Source: Calcarisporiella thermophila CBS 279.70
Taxonomy: Eukaryota > Fungi > Calcarisporiellomycota
DNA length: 64,000 nucleotides
NCBI RefSeq assembly: GCF_041956535.1
Contig: NW_027192193.1
Location: 28,792 to 92,791 of the forward strand
Direction: 5' to 3'
Made by a program: the position numbers and the translations under genes. Shown in pieces: positions 1 to 64,000 of this stretch (its first letter is position 1; every line of letters starts with the position of its first letter). The notes under the pieces were generated by a model. That model worked only from the letters and a program-made list of their open reading frames with translations, was not told where the DNA came from and did no database searches.

Positions 1-452
1 GTTATCCCTTCTATCTGTCTTCTTTCCTTTTATTAATATACTCTTAATCAGTTCCAACAAAATAAATATCCGTGATATTACCTGCATTCTTAATAACAAC
101 TGTGGAGATACATACACGGCAAGGATTAATAAAAAAATTGCCTAATCTTATCGTATTAGCTTTCATGAGCGATTATTACACCATATGGGAATATAATAAA
201 CGCGAGTGTAACTTAAAAGTTTCTTAATAAATAGTTCTGCACTTTTTATCCAATAACTAGTGGATTTGTGAATATATTTTTCTATGGTGGCACAACCAGG
301 AAATAACCCCTTGTAGTTTGAGAGATAATGGCGTTTTTCTGTATTTAAAAAAGCTTTTGCTCGCAAACACCTGATGTCTTTCTGAATTCTTTGAGTATTG
401 AGCCTACACTTAGCGAGTCGAGCAACTTCATGCATATATGAAATAATTCATT

Positions 453-1159
453 ATGTCTGCTCCAAATTTGACGCTATACACTGCCGCCACACCTAATGGC
501 TTTAAGCCATCCATAACGCTTGAAGAACTCGGTTTGCCGTACAATGTAAAAGCAATCTCTTTGAGTCAAAACGAACAAAAGTCAGAGTGGTTTACCAAAA
601 TCAATCCAAATGGGCGTATTCCGGCTTTGACCGATCATTCCAGGGGCGAATTTAACGTTTTCGAATCAGGCGCTATCATGATTTACCTTTGTGAACATTA
701 TGATCCCTCTGGTAAACTCTATCCCAAAGATCCCAATGCTCGTTCCGAGGTCTTGCAATGGCTTATGTTCCAAATGGGAGGGGTGGGGCCAATGCAAGGC
801 CAAGCCAATCATTTTTTTAAGTTTGCTCCCGAGAAGATTGAATATGGAATAAAGAGGTATCAAAATGAGACAAGGCGATTGTATGAAGTTATTGAGAAAC
901 AGCTCTCGCAAGGAAGGGAATGGCTAGCTGGTGGACAATATTCTTTAGCGGATATTGCAAATTTTACATGGTTGATCAGCCCCTATTAGAATATAGATGT
1001 TGTAGAGAAGTTATTAATTTAACATTTACCTCTAGGGTTCGTAGTCACGATTTCGCCGGGGTCTCTATTGACGATCTTCCCAACATCAAGAATTGGCTTG
1101 CTCGTATAGAATCACGTCCAGCGGTGCAGAAAGGATTGAAGATTTTAGATCGGGCTTAA
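453..1159 (+). CDS. Glutathione S-transferase, Ure2p/YfcG-like (2 exons: 453-970, 1036-1159)
   Basis: TPNG N-terminal motif, [33 protein letters not shown] intron 971-1035 restores frame (FTW|VRSHD) through to SRPAVQKG. Confidence 0.92.
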
Positions 1160-1588
1160 AATTTAAGCTGATTGTTTTTTTCATATTGATATAAGACTTA
1201 TAAGACATCTCGAAATCAGGGATTTTGAGAGGGGGGTAATTCAAAAAATAATTGAAAATTTTAGTTGTTGTCGGAGGATAGATTTAAATAGGGTGAAAGA
1301 TTGAACTCGGGAATAATTTATTCTAGTAAGATTATATAAATAATAAAAATGATGGCAAAATTTCATAGGCACTGAACATAAGATCCGAACAAACGATTAT
1401 AACAAAGGGTAATTCTATTTGTACCCGGGTATAACTATTAATTACTGCTAAGTTGGTTAATTATTTTGTTTTATTTAACAGCAAGTTACACATTTACTTT
1501 TATTACTCACGCCTAAAATTAAAATTTTGTTTTTCTCAGGTTGATCGTAGCCTTTAGAATTTAAATCTTTTCATTATTCTTTGTAAAA

Positions 1589-3466
1589 ATGACCATCTCC
1601 ATTTCTGATATCAAATTCCGTATGTTCAAAGATCAAGACGAAATAAATGAATGAACGAACGGTTATGCAGTTAGTATTGGGTTTGAATGGAGGGTAGAGC
1701 ACTCAGATCTTACAACTGGATTCCTCACTGCTTTGACTATTTCATGTTCACGATCAGGCCAACACAGTTCGAATAACGAAATACCTATGAGAACCGTATC
1801 AACAGTGAAGTGCGATTGTCCTTTCATATTGCGATTTCGATTTTCAAAAGCCGTAAATGCTTATCGCGTTACCTCTGGTAATATCGAGCATAATCATCCT
1901 TTGGAGCCCGAAGATATCCGTTTTGCTCGCAGATTTCGTAGACCCGAACCTGAAACAGTTCAGTTTGCCCAGAACATTGTTCAATTTGAATGTGGTGTTT
2001 CTCTCGCAACCCATCTTTTTTGTAGCTAGGTTGTATCCATTCAGGCAAAGGATATCCATAATGCTTTAGTGACAATTACTAGAAGAGAAAAGGGTGAGCT
2101 GTCCGAAATTGCTGCCTTGTTGACCAATCTTGAGAATACAATCGAATATACCGTCAAATACGTATTGGAAAATGGCAAGTTGCAAAACATATTTTGGATG
2201 CGTAACTCGCATGTTTCACTTGCGGACAAGTGTCCTGAGGTCGTGATTGCTGATAGTACCTATCGTACCAACCACTTCAACCTTCCTTACTTGGTTTTAG
2301 TCGGTGTAGATGAAAATATCAAAACGCTTTTGATGGGAATTGCGCTACTAAAACGCGAATCTACCCATGTATTTACGTTGGCGCTCCAGCAATTAATAAC
2401 TTGTTTGAAAAGAGAATCAACTGAGAGTACACGAACAGTGATTAGCGATTCCGACCCAGCGTTCATAAGTGCTGTCCGTAATGGTATCCCACATGCTTAG
2501 CACCAGCTTTGTTCATGGCATATAACAAAGGATATACAAGTGCATTTGAGCCGGAAGGTTGAGAACTACAAAGACTTTGCAAAAGAGCTTACTAAGCTGT
2601 TAAGCTCACAGACACCAGACGAATTCAACAAGCATTACAATGAGATAATTAAAGCATACCCCAATACAGCAGTTTATCTGGTATAATCGTAGTGAAATGT
2701 GGGCAGAGGCATTTGTCTCGGATTACACTAATCTTGGCGTACATTCGATTCAGCGTGTAGAAGGGCAACATGCAGTTCTCAAGCGTTTCACCACCACTCA
2801 GGCCAGTCTTAGCAAACTCTTCGACTCTTTCGAGATACTTTTTAATGAGCAGGAAAAACATTGAGCTTTTTGTCTTTATCAAGCTAGAAAGCGACGCAAG
2901 CTTTATCCCCCACATCCATTCGGCAACTTGGAAGATAAAATCTCTGAATTCGCGATGGAAAAACTTATTGAACAATATCACCGTATAGAAGATTTCGATC
3001 TTGTCGAAAAAGATGGGTTATATTTGTTCAGCGGTAAAGATAGTTATTATAGCATTATAGCGGGCAGGAGAAGGTAGTAGTTAACCACCTTATTTTAATA
3101 TAGAAAAATACTATCCAATATCGCACAGCAGTCATATATCAGTCTGCGGCTGCAGCTCGGTAAAGCGATATCTTTTCCCGTGTGCCCACTTCTCTTTTTC
3201 GTAAAAAGCAAGGCAAGAATATGATCTATGAATCGGAGATAGCACAACGCTGGTTCATACCACCGCACAGATCTACCATATTGGAAAGCACTGAGCCGTC
3301 AAATTTTGAGCAGCAATCCTCTAAATCTCTGGAGCCTTGGGAAATTGCTAAAACGGGATTTCCAAAATTTGTGAACGACGTTGTGTTCACCTTGATTAAC
3401 CGTGCTATATCAACTGCTCAACAGCTTGTTCAACATCTTCCTAATAAACAGAATATTCTGATTTAA
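1589..3466 (+). pseudogene. Degenerate Mutator/MULE (FAR1-like) transposase
   Basis: Fragments give CSRSG..KCDCPF..HNHPL (WRKY/FAR1-type DNA-binding domain), DSTYRTNHFNLP..VGVD, VISDSDPA..HA*HQLCSWH (MULE DDE), and a SWIM-like CGC..PCAH remnant. Several in-frame stops and frameshifts; no TIRs found. Confidence 0.85.
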
Positions 3467-4079
3467 AAGTTGATTAAGAAGATTTTAGACGAGAGTCGGG
3501 GACCAAAAGAAGCTCACAAACATACAGAATGAAAATGAATACAAATAAAACCTGAGTTATATTTGTTTAAACTAAAATCATAATATTATACAAAAAAAAA
3601 ATTACTAATAATTTTCAGGCTGAAAAAAAAAAATAGGGGACTAACGGCTTGATTTCATTCTACTATAACGCCAAGTAATCGGATTTAATTACGCAGTAGT
3701 TTAAAATACCGCCCACTTTGCTCTTAACTCTAGAGTGGAAATCATATATTAGCATGAGTTGGCCACGATTTAAGGTTTGTGATCCCTAGCTCGAGCCACT
3801 TGGTAAATGATTTAAAAGAGAAATTCGGCTCTTAACAAAAGAGTGTGACTTTCATTTCCTAGTTAGGATATTTTTTTGCTTGACGCCTCTTGAGCAAATG
3901 TTAATTATTACTTTATTAGTCCATTTTGATTTCGACTCTAAAGGGGAAAAACTGCTTGTATCACACTTTTATCAAGTAATGGATTTCCACTTAAGAAAAG
4001 CATAAAAAGGCATTCAATCTTCAATTGCCCCATACAACTTCTTAGTCGCTTATATCCCAGTTCAATAAAAGTGGAAAAT

Positions 4080-5684
4080 ATGGACAATTCATCTAGCAAG
4101 CAGAAGAATCGCCCAGGATTAGTAGCTTCGTTGGTTTCGACAATAATGGCACCTTTTAGTTCCCATCGCACGGCCAAGTTAATTAGCTCTTTGGATCGAC
4201 CACCAATGACTGCACGCTTACTCTCAAGCGAGGTAATTTTTCCTAATCCCGCCAATGCCGCAAATCCAGCCGAAAAATCAATCACTCTTACAAAATGGGA
4301 TGATCTCGCAAAGTCAATGACTGTTCGAATATTTTTTTTCTATCGAAAGTCGTTGGATCTGGATAAACTTCGACAGGCTCTAATAGTCGCATTAGAAAAA
4401 GAGTTCCCGATCTTGGCTGGAAGACTTATTTGCGAGGATAATGGACAATGGAAAGTACTTCTATGGGAAGAGGAACAATCGAGTGCAGGAGCTGAGTGGC
4501 GTGTAGCCGAAACAAGTATACCGTTTGACACAATAGTTCCGCAATTTACTTCCGATGGTGGGATCGAAAGAAGCTCTCAAGGAAGAGAAAAACCCAAGCT
4601 TATGTGGCTAATAGGCAATCCTTCATGTCAAATCTCTGATTATGACGGAAGCCAAGGAAATAATCGGCATCGCCTTTTTCGCGCTCAAGTTACAAGATTT
4701 CCAGGTGGTGAAACCTGCGTCGCTGTGAATATCCCTCATATATTGGTTGATGGCGATGCAGCATTTTATTTTATGAAACGCTGGGCACAGATATCTCAAT
4801 CTCTTGATGTTATACCTCCCATTAATACGCTACCCAACCGCATTGATGCTATGTCGAAAATCACGAGCAATGCTGAGAAGGTTCCACGGGATTTCAAATC
4901 AACGTCAATCAAGAAATTAACCTGGTGGCAATCTTTGCTCATGAAATGGATGTTTTCTATTCTACTTCTCACGCAGGAGGAATCGGCTACGCATCAGATA
5001 TTCATAACAAAGGATCAGTTGGCAAAACTCAAAAGAGAAGCCACCCAGAATTTCGAGACCAGCAAGGACACAACAGCGGATGTTCAACCCTTAAGAATTT
5101 CAACCCTAGACGCACTTTCCGCTCATCTATGGAGATGCTTTCAGTCTGTTTATCGCTCTTCTTCCCCAGTGAGCTTTTCTCATGCAGTCAATCTTCGTCC
5201 ACGCTTAGCTGAATGTTTCCCGGATGGGGCGTATTACTTTGGAAATTTCTCAGAACCAATTTACACTGAGCCGATAGCCAACGTCGCAGAACAACCACTC
5301 AATGTCTTGGCTCATTCCATAAGAAAATCTATCCATAATTATGTTTCGCCAAGCAATCCTTCTGCACATATTCGCATGGTAAATTTTATTACTTGGCTTG
5401 TGACCCAGCCCGCCAATCAGAAGATGATATTTGGAGGAACTTTTAACGATACCCGTATGTCGAGTTGGCGCGATTTTCCCGCATATGAAGTGCAGTTTGC
5501 AGCATCCAAGGACGAGAATGGTGAGCAGAATATTGCCGAAGTCGAATTTGTCATGCAGCAAACGTCACCCGCACTTGGCATGGTTCTTGTGGTTCTTCCC
5601 TGCAAAGACGGAAGCGTATATTTGGATGTGTATGGAAAAAAATCAGCAATCAAAGACGTGATTAATGCTATGATTGATATATAG
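4080..5684 (+). CDS. BAHD/CoA-dependent acyltransferase (Transferase family), intronless
   Basis: FPILAGRL, catalytic HxxxD (HILVDG), AVNLRPRL, YFGN, SSW..FPAYEVQF. Confidence 0.85.
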   Translation: MDNSSSKQKNRPGLVASLVSTIMAPFSSHRTAKLISSLDRPPMTARLLSSEVIFPNPANAANPAEKSITLTKWDDLAKSMTVRIFFFYRKSLDLDKLRQALIVALEKEFPILAGRLICEDNGQWKVLLWEEEQSSAGAEWRVAETSIPFDTIVPQFTSDGGIERSSQGREKPKLMWLIGNPSCQISDYDGSQGNNRHRLFRAQVTRFPGGETCVAVNIPHILVDGDAAFYFMKRWAQISQSLDVIPPINTLPNRIDAMSKITSNAEKVPRDFKSTSIKKLTWWQSLLMKWMFSILLLTQEESATHQIFITKDQLAKLKREATQNFETSKDTTADVQPLRISTLDALSAHLWRCFQSVYRSSSPVSFSHAVNLRPRLAECFPDGAYYFGNFSEPIYTEPIANVAEQPLNVLAHSIRKSIHNYVSPSNPSAHIRMVNFITWLVTQPANQKMIFGGTFNDTRMSSWRDFPAYEVQFAASKDENGEQNIAEVEFVMQQTSPALGMVLVVLPCKDGSVYLDVYGKKSAIKDVINAMIDI

Positions 5685-6028
5685 TAGATTTAATAAAAAC
5701 TTGAATAGGTTCTAAGCATTGACTATTGATCTCATATTTTGTCAATAAAATCAAAGTAGCGATTATCTACCGGGAGAGAATTTTAATCTAAATATTAAGG
5801 TTCATGTGAGAATATCGCAACAGCTCTCATCTTCGTAGAAAAATCTTTATACACAAAATTTTGGAAGTAATTACTATAGAATACTAAATTTGTAAGTAAA
5901 TATTCATCCACTTTTATTCATAAAGTTATACACATTTAGAATTTCAACACTATTAAAGTACGGTAATTATTACATGCACTACAATCCGAGTTAAATGACA
6001 CTTCGACTACTGCTTTAATTGCTTAAAA

Positions 6029-7933
6029 TTATATCACCTTACTATCTGCCAATATTGTGTCGGCTGATTTCAACCCCAGCATATGGACGAATAGCACTGG
6101 GAAATAGCCAGGGACAGCTGGGAAGATGGTAGCATCAACTACACGCAAGTTTTTCACACCACGGACACGGAATTTACCGTCTAGAATGGACATAGAATCA
6201 GAATCCGCTCCAAGATTAGCAGTACAGCATGCGTGATGGCCAAAAGTTTCTTTGCGCACAAAATTTTCAATTTCTTTGTCTGTATTGACATCAAAACCCG
6301 GCTGGACTTCTCTGTATCCACTAAGCAATAATTATTTCTTGGACTCTTCTCGGAGTAACCTAAGTTCTTGCGTGAAGTCCTTGATATCTTCATCACCATT
6401 CTTCGCAAAATAGTTGAAATTAATATCTGGCATATCGAAAGGATCGCCAGATGTTAAACGAACTACCCCCGGGTTAGATGTGTGAGCCTTGAGAATAATC
6501 TGAGTTACGCTATCAAAATTTTTCGGAATATCTTGCGAAAAGCCAACGTAGAATTTAGGAAAATAGCCAGCAACAGTGTAAGTAAAGATGTCTAGCTCTC
6601 CACGATTAGGCTGAGATTTTCGTAGCACTCCTCCTATGACTTCATTGAATGTATACGGTCCGGTACTCTTATTGACATACTGATTATAGCAATAGTCATC
6701 CTGCGTAGCTTGAAGTTTGCAGTTCTTTAGAAGATTAAATATTCTAGGGAATTTGATGATATACGACGTTTCGTAATGGTCTTGGAGGTTGCTCGCAACT
6801 CCCGATAAGTGAACTTTTGCATCTCAAATAATCTTGATCCCCTATTCTACTCAGCATAAGTAATTGAGGAGTATTGAATGCGCCTGCGGAGACAATCACT
6901 TCGCACCGAGCTTTTACAATACCGCCAATGGCGTTTTGGCGATTTGCATTAGTAGAGAGTGGACTAGCTTTAAATAGGTACTTTCCCTGCTTATATTCAA
7001 CAGCCCGAGCTACTTTGTCATCGTCTATGATAACCCGGGTTGCAGATGTATTCGTCCAAATATCGAAATTTGAAAGTGAATTTGCAGTGTCGAGAATATA
7101 TCCAGCAAAATTGCCGCACTCCATTGTATTAGGATCCACATTCATTGGCACAAAAGCTGTTCCCTCTACACTATTTCCTAACGCGCCAGCAAAATAGAAG
7201 TTAAGATAGTGCTTTGGGTTTCCAACAAAAGCTAAGAACATATTATATAGCTAAAGTGATAAAATAGGAAGATGAGAGGTGAGCTTTGGGTTGAATGAAC
7301 ACTTGGTTAAAATTTTACTTGAAGATCAATGATCCGCAATAAATTGAGGCTTGCAAGGCCAACTAACTTCAGGGGATTGTAATAACTTATAGGGAACCAG
7401 CCGCTTTTCCCATGCAATCCGGGAGATGCTTTTAGTGGATAATAATTTCGTTCCGTGGTTTTGAAATACATTTCCCGCATATTAGACTCGCTGAATGTTT
7501 GATCGCCAGTTAGTCTCACAAGACTATCAAAATTCCTCTTGCTCGGATAGACAATATTCAATGCATTATGGATAGAACAGCCTCCAAACGCCCCTACTCG
7601 CGAATAGAACACTTTTCCTTGATATTGAGTTGAGTTCTCGATATATTTATTTGGGAAAAATGAGAACGAAATTGCTGGATCTTCGTCGGCATGAGTGTAA
7701 AATAAAGGCACAGTGACATTTTTATCAACGTGTGCTGGCCCCGCTTCCATCAATAATGTTGAAAATCCTGCTTTGGCAAGTTGTATCGCTACCAACCCGC
7801 CAGCAGATCCTCCTCCAACTATAATATAATCGTATTCTGCTGTATAATTGCTATTGATCCATGCTTGAGCATCGGCAGTGGTGATTAGGACAACAATAAT
7901 TAATGCTTTCAAAGTTCTTAGTATGTATTTCAT
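6029..7933 (-). pseudogene. Secreted GMC (glucose-methanol-choline) oxidoreductase, probably pseudogenised
   Basis: Signal peptide, YDYIIVGGGSAG FAD motif, EVIVSAGAFNTPQLLMLS, FGHHACCT, FRVRGVKNLRVVDATIFP. In-frame TAA at 6334-6332, frameshift near 6820, break near 7300. Confidence 0.8.
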
Positions 7934-8695
7934 AGTTTAAAGTATATTGAATTTTATTTTTAGCTCGATATTTACGTTCACGATTTATATTAAAATTTCT
8001 AGACATTGTATTTGCCAATCCAGGGATGGTTTCGAATAGCATATTTAAGAAAATTTTAGCGTAAATGGCAAACTAAACCTTTTTAACTAATTGCTTTACT
8101 TTAACCTTGAAAAACCTACATCCTATAAATCTTTAAAGGAACCTTGCTTGCTTCCTTGCTGAGCAGTTAGCCAAATATTTTATTCAAAACGCAACTTAAA
8201 TCTCCATATGAATTGCATATATCAAGTTTGATAAATACTTCGATTTTTAAATGATTGATTTCTTACCTGAAAATTGGACAAAAAGATATCAGGATCTCAG
8301 GGTTCTGGTTGCTGTAGACGCCAATAGGGCTTTTACAAAAATAATTTCAAATAACTATGACAAAAGGAATTTAAGAATTTAGCTTTTATTTTAGATTAGT
8401 TGAAGCCATTCAAATAATCCAAAATAGAAGCTAAAATAAAAGCTATGTGTTTTCGTCACTTGAAAATGTCTTAGTTTAACAATAAATTAGATCCTGACAT
8501 TTTATTATTGGTGTTCCATTATGAAATGAAACCTTATTTAATTCGCCTAGAATAAATGTAAATCTCAAAAATTTAAAAATTTCAGTTCTATGATATTATT
8601 AATATTGATATTATCTTAAATAAATATAAAGGTAATTATTAACATTAAATTAAAGATTAGACCCAAAAATGCAAATTTTGTGATAAGTTAATAAA

Positions 8696-9958
8696 TTAAA
8701 TATCAACTTTTGCTGCAACATTAAGCGGAAGATTAGATGTAACATTTTGATTAAACTGCCTAATGAATCCTTTAAGGCGGTTCTCTTGTGCGCGTACTTC
8801 TCTCACATTACCACCGTTCATAATAATCCATTGCTCAGGAGTACTCTTTGGCTCTCTAAGAATCTTGGGTTTAACATTGGACAAGCGGGTACTGTTTCTA
8901 GTTCCTTCAGCGGCAGAAAACTCAGCTTCTGCATCAGCAGCAGCTACATTCCTGGAGCCGGAATATTCATTGTAAACGTAACAATAGCCATCGCTTGTTG
9001 TGGACATAGCTGACCCTACACGTACATTAAATGGTTGCATTACTTCATTTAATGTCACATAAGTGCCATCCTTATTTCGGCCCTCGTATTGATTCGCTAA
9101 TCTTGGATTTCGCTTTTGCCAGTCTGCCCATAACTTGTCGATAAAGGCGTGATGCATATAAAAAAGAGGGCTGAAAAAAACATTAATACCCTTGTTTACG
9201 CTTACAATGTGACAACACTTACTCATTTGGGCTAGCCATGGTAAACATATCACCTCCAATTCCAACATGAATACCACTGTGAGGATTGCCTTCTAATGCT
9301 CTACGTAAAGTATCGTATCTATCACTGGTCAATATTATGTTCTGGAGAGCAACGGTGTCAACCACGTTGTCTTGCAAATTGATATTCCGCCGGAGACAAT
9401 GTGGGTAGTAATAATTGTTGCCATAATAATAAACCCTCCAATTGGCAAACGCTCCAGTGTTGACACAATTACCATTTCCCCCAAACCATTCATTAGAGAA
9501 TATCCTGCTCGAAGTAGGATTACTTGCATCTTCACCCCAGTTCTACATTGAAAAAACATTTAGGAAAATATATAACTTCATTGAATGTAAAGTATAATTA
9601 CCCAATAAGGGAGCACAACTCTGGGGTTGATGCTTTGAAGTGCTCTTTCATACTCTCGTAAGAAGTAGCGATGCCAAGGAAGAAATTGAGGCTGATAATG
9701 GGCGTTTTCTCTTGCTACTTGATGAATCCTGACCAATCGATCGAATCGGGTTGGTCTAACGCCCTGATTTAATGCTCTTACAGCGTTTAAGAAATCTCTT
9801 CGTTCTTGGTCAGAAAATTGTCGGAATTCTTTCCGCACCGAAATCGAACTGCAGGCGGCATTAACGATTGGGAAGAGTGAGATAAAAATAACTACCAAAA
9901 CGATATTAGAAATGGAATTTGGTAACGAGTTGGGAGAGAGAAAAGAGTTCAATTTCAT
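8696..9958 (-). CDS. Secreted tyrosinase (type-3 copper protein), 3 exons
   Basis: CuA: H..H..FLPWHR. CuB: LEGNPHSGIHVGIGGDM..SPNDPLFYMHHAFIDKLW after removing GT-AG introns (~9601-9543, ~9222-9171). N-terminal hydrophobic stretch. Confidence 0.92.
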
Positions 9959-12245
9959 TATTGCAAGGAACGTGGTAGAAATGAATGGTAGTGATGTAAT
10001 ACTAGTATTATATGATATATGAGAAAAATGAACGACTTGAGTTAATGTTTTTATTTTAGAAGTCTCTTTTTATATCGTTAAATGAGCGTGTTGGCAAATG
10101 AAACTGGTTAAACATTAGTTAATTCCTTGAAGACTTGTACGAATTTAATTTTCGTGGGAACCATTGTCGTCAAATAAATTAGCAAAATAATCAAATCCAT
10201 TGAACGAAGAGCGTCATTACAATAATATTTCACTTTGGTTGTATAAGCCAAGAGCATAGTTTCAGATCTAAAACAAACATATCAAATCTTAGACTTGCCC
10301 TAGAAAGTTTTGCTTTGAAAATTGGTTCAGTTCATAATTTGCCACCTATATTTTTTAATAATCCTACACAAATCTTGGAAAAATATAACGAATGATAGAT
10401 TAATTGGGGGCAAGAAATATATTCCGCTTCTTCTTCACATGAAATAGGATAATATTAGCGTTGGTTATATGTCATTATTTTAATCTTTTCAAAAAATTTA
10501 ATACATTCCGATATAAGATATGCTTATTTCTATAATACTTGACAGAAACTTTGAGACTCGATTTAGGTATCGAGACATTAGTTTTGGCAGGCGCATGCAC
10601 TGACCCAATAACTCGACGCATTCCTATTCAACGTTATTTTTACAAAACATAAAAGTTAACCACACACACCACGAGAAACATAAAACCCTGAGAATTCAAG
10701 GAATTGTGTAAAGTATCTTTATTGGTTTATTGCTGCGCGCTTGGACAACTACATAGTGTTTCAAATCGCCATCACCAGGAACTCTGCTTTTCTTCTTTCG
10801 TGGGAATTAATTGGCAAATATATGCAGCCTTACACTAGTGCCCTGCTTTGTTTTGTTATTGTTTATTACAAAACTACAATTATGATATATCGGTTAATAA
10901 CAATAGATATGGTTGTATTTAATAAATTATCTAAGCTTGTATATATGCAGAGAAAAATCTAGATTATGATGGGAACTATAATGTAATTCTCATATTAAAA
11001 ACGCTGGAGTAATTATTACGGTGAATTTTTTCAATTAACGTATTATTAAGAATTTAATTGAAAGGCAAATGTTTAGGATTCAAATTTCATATTCCAAGCA
11101 ATAATTTCTACGCTTTTCTCTATTGAGAAAAGTAGTTGATCATAGAACAATAAGATAAATATACGTCAATGTGATATAATTGCTGTTTCGTGATTAGGAG
11201 ATGACTTAACGATGAGATAATTAAACTTCTACATTTATAATGGCTTTTATTGAAAATATTTGCGTAGCATTATGTCACATCACCTATGGTTGTGGTAGCA
11301 CTGCCTTAATTTTCTTCCTTCAGTGGAAACAATGCAAGCACTGCTATTCATCGGATTAGAAACCATTTGTTGTTTCATATATTTAAGTTTGCGATATATT
11401 ATAGATGAAAAAACAAGAAATTATTTTTCATGCTATCATCATTTTTCTTCAGAAGTACATAGTTAGTCTAGAAACTTCAATTGCTGTATCTAATTTGACT
11501 TATGGCATATTCTTTTAATGCCCTTGACTTGCGTTGATAAACGTCAGACCATAAGAATTCCATGTAAGGCGCAGGGGATGTGAAGAGATTATGCATATTT
11601 TTCCTATTCTTTCATAAAAAAAAAGCTCTTTATTGAAATTTATCCCAAGGACGTTTATTGATAAAGACGAATCAAAGATCGTATGTTTATGCGTTGGATA
11701 TAGCCAGTCAATGACAGAAGTTACAGAATAAGTAAGCAGCTGTACTAGTAGAGAATATAGACACGACAAGACAGAGAAAGACAATGAGACAAAGAGAATG
11801 GCTGTAGAGAACCCAGATTAGACAAGATAAATACAGTGCTAATGGAGAAAGTAGACACTACAAGCAAGAAACGGTATTAGTGGAGAGTCCAGACATATTT
11901 ATGCTGGTGGGGAGAAAAATGATTTTGTTATACAGCAGTGAGAGGTTGAGTGCGATTCTCAAGACGGAGTTGGGACTGAGGCTTGATATTCAAAGGTGTC
12001 CTGGGTAAAGGTCACGGATTCAACTATAATGTTCAATCAGTTTCCCCTTGACAGTTTATTGATGAAATCTTTTTTCCGGTCCTGTTTCATTGCTGTTCAT
12101 CCCTTGGACTTTACTCCTCATGTAGTTCATGGTCAATATATTATTCACAAGGCTATGTTGTGGCTCGCTACGACTGTCCAGATTACTTGTGGCTGCTTAT
12201 GTGACTTCTCCGTAGCAAAAGCCATTTCCACATAACACTTTTGAC

Positions 12246-12534
12246 GTGTGCTAAAGAAGGGGTGCGTTGTAAGTTAAGATAGCATATGCGAATAGTAGTG
12301 GTTTCACGGACAATAGTTTGTTACAATTTAATATTCCGTAGCGAAACTTTGATTTAGCCTTCGGGTTATATTATCTGTCTTACTTTACGTAACTTGGATA
12401 TTTTAAGTGTATATATAGCCTTTAGATCCTATTCTTTGTAACAAAAATTCAACAAGAAGTAACTAGAATATTATTAGTTATATTTATACTTTCAATCTCC
12501 TTTCGAATATCTCCTTAAATCATTCAGAGCACAC
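12246..12534. repeat. ~290 bp solo-LTR-like/MITE-like repeat, copy 1
   Basis: GTGTGCT...AGCACAC terminal inverted repeat, internal TATA-like box, clearly homologous to 18012-18283. Confidence 0.7.
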
Positions 12535-13363
12535 CAAGTTTCTGCTGTGAAACATGGTGTCTCTAACCAAAGAGTAACTGTAACAGAACAATAGTCGGTC
12601 GGATTATCACCATGAGAATCGAGCGATTCAGAATAGCTCATCAATGACTTAAGGCTAAGTTCGAAGTAGCCACCTTTGTTGTTTTTCATTGTTGATCAGT
12701 TGTTTATTGTCATTTGTTATTACCTTAATTCTTTGGAAATTTTATATTTTCTCACCTTTGTGTTATATTTTAGAACGAGCTGATTAAACAAACTTTTTAA
12801 CAAAAACAGAACAAGCTTGAATAAAATTATTAAAGCGGTAGTAATTTGCCTAAAATCTATTAAACTAACATAGAAATAATTGTGCATAAAGCTAAAGAAG
12901 GAGTTATTTGTGGCTTGAGTGGCGCAGCTATGACTGTCTATAGGAAATACCGATATTAATGGGGTGGTTCACGCTACCGATTTTTCTGATTATTCGCTTA
13001 AAATTAAGCGAAATCCTGCATTTTAACTGGCTAATTTGGTTTCAGCAGAATACTCAGAAAATCGTAATAATCGCTTGAAAATAATCACCTCTCGAGTCGC
13101 GTTTTTGGCTGAAATGAATTTATCATAACTCGATTCACTAGTTAAAATATCTTATCTTTATCACAGTGGGAAGTTCCATTAAATTATGCATGATGAAGAT
13201 TTAGTACATTACAGGGGTTACCCAGACAATATCCAGGGTTCAATAACAAGGTTCAAAGAATTATATAGATGAACTACTATAATACGAAAGGAAAAAAAAA
13301 TGCTCCATTAATACAGCTTGGTTATAAAAGATTTATTAGAAGATCGGTTTACTTTTTTTAAAA

Positions 13364-14339
13364 ATGAAAACGCGAAGTGGTTCTACATTGAGCTCTAAAG
13401 GCGTTTCAATATCATCTTCATCTCTCCATTCACATACGGCGACTGGCAATCGACGAGCCAAATGGACAGCTAAGGAGATTGATACATTGATCGCAATTGT
13501 AGAAGAATATTGGGATACGTATATAAAGGGGATTAAAATGGAGATATGGAAGCGTGCGTCAAATAAGCTCGGCTTTACTACACAACAGTGCAAGAACAAA
13601 TACGACTCGCTCCTTAAACTCTGGGTAGCTGTTGAGAAAAAAGAAGGCATGACTGGATCAGATGTTCAAGTGGTTGAACACCGTGATCATTTTGAAAGAT
13701 ACCATGGATCAAGGGAGAATGTGTCACCTTCCTACAAGATTCCTGGGCCTGAGTATAGTACCTCAACTATCAGTGTAGATGATCAAAATCTAGGCAGAAT
13801 TATCAGTGAATCTGTTGAAAGGTGAAAACTAATTTTTTTAGATACAATACAAAATTGTATTGGACGTATATCCGACGTGCCTCATTGAAATATTCTCCGA
13901 TATTGATAGAGAAGAAAACAACTTAAGTACGATGGATAATGAAGTCGGCCCAAGCCAGGAGAGCCATTTTGAGGACGCGGAGGATGTATCTGATGTAGAG
14001 TGGGCAACCCCACCAACGTCTGTTAGCAATCGAACAAAATCTCAAATTGCTAAATCTAGCGGTAAAGGTTCAAAGAATACGATGGAAGTACTTAATGAAT
14101 ATGTAAAAATAATGGCAGACAAAAGGGAGTCGAAGCGCCGTAAAGAGGAAAGCCAGGCACACTTGAGTTATGAGGCGGAGATAAAGAAGTTACGATTGCT
14201 TAACCAAAAGCTAGAATTGGAACGAAATAATATAGAGTTGGAGAGAATTCGGAACACTGAAGAAATTAAATTTAATAATAGGAGGTTAGATATTGAAATG
14301 AAGAAGCTAAATAGAAATAGAGCGCAGGAGGATGAGTAA
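13364..14339 (+). CDS. Harbinger-associated Myb/SANT-like DNA-binding protein (probably 2 exons)
   Basis: KWTAKEIDTLI..W..ASNKLGFTTQQCKNKYDSL trihelix/Myb signature and a C-terminal coiled coil. Confidence 0.75.
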
Positions 14340-14724
14340 AGTACAACGGCTTGTTCATATTCGTACTATCTAACTTTTAGCCATTAACTTCAACTCATCA
14401 ATTCGTTTAACTCTTGTCTTCACCTATATTAATTTCCTAATAATTTCCGAACAATTCACTGTTAATGTAATTGTGTTGGTACGTGTATGGTAATCATAAG
14501 TCCAATTCAATAAAGCATCCTGGTCTTTCTAAGGAACCGGATTACCAGTTAGCACCTACTACATTATTATGGAAAGTGCACCGGATTATATCTGATTAAG
14601 AATTAATTATGAAAGTGATTACAGTATGATCAAATGATAAATTACAACACCGAATATTTAGTACATTGAACCCAAGCTTAACAAAATAAATACCCTTGTA
14701 TTGTGTCATATATACATTGAATGG

Positions 14725-15560
14725 TTAATCGTAGCCGTTTCTTAATAGCACCTCTGTCAACAAGTTACTTCGCTTTTCTTTTCCCAAAGCACGAGCACTT
14801 CTGTCATAATCCGTATTATAGGTCAATTCATCATCCATTTCTTCCAATATATTCCCCTCATCAACCTCCCACTCATCTCCAAAGGATTCAACAAAATTGT
14901 GCAGCATAATTCCACAATGTATCAGCCTACAATTACTCTCCATGCCCTTCAAGCGCAATGAATAGAATGCTGGGAAGCGGTTCTTGAGACGACCAATAGC
15001 TCTTTCAATAATATTTCTAATTTTACTTGAAAATATCGTATTGAATATTCTCTCTTGGCGATTTTGTGGAGATCGAAAAGGCGTGATGCAAAAAGGTGAA
15101 ATGGGATAAGCCGAGTCACCGATAATGTATTCGGGTGGATGCAGTAACACCTCATGTTGCCGAAAAAATTGAGAATTCACATAAACTTTAGCGCCATGGA
15201 CCGACCCAGGCCAGCCAATTTCATAGTCGATAAAGCGAAAATCCGAATCAACAATTAATTGAGCCTGAGCTGCATACTCTTTCTTTCGAGACCAATACGT
15301 TTCGGGATCCTTGCTAGGTGCGAAATTAAGACGAAAATGTGTCCCATCTATAATTCCTACTACATCTGGAAGGCCACTCATATCAAGGAACCTGTTTTTA
15401 ATCTCCTCCTTTCTTCTAGTATTTGGCCAGGTAACATATTCGGGGCGTAGTGATTCAATCGCGAGGGTAATTCGTTTTGTGACTTTGATGACAGTACCTT
15501 CTGCGATCGGATATTTTGAGGCTAAATCGAAAACATCATTGCCATTGGAAAGCCTACACT
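14725..15560 (-). pseudogene. Harbinger (HARBI1/DDE_Tnp_4) transposase, N-terminus lost
   Basis: GIIDGTH, YWSRKKEY, GWPGSVH(G), IIGDSAYP, RNIIERAIGRLKNRF. Upstream sequence is LINE-derived. Confidence 0.88.
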
Positions 15561-16563
15561 TTCGCCTTTCGATTTTAAAGGACATCCACCCATTGTGAGG
15601 TAAGAGCTGTTGTTTATGGGGAGAGAGAGCGTTTCTTCAATGTTGAATTTCTGGGTGAGATCTAATTTGCCGTCCAGACTTCTCCATACTCTCAGTAGGT
15701 GAGACCATATTCCATCTGTTCGGATGAGTTTGCGTTGTGTGTACTGCGTTGCCAGAATACCCATTCCTATTCCAGCTGGAGCGTAGAACTTTTCGAACAT
15801 TTGTATAGTGAGTTGTACCCAAATTGGGCGGATTCCAGTAGACATTGCAGTAGCCATTCTTTGAAACCACGTGGCCAGTATCGCGTCAGTTTGATACTTC
15901 GGGTTAATGAGTCCCAGGCCTTGTCCTGATGGTTGTTGGAGGATTTCCATAGATATCTATGGGCGCCTTCCTCCCCAGATAAAGCTCCTTATGATACTGT
16001 TCACGCACTTTAGGAATTTTGGTGGAGGAGGTATAAGTTGAGATATGTACCATAGTTTAGAGAGCAGGCGGAAGTTTACAAGATGGACTTTTCCTATCAG
16101 TGATAGTGATCTCGTTTTCCATGATTCGACGGTCTTTTGTAACTTGGCTCTCAGTTCTTCGAAGTAGCTTTCCCTCGGGAAGATGCTCTTCGTGCTAAAG
16201 GGTATTCCTAGCAGAGTGAAGGATTCCTCTTCCTGTATATAGCGGCATGGTAGTTGTAGGTGCATCCTTGTGAGTTGGCTTAAGGGGACTGCTTCCGATT
16301 TCTGGCAATTGACTTTGGAGTTGGAAGTTCGCTGGAATCTGTCTATTACCTCGAACAGTGTGTCGGCGTCTCGTTGATCAGCTACTGCCACCGTGATATC
16401 ATCCGCAAAGGCTGTTGTTACAATACTCGGAATGTTGGGTATCTTTATTCCGCTGATCACGCTCCTTAGTTTGATTAGGAGTGGCTCTATGGCTATATTG
16501 TATAGGAGTGGAGAAAGTGGATCCCTTTGTCTTACCCCTTGATTAACTGGGAATGTGGTCCTC
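15560..16563 (-). mobile_element. L1/Tx1-clade non-LTR retrotransposon ORF2 fragment (RT C-terminal half)
   Basis: GVRQRDPLSPLLYNIAIEPL, AFADDITV, SKVNCQKS, LLGIP, W..RSLSLIGKVHLVN, FIWGG*..QGLGL, with an in-frame stop at 15959-15957. Confidence 0.85.
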
Positions 16564-17597
16564 GAATGGCAAGGATCCTTGGCTCGATGGCCAACTCCTC
16601 ATTGGTTAAAATTACCACACTTCACAACATTTCATGTTGCGTCGAATATATGTCTAATAAGGTCTGTCCCGACAATCCTCTAGCTATCCCTAAGCTTTTG
16701 ATTGTCCTTCCTTAAACACTTCAGAAGACTAATAAACAACACAAAGTGGTTTGTAAACTAATCCAGTTCTATCTCAATACAAAATAGCACGTCTTTTATT
16801 GTAAATGAAATATCGGTCTTTTTATACTGTTGTTAACGTATCACATAGGGAAAAATATAAATAATAAAAGTAATAAAATGGAATCATCTCAATATAATAA
16901 AGTTATCATAAAATAAGGTTGGCGTAATAAACAACTGTATAATATTAAATATTAACACAAAAGGGCTCAGTTAAAGAAATAAAGATAATAAAGCGATCAA
17001 GTCACAAAAGCTAAGCCTCCGTTCTCTACTACTGCGCCATTGATACATTTAGTTCCAAATTTCCTCACAACATTTGTTAGAATCTGCGTAGTACATGCGA
17101 GGATAGTTAAGATAATTACTGGTTTATTAAACAAGAATACTATCTGGAACTTAGGATGTCTCCCTTTACTATAGCGGGAGTTCTGTTCAATATATACTAA
17201 AAGAATTACATTACAACGATTACTTAATAATGCTCCGATAATGCTCCGAAATAGCAGGTCTTGAGGGATTACGTGGCTTGGCTTGGTTGTCCTACTGCAG
17301 ATATCTCGATACGATTCCAACACATTCTGTTACGTAGAATATAAGATAGTATATAGAATAAGGATAAGATATTCGTAATCTCAGAAGTTTATCAATGTTT
17401 CTCTTTAATGTAATTCTTCTCTTATTTTAGTTATACTCAGTTTTAGTTAGAAACACTATATAAGTCTTAATGTTCCTTTTGTAATAAGAAAATACAGGAT
17501 TCAAGTTCTTTATTTTTCTATAATTTTTTGGTCTACTTCCCACTATCTTAAGTGCGTGTTCTGCATCAAGGACTGCAGAAAACTTAAGATAGTAATC

Positions 17598-17933
17598 TTT
17601 TTTTTTTTTTGATCAATCAATGGAAACTTTTATTTAATTTCCATATATTACATGAAGTTAATGTCAATGGACTTAATGCGATATAGGTCCTTGATCGATA
17701 GACTTTCAATCGATATGCGTGTATCGCAGTTGTCACGTATAGCATGTACGTGAAACCGATGTAATCTTTTGTACTTATCGTAAGGGCGGTCTTTTCAATA
17801 ACCAAGACTCAGCTTCTGATCAAGTGGATAGCAGCCACAAACTAAGAGTAAGTGCTGGTGGGGGAAGTGGGATTCGAACCCACGCCGTTCTCATCGGCAT
17901 CCCAGGAATAGTCCACTAAACTAACCCTCCCCC
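17598..17933 (-). mobile_element. tRNA-derived SINE, copy A (full length, ~336 bp)
   Basis: Head GGGGGAGGGTTAGTTTAGTGG (A box)..GGTTCGAATCC (B box)..ACCA, body, poly(A) tail. Flanked by ACTTAAGATAGTAAT at 17582-17596 and 17935-17949. Confidence 0.9.
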
Positions 17934-18011
17934 GACTTAAGATAGTAATTTTTTTTTGATCAATTAATGGAAACTTTTATTTAATTTCCATATATTACAT
18001 GAAGTTATGTC

Positions 18012-18283
18012 GTGTGCTAGAGAAGGGATATGCTGTAAGCTAGGATAAATAGGCGAATAGTAGCGGTTTCACGGACAATAGTTTGTTACTATTTAATATT
18101 CCGTAGCGAGACTTTGGTTCAGCCTTCGGATTATATTTTCTGTGACTTACTTTACGTAATTTAAGTGTATAAATAGTCTTTAGATCTTAAGTGTTGTAAG
18201 GACAAGAAGTAACAAGAGTATTATTAGTTTCTTTATATTTTCAATCTCTTTTCAAATATCTCCTTAAACTATCTTGAGCACAC
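18012..18283. repeat. Solo-LTR-like/MITE-like repeat, copy 2, nested in SINE B
   Basis: GTGTGCT...AGCACAC ends; homologous to 12246-12534; flanked by imperfect GAAGTTA(A)TGTC duplication. Confidence 0.7.
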
Positions 18284-18298
18284 GAAAGTTAATGTCAA

Positions 18299-18639
18299 GG
18301 GGGAGGGTTAGTGTAGTGGACTATCCCTGGTATGCCGACGAGAACGGCTTGGGTTCGAATCCCACTTCCCCCACCAGCACTTACTCTTAGTTTGTGACTG
18401 CTATCCACTTGTTCAGAAATTGAGTCTTCATTATTGAAAAGATCGCTCCTACGATAAGTACAAAGATTACATCGGTTTCACGTACAGGCTATTCACGACA
18501 ACTACGATCCACGCAAATCGATTGAACGCCTATCTATCAAGGACCTATATCTCGTCATGTTAAGTCCATTGACATTAACTTCATGTAATATATGGAAATT
18601 AAATAAAAAGTTTCCATTGATTGATCAAAAAAAAAAAAA
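18299..18639 (+). mobile_element. tRNA-derived SINE, copy C (full length), nested in copy B in the opposite orientation
   Basis: Same head, body and poly(A) (18627-18639). AAGTTAATGTCAA duplicated at 18286-18298 and 18642-18654. Confidence 0.9.
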
Positions 18640-18964
18640 TGAAGTTAATGTCAATGGACTTAACATAACGAGATATAGGTCCTGGATCGATAGACGTTCA
18701 ATCGATATGCGTGTATCGTAGTTGACGTGAATAGCATGTACGTGAAACCAATGTAATCGTTGTACTTATCGTAAGGGCGATCTTTTTAATAATCAAGACT
18801 CAGCTTCTGATCAAGTGGATAGCAGTCACAAACTAAGAGTAAGTGCTGGTGGGGGAAGTGGGATTCGAACCCACGCCGTTGACTTAAGATAGTAATCGGA
18901 TAAGCGTGATACGTACATTATCTCAACACCTCCCAACCTTCCACACAACAATTCAACAGAACGA

Positions 18965-19036
18965 TCCGAATTGGTCCAGTGGCTAGGATTTCCCGCTCTC
19001 ACCGGGACGGCCGGGGTTCGATTCCCCGATTCGGAG
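18965..19036 (+). tRNA. tRNA-Glu (anticodon CTC)
   Basis: Full cloverleaf: acceptor TCCGAAT/ATTCGGA, anticodon stem TCCCG/CGGGA with loop CTCTCAC, T arm CGGGG-TTCGATT-CCCCG. Followed by a T6 Pol III terminator. Confidence 0.96.
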
Positions 19037-19415
19037 TAGTTTTTTGCGTTTTTCTCATTATTTTTTGATGTTTTTCTCCCCTGGAAGGGCATAAGGACGT
19101 TCCCCTCGTCGAGAGGAACCGATTGATACCCTTTTTGTGGGGAGTTTCTGCAATTTTTGCGGAATGATCGTAGATGATGAGAAAATCGACGCTGATGATG
19201 GCGATGGTGACTCCGCCAAAACAGCTCCGAATGTCACGGGAACGGTTCAACAGGGACCACTGATGTGTCCTGACCTCGTGGGGACAGGATCTCTCCGCCA
19301 TCCGAGCTGTACGCGGTTCATCTGAGGCTCGGAGACATGGAGCCTTCATTCACATGATGAGGCATCGAGCGACGACGAACCAGACCAGAGAGCACCACCA
19401 GGCGTTGCGCCAAGT
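19014..19415 (+). repeat. ~400 bp direct repeat, copy X1 (tRNA-Glu 3' part plus non-autonomous retroelement-like sequence)
   Basis: Highly similar over its whole length to 25526-25927. Confidence 0.9.
19040..19045 (+). terminator. Pol III oligo-T terminator of tRNA-Glu
   Basis: TTTTTT three bases after the discriminator. Confidence 0.75.
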
Positions 19416-19694
19416 CCCAACTAATGCGAGCGAGAACGCGAGGACCACGTAAGGCGCGTTGCCGCACTGTCTAATAGTGTGGAGACGCGGGGGACACCCC
19501 CGCGTACCCCCATTATTAACAGAAACCCTGCGGACCGGCTATGGAGGAGAATGGCAAAGGTGGAGACTGAGTCAGAGTCAACACGACCGTTGACGTGGGA
19601 TGCTAGCCGCCACAGGATAGCCACGCACGACAATCCGGTATCGACGCTATATGGAGAGGAAGGCACCTCTCACCGGGACGTATTACCCCAACTT

Positions 19695-20431
19695 NNNNNN
19701 NNNNNNNNNNNNNNNNNNNNNNNNNNNNNNNNNNNNNNNNNNNNNNNNNNNNNNNNNNNNNNNNNNNNNNNNNNNNNNNNNNNNNNNNNNNNNNNNNNNN
19801 NNNNNNNNNNNNNNNNNNNNNNNNNNNNNNNNNNNNNNNNNNNNNNNNNNNNNNNNNNNNNNNNNNNNNNNNNNNNNNNNNNNNNNNNNNNNNNNNNNNN
19901 NNNNNNNNNNNNNNNNNNNNNNNNNNNNNNNNNNNNNNNNNNNNNNNNNNNNNNNNNNNNNNNNNNNNNNNNNNNNNNNNNNNNNNNNNNNNNNNNNNNN
20001 NNNNNNNNNNNNNNNNNNNNNNNNNNNNNNNNNNNNNNNNNNNNNNNNNNNNNNNNNNNNNNNNNNNNNNNNNNNNNNNNNNNNNNNNNNNNNNNNNNNN
20101 NNNNNNNNNNNNNNNNNNNNNNNNNNNNNNNNNNNNNNNNNNNNNNNNNNNNNNNNNNNNNNNNNNNNNNNNNNNNNNNNNNNNNNNNNNNNNNNNNNNN
20201 NNNNNNNNNNNNNNNNNNNNNNNNNNNNNNNNNNNNNNNNNNNNNNNNNNNNNNNNNNNNNNNNNNNNNNNNNNNNNNNNNNNNNNNNNNNNNNNNNNNN
20301 NNNNNNNNNNNNNNNNNNNNNNNNNNNNNNNNNNNNNNNNNNNNNNNNNNNNNNNNNNNNNNNNNNNNNNNNNNNNNNNNNNNNNNNNNNNNNNNNNNNN
20401 NNNNNNNNNNNNNNNNNNNNNNNNNNNNNNN
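19695..20431. other. Assembly gap (N run)
   Basis: Run of N characters. Confidence 1.
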
Positions 20432-20440
20432 GATTCGGAG

Positions 20441-23400
20441 TAGTTTTTTCGTTTTTTCTACTTCTTTTTTGCTCCTTGCACGCGTCCGATGCCTCCAAAC
20501 GATCCCCCCAACTGCGACGCATCATTTGATACCCGTTTGGCCAGTGTACGACAAGTTTTCGACGAGTTGGATCGCGATGACGAGATTGCGGGCTCAGATG
20601 AGCGCGAGCACATTGATGCCAGCACTGACCCAAACGAGGAGATAGACCGCGTCCCAAAAACCCCTCCCCCCAGGTCCCCACATGTCCTCCCCTCGAGCGA
20701 TTTGGGCGCACCCATCCCTTGCAGCCAGCGCCGCAACCTCATCAGTGATGATGACCGCTCCGTGGCGCAGCAACGCGAAACGCGACCCACCCTCGACGAC
20801 TCACAGAGGCGCAGCTCCCAATCCCATGTCATCGTCTCCAAGGCGAGAGCCACGGCCAGCGTCCACTGCCCGGCTCCAGACTGCGAATACTGGGGCTTTG
20901 TGCCGAGGACAATCACTCGCCACTACCAGCAGACCCATGGAGGCACTCTAGACTTCCAATGGACCTGCTCGGAGCCCGGTTGCAATCAAGTATCCTGCAG
21001 CCAACAGAAGATATGGGATCACGAACAGGAGCAACACAACCTGCCCTGCTTCGGAACGCCTCCTCTCCACCCATCCGATGTCCCTACAGGAACAAGGATC
21101 TTGGACTACCGCGTCCCGACCAACGCATCCCGCTTCCCATGCCCCTTTACAGACCAATGCTCGCATTCGTCAGCGAGGTGCGACGTGCTGACAAAACACG
21201 TGGAGACTATTCACAACGTCACCATCCGCCAGGTATGGCTCCGCCCTAGACCATATTGTCCCTACGAAACCACAGAGAAGAGGATCGTGATGAAGCACGT
21301 AAAATATGAGTGCCGAGCCAGGGACACGGGAAGCAACCCAATCGTCGAGCCGCCCCCAGCTCAGCCCGATACATGCCCAGGATGTCGCCTCGAAACAGGA
21401 TCTTCCATCGAGCTGCGCAAACACATGCGCATACACCCTGGCCTCACAAACCTAGAGAGCGGAAGGCTATTCGGCCCACTCTCTGAGCAGGACCAGATGC
21501 TGGTGGAGCAAGCGATTGGCGACGTTGGTTACGAGATAGTAGACGTGGTCCACTACCTACGACTCCACCGAACGTGGAGAAGCCCAGCAAGGATCCAGGA
21601 GGCTGTACGGAAGGTAGCCAGTCGCCCACTGAACCAAAGGTTTCCTCACATGAAGGTGCCACAAAATGATACGACCAGATCCATTACGGAGGTCAACTTT
21701 TCATTCTGGCCCATCGTTCACGGAACCAGAAGAACAGAGCGAACTACCCTAACCCCGACGACGAAGAAACCACAGAGACACCCGACCCATACGTCCCAAG
21801 CACAGAGACGAGGGAAGACCCGCAAGAGGAGGCAAACGAGCCACCACTACGACCTCCTCCTCCCATAACTACAAGCTCCTGATATCAACTACGAGTGCCC
21901 CTCTTCAGGAACAAGGAGAATCGAGATCAAGCAGAGAAACTGATCGACGCCATAGTCCGGCGCCATTTGGTACGAGACTCGGACTCCTGGGACACAGTAG
22001 AAAGGAAAGATGCTGGACTTCGAGATGCGCTATGGCAATGCATCCAGGAACTAACAAGTCCACAGAGCCAACGCGGGGAAGAACAAGGGGAAAGGGCACT
22101 CAGAGCGCAAGACACGGAAAGAGATATCACCGCAGAACTAAGGGATCCGAGGCTTCCACGACGCGAACAGAGGCGGCTTCTGCGACAACGGGCAGAACAG
22201 CGCCAAGAAAATGGCTCCCTGTACTTCCAACGGAAATACCAGCACAGACCAAAACAGGTTTTCGAAGAACTAACGGACAAACCACGCTCGCCTCCATGTC
22301 CAATACCGTGTACAAGTCTAGAGGAAACTTTCCGGACGAGATACGCAGAGGACCAAAACGGAACACTCCCTCCACTAAGCCCACGAACGACCCAAGAAGC
22401 AACAGAAATCAGCCAAACCGAGATCCCGGAAGAGGTGGTCCCGGAAACACAGGAGATCTGCCACACAGCCCCGGCCCCAAACGAAGCTGGAGAAGTCGAC
22501 CGGGTGACCGATGAGAACAGCACAGAGGAGCAAGACAGAGGATGGCGCCTCCGAGAGCCCACGATAGAATCGGTGGAAACCAGATTGAGCGCTCTCAACC
22601 AAACCTCTAGTGCAGGCCCAGATGGCATTACCTATGCGATCTGGAAACTCTTCCCGTCATTGACAACATGGCTGGAGGCAATCTTCCGAAAATGCTTCCA
22701 AGAGGCACGGATCCCAGCCCAATGGCGGATCTCCAAAACAATACTCCTGCTAAAGAAGCCGACAGCTGACCCTCTAGACATTGGCAACTGGAGGCCTGTG
22801 AGTCTGATCACAGTCGGAAGAAGAACACAGTCGGAAAGCTATACTTGAGCGTTCTGAACCACTGCATCCGAGAGACATGTTCCACACACCGGCTCCTCTC
22901 TGTGAACCAGAAAGGATTCATGCCCGTGTCGGGCTGCATAGAACATGACTTTACCATCCACACATACATCAGGCAGGCTCGCCGCAAAAGCCGAGACATC
23001 TACATTGTAAGTTACGACTTCAAAGATGCCTTCGGAGCATTAGACCACTCCATAATCCGACAGGCGATAAATGGACTGGGGTTCATTGAAATAGCCCAAC
23101 GTCAGATCATGAGTATGTACGAAGATATCGGCTTCTGGGTGGAATCGACCGAAGGATGCACCCCAATCATCCCACAAAAACACGGAGTGAAACAGGGGGA
23201 TCCCAGCTCACCCTTGATCTTCAACTTGTTCCTGGAATATCTATCCCGTAAACTCAATCGCATCACCACCACCCCAAACATCCCGACTAAGCACCTGCTT
23301 TTGGCCGACAACCTCATCACCATTGCCGACAACCCGAGCACATGCCAAGCACTGCATGAAGAGGTAGTGGAGTTCTGTCACATGACTGGAATAGAGATCC

Positions 23401-25525
23401 AGGCTCGCAAATGTCACCTCCTAGCGAATCAAGCAGCTGGGAAAGTGAAACGTACGGTGGACAGGTCCTTAAAGCTCACCATTCAAGATATCGACATCCC
23501 TACGATCAAGGCGAGAGATTCATTCAAATACCTCGGGAACAAAGTAGGCATGCAACGCAACGGAATCTACGGCCAATTCCACGAGATGCTCAAAGACACC
23601 GAAACAGTGCTGATGAAGGTGGCCGACTCCCCACTGCGAATCCACCAGAAACATCACGCGATTCGCACATTCGTAATACCGAAATGGGAATACTTTGTTC
23701 AACTCAACGGATTGGGGGTTCACCACGCCAAACTCCTTGGACAAGCACTCAGGACGGCGATTCGCAAGTACTGCAAGCTGCCCACACATGCCTCGATGGC
23801 GTTCTTCCACACCGACAGAGAGAACGGAGGCCTCGGCATGCCGGATCCATGGACATGGGCGTGCTCCACACAAGCAGTACACGTGGCGGAACTACTGAAC
23901 TCCAAGGACCCGACGGTTCGCAAGCTCGTGGTGGACTCAATCAGAAGTATCATCGAAGCCCGGTACCCAGGTGTACCGCATACGATGGAGGAACACACGC
24001 TGGTCATGTCCTATCTGGGAGGCAGTTTGGAACATCTTAAACAAGGAAACTACATAGACTGCTTCGACCTCATTGCGCACGTCCCACGGGCCATCAAAGC
24101 GACAAGGATGAAGATTACGTACCATACATATAAAGGCTACGAAGTAGTCCCTAACAACCCCCCACAGGTAGCGGAGAATCAACCCGGCACGGAAAGAGAA
24201 ATAAAATGGCCCAGAACGCTAACAAAGGTCGCAAGGGTGAAAGCGGCATGCCGACAGCATATCGCGGAACACTGGGCCTCACAACCGCAGCAAGGTCACG
24301 CACTAGCTACACTGAGAAACCCCCACTCCAACGCGTGGCTGACCAACAGCGACCTATACCCGGCTGCATATCGATTTGCCGTCAAGGCCAGGCTGGACCT
24401 TCTCCCTCACAACAGGAACAAACAGAGATGGAAACAACGAGACACTGCAGATTGCCCCCACTGTGGAAGGATGGAGACCACCCACCATATCCTATCCGTC
24501 TGCCCTAGATACCGGCCCATCCGCACCGAACGGCACGACAAGATAGCGGAGCGCCTTGCGAGAACAGCAAGGTATAACCACCCCGACTGCGAAGTGTTCG
24601 TTAACCAATCACCACCAGATATCCAAGCGGACCAACTACGGCCAGACCTGGTTATCGTGAACAGAACGCTAAAACAGGTCAAAATCCTGGACGTTGCCGT
24701 TACCGCCCAGTGCGACGACCAATGTTTAAACGAGAAACGAGAGGAGAAGGTCACCAAATATACCGCCATTAATCAGCAATATGAAGACCTAGGCTTCAGC
24801 ACTAGACTCGACGCAGTGGTGTTTGGAGACCTCGGAGGATCAGACACACGGAATACAACCATTTTCACGCAGATCCTAAAGTCGCCGAGATCTTATGCAG
24901 ACAAGATGCACCGCTTTATCGTCGCCGACATCCTACGTGCCGGTCAAAGAATCTGGGCTCAACGTAGCAACCTCTCTCTCCCGGCAGTAAACAACAACAG
25001 ATACATCGCCGACAGTAGAGACACAGCGCGAAATGTTGCTCCGACTACACAAGACATCGTACAAGCGACCCCAGTGACCCAAATCAACCGATTAATCGAA
25101 GACATCCGACACGGCAGAGAATAACAAAATAATAATAGAAAAAAAAAAATAAAAATAAAAAATAACAAAAAAAAACCAAAAAAAAACATAAAATACAATG
25201 AAGTTAATATTTTATTCCAATAACTAAAATAAGTTCCGCTTTACTCTATAGTATCATATTTTAACCCTATTATAATGTTAGTATTCTTTTTCTTCTCAGT
25301 ACTTTTCCCTTATATTCACTGTTTTCCATCTCATATATCTGATATTGTGGAGACGCGGGGGAAACCCCCGCGGACCCCCATCATTATTATAATTTATCTT
25401 ATTTCCTTTCTTTTCTTTGCTTTTTACTCTTTTACGCGCCCGCACCTCCAAGTGTTGTGCTTTAGTATTGAGACTTATTATTGCTTCTTCTCTGTCAATC
25501 AATACAAACGAAATAAAAATATTAT
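20441..25525 (+). mobile_element. RLE-type (NeSL/Utopia/R2-like) site-specific non-LTR retrotransposon, near full length, inactivated
   Basis: One original ORF from 20489 to 25124: several N-terminal C2H2-like zinc fingers; RT (SSAGPDGI, NWRPVSL, NQKGFMP..GCIEH, DFKDAF, GVKQGDPSSP, LADN, FKYLG); CCHC knuckle CPHC..HILSVC; RHD; RPDLVI..ILDV..KVTKY endonuclease. A-rich 3' UTR; bounded on both sides by tRNA-Glu 3' sequence. Confidence 0.92.
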
Positions 25526-25927
25526 GGGTTCGATTCCCTGATTCGAAGTAGTTTTTTGCATATTTCTTATTATTTTATTGATGTTTTTCTCCTCTTGAAG
25601 GGCATAGGGACGTTCCCCTCGTCGTGAGGAACCGATTGATACCTTTTTTGTGGGGAGTTTCTGCAATTTTTGCGGAATGATCGAAGATGATGAGAAAATC
25701 GACGCTGATGATGGCCATAGTGACTCCGCCAATACAGCTCCGAATGTCACGGGAATGGTTCAGCAGGGACCACTGATGCGTCCTGACCTCGTGGGGACAG
25801 GATCTCTCCGCCATCCGAGTTGTATGCGGTTCATCTGAGGCTCGGAGACATGGGGCCCTCATTCACTTGATGAGGCATCTAGCGACGACGAACCAGACCA
25901 GAGAGCACCACAGGCGCTGCGCCAAGT
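25526..25927 (+). repeat. Direct repeat copy X2, starting with a tRNA-Glu 3' fragment (T arm, acceptor 3' strand, terminator)
   Basis: GGGTTCGATTCCCTGATTCGAAGTAGTTTTTTG versus intact GGGTTCGATTCCCCGATTCGGAGTAGTTTTTTG; downstream matches 19046-19415. Confidence 0.9.
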
Positions 25928-27046
25928 TCAGAATCTCCCGCCCTTAAACGTAGGATTCAAAGACCACCGTTTGAATAAGACAGTCGAGCCAGGATGCTAG
26001 TGAAGGCTAATTTACGACGCAACTGTTTACGACAACTAGCGATTCCCCAGACAATCCGATGTTCGAAGTACCGTCTACTTAGTCGGAAAAAAATTAGTAC
26101 GGCCATAATGGTAGAGGGATTTTTCGTGTTAGCAATATAACGTTGCTGCACCCTTTGTTATACGTTCGACCTCGAGATCTTGACCAACCTTTAGCTATCT
26201 TCGCCAAGCCGACAAAGCGCACTCATGAGTTCCCGGAAAGCAGACTTCCTCTTCACTGTTGTCCATCTACCTGCCGAAATGACACTTCGATCTGAGCAAA
26301 ACCTTGACTAGACCAACATCCTCTTGCTATAGTTGTCTCTGATGTCACGAGGCCTTTACTCATGACTTGGCTACAACCTCTATTTACCAATGGCCATTTC
26401 ATCCGGCGACAAAGAACCAGACCAGAGAGCAGCAAATGGCGCTGCGCCAATTTACGGAGGTGGCACCACAACAGGGCCTAGATTAAGTGGTTATTTGTAC
26501 ATACACCGCGTGGTGGCCAGGTAGACCGAATTCGTCTATAGGAGGCTCAGCAGCTCGAGCCAACTGCCGACCGACGCCACTGGCTATCACCCGTGTTCCT
26601 GCGTCCCCGCGGGGGCTAGGATAGAGTCGGACGCATCAGGATAACAAAAGCTGGTACCAGACACCATGGACAAAACACAATTGGGAACAAGTCTAAAGGG
26701 CCTCTCAGGGAACCTCCCTACCGAAGATTCTATTTCGCCCGAAGGGAAGCACTGTGAGGACATAGCGAGCCTTGCACCCTACTTCCATCCACCTTCCCTC
26801 TTTGGAAGATGTCGAAAATGAGTTGAGTCGTGCTGACGAGGTGATACTGTGCCATTGCCAGGCTCAAATACTTAGTTTAATATCAATCTGGTTCCTGCTA
26901 GAAAAAAGTCAAAATAATTTTCTGCTACGAAATATTATACACTTTACTCAAGAAATAAGCTCTGCAATTTATTAACTTTTGAAATATTAACAAAGTTATA
27001 ACTGGTTTTGTAAATAAAATAGCAAAAGGAGTCAATTATAGACTTC

Positions 27047-29390
27047 TCATAAGTGTAAACCGTTGCAAAGATTTTGCTTCCAAAGAGGTGTCTCTGCTGA
27101 TTCTTGACCTTCAATGCCACGTTTGGAGAAAGGACTGGTGAAGCAGCCCAGCTCGGACTTGCCCGCGCGCATTTGGCAGATAAGTTCCTTTTTGCAAGTT
27201 GAGTCACACTTTCCTTCACGCCCGGCAGATCCAGTGCGATACAAGAAAAATTTGTCGAAGAGCTCATTATTCTTCTCGAATTGAACAGTAAGTGTATGCC
27301 ACCAGGCTGGCGTTAATGGTGCATGGGGAGAATCAAAAGCATAGTCTTTACGAGCTGAATATTCTAGTTTCCATTCGGGCTCTTCGTCATTTTTCTCCCA
27401 TTTGCTTGCTTGTGATATGTCGGCATAGTAGGTCAGAGAATCAACGACAGTGAATGTCTCTGCGTCTACTTTATACACACGATAGGTAGGGTTCTTATTT
27501 GTGTATGTCGTGACAGATGGTGCAATATATCCAACAGCTATAGCATGTTTGGCATCACGGTCGTCGTCAGATGAGTAGAAGACCTCAAACTCGTCACGGT
27601 GAGTGTGACCGAAGAATATTCCTGCTATAACATGAGGGCTATATCTTTGTACAATCTGATAGAAGAGGTGACTGTAATTATGCATGCAGTCACTTTGCCC
27701 GCTGGGATGATGCCCAAGAATCCAAACACGTTGACCTGACAAATAAATTCAAAAAAATTATTAAATGCAATTCATTAAAAAATATCAAACATATTTGTAT
27801 TACGCACCGTTATCTTCGGCATCCTGCAATTCAGAGACGAGCCATGCAAGCATTAGGTTAGGATCAGGGTGATCTCTTGCATGGTCAAGCACATAAAAGT
27901 TGAGGGTGTAGCACCAGTTGGTATTTAAAGATATAACCTTTAGCTTGGGGTATGCTTCGGGAGTATAGGAATAAGAGCCTGTATTCTTAACCACTTGCTT
28001 AGCTGTGTCGGAGTCCAAGAATTTCTCCCATTGTTCTGCAAAGAATGGGTATTGTGGGTCGTCCTTTCCTTCGGGATAGTGTTTGGGAGGAGAAAGATTG
28101 ATAGGAACGAAGTCGTGATTACCAACAACTGGGAAGAAAGTTTTGACTGCTTTGTTCAATTTTCGATGAAGACCATCCCACGTGCGCTTAATGTTTTTCT
28201 CTGCAGCTTCTTTGTCAGCAATCCTAAATGATTGACAAACAATCAGGATCTCCTACTATTCCAAAATATTGAATTGATCAAAAATCATACCAGATATCAT
28301 GCGCAACAAGATCTCCGGTTAGGAAACCTAGATCAATATTATCTTTCTTTACAATGTGGTCAATCATATTATCAGCGAGCTATTACGCATATTTAAAAAA
28401 ATTAGCATATCGAAAAACGTGACCCATTTTGTTATTGGAAGGAACTCACAAGCTGAGGGGTGTCACAGCTATAATCTCCCCAGATACTAGCTGGCCTCTT
28501 AGGGGGGTTGGATCCTGAGTCAGAACGACAACAAGTTGGACGGTCGCAAACTGCATCAGAACCAGGCTAACTCGTTGAAATTAAAGATGGTTAGCATTAA
28601 AGAAACAGCCGTAAAAAATAAAGAGTAGGCAGGACGATATATTACCTTATAGTGGCTGTCTACATGCCAATCGCTGAGATGCAGTACATTCAAAGTTTTA
28701 CCGGAGTTCTTGGGGGCAGTAGCATCAACTGGTTTTGGTTTTGGGAACTGCATTTTTCCGGCAGTCGTTTCGGGATAGGGACAAACATCGAGTAGCGCAG
28801 CACAGAGTAACTTTCCATCATAATTCCTATCAAATTTGCTAATTACTTTGAAGAGCACGGGACCTTGTGTATCGACAAGCCCACGGCACTATTGATCAAA
28901 GTTACTCATTAAACGTGTCGGAGAGAGAGTATAGTGTGCTTAGACCTGTTGTGATACATACCGTAGTCTCATCAAATTTCTTTTGAACTTTACACACGCC
29001 GTGCAAAATTTCGTATAAAAGCTTTGGGCTATACTTATAGAGCGTGGCAACTGCAACCTCCGCACCGGTGCATGCGCGGCAGCTCACCGCCTTCTTTCCT
29101 TTCTCGATCAGGTTCAAAAACCAATTCTTGATAGAATTTCCAATGCCAAATGGATCTGCCCTTGCTGCGAGGATGATAGTGCGAGGGTGAGCATTGTGGA
29201 GATCGATATAAGAAAGGTTTCCGTCTGGAAGGAAGGAGAGGCTTGTCAAGTTGAAATCCTCGCCGAAGCCTTCATCATCAAACCCATTAGCTGGCTGGAC
29301 GACCTTGGGCTTTGCTTCGGCACAGCTTGAAGAGAGGAGAAGTGTAATTAAAGAAAGGGCGAGAAGCACGAGGCTCGTTGATTTTTGCAT
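27047..29390 (-). CDS. Acid sphingomyelinase-like metallophosphoesterase (saposin-B plus calcineurin-like domain), multi-exon, secreted
   Basis: Signal peptide, C..C saposin-like region, LHLSDWHVD, TGDLVAHD, VVGNHD, ILGHHP, FFGHTH, APSVTTY..NP.YRVY. Confidence 0.9.
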
Positions 29391-31090
29391 AGTCAGATTA
29401 TGTCTTAAAGACTGGAGGGATAAAGGGAGAGGGGGCGTGTTGAAGGAGGGAACGGGATTAAAGATAGAGTAAGTGAAGATTAAAAATAAGTAAAATAAAA
29501 ATTATTACTACTACGAAACCAGAGAATTTTATCGTAGACTAAGCCCATTGCTCCAATATATATAGTCCTCATGGCTAAAGGTCGGTGCAACCTCATGTCT
29601 TTAGAGTATTAGTGTTATTTGTTGCTTATAAAGGCTCACAAATATAGACTGTATAACTCCGCTGTTTTACCAGCCAGTAGTACAATAAACATGCTCTCAA
29701 ATGTGAATCCGAAAAACTGAAGTGAATTTCAATAAGCAATAAATCTACACGTTTATTGGCTTAAAATGTAAAATACGTGGTATCATACAAAGAACAGGAA
29801 ATGACTCGCTTTGTGAAAAAAGAGAGTAGTGTAAGATTAAGAGGCGCCCTATCTCATTCAGCAAAAGCTATTGCGATACCGAGGTGATCCTTGAAATGGA
29901 TTAGATTTGGCCCGAAGAAAGGAATCAGATAAATCCTATTTCCATTTCCAGAAATTTAGCTCAAACAATGTATTCAAAGGCTTAGTTTTAAAGTTGTGGC
30001 ACGATTGGTAAGAACTAATTGGGCGTGCCCCCATCCGACCCTTCGATTGATGCACATGAGAAAACCATGAGGTGAGCCAATCGAGCACATTATGTCACAG
30101 CGTTCAATTCTGGTTTTGTACACCCATATTTCCAAGGAGATGTTCTCAGGCTCAATGATATAGCACTAGGAAACTTATTTAGAAGCAACCCATAAAGGAA
30201 CAGGAAGCTTCCATTTTGGAATGTAGCTAAGGATTGAATATCGCAGATATGCTCATGCCCACTCTTATTTAGGACTACTACTTCAAGCTACATTACTAAG
30301 TAAAAAGGGGTATAGAATAGTAAATAAATCTGTGCCAGTTGGCTAGGCTTCCGAAAATTTAGTAGGCGATTAAAGATCTAATAAAGGCACTTCTATATTA
30401 AGCCATAGGGCATGTTGTTGAAGTGCCTAAGCCCGGATTCATTAAAGCAACCTCGGCGTCGGATCCTGGTTATTTCCTGTCACTTCAATTACTTTTGAAT
30501 CCATACCAAGAGTCCCAATTGATGCTTAGACACCACCATAAGGTGACATTTCCAGGTGTTTCAATTCAATTGTGCAAAGCCTTACAGAATTACTACCTAT
30601 GTATTACCTTAATATGTCCAAAGTTGTAAAATGGTCTGATGGTTTGCAATAATTGCTAGGGCAATGTGCTCCGGAATAGCGCCTTAAAGCGCACTTTAAT
30701 ATAATAAAATGCAGTAGCAAAGCGTTCGTAATTTGAAAAAAAAAAATTTATATTCTTGAAGCATTGCTACACCTATACCTGAACCTAAGGGGGATATTTC
30801 AACGTGGAATATTATATTTCGTGGACTGCTGCAGAAATGAGTCATTTCAACTAGTCCAACTAGAGCAAATATTATTCATTCTAAACAGTGATTAGAAAAA
30901 GGGAGGGTTTATAGAGCCTTCTTGACAAATAAGCTGCTTTATTAAATTTCAAGGTACTGAGTTTGCAACAACTCAGTGATTCATTTGTAAGTAATCGAAT
31001 ACTTTATAACTTTTGTGCTCGTGGAAAATCACCGGCATTACATACTGATTTCAATACTCGCAATTTGAATTCAAAATATTGACTCCTAAA

Positions 31091-31340
31091 CCCTATAAAA
31101 GACCCGCCCGGTGTAAACTGCAAGATTACGTATAGAAGCATGTAGAAAGGATGAAGCACCTTCGGATTCCTCATAAAGTTTCTTTAATATCACTACAGAT
31201 TGAAATTTCTCCCTATTATAAAATCGTGAAAAGTATGTGAAATGCTTGTAAAAATTTAGAGAATCACGAACATTATTCATCCTTTCTACATGCTTCTGTA
31301 CGTAATCTAACCGTTTTCACCGAGCGGGTTTTTTGTAGGG
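31091..31340. mobile_element. 250 bp MITE with ~65 bp TIRs (CCCTA...TAGGG) and AAA flanks
   Basis: 31091-31155 is an imperfect inverse of 31276-31340; AAA on both sides is a possible 3 bp TSD (CACTA/CMC-like). Confidence 0.8.
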
Positions 31341-32232
31341 AAACATATTAAAAAAATGGATGATATTGTTTAAACTTATAATATATATAGATTTAGGAAT
31401 ATTTTTTCAATGCATCAGGTCCGTTTTTATTTACGGTAGTTTTGTATTGGTGCAAATTAATGTACCTATTTCAGATATACCAGTACTATTAAGCGAATTT
31501 AACAAAATAAAATACTTTAATCCATGCAAAGTGAAGTGGTTTTTTTATTATTTCCGAGTTCATAAATTTCGTCCTTGGACCATTTGATAATTCATTTGTT
31601 TGTTTTCATATATGGTGATGATATTACTCTTTCGTTCAGTTTTTTCAAATGGTAAAGGCTTTTTTGGTACAATATTAAAGTGTACGGCATATGTTAATTA
31701 GAAGGATTGACACAGAGCAATCGCCATTTATTTTGAACTTTCTATAAAGCTTAAGTCGGGTGGAACCAAATGCCATGCATTTTTCAATCCGTTATGGTAT
31801 ACTGAAAATATTATGCAGATTTAATAGCTCTGAAAAATCATTTATTGATTTTCATGAATATAGATTAAACAAATAGGTTTATGTTAAATTTATGTGTTAT
31901 AGTTTATCAACCCTTAAATTACACTATTTATACTTGCAACGAGTGGCTAAATACAAACTTTAATTCTCAATCCAAAAATATCCCAACTATGCGAATCAAA
32001 GCCTTTCTGATGTCGTCACCAAATTCCATTCTTCTACATTTTACGCGTTTATTTGTTACATTGTTACTGTAGCATTTCTGTTATTTTAAATAAGATATTT
32101 CGCGTCTCCCTCTCTTCTACTCCATTTAATTAAAAAAATTCCCGCATTTAACTTGTATTTTTTTCCTCAATACCTCGTAATTAAAATACCTTTATACAGA
32201 TAGTTGAGGCCATAGTTGGAGCGCCATAGGTT

Positions 32233-35200
32233 ATGGAGTCCAATAATAAGATTAACGTGGCCATTAGAGTGCGGCCATTAAATGACCGTGAACTTCAAAA
32301 CGACCAAAAGATAGCATGGAGAGTACAAAATAATACAATAATACAGGGAAATTTGAATGATGAACGGCCAATTCTCGGCTCAACCTATACCTTTGGTGAG
32401 TTATCAGTTTTGATTGAATTATCTCGTTTGCGGTTGAAACAAGAAAATTATTTTTTTACGCGTTAATTGTACATGAATTGCTAATTGTTATCTATTTGTA
32501 CTTTTCCAATAACAGATAAGATCTTCTGGGGGGAGGTGAAGAATGAGCAAGTACATGCATCAATAGCTCGCAATATTATACTTTCTTCAATGGCAGGAAT
32601 GAATGGTATTATTTCTTTTATATTTTATTTGTGTTCTGATTAAAGGGTAAATTCATCTCAATTTAGGAACAATATTTGCATATGGACAAACCTCTTCAGG
32701 GAAAACGGTAGGCTATTTTATTATATTTGTTTGTTTAAACATTATTAAAGTGATTTACGCGTATTGATAGTATACAATGCATGGAACCAAAGAAGAACCA
32801 GGCATAATTCCTTTAGCAATTCGAGATATTTTCCAATATATTATGAATGTAAGTTAACTTTTCACTATGTGTGTATTCAGAATGATAGTTTTTTATTTCA
32901 TCGTGCACAGACGCCAGACCGTGAATTTCTGCTGCGAGTATCATATTTGGAGATTTATAACGAAGTAATCCGTGATTTGATTAATCCTGAGAACGATAAC
33001 CTGAAAATCAAGGAAAGCCCAAACGTGAGTTTTAATATTTTATGTTGAATTATTCATATCTATCTCATTTGTAAACGGTATTTTGTATCCAGAGAGAGAT
33101 CTTTGTCGGCAACCTTACTGAGAAAATAGTCCTCTCCGCAAAAGATGTTCTTTCAATCTTGCAGCGCGGTGAGAGTAACCGACACGTCGGTGAAACAAAT
33201 ATGAATGAGCGAAGTAGTCGCTCACATACAATCTTTCGCATGGTATTAATTGCAATAATTACATTCTATTATCTTATTTTGATTCATACAATTTTTTTTA
33301 CCTATTGATAGATTATTGAAAGTCGCGAACGCAACCGAAAGACTGACCAGAAGAAGCAATCCTACACCGGCGCAGTCAAAGTCTCTTGCTTAGTAAATAT
33401 TAGATTGAAAAAAATTATACTTTTGTATACCTATTCACTGAATCCAAATTATATACTCTTTTTTATATGTAGAATCTGGTAGATCTAGCAGGTTCTGAGC
33501 GCGTTGGGCAAACAGGTGCTGAAGGCATTCGGCTTAAGGAGGGCGGCCATATCAATAAGAGCTTGTTAACACTCGGAACTGTAATTGCGAAACTTTCAGA
33601 GTACGGTAGTGACAGGTATTTTGGCTTGTGAATTCGAAGTTTTCTTTAATTAACAATCTAATTTTATGTATAGGGGTCATATTCCTTATCGTGATTCTAA
33701 GCTCACTCGAATCCTTCAACCTTCCCTTGGCGGTAATGCACGTACGGCAATTATCTGTACGATCTCACCAGCCAGTGGATACACAGATGAAACGTTAAGC
33801 ACATTAAAGTTTGCTAGTCGTGCCAAGAATATTGAGAATCAACCTGAAATTAACGAGGTGCTTTCTGAAGAAGCACTACTTAAGAAATACCGACGTGAAA
33901 TTAGCAATTTGAAACGCCAATTAGACGAGGTAAAGCCCAATTTATTTTTAACTACTGACGACCATAGACACCGGCTAAAGTTCATTTTATATAGGCAAAT
34001 AATAAACAGAATGATGAGAATCGGGCAAATAAACGCAAGCGTATAGATAAGGTATGGTTTGTCTTTGATTAGATACCGAAGTAACTTATTCCTTAGCCTC
34101 CATATTAACTTCTTTTCCTTATACTAGGAGTCAGAGAAATTAAGAGAGGAAAAGGAGCAGGAGCGTTTGCGATATGAAGAGCTAAAACGTATGATATTGC
34201 ATTCATCACGAGTCGAAACAGGTGCTGTACAAGAAGAGATCCGTCGTCAAACATGGCACCCTGGGATGGCTGAGCAAAGCGCTACATCTTCAGCTATAAC
34301 TCAAGCTAGTCGAAAACGAAAATCGAATTGCTCCACTCAGTCTACTACAGGCGAGGTCGAGGAAGAGTCAATTCCATTGCTTGCCGCTAAGCGCCAGCTT
34401 GAAACTCAAAAGGAAAAGATTAAAGAAATCGAGCGGGTGGCAGGCGAAAAGGGGTCCGAAGCCGAGTTAGCCAAACATAAGCTTGAGATTCAGACAGCCA
34501 GAGCAGAAGAGCTAGCACAAAAAGTTGCCGAGATGGAGACAGAAGCAGAAACCGTCAAGCATGAGCTCGAGTCTCAAAGCATCAAAATGAAAGAACTCTA
34601 TCAGATCATTTCCGAAAAGGATGCCCAACTGAAAGACCTCGAAAGTTCTATCGCAGAGAAAAATGCGGAATCTGAAGCAATAAGAGCTGAGCTCGAAGCA
34701 CAATCAATTAAAGTATTAGACCTCTCTAATACTATAGCTGAAACCGAGTCTCATGTGAAATCACTCGAAAATAATGTCCACACGAAGACCATTGAAGCAG
34801 AGGAGGCCAAGCGTAAACTCGAAGAGAATAACTTCGCGTTGATTGAGCTTTCCCAGGAGATTTCCAGAAAGGATACCCAAATGAAGTCATTAGAGCTTGA
34901 GGTTCAGCAAAAAAACGATCAGGCTAACGCAACCCAACGTGACCTCGAGGAGCAGATGACCAAACTGAACGAACTTAGGGATATTCTTTCCGAAAAGTGT
35001 GGCCAGATACAATCACTAGAGCGGGACTTGTCTGATAAAAATGCCCAGGCTGAATCGACTAAGCGAGAACTAGAAGAACAAGTTCGTAGAGTGGAAGAAT
35101 TGTTGCAAGAGCTCAACGAAAAAACTTCTCAAATGACAATATTGAAGAATGAAGTTTCCGAGAAGGATTCTCTGGTTGGAGCGGTCAAGCTTGAGCTTGA

Positions 35201-38200
35201 AGAGAAAGCATCCAAATTGGGTGGGCTATCGCAGGTTCTTAGCGAAAAAGAAGACCAGATAAAGGCGCTTGAGCACGCGATTGTCGAAAAAGATGCAGAA
35301 GGTGAAGCCCAGAGACTCGAGATTGAATCACAAACGGTCAGGGTCGAAGAGCTAGTTCAGAAACTTTCTGAAAAAGACTCCCTAATGAAGACATTCGAAC
35401 TGGATATCGTTGCGAAGACCTCAGAGATAGAAGAGGTCAAGCGTGAGCTTGAAGTACAGTTGGAAAAGATGAGTAAGCTCGATAGGATATCGTCAGAAAA
35501 AGATGCCCAGATTGAAACGCTCCAATGTATAATCGCAGAACGAGAAGCTGAACTGAAATCCCTTGAGACAACGGTTAATGAGAGAGAGATCGAAGCCAAA
35601 CAGCTGTTATCTGCGCAGGCTGAAAAAGATTCTGAAATGGAGCTATTGAAGAGGCGTACAGAAGAACTCTCGACGGCTCTAGAAGTCTCCACTCATCAAC
35701 TCCAAGAGCTTGTGCAAAAAGCTGAGGAAAGAGAGAAGACCTGGTCACGTGAAAAATCAGAGCTAGAAGCACGCCTTATCGAGTCGGAAGCCAACTTTGT
35801 AGCAGCAAAGGAAAATACAGAACAATTGGTAGTGGTTAATGATTCTACAATTCGAAATCTCCAAGAACGTATCATCGAACTGGAAGAGCAACAAGTTCAA
35901 TTGGTATCTGAGAAGGAAGGTCTTGAAAAAGCTATTGTCGAGAAGGATGCTGAAGCAGAAGTGTTAAACAAGCAAGCTGAAGAGCTCCGGCTAGAATACG
36001 CCGTCACCCAAGATATGCTTCGAGATTACAATTTGGAGGCCGAAAAGAGACAGATTTTATGGGCATCAGAAAAAGATGAATTGCAAACCCACGTCGTAAA
36101 GATAGAGTCAGAGAATGCGGACTTAAGGATAAAAGTGGAGGCAATGTTGAACGAAGTCAGCGATTTCCAAAGTAAACTTCAAGATCAAGCGCTTGTGATG
36201 CAACAAAAAGATGAAGAAATCGCCGGCCTACGAGCTCAGATGACCGAGTCAACACACGCGCTCCAAATCGCCCTAAGCGAACTGGAAACGAAGAGGAACC
36301 AGGTTGACAAGCTTGACTACGCTAAAGCTGAATTAGAGAAGCATATTCAATTGCTCGAGACGAAGATTAGCGAGAAGGAAGCCATGTTTGAGGCAGCTGT
36401 CTCGGAAAGAGATGTGACTCTAGGACTCAAGCTACAGGAGTTCGAGAGTCTGGTATCAAGACTAACGGAAGAGAAGGCTGCACTCGAGAATGCAGTTGCG
36501 GAAAATGAATCTAAGCTCCAGTTGATTATCTCCGAGAAAGATGCGCTTCTCGAGGCAACTGTTGCTGATAAGCATTTAGCTCTTTCGAATAAGGCAGCGG
36601 AGGTAGAATCATTGACTGTACAGCTTGCTGAGGAGAAAGAATCCACACAACAAATTAGGAAGCAATATGAAGAGGCCAAAGGAGAGTGCGCTACTCTTGG
36701 GAAACAATATGAAGAGCTTCAAGATAAATGCAAGAAGTTAGAGTGCATGATGGAAAATCTCGAGAATGTTTTGTGGATGTCGGAGGAGGAGATATGCAAT
36801 GGGTTAAGCAAACTTGACCGCTTGGAGGCCCAGAAGAAGGGTGTTGAAGCAGAGCTGTCCGCGACCTCGACTCGAATCAAAGAGCTGGAAGAGCAACTTG
36901 TAGCGTCCAAACATGAACTCTCAGAGGAGAAATTCTGGAGCGAGCGAGTTCGATGCGAAGCGGACGCCATTTCAAAGTGGTACGAGGAGGAGAAATCAAA
37001 AAGAGAAGCAGCTGAAGAGCGCATCAAAGAATTCCCTGACCTTCAGAATCGTGTGGATGAACTTGCCACATCCAATGCAGAGCTCCGTAAACACTTGGAA
37101 GATGCTGAACGACGGGCCATGGAATTTGAAGAGAGCAAGGCTGCAGCCGTATCTGAAATGAATGGGCTCATCGCTGAGCTCAAGCACGCACAAGGGCTCT
37201 TGTCAATGAAAACCGTTGAAACTGAGGCACGTAGTGCCGAAATTGCTAACCTCTGGCGTCGAGCTGAAGAATTGGCCGAGGCGAATGCGGATCTTCACGG
37301 GCGATTGGAAAAAGCTGGACAACAAGTTGCAGAGCTTGAGGAGGGCAAAGTTACTGCCAATTCTCAACTGAATAGCCTTACCTTGGAACTGAAAACGACG
37401 AGAGAACAATTGGAGGCAAAATCACTGGAGGTCAATGCACTGGCAACTAAGCTGGCTGACTTGGAGATCGCTTTCAATGAAATTCAAGTTAACTTCTCGC
37501 AATGCGAACAAGAGCGTGATAGACTGTCTAGCTATGTACCCGATCTCGACACTGAGCTTCAACAGACGCGTAACCTTCTGGAGACAAAAATTGCAGAATC
37601 AGGCATCTTGGAGTCTAAATTATCAGAGGCAGAGATTGAGATGGCAAAGATGCAGGAAAAATTGGCTCAGAACGACCGAGAGCGAGAGAATATTATGCAG
37701 GAGTTGCCCGGTCTCACTTTGGAATTGCAACAGACCCGAGACCACTTGGCTTCGAAGTCTCTCGAGATCGAGGAGATGAACAGGAAATTAGCGGAAGCAA
37801 GTGTAACCATTGAGGATTTACAAACGCGGCTCGCTACAAGTGAACGGGAACGAGAACAGTTGATTGCAGAAGTACCTGATCTCGCCATTGAGCTAAGGCA
37901 GGTGCGGGAAGAGTTGGCTGCTAAGTCAGCTGAACTAGAGACGCTCCATCTGCAACGATCTGAAACAGAAATAGCCATGAGAGAAGCAAACGATCAACTC
38001 ATACCGGCTGAGAGTGAACCAGGAGACCTAGCTTCTGGAGGGTTAGATCTAAGCAGTGAGCTCGCACGTGCGCAAGGTCTTCTGTCGTCAAATACCACAG
38101 AAACGAATACCCTGGAGACCAAGATTAGCGAGATGGAAGAGTTAGTCGCCGAGCTCAGAGCGCGTATTGCCCAACATGAAAATGAACGAGAACAGATGGA

Positions 38201-38847
38201 GTCGGACTTGAGAAACGCGCGCCATAAATTGGAGAAGCTTTCAAAATACAAGCAAGACTATTCCACGATATCGCACTCATTCAATGAGATGCAGACGTCG
38301 TTGCAAAACATGGAGGTCTTATGTGAGGAGAAGATCGCAAGTGAGGAGCAAATGCGTCAAGCTCTTGACACCATTATGCAAGAGAAAGAGGTCTTGATGG
38401 CCAGGCTAAAGGACGCAGAGAAGGCTGCAGAGGATGCAAAGGCTGCGGTTGCAGGTGCTTTGAAAGAGAAGTCAATGCTTGAAAAGTCGATAGCGGAGAT
38501 GGCAACCGAAGAAAAGACATCCAAACGTCAATTCGCCTTGAAAGATATCACCAACGAGAAGAATATTGCCCCAGTAAATGAAAAGAAGGTTTCTGAGAAG
38601 AAGTATGAGAACAAGCGTTCCGCTCCGGTGGATGAAACGAAGCACGAAGAAATTGAGAATGTGAAGGTAACCATTCTAAGCATTCGTTGTCCTTTAGTTT
38701 CTTGCATCTAACCACCTTCATGTTGTTTGTATCTCCCCTCAGACTGTACGTAATCGTAGGTTGCAAGCACGAATGGCTCGTCGAGCAAATGCCGCAGCCG
38801 CACAAGCAAACAAGACCACCTCGCCCGAGGAATGTAATAACCAATAG
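32233..38847 (+). CDS. Kinesin-7 / CENP-E-like motor with ~1500 aa coiled coil, multi-exon
   Basis: [63 protein letters not shown]. Last exon 38743-38847 ends ...EECNNQ*. Confidence 0.9.
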
Positions 38848-39629
38848 TCATTTATTCCCATTAATTATACTAGAGTGAAAAATGGGATGTTCACCATTTG
38901 TTGATACTCCGTCTTCTTTTTTATTCTACTTGCATCAAGTTTTTAAATATGGATGATATTCCCTTTTTTTATTATTATATGATTATTTGACATATATCTC
39001 AATGAGGGTGTCTTTTGATTTTAATTAGCTCTTTCCCTTAAGATTCAGAGTGCTATCGATTTGTTTGTAAATTAGAAATACCTAATTGTTTTTTTTCGAA
39101 TTCGAATATATTTTATTTGTTATTGTGTTTTGCTATAGAATTGAATTCACCCCAAAAGATTAAACCAAATGATCTGCTAAAGTGAAGTACTGGCTACGAA
39201 CCCGGCTAAAAATCATTCCCAATACACTTAGCTATAATATAGACGCGCTTATATTAGAAATCCTCATCAGTTGGAAATTAGGAATCCGGTATTAAATATT
39301 TAATGACGGAAATGGATGAGCGCCATAAATATCATGTTCGCTCTAAGAATTTAAAATAAATACAATTGTATATAATGTCAACCGTTTGCTACTGTAAAGA
39401 GATAATAGGGAAACATTCATGGTTGACAACCCAAATTCTTTCTCAAAAATAATTAGAGATATTTAAGGTGGACTCTAAATTAGATCGCGAAGACTATTTT
39501 CGGCCAGAGCAGAATTTTATGCAATGCATGCTCCGAAAAAAATTCGTTCATGGCAAAGCCAATCAGAACGCCTGCAAACTTGGGTATGATTGAATCCCAA
39601 AGTACTAGCTGTACTCTTGAGTGAGGCGA

Positions 39630-40815
39630 CTAATCGTCGAATTCCTCAACATCCTCTTTCATCACCACAAGGAATCTTCCTTCCCCTTTTCCGAAGCTCA
39701 TACTTTTTAGCCCCCCAAGAAAATGGGCCTCTCTGTGCAGCTCCTTCCTCTGATAGCTTGTCAGGCCAGGGGGGAACCGCAATACCTTCCCCACAGGATC
39801 TTCCCAAAATCTACGCAACGCATCGGACTGAGACGTGGACCAGGCATAAGGATTAGGAGTGCGAGAAGTTGAGCGAAAGTAATGCTCTGGAGTGACATAA
39901 GGTGCTAAAATGGTACGATGGAAGTCCTCAATCCCCTTGCCTCGGTTGATACGCCGGCGTCTTTGGCGCCGGTTCTTTTTCCCAGGTGACAAATCTTCTT
40001 CTTCATCGCTGAGAATCTGGTGGTTATTTCCGTTGTCTTCCTTATCAGAATCCTCATCTATGTTTTCATCCGGGGAAGACTGGTGTTGATTGTACGCAGA
40101 GGTTGCATACATAGAATCGTCTTCCAAAGTGAGCAGTCTGTGGCTTCTCCTTCGTTTCCATTCTCTGTTTTCAGCATGACTAAGCAAGTATATCCAGTCA
40201 GTATTTAGGCATCCTCTTAGCTGTTGCTAATGACAATACCTGAAGGGAAAGAGACGTCCAAGTACGGACCAAATAACTGCTAGCTGTCTCCGGCAACTTC
40301 TTTTTTCTTCTTGTACCCAAGAATTCCATGTCACCCATGCTATGGAGAGAGCACGGCCCTTTCGTCCAACAGTGCGTTGGAATGCCTCTTGATTAGTCCA
40401 ATCGTCTAGTGAAGAGTCATAACCAACCCATTCGTGCCTAATAGTAAAGTAATTAATATGAGTCGATAGAAATTTTCGATAATTCTCACATTTCATCTGT
40501 CCATTTAGTAGGTTCTTGACCGTAAGTTCTTTCTACCGCCTCATCAATATAGAGGTGGAGTTTGAAGATAACATCCTCTATTTTCACATTTTCACTATTT
40601 TTTTCTCGTGCAATCGTAACCAGGCTGAGGGGAAGGTCTTCCACTAGAACTGAAAAAAGTAACGGTCGAGCAATGGATGAGAATAATCTGCATGTGTCTT
40701 TGGAGGAGAAAAGGGTTTGGACATCGAGAAAAGATAGGATACGAGTCCATATCTCAGGTGGAAATATTTCGTCAGCATGGAATTTCTTATCTGCTTTATG
40801 GATTATTGAATTCAT
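39630..40815 (-). CDS. F-box plus R3H domain protein (3 exons)
   Basis: N-terminal FPPEIWTRILSFLD...TCRLF (F-box); C-terminal FPPGLTSYQRKELHREAHFLGGLKSMSFGKGEGRFLVV (R3H, RxxxH). Confidence 0.8.
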
Positions 40816-40964
40816 GTCACGAAACTATATGTGGGGAATAAAGTCTTGGGCAATCTTCTTTAAAAATGAGATTGTGGCTTAGAAAATTTTGTAATTAACG
40901 CGTTTCACCTCTACTATTTTTTTCATCGGATTCAGTTTCACCTAGTTAGTTTTGAAATGAATCG

Positions 40965-42525
40965 ATGAATTTTACTAAATATTCTTCTATTCCGCATCAA
41001 GTAAGTGGCCAATATGAGGAATCAGTAAAGCTATTCTTCTAAACGATAGATTGTTTGTCAGGGCAACGGAGAGTTTCATTCGCAATATGAAGTGGACAAC
41101 CTTTTGGCACAAATAGGATCACCAACCTGCCAAGGTTAGTCGACCTGTCTCTCCTGTAGTATTTCTTTTTTTTTTCTTCTTTGCTAATTTCCTGCCTGTT
41201 TGTAATAGATTCAGAGAAACTTCAAAATTTTGAACAAGAAGTAACCTCAATACAGGACCTCAACCTGCTAAAACGTTTATTAATCGACAAGGAACGTGAA
41301 AAAATAGCAACGGTAAACGATCTACAAGTTGCTGCGCGTTTAGGATTGGCGCTCTCGGAAGCCAACGAGCAGATGCAGTCCAAATTAAATGAGGTTATGG
41401 AAGCTGAGTCAGAGACTAAGGCTAAAGTATATACAAAACTGCATTTCATTTTAGGCTCAAACGCTGAATTGAATATTGGACTCAAATAGCTAGCATCACT
41501 TGAAGAAGAAAATCGAAAGCTTCAGTCGGAAATTTCCTTTCTTCCCCTCGATATCACCACTGGTCATCCTTCTCCATCTAGCAATCGAAATGAACAGGCA
41601 AAACTCCGCCTGAATAAAGAACTAGAATCGGCTCGACGAGAACTGACACTACTTTCTGCCCAATTCAATGACATGGCGGCGGAATTAAATGACAATAGGA
41701 ATAAAGTTAAGTTTTATGCTAAACGATTGGGTATGTAATCTGAAATTATGCACAATGAGCAAGCTATTCTAATGACTGAGTTTTCTAGCTGAAGTGGAGC
41801 AGAATCTCGCCCAGACACAGGAGCAGAATGTCAATTTACAAATATTGCTAGAGAAAGCTATGAACACCCAAAAGCAGTCGAGTTCAAGTACCACCCACAC
41901 AGTCAAGACGATTCAAGTGGATATGAACAAGGTAACCTTTATTGTCTTTTTTGATTGAGAGACCAACTCCTTATACCACAACGCATAGTTGATACAAGAG
42001 AACGAGCACCTTCGATCTCATATCTCCGAGCTCGAGTCTCGCCAAGCTCAATGCGAGGAAAAGATTGGAGCTTACTCGCAGCTCCTCGTTGAGATGCAGC
42101 ATACCATGCACACCCTCGTTGAGATTAATCGAAATAGCGAGGATTCGATGTCATACTCTACCAGTTTTAGCGCGCAAAGCGATGAAAATCCAGTCACCCT
42201 AGCCAAGGCGTTATCAAAGGAGTTCGAGGATGATTTCCACAAGGTGATTGCCCAACGCTTCCACTCTCCCTCCACAAGCCCCACTTCCTCCTCATCAACA
42301 CAACGAGCTACCTCGCCATATCATTCTCTTACAATGGAAGATATTAAACGTGCAGGTGAGGGTCTGAGGTATCTGTTGTCCTCCCAAAGAGACCAAGTTA
42401 CCCAAATGGGAAAGAATAGCAATGAAAGCGCTCTACTGCCGTCTTTGACCCCTGGATCTCCGCGGGTCATCACTCGGTACAGCCTTTCCTCAGCACCCAA
42501 GAGAAAACCCTCCAAAAAGCGATAA
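40965..42525 (+). CDS. Coiled-coil protein with HAP1/TRAK/BICDR-like CC1 box, multi-exon
   Basis: DLQVAARLGLALSEAN followed by long heptad repeats and a Ser-rich tail. Start codon approximate. Confidence 0.65.
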
Positions 42526-42869
42526 CTATTTCCGATAGATCACATATATACTCAATTTATGCACTACCTGTATATATTTAATTTCCTTGCCTTTCCCTTT
42601 TCTAGCTGCCTCCATCTGGAGATTTTGAGAAGACACTATTTCTGTTAGCTTTCGATTCGTTTTCTCTCTCTTATAATATTTACTGCCACGTTTTCATCCA
42701 CTTAACTTTATTTTAGCTATTTGTTATTTGTTCACCCTAACTCATTTATAGCTTAATACAATTATACCTAATATTTTTTATTTATTTTTTCTTGGAATAA
42801 AAAAAAATAGAATATCAAATACGAGGTACAGGGGGACTGAGGGTACATTTCACATTTTCACAAAAGGGC

Positions 42870-43753
<884 letters not shown>

Positions 43754-43963
43754 CTATGAAGAGACAAGAGATATTATCCTCATTTTATATATTGGGCATA
43801 CAACGTTCTCGAAAGCTGACAAATTAATCGATTATTCATCAAGCGAGAAATTTTTTGCCACCTCACCAAATCAAGTCAACCATACAAAAAATGGGTAATG
43901 TTCGATAAGTGAAGAATATAACAGTGGAAAATTGGGAAATTAGAGGTTGTTCTATAGAAATGT

Positions 43964-44965
43964 TTAATTGACCCGCAATCTCTCCTCGAGTTCCTTCCGC
44001 TGTGCCTCTAGCATTTGAAAAAAGGAGGAGGGGGGGGTTAGATATGAAAAGAGGGCTAACGCCAAAATATCCAGCCAACTTACCGACAATGGCCTCCATT
44101 TCTTCCTTGCTTGTGTCAAAGCGTACAATGTTCGCTTGGTTGAATGGGTTTTCAGGTGATTTCTGAAAAGCTTGAGTAAATATGGGCAATGTAGATATAA
44201 ATACGAAAAACATTAGATTATTACCTGGAAATTCTTGTATAGAATATCCTTCAGCTGCGTGTATCTTAGCCCCGGATGCTCTTGCTTCAATCGAGGCAGC
44301 TCCCGCTCCTCATAGGCAGCCAATGCGGCCTTGAACCGCCGCTCAGGGTGCCGATCAATGCCTGATATTTTCTGTTGCGCACTGGCCGAGGTCTCTGTCG
44401 CGTTTTCCAGAAGGTCAAGTGCATCATCAATGTTAGAGGCTGAAAATTCAGGGATGGTGCGCTTAGCAAAGGATACTTCTGCGTGCTGAGCCTGTTTCTT
44501 GAGCGCTTTTTTCTATTAGAAGAGAACAGTATACACGTTGTATTTGTCAGGGCATATCAATACCGCCTAGGTCAATTCCGCTTGCATACCTCTTCGCCCT
44601 TGACTGGCCTCAGCAGGGGCTTACTTTTAGCGATTTCTTTTTCTTCACTCGCAAGCAATGAAGCCGCCTCTTTTTTCTTTGCAAGCTTCTCTGCTCTCTT
44701 AGCAGCTTCTTCTTCCTTTTTGGAGGTGTTTTTAGCCCCAACGGACCACTCCCTAGCCTCCTTAGCCTCCCGTTCTGCCGCTTTACGAGCATCCACCTCG
44801 GCTTTGTGAGCCGCCTTTTTTTCCTTTGCTGCCGTGACTATTTAGCAACCAAAGAAATCAATGAAAGAATGGATCAGTGAGGAATTCACGAACAATGCGA
44901 CAAACATGGCTGCGATGGATGGTGTCGCTACCTTTAGTATTTTCTCCTTTGAATTTTTTCGGCAT
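43964..44965 (-). CDS. CCDC124/Lso2/Oxs1-family protein, multi-exon
   Basis: MPKKFKGENTK.., ASNIDDALDLL, DRHPERRFKAALAAYEERELPRLKQEHPGLR..QLK, KSPENPFNQ. Confidence 0.88.
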
Positions 44966-45256
44966 GATCTTTGATTTTTCCTAACACACCATGATCAAAT
45001 TATCGCACGATTTTGATAAAAATATATGATGTATTTAAGAAACTCTTATATCAGCAGTCATATAAAAGCGGCATTCAAAAAAAAAAATTACATATAGAAA
45101 GAGAATATCTAAAGATAATCAAAAATAAAAAAAAAGGAAAACGGAGGGGTTAAAAAGTGAAGGCGGAAAGAGTCTATGATACTTAATAAGGGAGAAGGAA
45201 ATAAAATACCGGAGTATCATGAAGAATTACAAAAATAATTATAAGATGGTGGAGTA

Positions 45257-46840
45257 TCACGGCTTTGCCCGAAACGTCGAGGGTTCCACCGCACACATCC
45301 ATATACGCGTCTTATATATTTTAAAAAGCTCTCTTACAAGCTCTCGAAAGTCGATTCGGTGCTCGGAGACGAAGTAGAAGGTGAGCTTCCGGCGATCCCT
45401 ATGAATAAAACGGAAGGTTGAAGTCAGCTTCTTTTCCCACGGCTATTTCTGCAAGTGAGGGTAATAGATAGGCGCTACCATTGGAATTCCGCGTCCACTA
45501 CTTCCATCTCGAGTCCTCGCTGTCTAACTTTATTCAGACACACGCTCAAAGCCTTGGCCTCGTCGTAGCTCTTACTGATGAGGGAGGTCACCTCCGCGGG
45601 CAGGGCTAACCGGAAAATCCGCTTCGGCTTGGGCCGCCCTTCTCCGGCCTCTCCGGCCTCTCCCAGCCCACGCTGGGGTTGTTGCATCAGGCTTTGGGAG
45701 TAAGCATCGTCGACCACTTTTCCAAGGTCGTTTCCGCGGTCTGCCTCTACGATCACCAGATCCCCAACCTGCACCCGCAGCCCATCTGTGGTATAGTAGG
45801 CCCCTGTTCGTCCGGCTTTGAACTCCACGAGACACAGTTGCTCGATCGAAGGGGCCGGATTAAGCGCAGCTCCGTGAGCTGATGCGTCGTGAATAAGGTG
45901 TTGATTATGGTGATCGAGGGTGTCGTCAGCAAGAGAATGGGAGAGAAAGGTGGAGGAGCCGTGGGTTGGTGAAGCGCTAAGGGGGGACAGGTTTAGCTCG
46001 GTGGGTGAGGCGTGGCTCTGATCGAGAGGAGGCGTTGCTGCCGATGAATATCGCCGCTGGAAATGAAAGTCCTCTTCGAACGAGCTAATGCCACCAGAAG
46101 AAAAGACAATAGATTCCATCAGCATAATCATGAAGGTAGTCAGCGACACGTGGACATCTGATCGGGTAGAGCATGATGCCACGACACTAAATGGCATGTG
46201 ACATTATGAAGAAATCGATTGCAAACACTCACCGGCTTGCATTGAGTTGATCATTGACCAAACTTTGCTGCTGGTAAGCTAATGACATGGGCCGTCCAAG
46301 CATGTCCATTTCTGTAGGAGATGATAAGATCTCATTCCCAATGTGCGAAGGCAAGGTCTGGCCCGAAGTATACACGCCCAAGCTTACTCGGCGCTGCAAG
46401 AAACCATCCCATTCCCATGCTCCCTCTACGCCCGGAGCCTTGCTTAGAGTGGTTGGCTGGCAGCTCTCAAAGTAATCGTCCTCCTTGCGTTGAAGCTTTT
46501 TCTCGTTCCACATGACCGGAGGCGAGGCGGAGGTGAACGCCCCTCTCCACAATCCGCTCTCGTCCGCTTTCGGTGCGGCCTGAATGCCAGAGGGGCTGAA
46601 CAGCGGCTCGGCGAAGGGCGAGGAGCGCGAGAGAGGTTTGGCTGGGAACGAAGAGAATGGCTGCGTGGTTGTTGGCGGGTTGCCAACAATGCGCCACCCG
46701 TCAGTGGAAAGCGTGCGACGATTTGTGGGCCGCTGCTGCGGATGCTGGTGGTGGTAGGGGTCCTTCTATGATACAAGAGGAAAGCCAGCGTTAGTAATGG
46801 AGGGGATGCGCGCTCAAGAACACAGTACATTTAGAAGCAT
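45257..46840 (-). CDS. PSP1 C-terminal-domain protein, multi-exon
   Basis: [29 protein letters not shown]|DRRKLTFYF...[20 protein letters not shown]. Confidence 0.88.
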
Positions 46841-47162
46841 GTCTTGCGATATAAATATATGTGGTTTTCGTTTTGAATATTTGGGAAAAAAAAAGGAGAA
46901 CAAAAAAAAAAATAAAAACGACGCGGGAAGAAACGCGGGGAAGTTACACTTAGGTTAGGTGGTGGCGGTAGGAGCAAAACTTTCTTTTGAAATATTTCGA
47001 GTTTTATTGGTGATATAGTATAGCCATTTTTGGGTTGATTGAGCTCATTTAAATTAGAAAGTGGAATCGATTAATGCAATTTATTCATGTGAGTGCAGCG
47101 ACGCGAAAACGAATTTGAAAGGAAACTCCACCCACTTAGAAGCGACCGAGCCCACCAATTCA

Positions 47163-50100
47163 ATGCCACGATCTGCATTCATAGTATATACTCCATTGCG
47201 TTCATGTTTTGTCAATCTGCCTCCCTCATGGGCCTCAGCTCTTCTTGATCATGGCCGAGTAAAATCCTCCTCCCCCTTGCGAATTTGTTTTGCAGCCCTT
47301 TCTTGAACCAGATCCCTTCTTTTTAGAATCCCCATACGATCGTCCTCGAAATTTCATGGATCGGTGAGGATGCAGAGAAGCATCGTGCGTATGTTGGATG
47401 GTCAGGCGCTGCTACAGCACACAGCGCTTTCGGCAACATCAATCAATCTGGTGAGATCATCGAGATTGATCCGCAATTTGGCCAGTCGCTCGGGATACGT
47501 GCAAATGAAAAGGTAGCTCTCCGTAACTGCTAGTGACATCCTGAAAATAAATTCTGACATCCATTCGACAGGTCCAAGTAGACTTTTGTAAAAATGTTCC
47601 CGATGGATCTATGGTGAACGTTGAACCTTACTCGGCAGACGATTGGGAGATAATTGAATTGCACGCTGGATATTTGGAAGAAAATCTGCTCAGGCAAATA
47701 AGAGTTGTATACGCGGGGCAGATTGCCACCATCTGGCTGCACGGAAAGACGTTGATTCGGATTCGAGTGGGTGAGTTTCTCCAGTGCTTTATTTTTCAAA
47801 TTTCTACTATTCTCTAAATCTTTATAATCTACCGCGGATAGCGGAGGTTCACCCCAAAAGCCCATGCGTTTTGCTGAATAATGACGCCGAGGTGGTAGTC
47901 GCGCCCAAATTACGAAATCTGCCTTCTTCCATAAAGCCTCCCGAGGACGATATTGTCAATTCCACTACTAAACCATCTTCGACCCTCGCCCCTGCAGCCA
48001 TTTGCTTGCGTGCGCTCCCAATGTCTACAACAACGGCTGAAGATGACTTCTTCGCCATTTATGTACATCCTCAGACCATTTCACGGCTTCCACACAGCTC
48101 GCTTCTTCATATCTCGCATATAACCCCACCCAGCACTTCTTCTCAGCTGCAATCACAGCAGCAGCAACAGCAGCAACAACAGATGCAGCAATCGGCCAAG
48201 GATGACCTAGAAAAACAAGATACTAAACTCGCAAAGTATCTCTATGTTCGACCCAAACCATCATCCTCAGTTCCGTTAGGGCATGTGCATTTGAACGAAT
48301 GGATGCGAAAACTACTGGAAATCGAACCATTTGGCTTTGTTCGTTTGGCTGCACCCAAATCCCCTACTGTCATTTCACAGTTGACTCTTCTCCCAGTGCA
48401 GGCTAACACAGGGCCTGCGGCCATAAAACTTGGCTTGAACCCTAACCAGGCGAAACAGAGCAAGACAAACATGCTCGTAGAATTATTTAAAGAGTGGGTC
48501 CGAACTGTTTCCGCAGAGATGGGTGACAGGCAGCCTCTATTACTTACCAATGGCATGGTGGTGCGATTAAATCCGGGAGGATTCAACACTAATCATAATA
48601 TGGATGGACTCAACGAGGCAGATAAGATCATACTACGTTTAGACCCCAAGGAGGGTTCGGAAAAAAAGCAAGCGGATTCGGAGGAAATCTATGCAGCTTT
48701 GGGGAAGCAGCAGGTTTTGTCGTTGAAGATAGGGGTCGGCGAGATTGTCGCCAAAGAATCGGAAGAAGTGAGGGCAAAGTAAGGACTAATATGCTCGAAT
48801 ATCCTAGATAGTTTGCTTGAACATTGTCACAATTTTAGGTGGTTGGAAGCTGACCGCGAGAAACTTGGGGGGGTCGACTCTCTGATAGATAAGTACAAAC
48901 ATTATTTGCGATGCTCGCTATCCCGGACTGCCATCCGCAATGCACTCAAGACACCTGGTAAATCGGTTGCGCTAAGAGGCTTGAACAAAGATATTGAATG
49001 CAAACCTCAATTTGTAGGGATGGGCGGGCTTTTACTCTGTGGAGGACACGGTTCCGGCAAGACAAGCATTGCCAAAGTTTTGGGAAAGGAGCTCGCACAA
49101 GACACAGAAACACTCTCATGTAAAACGCTTTATTTTTTGCTTTTTGACTCAACAAATCCTAAAGAATCGTTTTATTACAGATTTTCTGGAGATTAATTGC
49201 TCCGAGATAACCGAAGACAGAGTGCCTACTATTCGTGAAAAGCTCCAGCAATGGTTCGATGATGCTGCATGGCACGCCCCAGCTATACTCTTCTTCGATG
49301 ATCTTGATCGCCTCGCGCCTGCGGAGCAGGAGCATGTTGACTCGTTTCGTGCTCGGCAGATAGCAGAATGTTTTATCCAAATTGCTACAAAAATGCTACG
49401 TGCTCATCCGAAGATAAGCCTGATGGCAACAGCACAAGGGCAAGCAAACGTGCACCCCATTCTTGTGGCTAGTCATGTATTTTCAGAGGTGGTTCATTTG
49501 AACCCACCGACGAAAAATGAGCGGAAACAGGTATTGGACCACATCATGAGAAGTGGAGCTGAAGTGCTTCGGGAAAGCGTGAGTGCCCTAGATTTACTCA
49601 GCGTCGCGGGAGAATGCGAAGGGTTTCTTGCAGCAGACTTGCGAGCCCTTGTAGAGCGAGCTGTGCATGAAGGCGCCGTCAGACAATTAAGAGAGAAAAT
49701 GGAGGGGAGCGTAGGTAAAGATTCCAAGCTACTGCTAAAGCAGGAGGATTTCAACAGAGCGCGTGATGGCTTTGTGCCGAGTTCGCTACGTGGGGTTAAG
49801 TTGCAAAGCTCTAGCGTGAGTTGGACGGATATCGGTGGGCTCAGGGAAACAAAGCGTGTGCTGCTAGAAACCTTAGAATGGCCAACCAAATATGCACCTA
49901 TTTTTGCAAAGTGCCCACTGCGGCTTCGCTCAGGGTAAGAGTGCTATAGTTCGAAATACAGGCTGGGGTCAATTAACACGCCCTTTTGCCCTCTATTCAA
50001 GTTTGCTACTCTATGGTTTCCCGGGTTGCGGCAAAACGCTCCTTGCCTCCGCAGTGGCTAAGGAATGCGGCCTCAATTTTATAAGTGTCAAAGGACCCGA

Positions 50101-51160
50101 GTTGCTGAACAAGTATATTGGAGCGAGTGAGAAGTCCGTTAGAGATCTCTTTGAGCGTGCTCAAGCCGCGAAGCCTTGTGTGCTTTTCTTCGATGAATTC
50201 GACTCGGTCGCCACTAAGAGAGGGCATGATAGTACTGGAGTGACAGATCGGGTGGTGAATCAGATGCTGACCCAAATGGACGGAGCTGAAGGATTGGAGG
50301 GGGTATACGTACTAGCTGCAACCAGGTAATCAAAAGAACCCCTATGAATGCATTCTATTTCGCATGCTCAATTGCTTCTCAATTTTCCTAGCCGCCCGGA
50401 TCTAATAGATCCTGCCCTGTTGCGGCCTGGACGCCTTGACAAGGCACTTCTTTGCGGGATTCCAACCGAGGAGGATCGCTACGAAATTCTCTCCTGTCTC
50501 GCATCCAAAATGAGCCTTGATAAGTCGATTGATTTACGGAACTACTCTCGTCGTTCGGAAGGATTTACTGGAGCCGATCTACAGGCCTTTCTGTACAACG
50601 CATACTTGGAGGCAATACATGATTGTGTAAGCGCCGAGAGTCTAAGCCGAACGCGAAAGCTGGAAGGAGAGGAGGAAGAAATGGCATTTACCGCCTTCGA
50701 AAGCATCGAGGGAGAGGGTGTGAAGAGCCAGAACATCACGGTGGCGGAACGGGGGTTAATCTCGCGTCGGGTTTGTATCCAATAGCCTACATGTTATAGT
50801 CAATCGCCTGTTTTGTTGACGTGTTTAATTTCGGGTAGCTTGGCCTCATCCGTAAGGGGCTAAGTCGCAACCATACGGACACAACCACTACTTCCAATCC
50901 TATTGCGGACCTACAGAAAAAAACGGTAAGCTGCTCATTTTGTGGCTCGTCTATCTTCTTATTTCCTCACAATTCCCCTTTAGGCCGTGATCACCGAACA
51001 ACACCTGGAAAAATCCCTGGCGGCAACTCGTCCAAGCATCACCCCTCAAGAGCATCAGCGCCTTGACGCCATCTATCGGGAATTTGTCAGTGGACGGAAT
51101 GGAGAGATGCCAACCGGTGAAGGGGTGAAAGAGATTGGAAAGCGTTCAACTCTAATGTAA
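47163..51160 (+). CDS. PEX1: Peroxisome biogenesis AAA ATPase Pex1, multi-exon
   Basis: [25 protein letters not shown] (Pex1 N domain), D1 GGHGSGKT, D2 [44 protein letters not shown]-terminal IGKRSTLM. Confidence 0.95.
48156..48190 (+). repeat. CAG/CAA microsatellite encoding poly-Gln in Pex1
   Basis: cagcagcagcaacagcagcaacaacag. Confidence 0.85.
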
Positions 51161-51350
51161 TATTCCAAGTTTCAATAGAGCAAATTAATTTCTTTAGAGT
51201 TTCTATGTTTATAATAAAGTAATAAACATAAGAAATTAATGGGGAAAAAAAAAGGATGCATATATATATAAATATTACAAAAAGGAAGAATCGGAAACAG
51301 GAAATAGAAGAGAAACAGCAGATTTCTCCAAAGGACAACAAAAATAAAGG

Positions 51351-53025
51351 CTACAATAAGTCATCGTCATCTTCATGCTGAGGTGGTTGAGGCCTAGAGG
51401 GTGAACTTGTTGGAGGGGGTTGCACAGGAGACGAATAAGCTTCATGAGGATGTTTCTTGATCCCGAGCGACGAAAAGTGTTCATTGAAGTCATAATCCGA
51501 TGCCTCCTGTAATGGCTCTACACCAGCATTAGATTTCGTGGGTGGAGCCGGTTCAGGAGCGTCTGGTGAGTAGGCTTGACCATAAATTGGCGGCAGAGGT
51601 TTTGTATCCTCATAAGGACTTGAACTTGATTGCTCGATGGCTGGGGCCTGACCACCAGAGGGCAGTGGATATTTCGATGGTGTAGAAGGTTGCCATTGAG
51701 TCTGGGACCCTTGCCATTTTTCATTTTGTGTGTTGGGCGGCGCAGGTGGGGTGTACGCATGCACCTGAGAAGCAGGCGCCTTTGGCTTTTCATCGTAGCG
51801 GTGTGCAGATCCTACAGGTTGGAAAGGCACCTTATTATCTCGCGGATAATCACTTCTAGCATAATTGCCCGCAGAATAAGCCGGAGGAGGAGCATTTCCG
51901 GGTGGTGCGAGTCCACCCTCGCCTCCCCCGCTCAGCATATCTCCAGGAATCCGCAGAGAGTGGACTAGTCGAGTCACCTCCGCATCGAGAAAATTGACAC
52001 TTGGCTTGCGAATTGTTGCGTTGAGAATTTCCTGGTCATTCTGCTCGAAAGCCTCAAGAAGTGCTTGTGCTGTGGCAGCCTCGTCGGAGCCTAGGAAACC
52101 AGGATCTTGTCCACTAAGAGATCATACAGACCCGTGGATTAGAGACTTCCTTCAAGCAATTCAGAAGTAAATACTTACATGCACGCTTCAAACTGTCGAC
52201 CAGCTTCAACCTCATCGCCCAAAGCCAGAAGAACAATCACTATTGTTAAGAAGGATTTATGCAAAAAGCTCTTGCCGGTCATTGTGGAAAGAATTTTGCA
52301 TTGGCGCTGGAGCATTTCGACAGCTTGCTCAAAACTTTAAGCGGATTATTATTAGATTTTGACTCTCTCCAAAGATTAAAATATCTTACCGCTTGTGTCG
52401 AATCATGAGCGAGATTGTCTGCTTAAAAGTATCTAGGGCCATTCTCCCTCGATCTTCTGACTCATATAATCCGCAAGAGGCCACGTAATATTCCAAAGCA
52501 GCATCGATATTGACCGGCTCCAGACACTTCCCGGCTCGCTCAAGCATTACAGCGGCTCTATCCGCGGACATATGAGCTTGGTATAGATCACTAGCTTTCT
52601 TGTAGCATTCTGCTGCTCTCTCGGGCTGCCGCATCTGCTGGGCAATTATTTGAGCAGCGGACTCAAGTGCTCTTGCGGCCATGTAAACCCTGCCCAAAAG
52701 ACCCATATAGGTGAGACGATGCAAAAGATTAGACGAAAGATCGAGTGGCAATATTTACGCATCGGCTTTCAATAATGCTTCGGACGCCTTTGTATACGCA
52801 GTAACGGCCTGTTCATATGATCGTGCTGCCTTAAAGCATGTCCCAGCTTTCTCGTAGTATTGGCCAGCGATGTCCCAATCCGGCTTCTTGAACCAGCTCT
52901 TCGTGGAGCTAATAGGTGGAAAGACATCACAATAACAGTAATAAACTAGCATAGTCAGCGGATACGCACGCTTTATCTCCATCAGCCATGAACTGAGCAC
53001 CTTCGCGAATTTTGCTTGCCTCCAT
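51351..53025 (-). CDS. Gamma-SNAP-like protein (NSF attachment protein) with Pro-rich C-terminal insert
   Basis: KSWFKKPDWDIAGQYYEKAGTCFK, TPR-like SNAP helices, acidic C-terminus EDDDDLL. Confidence 0.8.
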
Positions 53026-53217
53026 TATTAAGTCGATTTTCAATAAAAAAAAAGGGCGTTGCTTGGAGATTCAACCCCTAGAATTAATTATGAAATGGAT
53101 CTCTGATGAGATAGCTCTGGATAACCGTTGTGACTGCAAAACGAGCAAAGCCACTAATATGTTTACAATACACTGAGAAAGTAGTCCGCTCCGAAGAACT
53201 TATTGTCTCGAGACTCA

Positions 53218-56200
53218 ATGGAGGCGAAGGAGAATAAGGCCCATCGGCCGCGGCAAGCAGGAAGCAAGGCGGATAAAAAGAACAATAAGCAGAATAAGCA
53301 GAATAATGAAAAGAATCCCAAGGTAAAGCTTATCGGAATGAGAATGAAATTGTCTTTTTATAAGGCTAAGTTATGCTAATTGCCCATATGATCACAGGCA
53401 TTTGCCCCCTTCAAGGGAAGAAAGGCCGACAAGGCCGTACGACGTAAACTCGATCTAAATGAGAAGAAATTACATGTTCCTCTCGTAGACAGAACCCCCA
53501 TCGAGCCACCTCCTATCGTTGTAGCCGTTGTAGGCCCACCTGGAGTCAGTATTCTTTCGTGCTCGGAATTACTAGCCCGATTGAATGTGTTACTAACCTT
53601 GATACATTCTGTTTGCCCATCCATGTAGACTGGAAAGACGACCCTAATTAAATCGCTTGTAAAGAGATTTACAAAGCACAGTCTCTCGGAGATCAAGGGC
53701 CCGATTACGGTTGTCAGTGGAAAGAAGCGCCGACTAACATTCATTGAGTGTGCAAATGATCTCAACGCCATGATCGATGTAGCTAAAATTGCTGACTTGG
53801 TATTGTTGTTAATCGACGCTAGTTTTGGCTTCGAAATGGTAATATTCTTTGTTTTTTTGGCGATAAGCTATTACGGGTTTTTGCGTTTGCCGAATCAGGG
53901 ACTAACGGCTATTTTGCGACATATAGGAAACCTTTGAGTTCCTTAACATTCTGCAGGTACACGGGTTTCCTCGCATCATGGGCGTCCTCACTCATCTCGA
54001 CCATATCAAAAAAACAAAAACTCTACGAAACACCAAGAAGCGGTTAAAACATCGTTTTTGGACCGAAATCTATCAGGGTGCAAAACTCTTCTATCTCTCC
54101 GGAGTCATCAATGGTCGCTATCCTAATCAGGAAGTTCACAATTTGTCGCGGTTCATATCTGTGATGAAATTCCGCCCGCTAATTTGGCGCAATACCCATT
54201 CCTATATGCTCGCTGACCGCATGGAGGATCTGACCGACCCCGAGGCGGTAAGAAAGGACCCGAAAATGGATCGAACGGTCACTCTGTACGGCTATTTGCG
54301 GGGGACAAACATGAAACAGGGTGGAAAGGTGCATATTCCAGGGGCAGGTGATGCCTATATAGAAGAATTAAGTGTCCTCACCGACCCGTGTCCACTGCCC
54401 GATAAAGTTCGGAGGAGTTTGAGCGAAAAACAAAAGTTAATTTTTGCACCCATGAGCGATGTAGGAGGTATCATGTACGATAAAGATGCAGTGTATATTA
54501 ATGTACCAGGAAGCTTTACAAAGAAGGCAGGAGCGGAGGCTGAGGATGGAGATGAAGGTATTTTTTTTTTTCACTTAACCGCACTGAACGATATTCAAAC
54601 ATCTTACATAATCCCTATTTTTTCTTAAAGAAGATGAAGTTCACCAAGGTCCGGGCGAAAAAATGGTCATCGACCTACAAGACGCCCCAGACACCCTTGC
54701 AGCTCAATTAAATGAAAGCGAACTGCCCATCTTCAGCAATACCACTATGCGTGCAGAAGATTTAGATAACGAGGAAGAGGATTCGAGTATGCCAAATCAC
54801 GGAGCCTACGAAAAAATCGTCACGGATATCAATGGACGCCGTAGGCGGAAGGCTATGTTTGCTGGAGAAGAAGATGAAGAAGACGACGATGATGATGATG
54901 AAGAGCAAGGAGAAGAAGACCAGTCTGAGGAAGAGGAGTTTGAGGATGATGAAGAGGTGGAGAGTGGTGAAGACGAAGGGGAGGGTGAAAAGTCTGACAG
55001 GCGAAGAGCATTCAGCCGTTACGAAGTCCGACACTTTGACGATAAAGATAGCGATGCAAGCGACGGTGAGCAAAAAGAGGAGCAGATTGTGTATGCTGAG
55101 AGCGACAGTGACCTTGGTGATTTAAGTGATGATGATGATGTTGTTGAGGACGGCGGAGAGTTGCGATGGAAATCTAACTTGGCCGAGCGGGCTCAACAAA
55201 TGTTTTATTCCAAGAGACGCGTCAATATCATGCAGCTTATCTATGACCGGACCGATTTAACGCCTGAGCAGATCGCAAAGGGAGATATCGATCAAGAAGA
55301 AGAATCTCAAGACGTCGATGGAGAAGCTAGCGAGGAGCAAGGCAGCGATGATGAAGAATTCTTTGAAATAAAACGCTCCGACCAAAGTCAAATATCCAAA
55401 TCCGACAGCGCCATCGATTCCAACAAAGCTGCACTACATTATGAAGATCTCGATGACTGGGATGACGAGGAAGCGCTTGAGTCGATCCGCAATCGATTCA
55501 TCACTGGATCCCTGGATGGGGACGAGGTGAACGGAGAAGGCAACGAGCAATCCGCCGCAAATGAAGAAGAAGAGGATGAGGTGTACGGTGATTTTGAGGA
55601 CCTTGAAGCTGGCGAAACCGGCGCCGCGCCCAACGGCAATCAAGAGGAAAAATCTGCAGAGGAGCTAGAGCGCGAAGCACTCGAGAAGAAGAAAGAAGAA
55701 CTCAAACGTAAATTTGACGCCGAGTATGACGGGGATAATGAGGGCCCAAAACAGGACTTTTACGAAGAGGAGAAGGATAAAATTGCACAGCAGTTGCAGA
55801 TCAACCGCGAGGAATTTGAGGACGATGACCCAAGCGTGCGTGCTCGTGTTGAAGGGTTTAGGGCGGGCTCGTATGTTCGTGTCTTACTAAAGAACATGCC
55901 ATGCGAATTCGTACAGAATTTCAACCCCCACTACCCAGTCATTGTTGGAGGGTTGCTGCACACAGAGGAAAACTTTGGCTTTGTACAGGTAACTAAATCC
56001 ATTTAGCTCACTGTATTATTTCTTGATATTAACTCCCTCTTTGAACTAGGTCCGAATCAAGCGGCACCGTTGGCACCGCAAAATTCTTAAAACAAATGAC
56101 CCTCTTATCTTCTCTATTGGATGGCGCCGCTTCCAGTCCATTCCTATTTACTCCCTTAATGATGGTACTCGCAATCGTATGCTTAAATATACCCCAGAAC

Positions 56201-57353
56201 ATATGCACTGCCTTGCCACATTCTATGGTAAGATCTAGCTCTTCTCACTGACCAAATTTGATCCTTTTGTGACCTCTTCAATGGAATAGGACCCATCCAC
56301 GCGCCAAATACAGGTGTCTGCGCAGTTCAATCAGTTACTGAGAATTCCAACGCTGCTTTCCGCATTAGCGCCACTGGTGTCGTGCTAGACATCAATCAGT
56401 CTGTGGAAATCGTGAAGAAGCTTAAGCTCACGGGAACACCTTACAAGATCTACAAGCATACTGCATTCATCAGAGACATGTTCAACTCTGCCCTTGAAGT
56501 GACAAAGTTCGAAGGTGCAGGAATACGCACCGTGTCAGGAATTCGTGGACAAGTGAAGAAGCCCTTGGCTGTAAGTATTCTATTTGAAAACCTCTTCTTC
56601 CCCTCCCCCTCAAGCTAAAATATTTAATACCAACCATTGCATCTAGAAACCCGAGGGTCACTTCCGTGCTACGTTCGAGGATAAAATCCTCAAGAGCGAC
56701 ATTGTATTTTTGCGTGCATGGTATCCCATCAAGCCTCGCAAATTCTACAACCCCGTTACCTCTCTTCTGCTCGCAGATAAAAACTCATGGCTAGGAATGC
56801 GCCTCACATCACAAGTGCGTCGTGAGCAGGGATTACGTGCACCACAAAATCCAGACTCAACTTATAGAGTAAGTGCTATTCTCCAACCATTTCTCCATAC
56901 CCAAGTGTTTACACCTCTCTCCTTTGCCTCGCTGCTTCCTTCCAATTGCTTTCTTAGCCTATCGAACGTAAAACGCGTCGATTCAACTCCCTACGTATTC
57001 CCAAGTCTCTGCAATCCGAGCTGCCGTTCGCCTCTAAACCCAAGATCACTGGCAAACGCACAACCAAGGGCTACCTGCAGAAGCGTGCAGTAGTGCTCGA
57101 ACCGGGAGAGCGCAAGATCTACACTCTGATGCAACAACTCAACACGCTGAAGCACGAGAAGATACGAAAACGCAAGTTGAAGCAAGAAGAGAAGCGCGGA
57201 GAATATCTGCGCAAGAAGGCGAAGCTCGATGCCGATTCCGCAGAAAAAGACAAGGAGCGACGAAGAGAGTACTATCGGAAGGAAGGGAAGAAAGCGGCGG
57301 CAAGCGAATCCTCTTCCCGGAAGCGAATCAAAGTAGCAAAAGTTTCCTCATAA
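53218..57353 (+). CDS. BMS1: Ribosome biogenesis GTPase Bms1, multi-exon
   Basis: [20 protein letters not shown]|[37 protein letters not shown], acidic linker, [33 protein letters not shown]. Confidence 0.97.
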
Positions 57354-57544
57354 TCCATTACCCTCGCAATTAATACAAATAAAGCAATTCTTGGATATTT
57401 ATTGGACGCTTTTCCTCACTACGATCCTGAAGCACAAGAAAAATAACAAATAACCAAATTTTCATTTTTTAAGCAATCATATTACATTATTTCAGGGCAA
57501 TTTCTAACATTAGATATCACATAAGGACCATCATTTAGTTATAA

Positions 57545-59345
57545 TTAAGAGCTATTGTCCGGCTCCTCGCTCTTCTCTCTCTCATTACTGTTGTCCTTCT
57601 CTTCGGTATCATTCGGGAACAAGAGGTGAGGCCGTTCATTAGCCACCTCCAACAACAGCTCTCCGAAAACTGTATTCGCCCATGCAAACCAGTCTCGCGA
57701 GAAGTCCGAGGGGTTGTCGACATCGAAGGATTCATGCATAAGGCCAGTACCGCCGGTCGTGTCCCGCAACGTTCTTAACATCCTTTTGATCTCTTCATCG
57801 CTGGTCGACGTTAGTGCCTGCATGGCGAAGGCGAGTGGCCAGGGCCGCTGTAGCCCCGTATGGGGTGAGCCGATCCCGGGGTATTTACCTCTCGCGTAAT
57901 AAGGATTCCAGTTTGAAAGAATGAATCGACGGGTCGTTAGGTATACTGGGTCGTCCTTCTTGACAAATCCAAGTGAAGGAAGCGAAAGCAGCGATGGTAT
58001 GTTGGCATCGTCCATCAAGAGGTGTGAGCCATAGCCATCAACTTCGTAAGCATACATGCGCCCAAATTCTGGGTGGGTCACAATGCCATATTTATCGATT
58101 GCCTTTCGCACCTGCTTTGAGAGCTCACGAGCATCTTTTGAAAGCTCTTGAGCCAGATCTTTAGCATTGAGTATTTCGGCAAGCTGATCCAAGCCTACTG
58201 CAGCCATTGCGTTCGCCGGGATAAGGAACGGAAAGATCGAGCTGTCGTCCGAAGGCCGGAAGTGCGATTTAATTAGGCCGCATTGACTAACGGGATTTCC
58301 GATTCCATTCAACGAGAGTGTTTCCGTTGTGGTTCGAGTAAGACGCGTAAAATTGTATGCAGAGTGGTTCAATTCCTCAAAAGTCCCCTTCTGCTGTACC
58401 CTCATTGTCATCACGACTAGCTTTGCGGCCTCAAGCCATTTGGGATTCTTCGTGAATGACGCGTCGCCCGTAGCATTGAAGTAGCGATATGAAAGACGTA
58501 GGAACGAGGCAAGGCTATCGAGCTCGTACTTAGCCTCCCATACCACGGAAGCGTCATAAGGGGGATAGACTTGATCGGACTGGGCCCATTTGTTCGTTTG
58601 AAACTTAATTTGGGCTTCCTTGGGGGGACGGAAGGCGTTTCCATATGGGTATGAAAGGATTTGCTCGGCTTGCATGTTAATGACCCCAAGAATTAAACGC
58701 TGTAGCGCAGGATCTTCCGGGGCATAGGGGATATACGGGAGTACCTATTGGAGAAACAATGAAGAGTAAGACCTCTCTAAGCCTTGTAGCGCTTGCCATA
58801 AACCCATACCTGGTTAGTGGAGTCGCGTAACCACATGGCAGGGATATCTATCGAGGTGAAAAAGAAAATGGGGTAATATTTCCACACTGAAATAAGGAAC
58901 AACCAATGTATACTCTATTTACCTCCTGTGATAACAAAAGTAAGCGGCACATTTCCACTGTCCTTGTGCCATGCAATTGTAGTGTCTATCGATGAAAGGA
59001 TATCAGAAACAAGATAGTGTCCTCAAAATTCCTCCTCTGTCAAAATTTATATTCTCTATATTCACCTAAGGTATTCGGAAAGCAGTTCTGGAACATCATG
59101 GCAAGATCCTTATCCGCCATTCGCTTGGTCATGTTCGCAATTACTTTTTCAATCGCGTCGCTGCTAAATTTTCGCTTACCTCGTGGAGGACGCGCATTGG
59201 GCAGTTTTAATGGCCCAGTCGAGTTGGTATGAACTTCAGAGTCAGGAGAATCAGGATGTCGTTTGTACGGGTGAGCCATGACGGCATGGAAGCTGAGAAC
59301 AGCACAAATAACTGCAAACAACAGCAGGCATAGAGCTTTTGACAT
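57545..59345 (-). CDS. GH125 exo-alpha-1,6-mannosidase (DUF1237), secreted, multi-exon
   Basis: Signal peptide, FQNCFPNTL, DIPAMWLRDSTNQ, WEAKYELDSL, MDDANIPSLLSLP, MHESFD..FSRDWFAWAN. Confidence 0.92.
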
Positions 59346-60429
59346 TACTAGCAACAAATCTGATTAGAGGACCACGCGCATCAAGTTGAGAGAAGGGGAA
59401 TGGAAAACTCGGTGAGCGTCTGCACAGGCTCACGTTTATACAAGACGATGGCCTAGTTTCCCGCGCTTCCTTCTCTGTGAAAAACTTTAAGCGAGGTTGT
59501 ACGAAAAGGCTAAAGGGAAACTGAGAGAGGGATCAGGGGAAGATTTAATAAGCAAGATACAGGTGCGCTCCCTACAAACATGCAGGCCATTCACATGGGA
59601 GATGGTCGAAAGCAGGTTAGTTTGCTTAGTTGAGCGGGTCAATCAAGTTTATTTTATTTCTATTACTATCTGGTCGATGGGATTATACAATCGGTCAAAT
59701 TTACAGCATTTGATCTGATTTCATTTACGACTGGCTCCGAAATATGACCAACGGATGATTGAAGGAGAAATAGAAAACTTCCTCTAGGGACATAGGGGAC
59801 CGATTGGATACTGCCGATCTTGGAAAGATTTCCCAATACATAGTACGGCCGAATCAGAGGGGGACTCCCATCTCAATGGGCAAGAACATATAGCACGGAT
59901 AGTTATGTACTAAGCCAAACGCATCCTTGGTACTCCATGTATACTACGGTATACTCCAATGTCTATTATAGTATACTACATCTTTGGATCAATAATCCCT
60001 ACCGCAGAACGGACATAATCCGAGGGAGGGGGGGACAGCCTCGAGATGTGAAAATCCTACTATTACTTAGAATTGAAATTGTTCAATATTAGAAATGCCT
60101 TTTTATGTAAGATAGAATTGCACGTCAATATTTGGTGTCCATAACGGAATGTCATCCTGAGAAGGAGAGGTAGTAGCGATAGAGTATAATGGTATCAGCA
60201 AAAGAGAGTCTAATATTTAGCTTATCTTTAAAATTTTAAGAATATTAAATGGCATCGGCAACTACACTAAAGATAAAAGAGGAAAATAAAAAAACAACTT
60301 TTGCTTGACGCAAGCGGAATAGGAGGAAAATAAAAAATACAGCGGATAGAGAGAGCATATGGGATAACTAGAAGGTAATAAATAACATCCACATAGGAAA
60401 TCTCTGCGATTGCATAGGGGGAAATCGAA

Positions 60430-63400
60430 TTAGTTAGGATTCGATTTGAGCCAGTTGGCAACATCTTGGGCGTCGCGAGTGACCCAACCAATACGCACGC
60501 GAGCACTCTCTATGGCCTGCTGCAGATGGCGGGTGTAGCTGCTAGTATCTTGCTGTTGCTTGAAAAAGGCCTCGGCATCGTCGAGGGCAGCTTGTGAGGC
60601 GAAATTACCCACGCTGCTTTTGATGATGTTGCCAAGCAAGTTGGTGGTGCCCTGGTAACGGTCGAGGAGCGTCTTCCAGTTCTCCTTAATGAAAGCCCAA
60701 AGAGCAGGGCGAGCCTCGGGATTGTTTCCAAGAGCGGCGAAGGGAGTGTTGATGTCCTGGTTACGTACCTCACTGCTAAGACTCAGATTCAGGGTGCGCT
60801 GGATAAGCTCGGGCTGCTTGGCATAGCCAAGGGCACGGAGGGCAAGCAGTTTCTGGTCGATCAGGGGGCTTTCGCGGTAGAGCTTCAATACAGCCTCATA
60901 CTCGGCAACACCGCCTGTCGCAACCACAACCTCGTACACGAATTGCCGCACGTTGGGGTTGAGCGCGGAGGCATTACCCTGCACAAAGCTGTTGAAGCGA
61001 GCCTTGGCTTCATTCACCACATCAGTGTCGTTGGCACGCGCAGCAGCCGCCAAGACATTTGTACGCCTCGTCACGGTAATGTAGTCCTCGCCATCAGCGA
61101 AATCCCACCCAACCTGCTTCGCCAGATTGGCGAACACTTTGCGTTGGATGTCCAACAGTCCAGCCCGAGCCTCCTGCGGCTGTTCGGACCACGCGGCTCG
61201 GAATGAAGCCAGCCCCGTGGCCACCTCTCCAAGTACAATGGGGTTCTGTTCATTCTGATAAGCCTGCACAAGACTGAGATAGTTGCTGGTCTTGTCGTAT
61301 CCAGCCTTGGCAAGGTGCACGGCATCGGTGATAAGGTTCAATCGGTCAGTGTCGTTGAACACACCGCCCTTCTTAACGGCCTCAATAATCTTGTTGAGCA
61401 AATCGGTGGAGTACTTGACACGATATACTCCATCGAAATCATGGTTGAGTTTGATGATGTTACCCTTGACTTCGAAAGTGCCCTCACGCTCAGTGAGCGT
61501 AAGGTTATTGGGGGTGGCATTCTCTCCCGCGTCAGGGCTGTAGACGAAGAGCGGAACGGGCCAAATGGTGGTATCTTCCTCGGGCTTCGCGTCTCCAGAG
61601 GCGATAAAGCGATTCTGTTTGACATGGATTTTACCCGGTTCGGGTTGGTCCACGGTAATCAAGGGGAAACCAACCACCTTAGTCCAAGGCGACATGAACT
61701 TATTGACATCGATGCCAGATATCTCACCGAGAGTGGCCCAGAGATCCTATTAAGATGGAGCGAAAGCACGGGATAAGAAAAGATGAGTGAGCCAGAACTT
61801 TCATCCGTCCTACAATCGAGTATGCTTACCGAAGTCTTTGCATTTCCGAACTTGTGCTTGTCAAGATAAGCACTCACACCCTTGAGGAACACCTCTTGAG
61901 TCAGATAAGAGTCGGCCATGCGGATCACACTAGAGCCCTTGCTGTAAGAAATGTCATCAAAGATCTGGACGGCGTCTGCAGCAGCGCGCACGTTAGCCTC
62001 GATGGGGTGGGAGGAGCGCAGAGCATCTAGAATGAGACCACTCTCGACTTCATCGGCAACGAAGTAGGTCCAATGGTTCCATTCGGGGAAGAGGGTGTCC
62101 ACGGCCAGAGCAGCGATCCAAGTGGCGAATCCTTCGTTGAGCCAGAGATCTGCATTCAAGGGGGGAGAGTGGGGTATATTGAGCAACCTGCATTCCGAAC
62201 ACCGAATAATCAGCCTACTACTTACCATTCCACCAGTCCATTGTAACGAGGTTACCCGTCCATTGATGGGCCAGCTCGTGGGCCACCACGCTTGCCACAC
62301 CCAACTTCTGGCTAGCGCTCGACGATTTCTCATCGTAATAAAGTCGCGAGGCTCTGTAAGTAACCAATCCCCAGTTCTCCATGGCACCGCTAGAGAAGTC
62401 CGGCACCGCAAGCATATCCAGTTTGGGGAGAGGGTAGGGTTGCTTAAAGGTCTTGGCGTAGTATTCTAAGACGCGAGTGGCGACATCCAAAGCAAACTTT
62501 CCGAGTTCCTTATTGCCGGGAGTAGTGTAGACACGGCAGAGCACCGGTTTCCCACCATTATTTTCGCCGGTGGTTTTGGCCTCGATGTATTCGAACTCTC
62601 CAACGGCGAAAGCAACCAGCTGCACGATGAAGAGAAATAGGGGAATAAAATTTTCAGTTAGATGCAAAGGGATCACACCATGATCAGGTGAAACAGTGTC
62701 TTACGTAGGTACTAATAGGTACGGATTGGGCAAATCGTACCCGTTTCAGCCCGCCATCAATGTTGGTCTCCTCCAATACATTCATGTTGGAGAGGGCGAC
62801 CTTATCTTGAGGCACCACGAGAGTGATGTTATAAGTAGCTTTCAGGTTGGGCTAGAGGATAAACAAAAAAATTATCCGATCAGTATTTGGACGGAAGGAG
62901 GAGGGGGCATGATCACCTACCTCATCCCAGGACGGGAATGCGCGTCTAGCATCTGCGGGCTCAAAATCTGTGCTTGCCATGTAGCGGGTCTCGTTTCCGA
63001 CGGTATACTTGCTGCGGTAGAAGCCGCTGAGTCCTTCGCTGATGTTGCCGCTGAAGCGGACATTAAGAAGAGCGGTGGTATTTGCCTTGAGTGGTTCGGG
63101 AACCACGACGGTGATGCGCTGGCCCTCGATATCATAGATCACGCCAGACTCGGGGATGGCGTGTTCCTTGTCAGGAAGACGCACAGTGGCGCTAAGAACC
63201 TTGTGGCCGATATCATTGAAGGTGATGTTGGCCCCATCCTGCTGGACAATCAAACTGTGAGAATAGGCAAGAAAGAGTCAGTGTCTGCTGAAGTTTCCAG
63301 GCTCCAAACAGGCCGATACTCACTGAGTCGTGATGTCGCCCTCGTATGTGAAGGCAGCTAGATTCGGGGTGATGGTCAGGTCATAATGGGTTGGTTTAAC

Positions 63401-63502
63401 GTTTTGCGGAAGGATGACCCTTTCGGTGGAGGGGGCGGGCGGGTTCTGGGCCACGGCCGAGAGGACGCCGAGCCCAAGGATGAGAGCCAACTTGGCGAGC
63501 AT
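60430..63502 (-). CDS. M1 family zinc aminopeptidase (Ape2/PSA-like) with signal peptide, multi-exon
   Basis: PTHYDLTITP, GFYRS, FEPADARRAFPSWDE, GAMENWG, HELAHQW..LWLNEGFA, IFDDISYSKG, ERAP1-like C-terminal domain. Confidence 0.95.
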
Positions 63503-64000
63503 CTTAAGGCTGCTGCTCGAGGAGGTCAAGGGGACGAAAGTCGGGAATGAAAAGGCAGAAAAGAATTCAGGGCGAAAACTTCTCACCCCCTTCGATTATA
63601 AAAGGAGAGGAGAAAAACGGTTTCACGAGAAATAAAAAAAATTTCTCACAAGAGTTTAAGTTTCCTGGAAAAAAATCAAAGTCCAAAAGGTTCCGCGTGG
63701 TTTTGTGAAAGGACATTGAAATTGAAGATCTCGGAGAGGAGGTTTGGGCAGTTTTGGCAAAAGCAAATGAGAGGCTCAATTTCTTAATTAGGGCGAAGGA
63801 TACACATTTACAAAGCATTGCGGAGATTATTTCCTCAACCGTGTTCATATGGCCTCTCACATGGTTTAAGCACAGACGCTAACGCCTTTGTAGAACCATA
63901 TGGCAAGGCTGGGCCTGCTTCGTCATTATTGTGCACCTATGATGCTAATGGAGGACCAGCCAGCTCGATAGGGAGATGAGGTGTTCCCTGTTACCGTCGC

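What the first reader, a model, noticed from the sequence alone, without database searches (positions are those of the whole stretch)
18965..25927. Candidate tRNA-Glu-specific RLE retrotransposon in a fungus that inserts in the T arm yet leaves the tRNA intact
Seen: the RLE element is preceded by the tRNA-Glu 3' end and terminator (GATTCGGAG TAG TTTTTT, 20432-20449). It is followed directly by tRNA positions 51-73 plus terminator (25526-25557), starting at the B-box GGGTTCGA. A complete tRNA-Glu heads the array. Established: RLE non-LTR elements (R2, NeSL, Utopia, R4, CRE) are sequence-specific and usually disrupt their multicopy RNA-gene target. Inference: bottom-strand nicking near tRNA position 50/51, plus either a ~30 bp TSD or an element-borne tRNA 3' end, regenerates a full tRNA upstream of each insertion. 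That makes the target reusable and builds head-to-tail arrays, analogous to bacterial integrative elements that restore tRNA 3' ends. I do not know of such a fungal element, but cannot search to confirm novelty.
Basis: partly seen in the sequence, partly recalled or inferred. Interest (0 to 1): 0.9.

Follow-up and report, generated by a model that had tools for sequence, protein, structure and literature searches.

The report
tRNA-Glu-targeting retrotransposon that regenerates its target
In the fungus Calcarisporiella thermophila, decayed R2-like jumping genes sit in head-to-tail rows behind every detectable tRNA-Glu gene; they entered inside the tRNA's T arm, yet each copy is preceded by a duplicate of the tRNA's 3' end plus a terminator, so the gene stays whole.

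Summary
Window 20450-25525 is a decayed non-LTR retrotransposon ("B") with a restriction-like endonuclease (RLE). It is followed by tRNA-Glu nt 51-73 and preceded by the tRNA 3' end plus TAGTTTTTT. An intact tRNA-Glu(CTC) heads the array, which also holds two non-coding relatives, X1 and X2.

- **Target occupancy.** All five detectable tRNA-Glu genes in this 28 Mb assembly are intact, and each is followed by TAGTTTTTT plus an element leader.
- **3' junction.** At four further loci of this genome, and in six other assemblies or metagenomes including Mucor saturninus and a scorpion, related elements end just 5' of GGTTCGA of a tRNA.
- **Clade.** Five of these proteins form a clade with SH-aLRT 100.
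- **Contrast case.** One relative splits a tRNA-Glu cleanly, with no duplication. The regenerating layout is therefore a specialisation, not a property of the whole clade.
- **Terminator.** It is carried by the element, because the outermost fragments of arrays carry other trailers.

Whether the 22-23 nt duplication comes from staggered nicks (favoured) or from the element RNA is unresolved. The assembly gap could not be closed because no sequencing runs were listed. No intact copy is visible here.

RLE elements specific for tRNA genes are already published (Kojima and Jurka 2015), but at other tRNA positions. I rate this a new variant of a known kind. First-stage notes of this scan had flagged the same stretch.

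The parts
18965..19036 (+). Intact tRNA-Glu(CTC) gene at the head of the array
   Evidence: ARAGORN; Rfam tRNA 58 bits. It is one of only five tRNA-Glu genes found in the assembly.
19037..19045 (+). TAGTTTTTT trailer, a Pol III terminator, read as the 5' terminus of the element downstream
   Evidence: Identical at all nine visible 5' junctions in the genome.
19046..19694 (+). X1, a non-coding relative of B, cut off by the assembly gap
   Evidence: Leader is similar to the B leader. A 49-nt stretch with a GC hairpin (about 19470-19518) is shared with the B 3' UTR at 90%. Copies lie behind the tRNA-Glu genes on C5, C11 and C23.
19695..20431 (.). Assembly gap of estimated length
   Evidence: Run of N. 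No sequencing run was listed. ORFs that cross it are artefacts.
20432..20449 (+). Last 9 nt of a tRNA-Glu copy plus TAGTTTTTT, directly upstream of B
   Evidence: Identical to 19028-19045.
20450..25525 (+). B, a decayed autonomous RLE non-LTR retrotransposon of 5076 bp
   Evidence: RVT_1; zinc-finger array and RLE motifs. A second partial copy lies at C9:904232 (96% identity over aligned columns). Closest relatives are 39-44% identical.
20489..21868 (+). First ORF piece: N-terminal C2H2 zinc-finger array and a Myb-like segment
   Evidence: Translation; weak zf-H2C2_5 hit. A 31-nt indel relative to the C9 copy at about 21741 shifts the frame.
21895..22848 (+). Second ORF piece: linker and start of the RT; ends at a frameshift
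   Evidence: A 17-nt insertion containing a 10-nt duplicated word lies within 22809-22839, inside the conserved motif of the RT N-terminal region.
22845..25124 (+). Third ORF piece: RT, CCHC finger and PD-(D/E)XK nuclease; the RT active site reads ADN, not ADD
   Evidence: Alignment A1: the four relatives have ADD, the window copy has ADN at 23304-23315. The nuclease residues are invariant.
25125..25525 (+). 3' UTR with a GC hairpin (25352-25372) and a conserved terminus ending in TATTAT
   Evidence: The last 20 nt or so are shared with X2, Y and the C12 element. An AATAAA-like word lies just before the junction in all relatives.
25526..25548 (+). tRNA-Glu nt 51-73, target-derived, 2 mismatches
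25549..25557 (+). TAGTTTTTT, the 5' terminus of X2
25558..26850 (+). X2, a second non-coding relative; ends without a tRNA fragment
   Evidence: 94% identical to X1 over the first 370 nt. Collinear with the C5 copy beyond 25927. The 3' end is missing here; the C62 and C15 copies keep it.

Best explanation
B is a dead copy of a site-specific non-LTR retrotransposon of the R2/NeSL type. Its protein has an N-terminal zinc-finger array, a reverse transcriptase and a C-terminal restriction-like endonuclease. It belongs to a distinct clade whose members enter the T arm of tRNA genes.

**Shown**
- The 3' end of each element abuts tRNA nt 51 or 52, just 5' of GGTTCGA.
- Each element begins right after a complete tRNA 3' end plus a short trailer and T-run.
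- Consequently the tRNA gene upstream is whole, and a promoter-less fragment (nt 51/52-73) is left downstream.

**Inferred**
- The endonuclease nicks the bottom strand opposite nt 50/51 to 51/52 and primes reverse transcription from the conserved 3' terminus of the element RNA.
- The top strand is cut about 22 nt further on, at the end of the tRNA. This gives a 22-23 bp target-site duplication.
- The first nucleotides of the element (TAGTTTTTT and further T-runs) supply a Pol III terminator for the regenerated gene.
- The regenerated tRNA is a fresh target. New copies enter at the head and push older ones outward, which builds mixed arrays of autonomous (B) and non-autonomous (X, Y) elements.

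In C. thermophila the target is tRNA-Glu, and every detectable tRNA-Glu gene heads such an array.
For: **Protein**
- RVT_1.
- The CCHC and RPD-D-K residues are invariant in alignment A1.
- The best solved relatives are R2 proteins at E 1e-51, against 1e-23 for LINE-1.

**3' junctions in this genome**
- Window, C62 (two junctions), C15 and C12.

**3' junctions elsewhere**
- L038, L039, L040, L041, L042, Mucor saturninus L132 and Centruroides vittatus L136.
- Five tRNA-flanked proteins form a clade with SH-aLRT 100.

**Insertion really lies inside the tRNA**
- L052 shows tRNA-Glu(TTC) nt 1-51 fused directly to the 5' end of an element. Its near-identical copy L038 gives the matching 3' junction.

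**Regeneration**
- The five tRNA-Glu 5' halves in the genome all lie in intact genes with unrelated upstream flanks. All are followed by TAGTTTTTT plus a leader.

**Terminator carried by the element**
- Nine of nine 5' junctions are identical, spanning four leader types.
- The outermost trailers differ (C12, C62, the 3' side of L041).
- Similar trailers occur in L132 and L041.

**Fragment comes from the target**
- The T-loop variant GACTCC occurs in the C109 gene ahead of a Y-type element, and in the C15 fragment ahead of an X-type element.

**Order of insertion**
- Fragments decay with distance from the head. In the window the counts are 0 then 2 mismatches. On C62 they are 0 then at least 6.

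**Specificity**
- About 85 other T arms share the 11-mer GGTTCGATTCC (95 hits, 9 in the control). Element ends were found only at Glu-type sequences.
Against: - No copy in this assembly is intact: B has two frameshifts and ADN for ADD. Activity and cleavage sites are inferred from junctions only.
- The gap hides the X1/B junction, and several other arrays also abut gaps.
- Copy number is small, about a dozen junctions.
- Two X copies (window, about 26850, and C23) end with no tRNA fragment. The C12 copy has no tRNA 5' half upstream. Deletions or other processes have therefore reshaped the arrays.
- The staggered-nick step is not separated from the alternative in which the element RNA carries the tRNA segment. 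The relative without any duplication (L052) fits that alternative at least as well.
- Expression of the head tRNAs was not tested.
- Gaps may hide further tRNA-Glu genes.
Confidence: 0.75

Rival explanations
1. Same element and same target site, but there is no long target-site duplication. The tRNA segment nt 52-73 plus trailer is the element's own 5' terminus, transcribed and reverse-transcribed with it. Both strands are cut at nt 51/52, as in the relative that splits the gene. Joining the element's 5' end to tRNA nt 1-51 rebuilds the gene.
For: - L052/L038 shows a clean insertion with no duplication and no terminator. A single capture of 'tRNA 3' end plus natural-looking trailer' would therefore explain both new features with no change in cleavage.
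- The trailer is conserved together with the fragment in three fungal sources.
- No 5'-truncated copy lies behind an intact tRNA (0 of 9).
Against: - The segment matches each host's own tRNA: Glu variants within this genome, other Glu sequences in Mucor and L041, Asp in the scorpion. That match is automatic for a duplication but needs repeated recapture or co-evolution for a carried segment.
- The GACTCC variant is shared by X- and Y-associated fragments.
- Related RLE families are known to differ in duplication length: 0 against 20 bp in Utopia (PMC4640811), and an 'exceptionally long' duplication in R9, per the title of a reference cited in PMC5035012.
Confidence: 0.3
2. The duplication is about 31-32 bp and includes the native trailer. 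TAGTTTTTT would then be the natural trailer of every tRNA-Glu locus.
For: The duplicated block in the window reads identically through TAGTTTTTT on both sides of B.
Against: - Five loci with unrelated upstream flanks would all need the same 9-nt native trailer.
- The outermost fragments on C12 and C62 and the 3' side of L041 carry other trailers.
- In L041 the 22-nt fragments are identical but the trailers differ immediately after them.
Confidence: 0.07
3. The tRNA-like pieces are not target remnants. Either they are a tRNA-like 3' tail of the elements, which land downstream of tRNA genes, or the pattern comes from local segmental duplication or misassembly.
For: - In a tandem array the phase of the repeat unit cannot be read from the array alone.
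- Several arrays abut assembly gaps.
Against: - L052 shows a tRNA 5' half fused to an element 5' end.
- Arrays mix different families (X1, B, X2; X2, Y), so they are not simple duplications.
- The same junction recurs at five loci here and in six other assemblies or metagenomes made by different methods.
- Fragments follow host tRNA variants.
Confidence: 0.04

Closest known systems
tRNA-gene-specific RLE elements of the NeSL group: NeSL-1_TV (tRNA-Pro), LIN15_SM (tRNA-Arg), LIN25_SM (tRNA-Glu). Kojima and Jurka 2015, PMC4640811
   Same: RLE-type non-LTR retrotransposons that insert at a fixed position inside tRNA genes, one of them in tRNA-Glu.
   Different: - The hosts are Trichomonas and a planarian, not fungi.
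- In that paper's supplement the LIN25_SM junction lies near the 5' end of the tRNA, and only one of four listed copies is flanked by it.
- No regeneration of the gene and no T-arm site is described there.
Utopia (U2 snRNA-specific RLE elements)
   Same: - Among the next-nearest proteins (about 30% identity) is one flanked by the 5' part of U2 snRNA (L046).
- Utopia families differ in duplication length, 0 against 20 bp (PMC4640811), which is a precedent for the variation seen here.
   Different: The target is U2 snRNA. The tRNA group is a separate, long-stemmed clade.
R2 (28S rDNA-specific)
   Same: - Domain order is the same: zinc fingers and Myb, RT, CCHC, RLE.
- R2 proteins are the best solved-structure matches.
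- Both use target-primed reverse transcription at a conserved multicopy RNA gene.
   Different: - R2 interrupts the 28S gene and inactivates that unit.
- No R2-type ribozyme or 3' UTR family was detected here.
R9 of rotifers and SLACS/CRE of trypanosomes (RLE elements with long target duplications)
   Same: Long duplications of the target made by staggered nicks. For R9 the basis is the title of a reference cited in PMC5035012. For SLACS it is my recollection of a 49-bp duplication.
   Different: I know of no report that the duplication rebuilds a complete functional gene with a terminator supplied by the element.
Bacterial integrative elements and phages that integrate into tRNA genes
   Same: The functional outcome is the same: the mobile DNA brings or duplicates the tRNA 3' end, so the gene survives integration.
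   Different: They use a tyrosine integrase and attP/attB recombination. There is no reverse transcription. This is an analogy only.

Membership tests
RLE-type (R2/NeSL/CRE group) non-LTR retrotransposon | Reverse transcriptase domain of the non-LTR type | tested here: met
   Pfam RVT_1 at E 6.7e-21. R2 proteins are the best solved matches for the intact relative P0130.
RLE-type (R2/NeSL/CRE group) non-LTR retrotransposon | C-terminal CCHC finger followed by a PD-(D/E)XK nuclease motif; no N-terminal AP endonuclease | tested here: met
   Residues C537, C540, H548, C553, R599-P600-D601, D616 and K635 are invariant in alignment A1. No endonuclease family other than this appears in the Pfam scans.
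RLE-type (R2/NeSL/CRE group) non-LTR retrotransposon | Sequence-specific insertion with a fixed 3' junction | tested here: met
   Twelve junctions, all at tRNA nt 50/51 to 51/52.
NeSL/Utopia group, as opposed to the R2, R4, CRE or HERO clades | Placement within that group on an RT tree that includes named reference sequences | not testable with these tools
   No Repbase references were available. The only anchor is a U2-flanked neighbour at about 30% identity.
R2 in the strict sense | Insertion at the conserved 28S rDNA site | tested here: not met
   The flanks are tRNA sequence, not rDNA.
tRNA-derived SINE (considered for X1 and X2 together with the tRNA) | The tRNA-like head acts as an internal Pol III promoter and reads into the body without a terminator | tested here: not met
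   T6 follows the tRNA directly, and further T5-T6 runs follow within 40 nt. The tRNA is a canonical gene, not a degenerate head.
Active element in this genome | An intact ORF with catalytic residues | tested here: not met
   Frameshifts at about 21741 and 22819-22835, and ADN for ADD. The other copies are fragments.

The most novel reading that the evidence does not exclude
This is an unrecognised clade of RLE retrotransposons, present in Mucoromycota fungi and at least one arthropod. It has evolved a non-destructive way of using an essential gene as a landing site. Members cut the tRNA T arm, duplicate the 3' part and supply their own Pol III terminator, so the target is rebuilt and can be used again. 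In C. thermophila the whole tRNA-Glu gene family now runs on terminators supplied by the elements. Such enzymes would be natural 'safe-harbour' integrators that spare their target.
Probability: 0.55. Interest if true: 0.8.

Novelty: new variant of a known kind. Interest (0 to 1): 0.7.

Why it matters
Site-specific RLE elements are usually described as tolerated because their multicopy targets are redundant, so each insertion costs one gene copy. Here the insertion appears to cost nothing, which would explain how all five tRNA-Glu genes of a genome can be occupied.

- **Testable contrast.** Within one clade there are gene-splitting members (L052/L038) and gene-regenerating members (C. thermophila, Mucor saturninus, L041, the scorpion). 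This can be used to study how second-strand cleavage or 5' end formation evolves in RLE elements.
- **Engineering relevance.** R2-based transgene insertion is under active development. tRNA genes are small, conserved, multicopy targets.
- **Host biology.** It raises the question of whether the host depends on terminators supplied by the elements.

Tried and rejected
- **Closing the gap with reads.** The look-up of sequencing runs listed none.
- **Relatives of the N-terminal piece.** The search returned only this fungus's own two gene models.
- **JGI metagenome scan.** It gave 80 loci, of which only one (L052) belongs to the clade.
- **Listing all tRNAs with the Rfam tRNA family.** Only 63 of 1459 candidates were scored, so it could not enumerate tRNA-Glu genes. 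Patterns were used instead.
- **Ribozyme or R2 3' UTR families.** Nothing was found in 18800-26900 apart from the tRNA.
- **My first 3'-junction pattern.** It was badly phased and missed C62 and C15.
- **Other relatives.** Contigs of P0135 and P0138 (30-32% identity) show no tRNA at their ends. P0132 is a lone element on C8 with no tRNA fragment within 900 nt. The Apophysomyces contig (L137) holds no junction.
- **RT tree with named clades.** Not possible, because no Repbase sequences were available.
- **X1/X2 as a native downstream flank of tRNA-Glu.** Rejected. The B, X and Y leaders differ after TAGTTTTTT, the B leader contains its ORF start, and X1 shares a 3' UTR motif with B.
Full report
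**What is in the window**

ARAGORN finds one tRNA, tRNA-Glu(CTC), at 18965-19036. Rfam scores it at 58 bits. It is followed by these parts, in order:

- TAGTTTTTT at 19037-19045;
- a non-coding element, X1, at 19046-19694;
- the assembly gap at 19695-20431;
- the last 9 nt of the tRNA plus TAGTTTTTT at 20432-20449;
- a 5076-bp element, B, at 20450-25525;
- tRNA nt 51-73 (standard numbering) with two mismatches at 25526-25548;
- TAGTTTTTT again at 25549-25557;
- a second non-coding element, X2, which runs to about 26850 and not to 25927.

The 31-nt tRNA-end pattern occurs twice in the window against 0.00 expected from shuffles.

**The gap**

No public sequencing run was listed for this stretch, so continuity across the gap could not be tested and read laying was not used. 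The two sides are of different kinds: X1 on the left, a tRNA 3' end on the right. Nothing coding crosses the gap, and the ORFs listed across it are artefacts of N. Uninterrupted junctions of the same type elsewhere make the right-hand junction credible. Whether X1 and B are adjacent remains unknown.

**Element B**

B encodes three ORF pieces that together resemble one long protein.

- **Domains.** There are four or five C2H2 fingers and a Myb-like segment, an RT (RVT_1, E 6.7e-21), a CCHC finger and an RPD...D...K nuclease motif. The nuclease residues are invariant in alignment A1.
- **Decay.** A 31-nt indel relative to the C9 copy lies at about 21741. A 17-nt insertion within 22809-22839 breaks the conserved motif of the RT N-terminal region. 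The catalytic box reads ADN where all four relatives have ADD.
- **Other B-like sequence in the 28 Mb assembly.** These are a 1.3-kb 5' piece on C9 (96% identity over aligned columns), a 68% identical 5'-truncated copy on C12, and small fragments. No intact copy is visible.
- **Host.** It is Calcarisporiella thermophila (Mucoromycota): a window gene is 100% identical to VTP21DRAFT_6921.

**Genome-wide test of the target**

- A generic tRNA-Glu pattern and the specific 5' half each hit exactly five places: C3, C5 and C23 (CTC), and C11 and C109 (TTC).
- All five are intact genes.
- Their upstream flanks are unrelated right up to position 1. All are followed by TAGTTTTTT and an element leader: X type four times, and a third type, Y, on C109.
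- There are no orphan 5' halves.
- The 3' half occurs three more times within two mismatches as a fragment starting at nt 51 or 52 (window, C62, C15). More divergent fragments lie on C12 and at the outer end of the C62 array. Each is preceded by a conserved element terminus ending in TATTAT or TTTAT.
- The contig C62 shows a complete short element Y with both junctions.
- About 85 other T arms share the 11-mer GGTTCGATTCC. Element ends were found only at Glu-type sequences. Recognition must therefore extend beyond the B box.

**Relatives elsewhere**

An exhaustive protein search found a small set at 39-50% identity, and everything else at 32% or less. Every contig of the close set that reaches the element's 3' end stops at a tRNA T arm, just 5' of GGTTCGA. 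These are L038, L039, L040, L041 and L042, Mucor saturninus L132 and the scorpion Centruroides vittatus L136.

- **Targets.** The fragments are Glu-like in several cases, Asp-like in the scorpion, and of other tRNAs in L039 and L042.
- **Tree.** Five tRNA-flanked proteins form a clade with SH-aLRT 100 on a long stem. A neighbour at about 30% identity is flanked by U2 snRNA, which makes it Utopia-like.
- **Solved structures.** The best matches are R2 proteins.

**Two informative contrasts**

- **L041.** This is a full element with an intact 1634-aa ORF. It has identical 22-nt tRNA fragments on both sides, but the trailers differ: TACTTTTG upstream and CTTTTTTCG downstream.
- **L052.** This copy belongs to the same family as L038. 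It shows tRNA-Glu(TTC) nt 1-51 joined directly to the element's 5' end, with no duplicated 3' part and no terminator.

Insertion therefore truly lies inside the tRNA, and regeneration is a derived feature of some members. The regenerating layout, with tandem copies, recurs in Mucor saturninus (trailer TAGTTTTG) and in the scorpion.

**Mechanism**

Shown:
- the fixed 3' junction;
- the intact upstream gene;
- a terminator carried by the element (nine identical 5' junctions across four leader types, different trailers on the outermost fragments, and a similar trailer in two other sources);
- arrays built from different families;
- fragments that decay with distance from the head: 0 then 2 mismatches in the window, 0 then at least 6 on C62.

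Inferred:
- target-primed reverse transcription from a bottom-strand nick at nt 50/51 to 51/52;
- repeated entry at the head of the array.

Unresolved is whether nt 51/52-73 is a 22-23 bp duplication from staggered nicks or is carried at the 5' end of the element RNA.

- I favour the duplication at about 0.5. It matches each host's tRNA automatically. The GACTCC variant is shared by fragments next to X and Y elements. Related RLE families are known to differ in duplication length (PMC4640811; a reference cited in PMC5035012).
- The carried-segment model stands at about 0.3. It explains L052 with no change in cleavage.
- A duplication that includes the trailer is unlikely.

**Comparison with what is known**

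Kojima and Jurka (PMC4640811) report tRNA-specific RLE families: NeSL-1_TV, LIN15_SM and LIN25_SM. In their supplement the tRNA-Glu junction lies near the 5' end of the tRNA. Dada DNA transposons also target tRNA genes and disrupt them. Searches of the held literature found no fungal member, no T-arm site and no target regeneration. Repbase could not be consulted.

I rate this a new variant of a known kind. First-stage notes of this scan had already flagged the same stretch, and none had tested it.

**Unexplained**

- X2 in the window and the X copy on C23 end near the same internal point with no tRNA fragment.
- The C12 copy has no tRNA 5' half upstream.
- X elements are mosaics that switch partner after a recurring motif of about 40 nt.
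- X1 holds a 14-nt exact copy of the tRNA-Glu anticodon stem-loop just before the gap.

Noticed in passing
window 19667-19680: X1 contains a 14-nt exact copy of the tRNA-Glu anticodon stem and loop, just before the gap. The C11 copy has it with one change. A chance match of this length is roughly 3 in 10,000 by my estimate. It may be a relic of template switching onto the tRNA.
   Followed up: partly
window 19377-19415, 25890-25926, 26413-26450: A motif of about 40 nt that begins GAACCAGACCAGAGAG recurs. After each copy the X elements continue into different sequence, as if it were a recombination or template-switch point.
   Followed up: no
window about 26810-26850; L027 about 3040-3060 (C23): Two X copies end near the same internal point with no tRNA fragment. 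The insertion model does not predict this. It could be deletion or gene conversion.
   Followed up: partly
window 18847-18933, minus strand: A tRNA-like 3' half lies about 60-100 bp upstream of the tRNA-Glu, head-to-head with it (weak hit to the tRNA clan). It fits the SINE/LINE system that another report of this scan describes as targeting positions upstream of tRNA genes.
   Followed up: no
G000 C8:1046540-1048699 (L139, L140): A lone RLE element of another family (P0132, 45% identical to B, open frame). It is preceded by a 6-kb gap and has no tRNA fragment within 900 nt of its 3' end. It is single-copy, and its target is unknown.
   Followed up: partly
L136 7000-9300 (Centruroides vittatus): A scorpion genome holds tandem relatives. 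Each ends at nt 51/52 of a tRNA-Asp-like fragment, followed by a T8-9 run and the same leader. The layout is therefore not restricted to fungi. Horizontal transfer or contamination was not examined.
   Followed up: partly
L024 about 7000-8200 (C11), minus strand: Behind tRNA-Glu(TTC) and an X1-like copy lie a second degenerate X-like leader and zinc-finger ORF remnants. This suggests that X derives from a second autonomous family with a long 5' UTR.
   Followed up: partly
window 14725-15585, minus strand: An ORF with a DDE_Tnp_4 transposase domain of the PIF/Harbinger type (E 2.4e-28).
   Followed up: no
window 34167-38711: A 1514-aa ORF with strong A-over-T skew and only weak coiled-coil hits. 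It is not a retrotransposon by Pfam.
   Followed up: no
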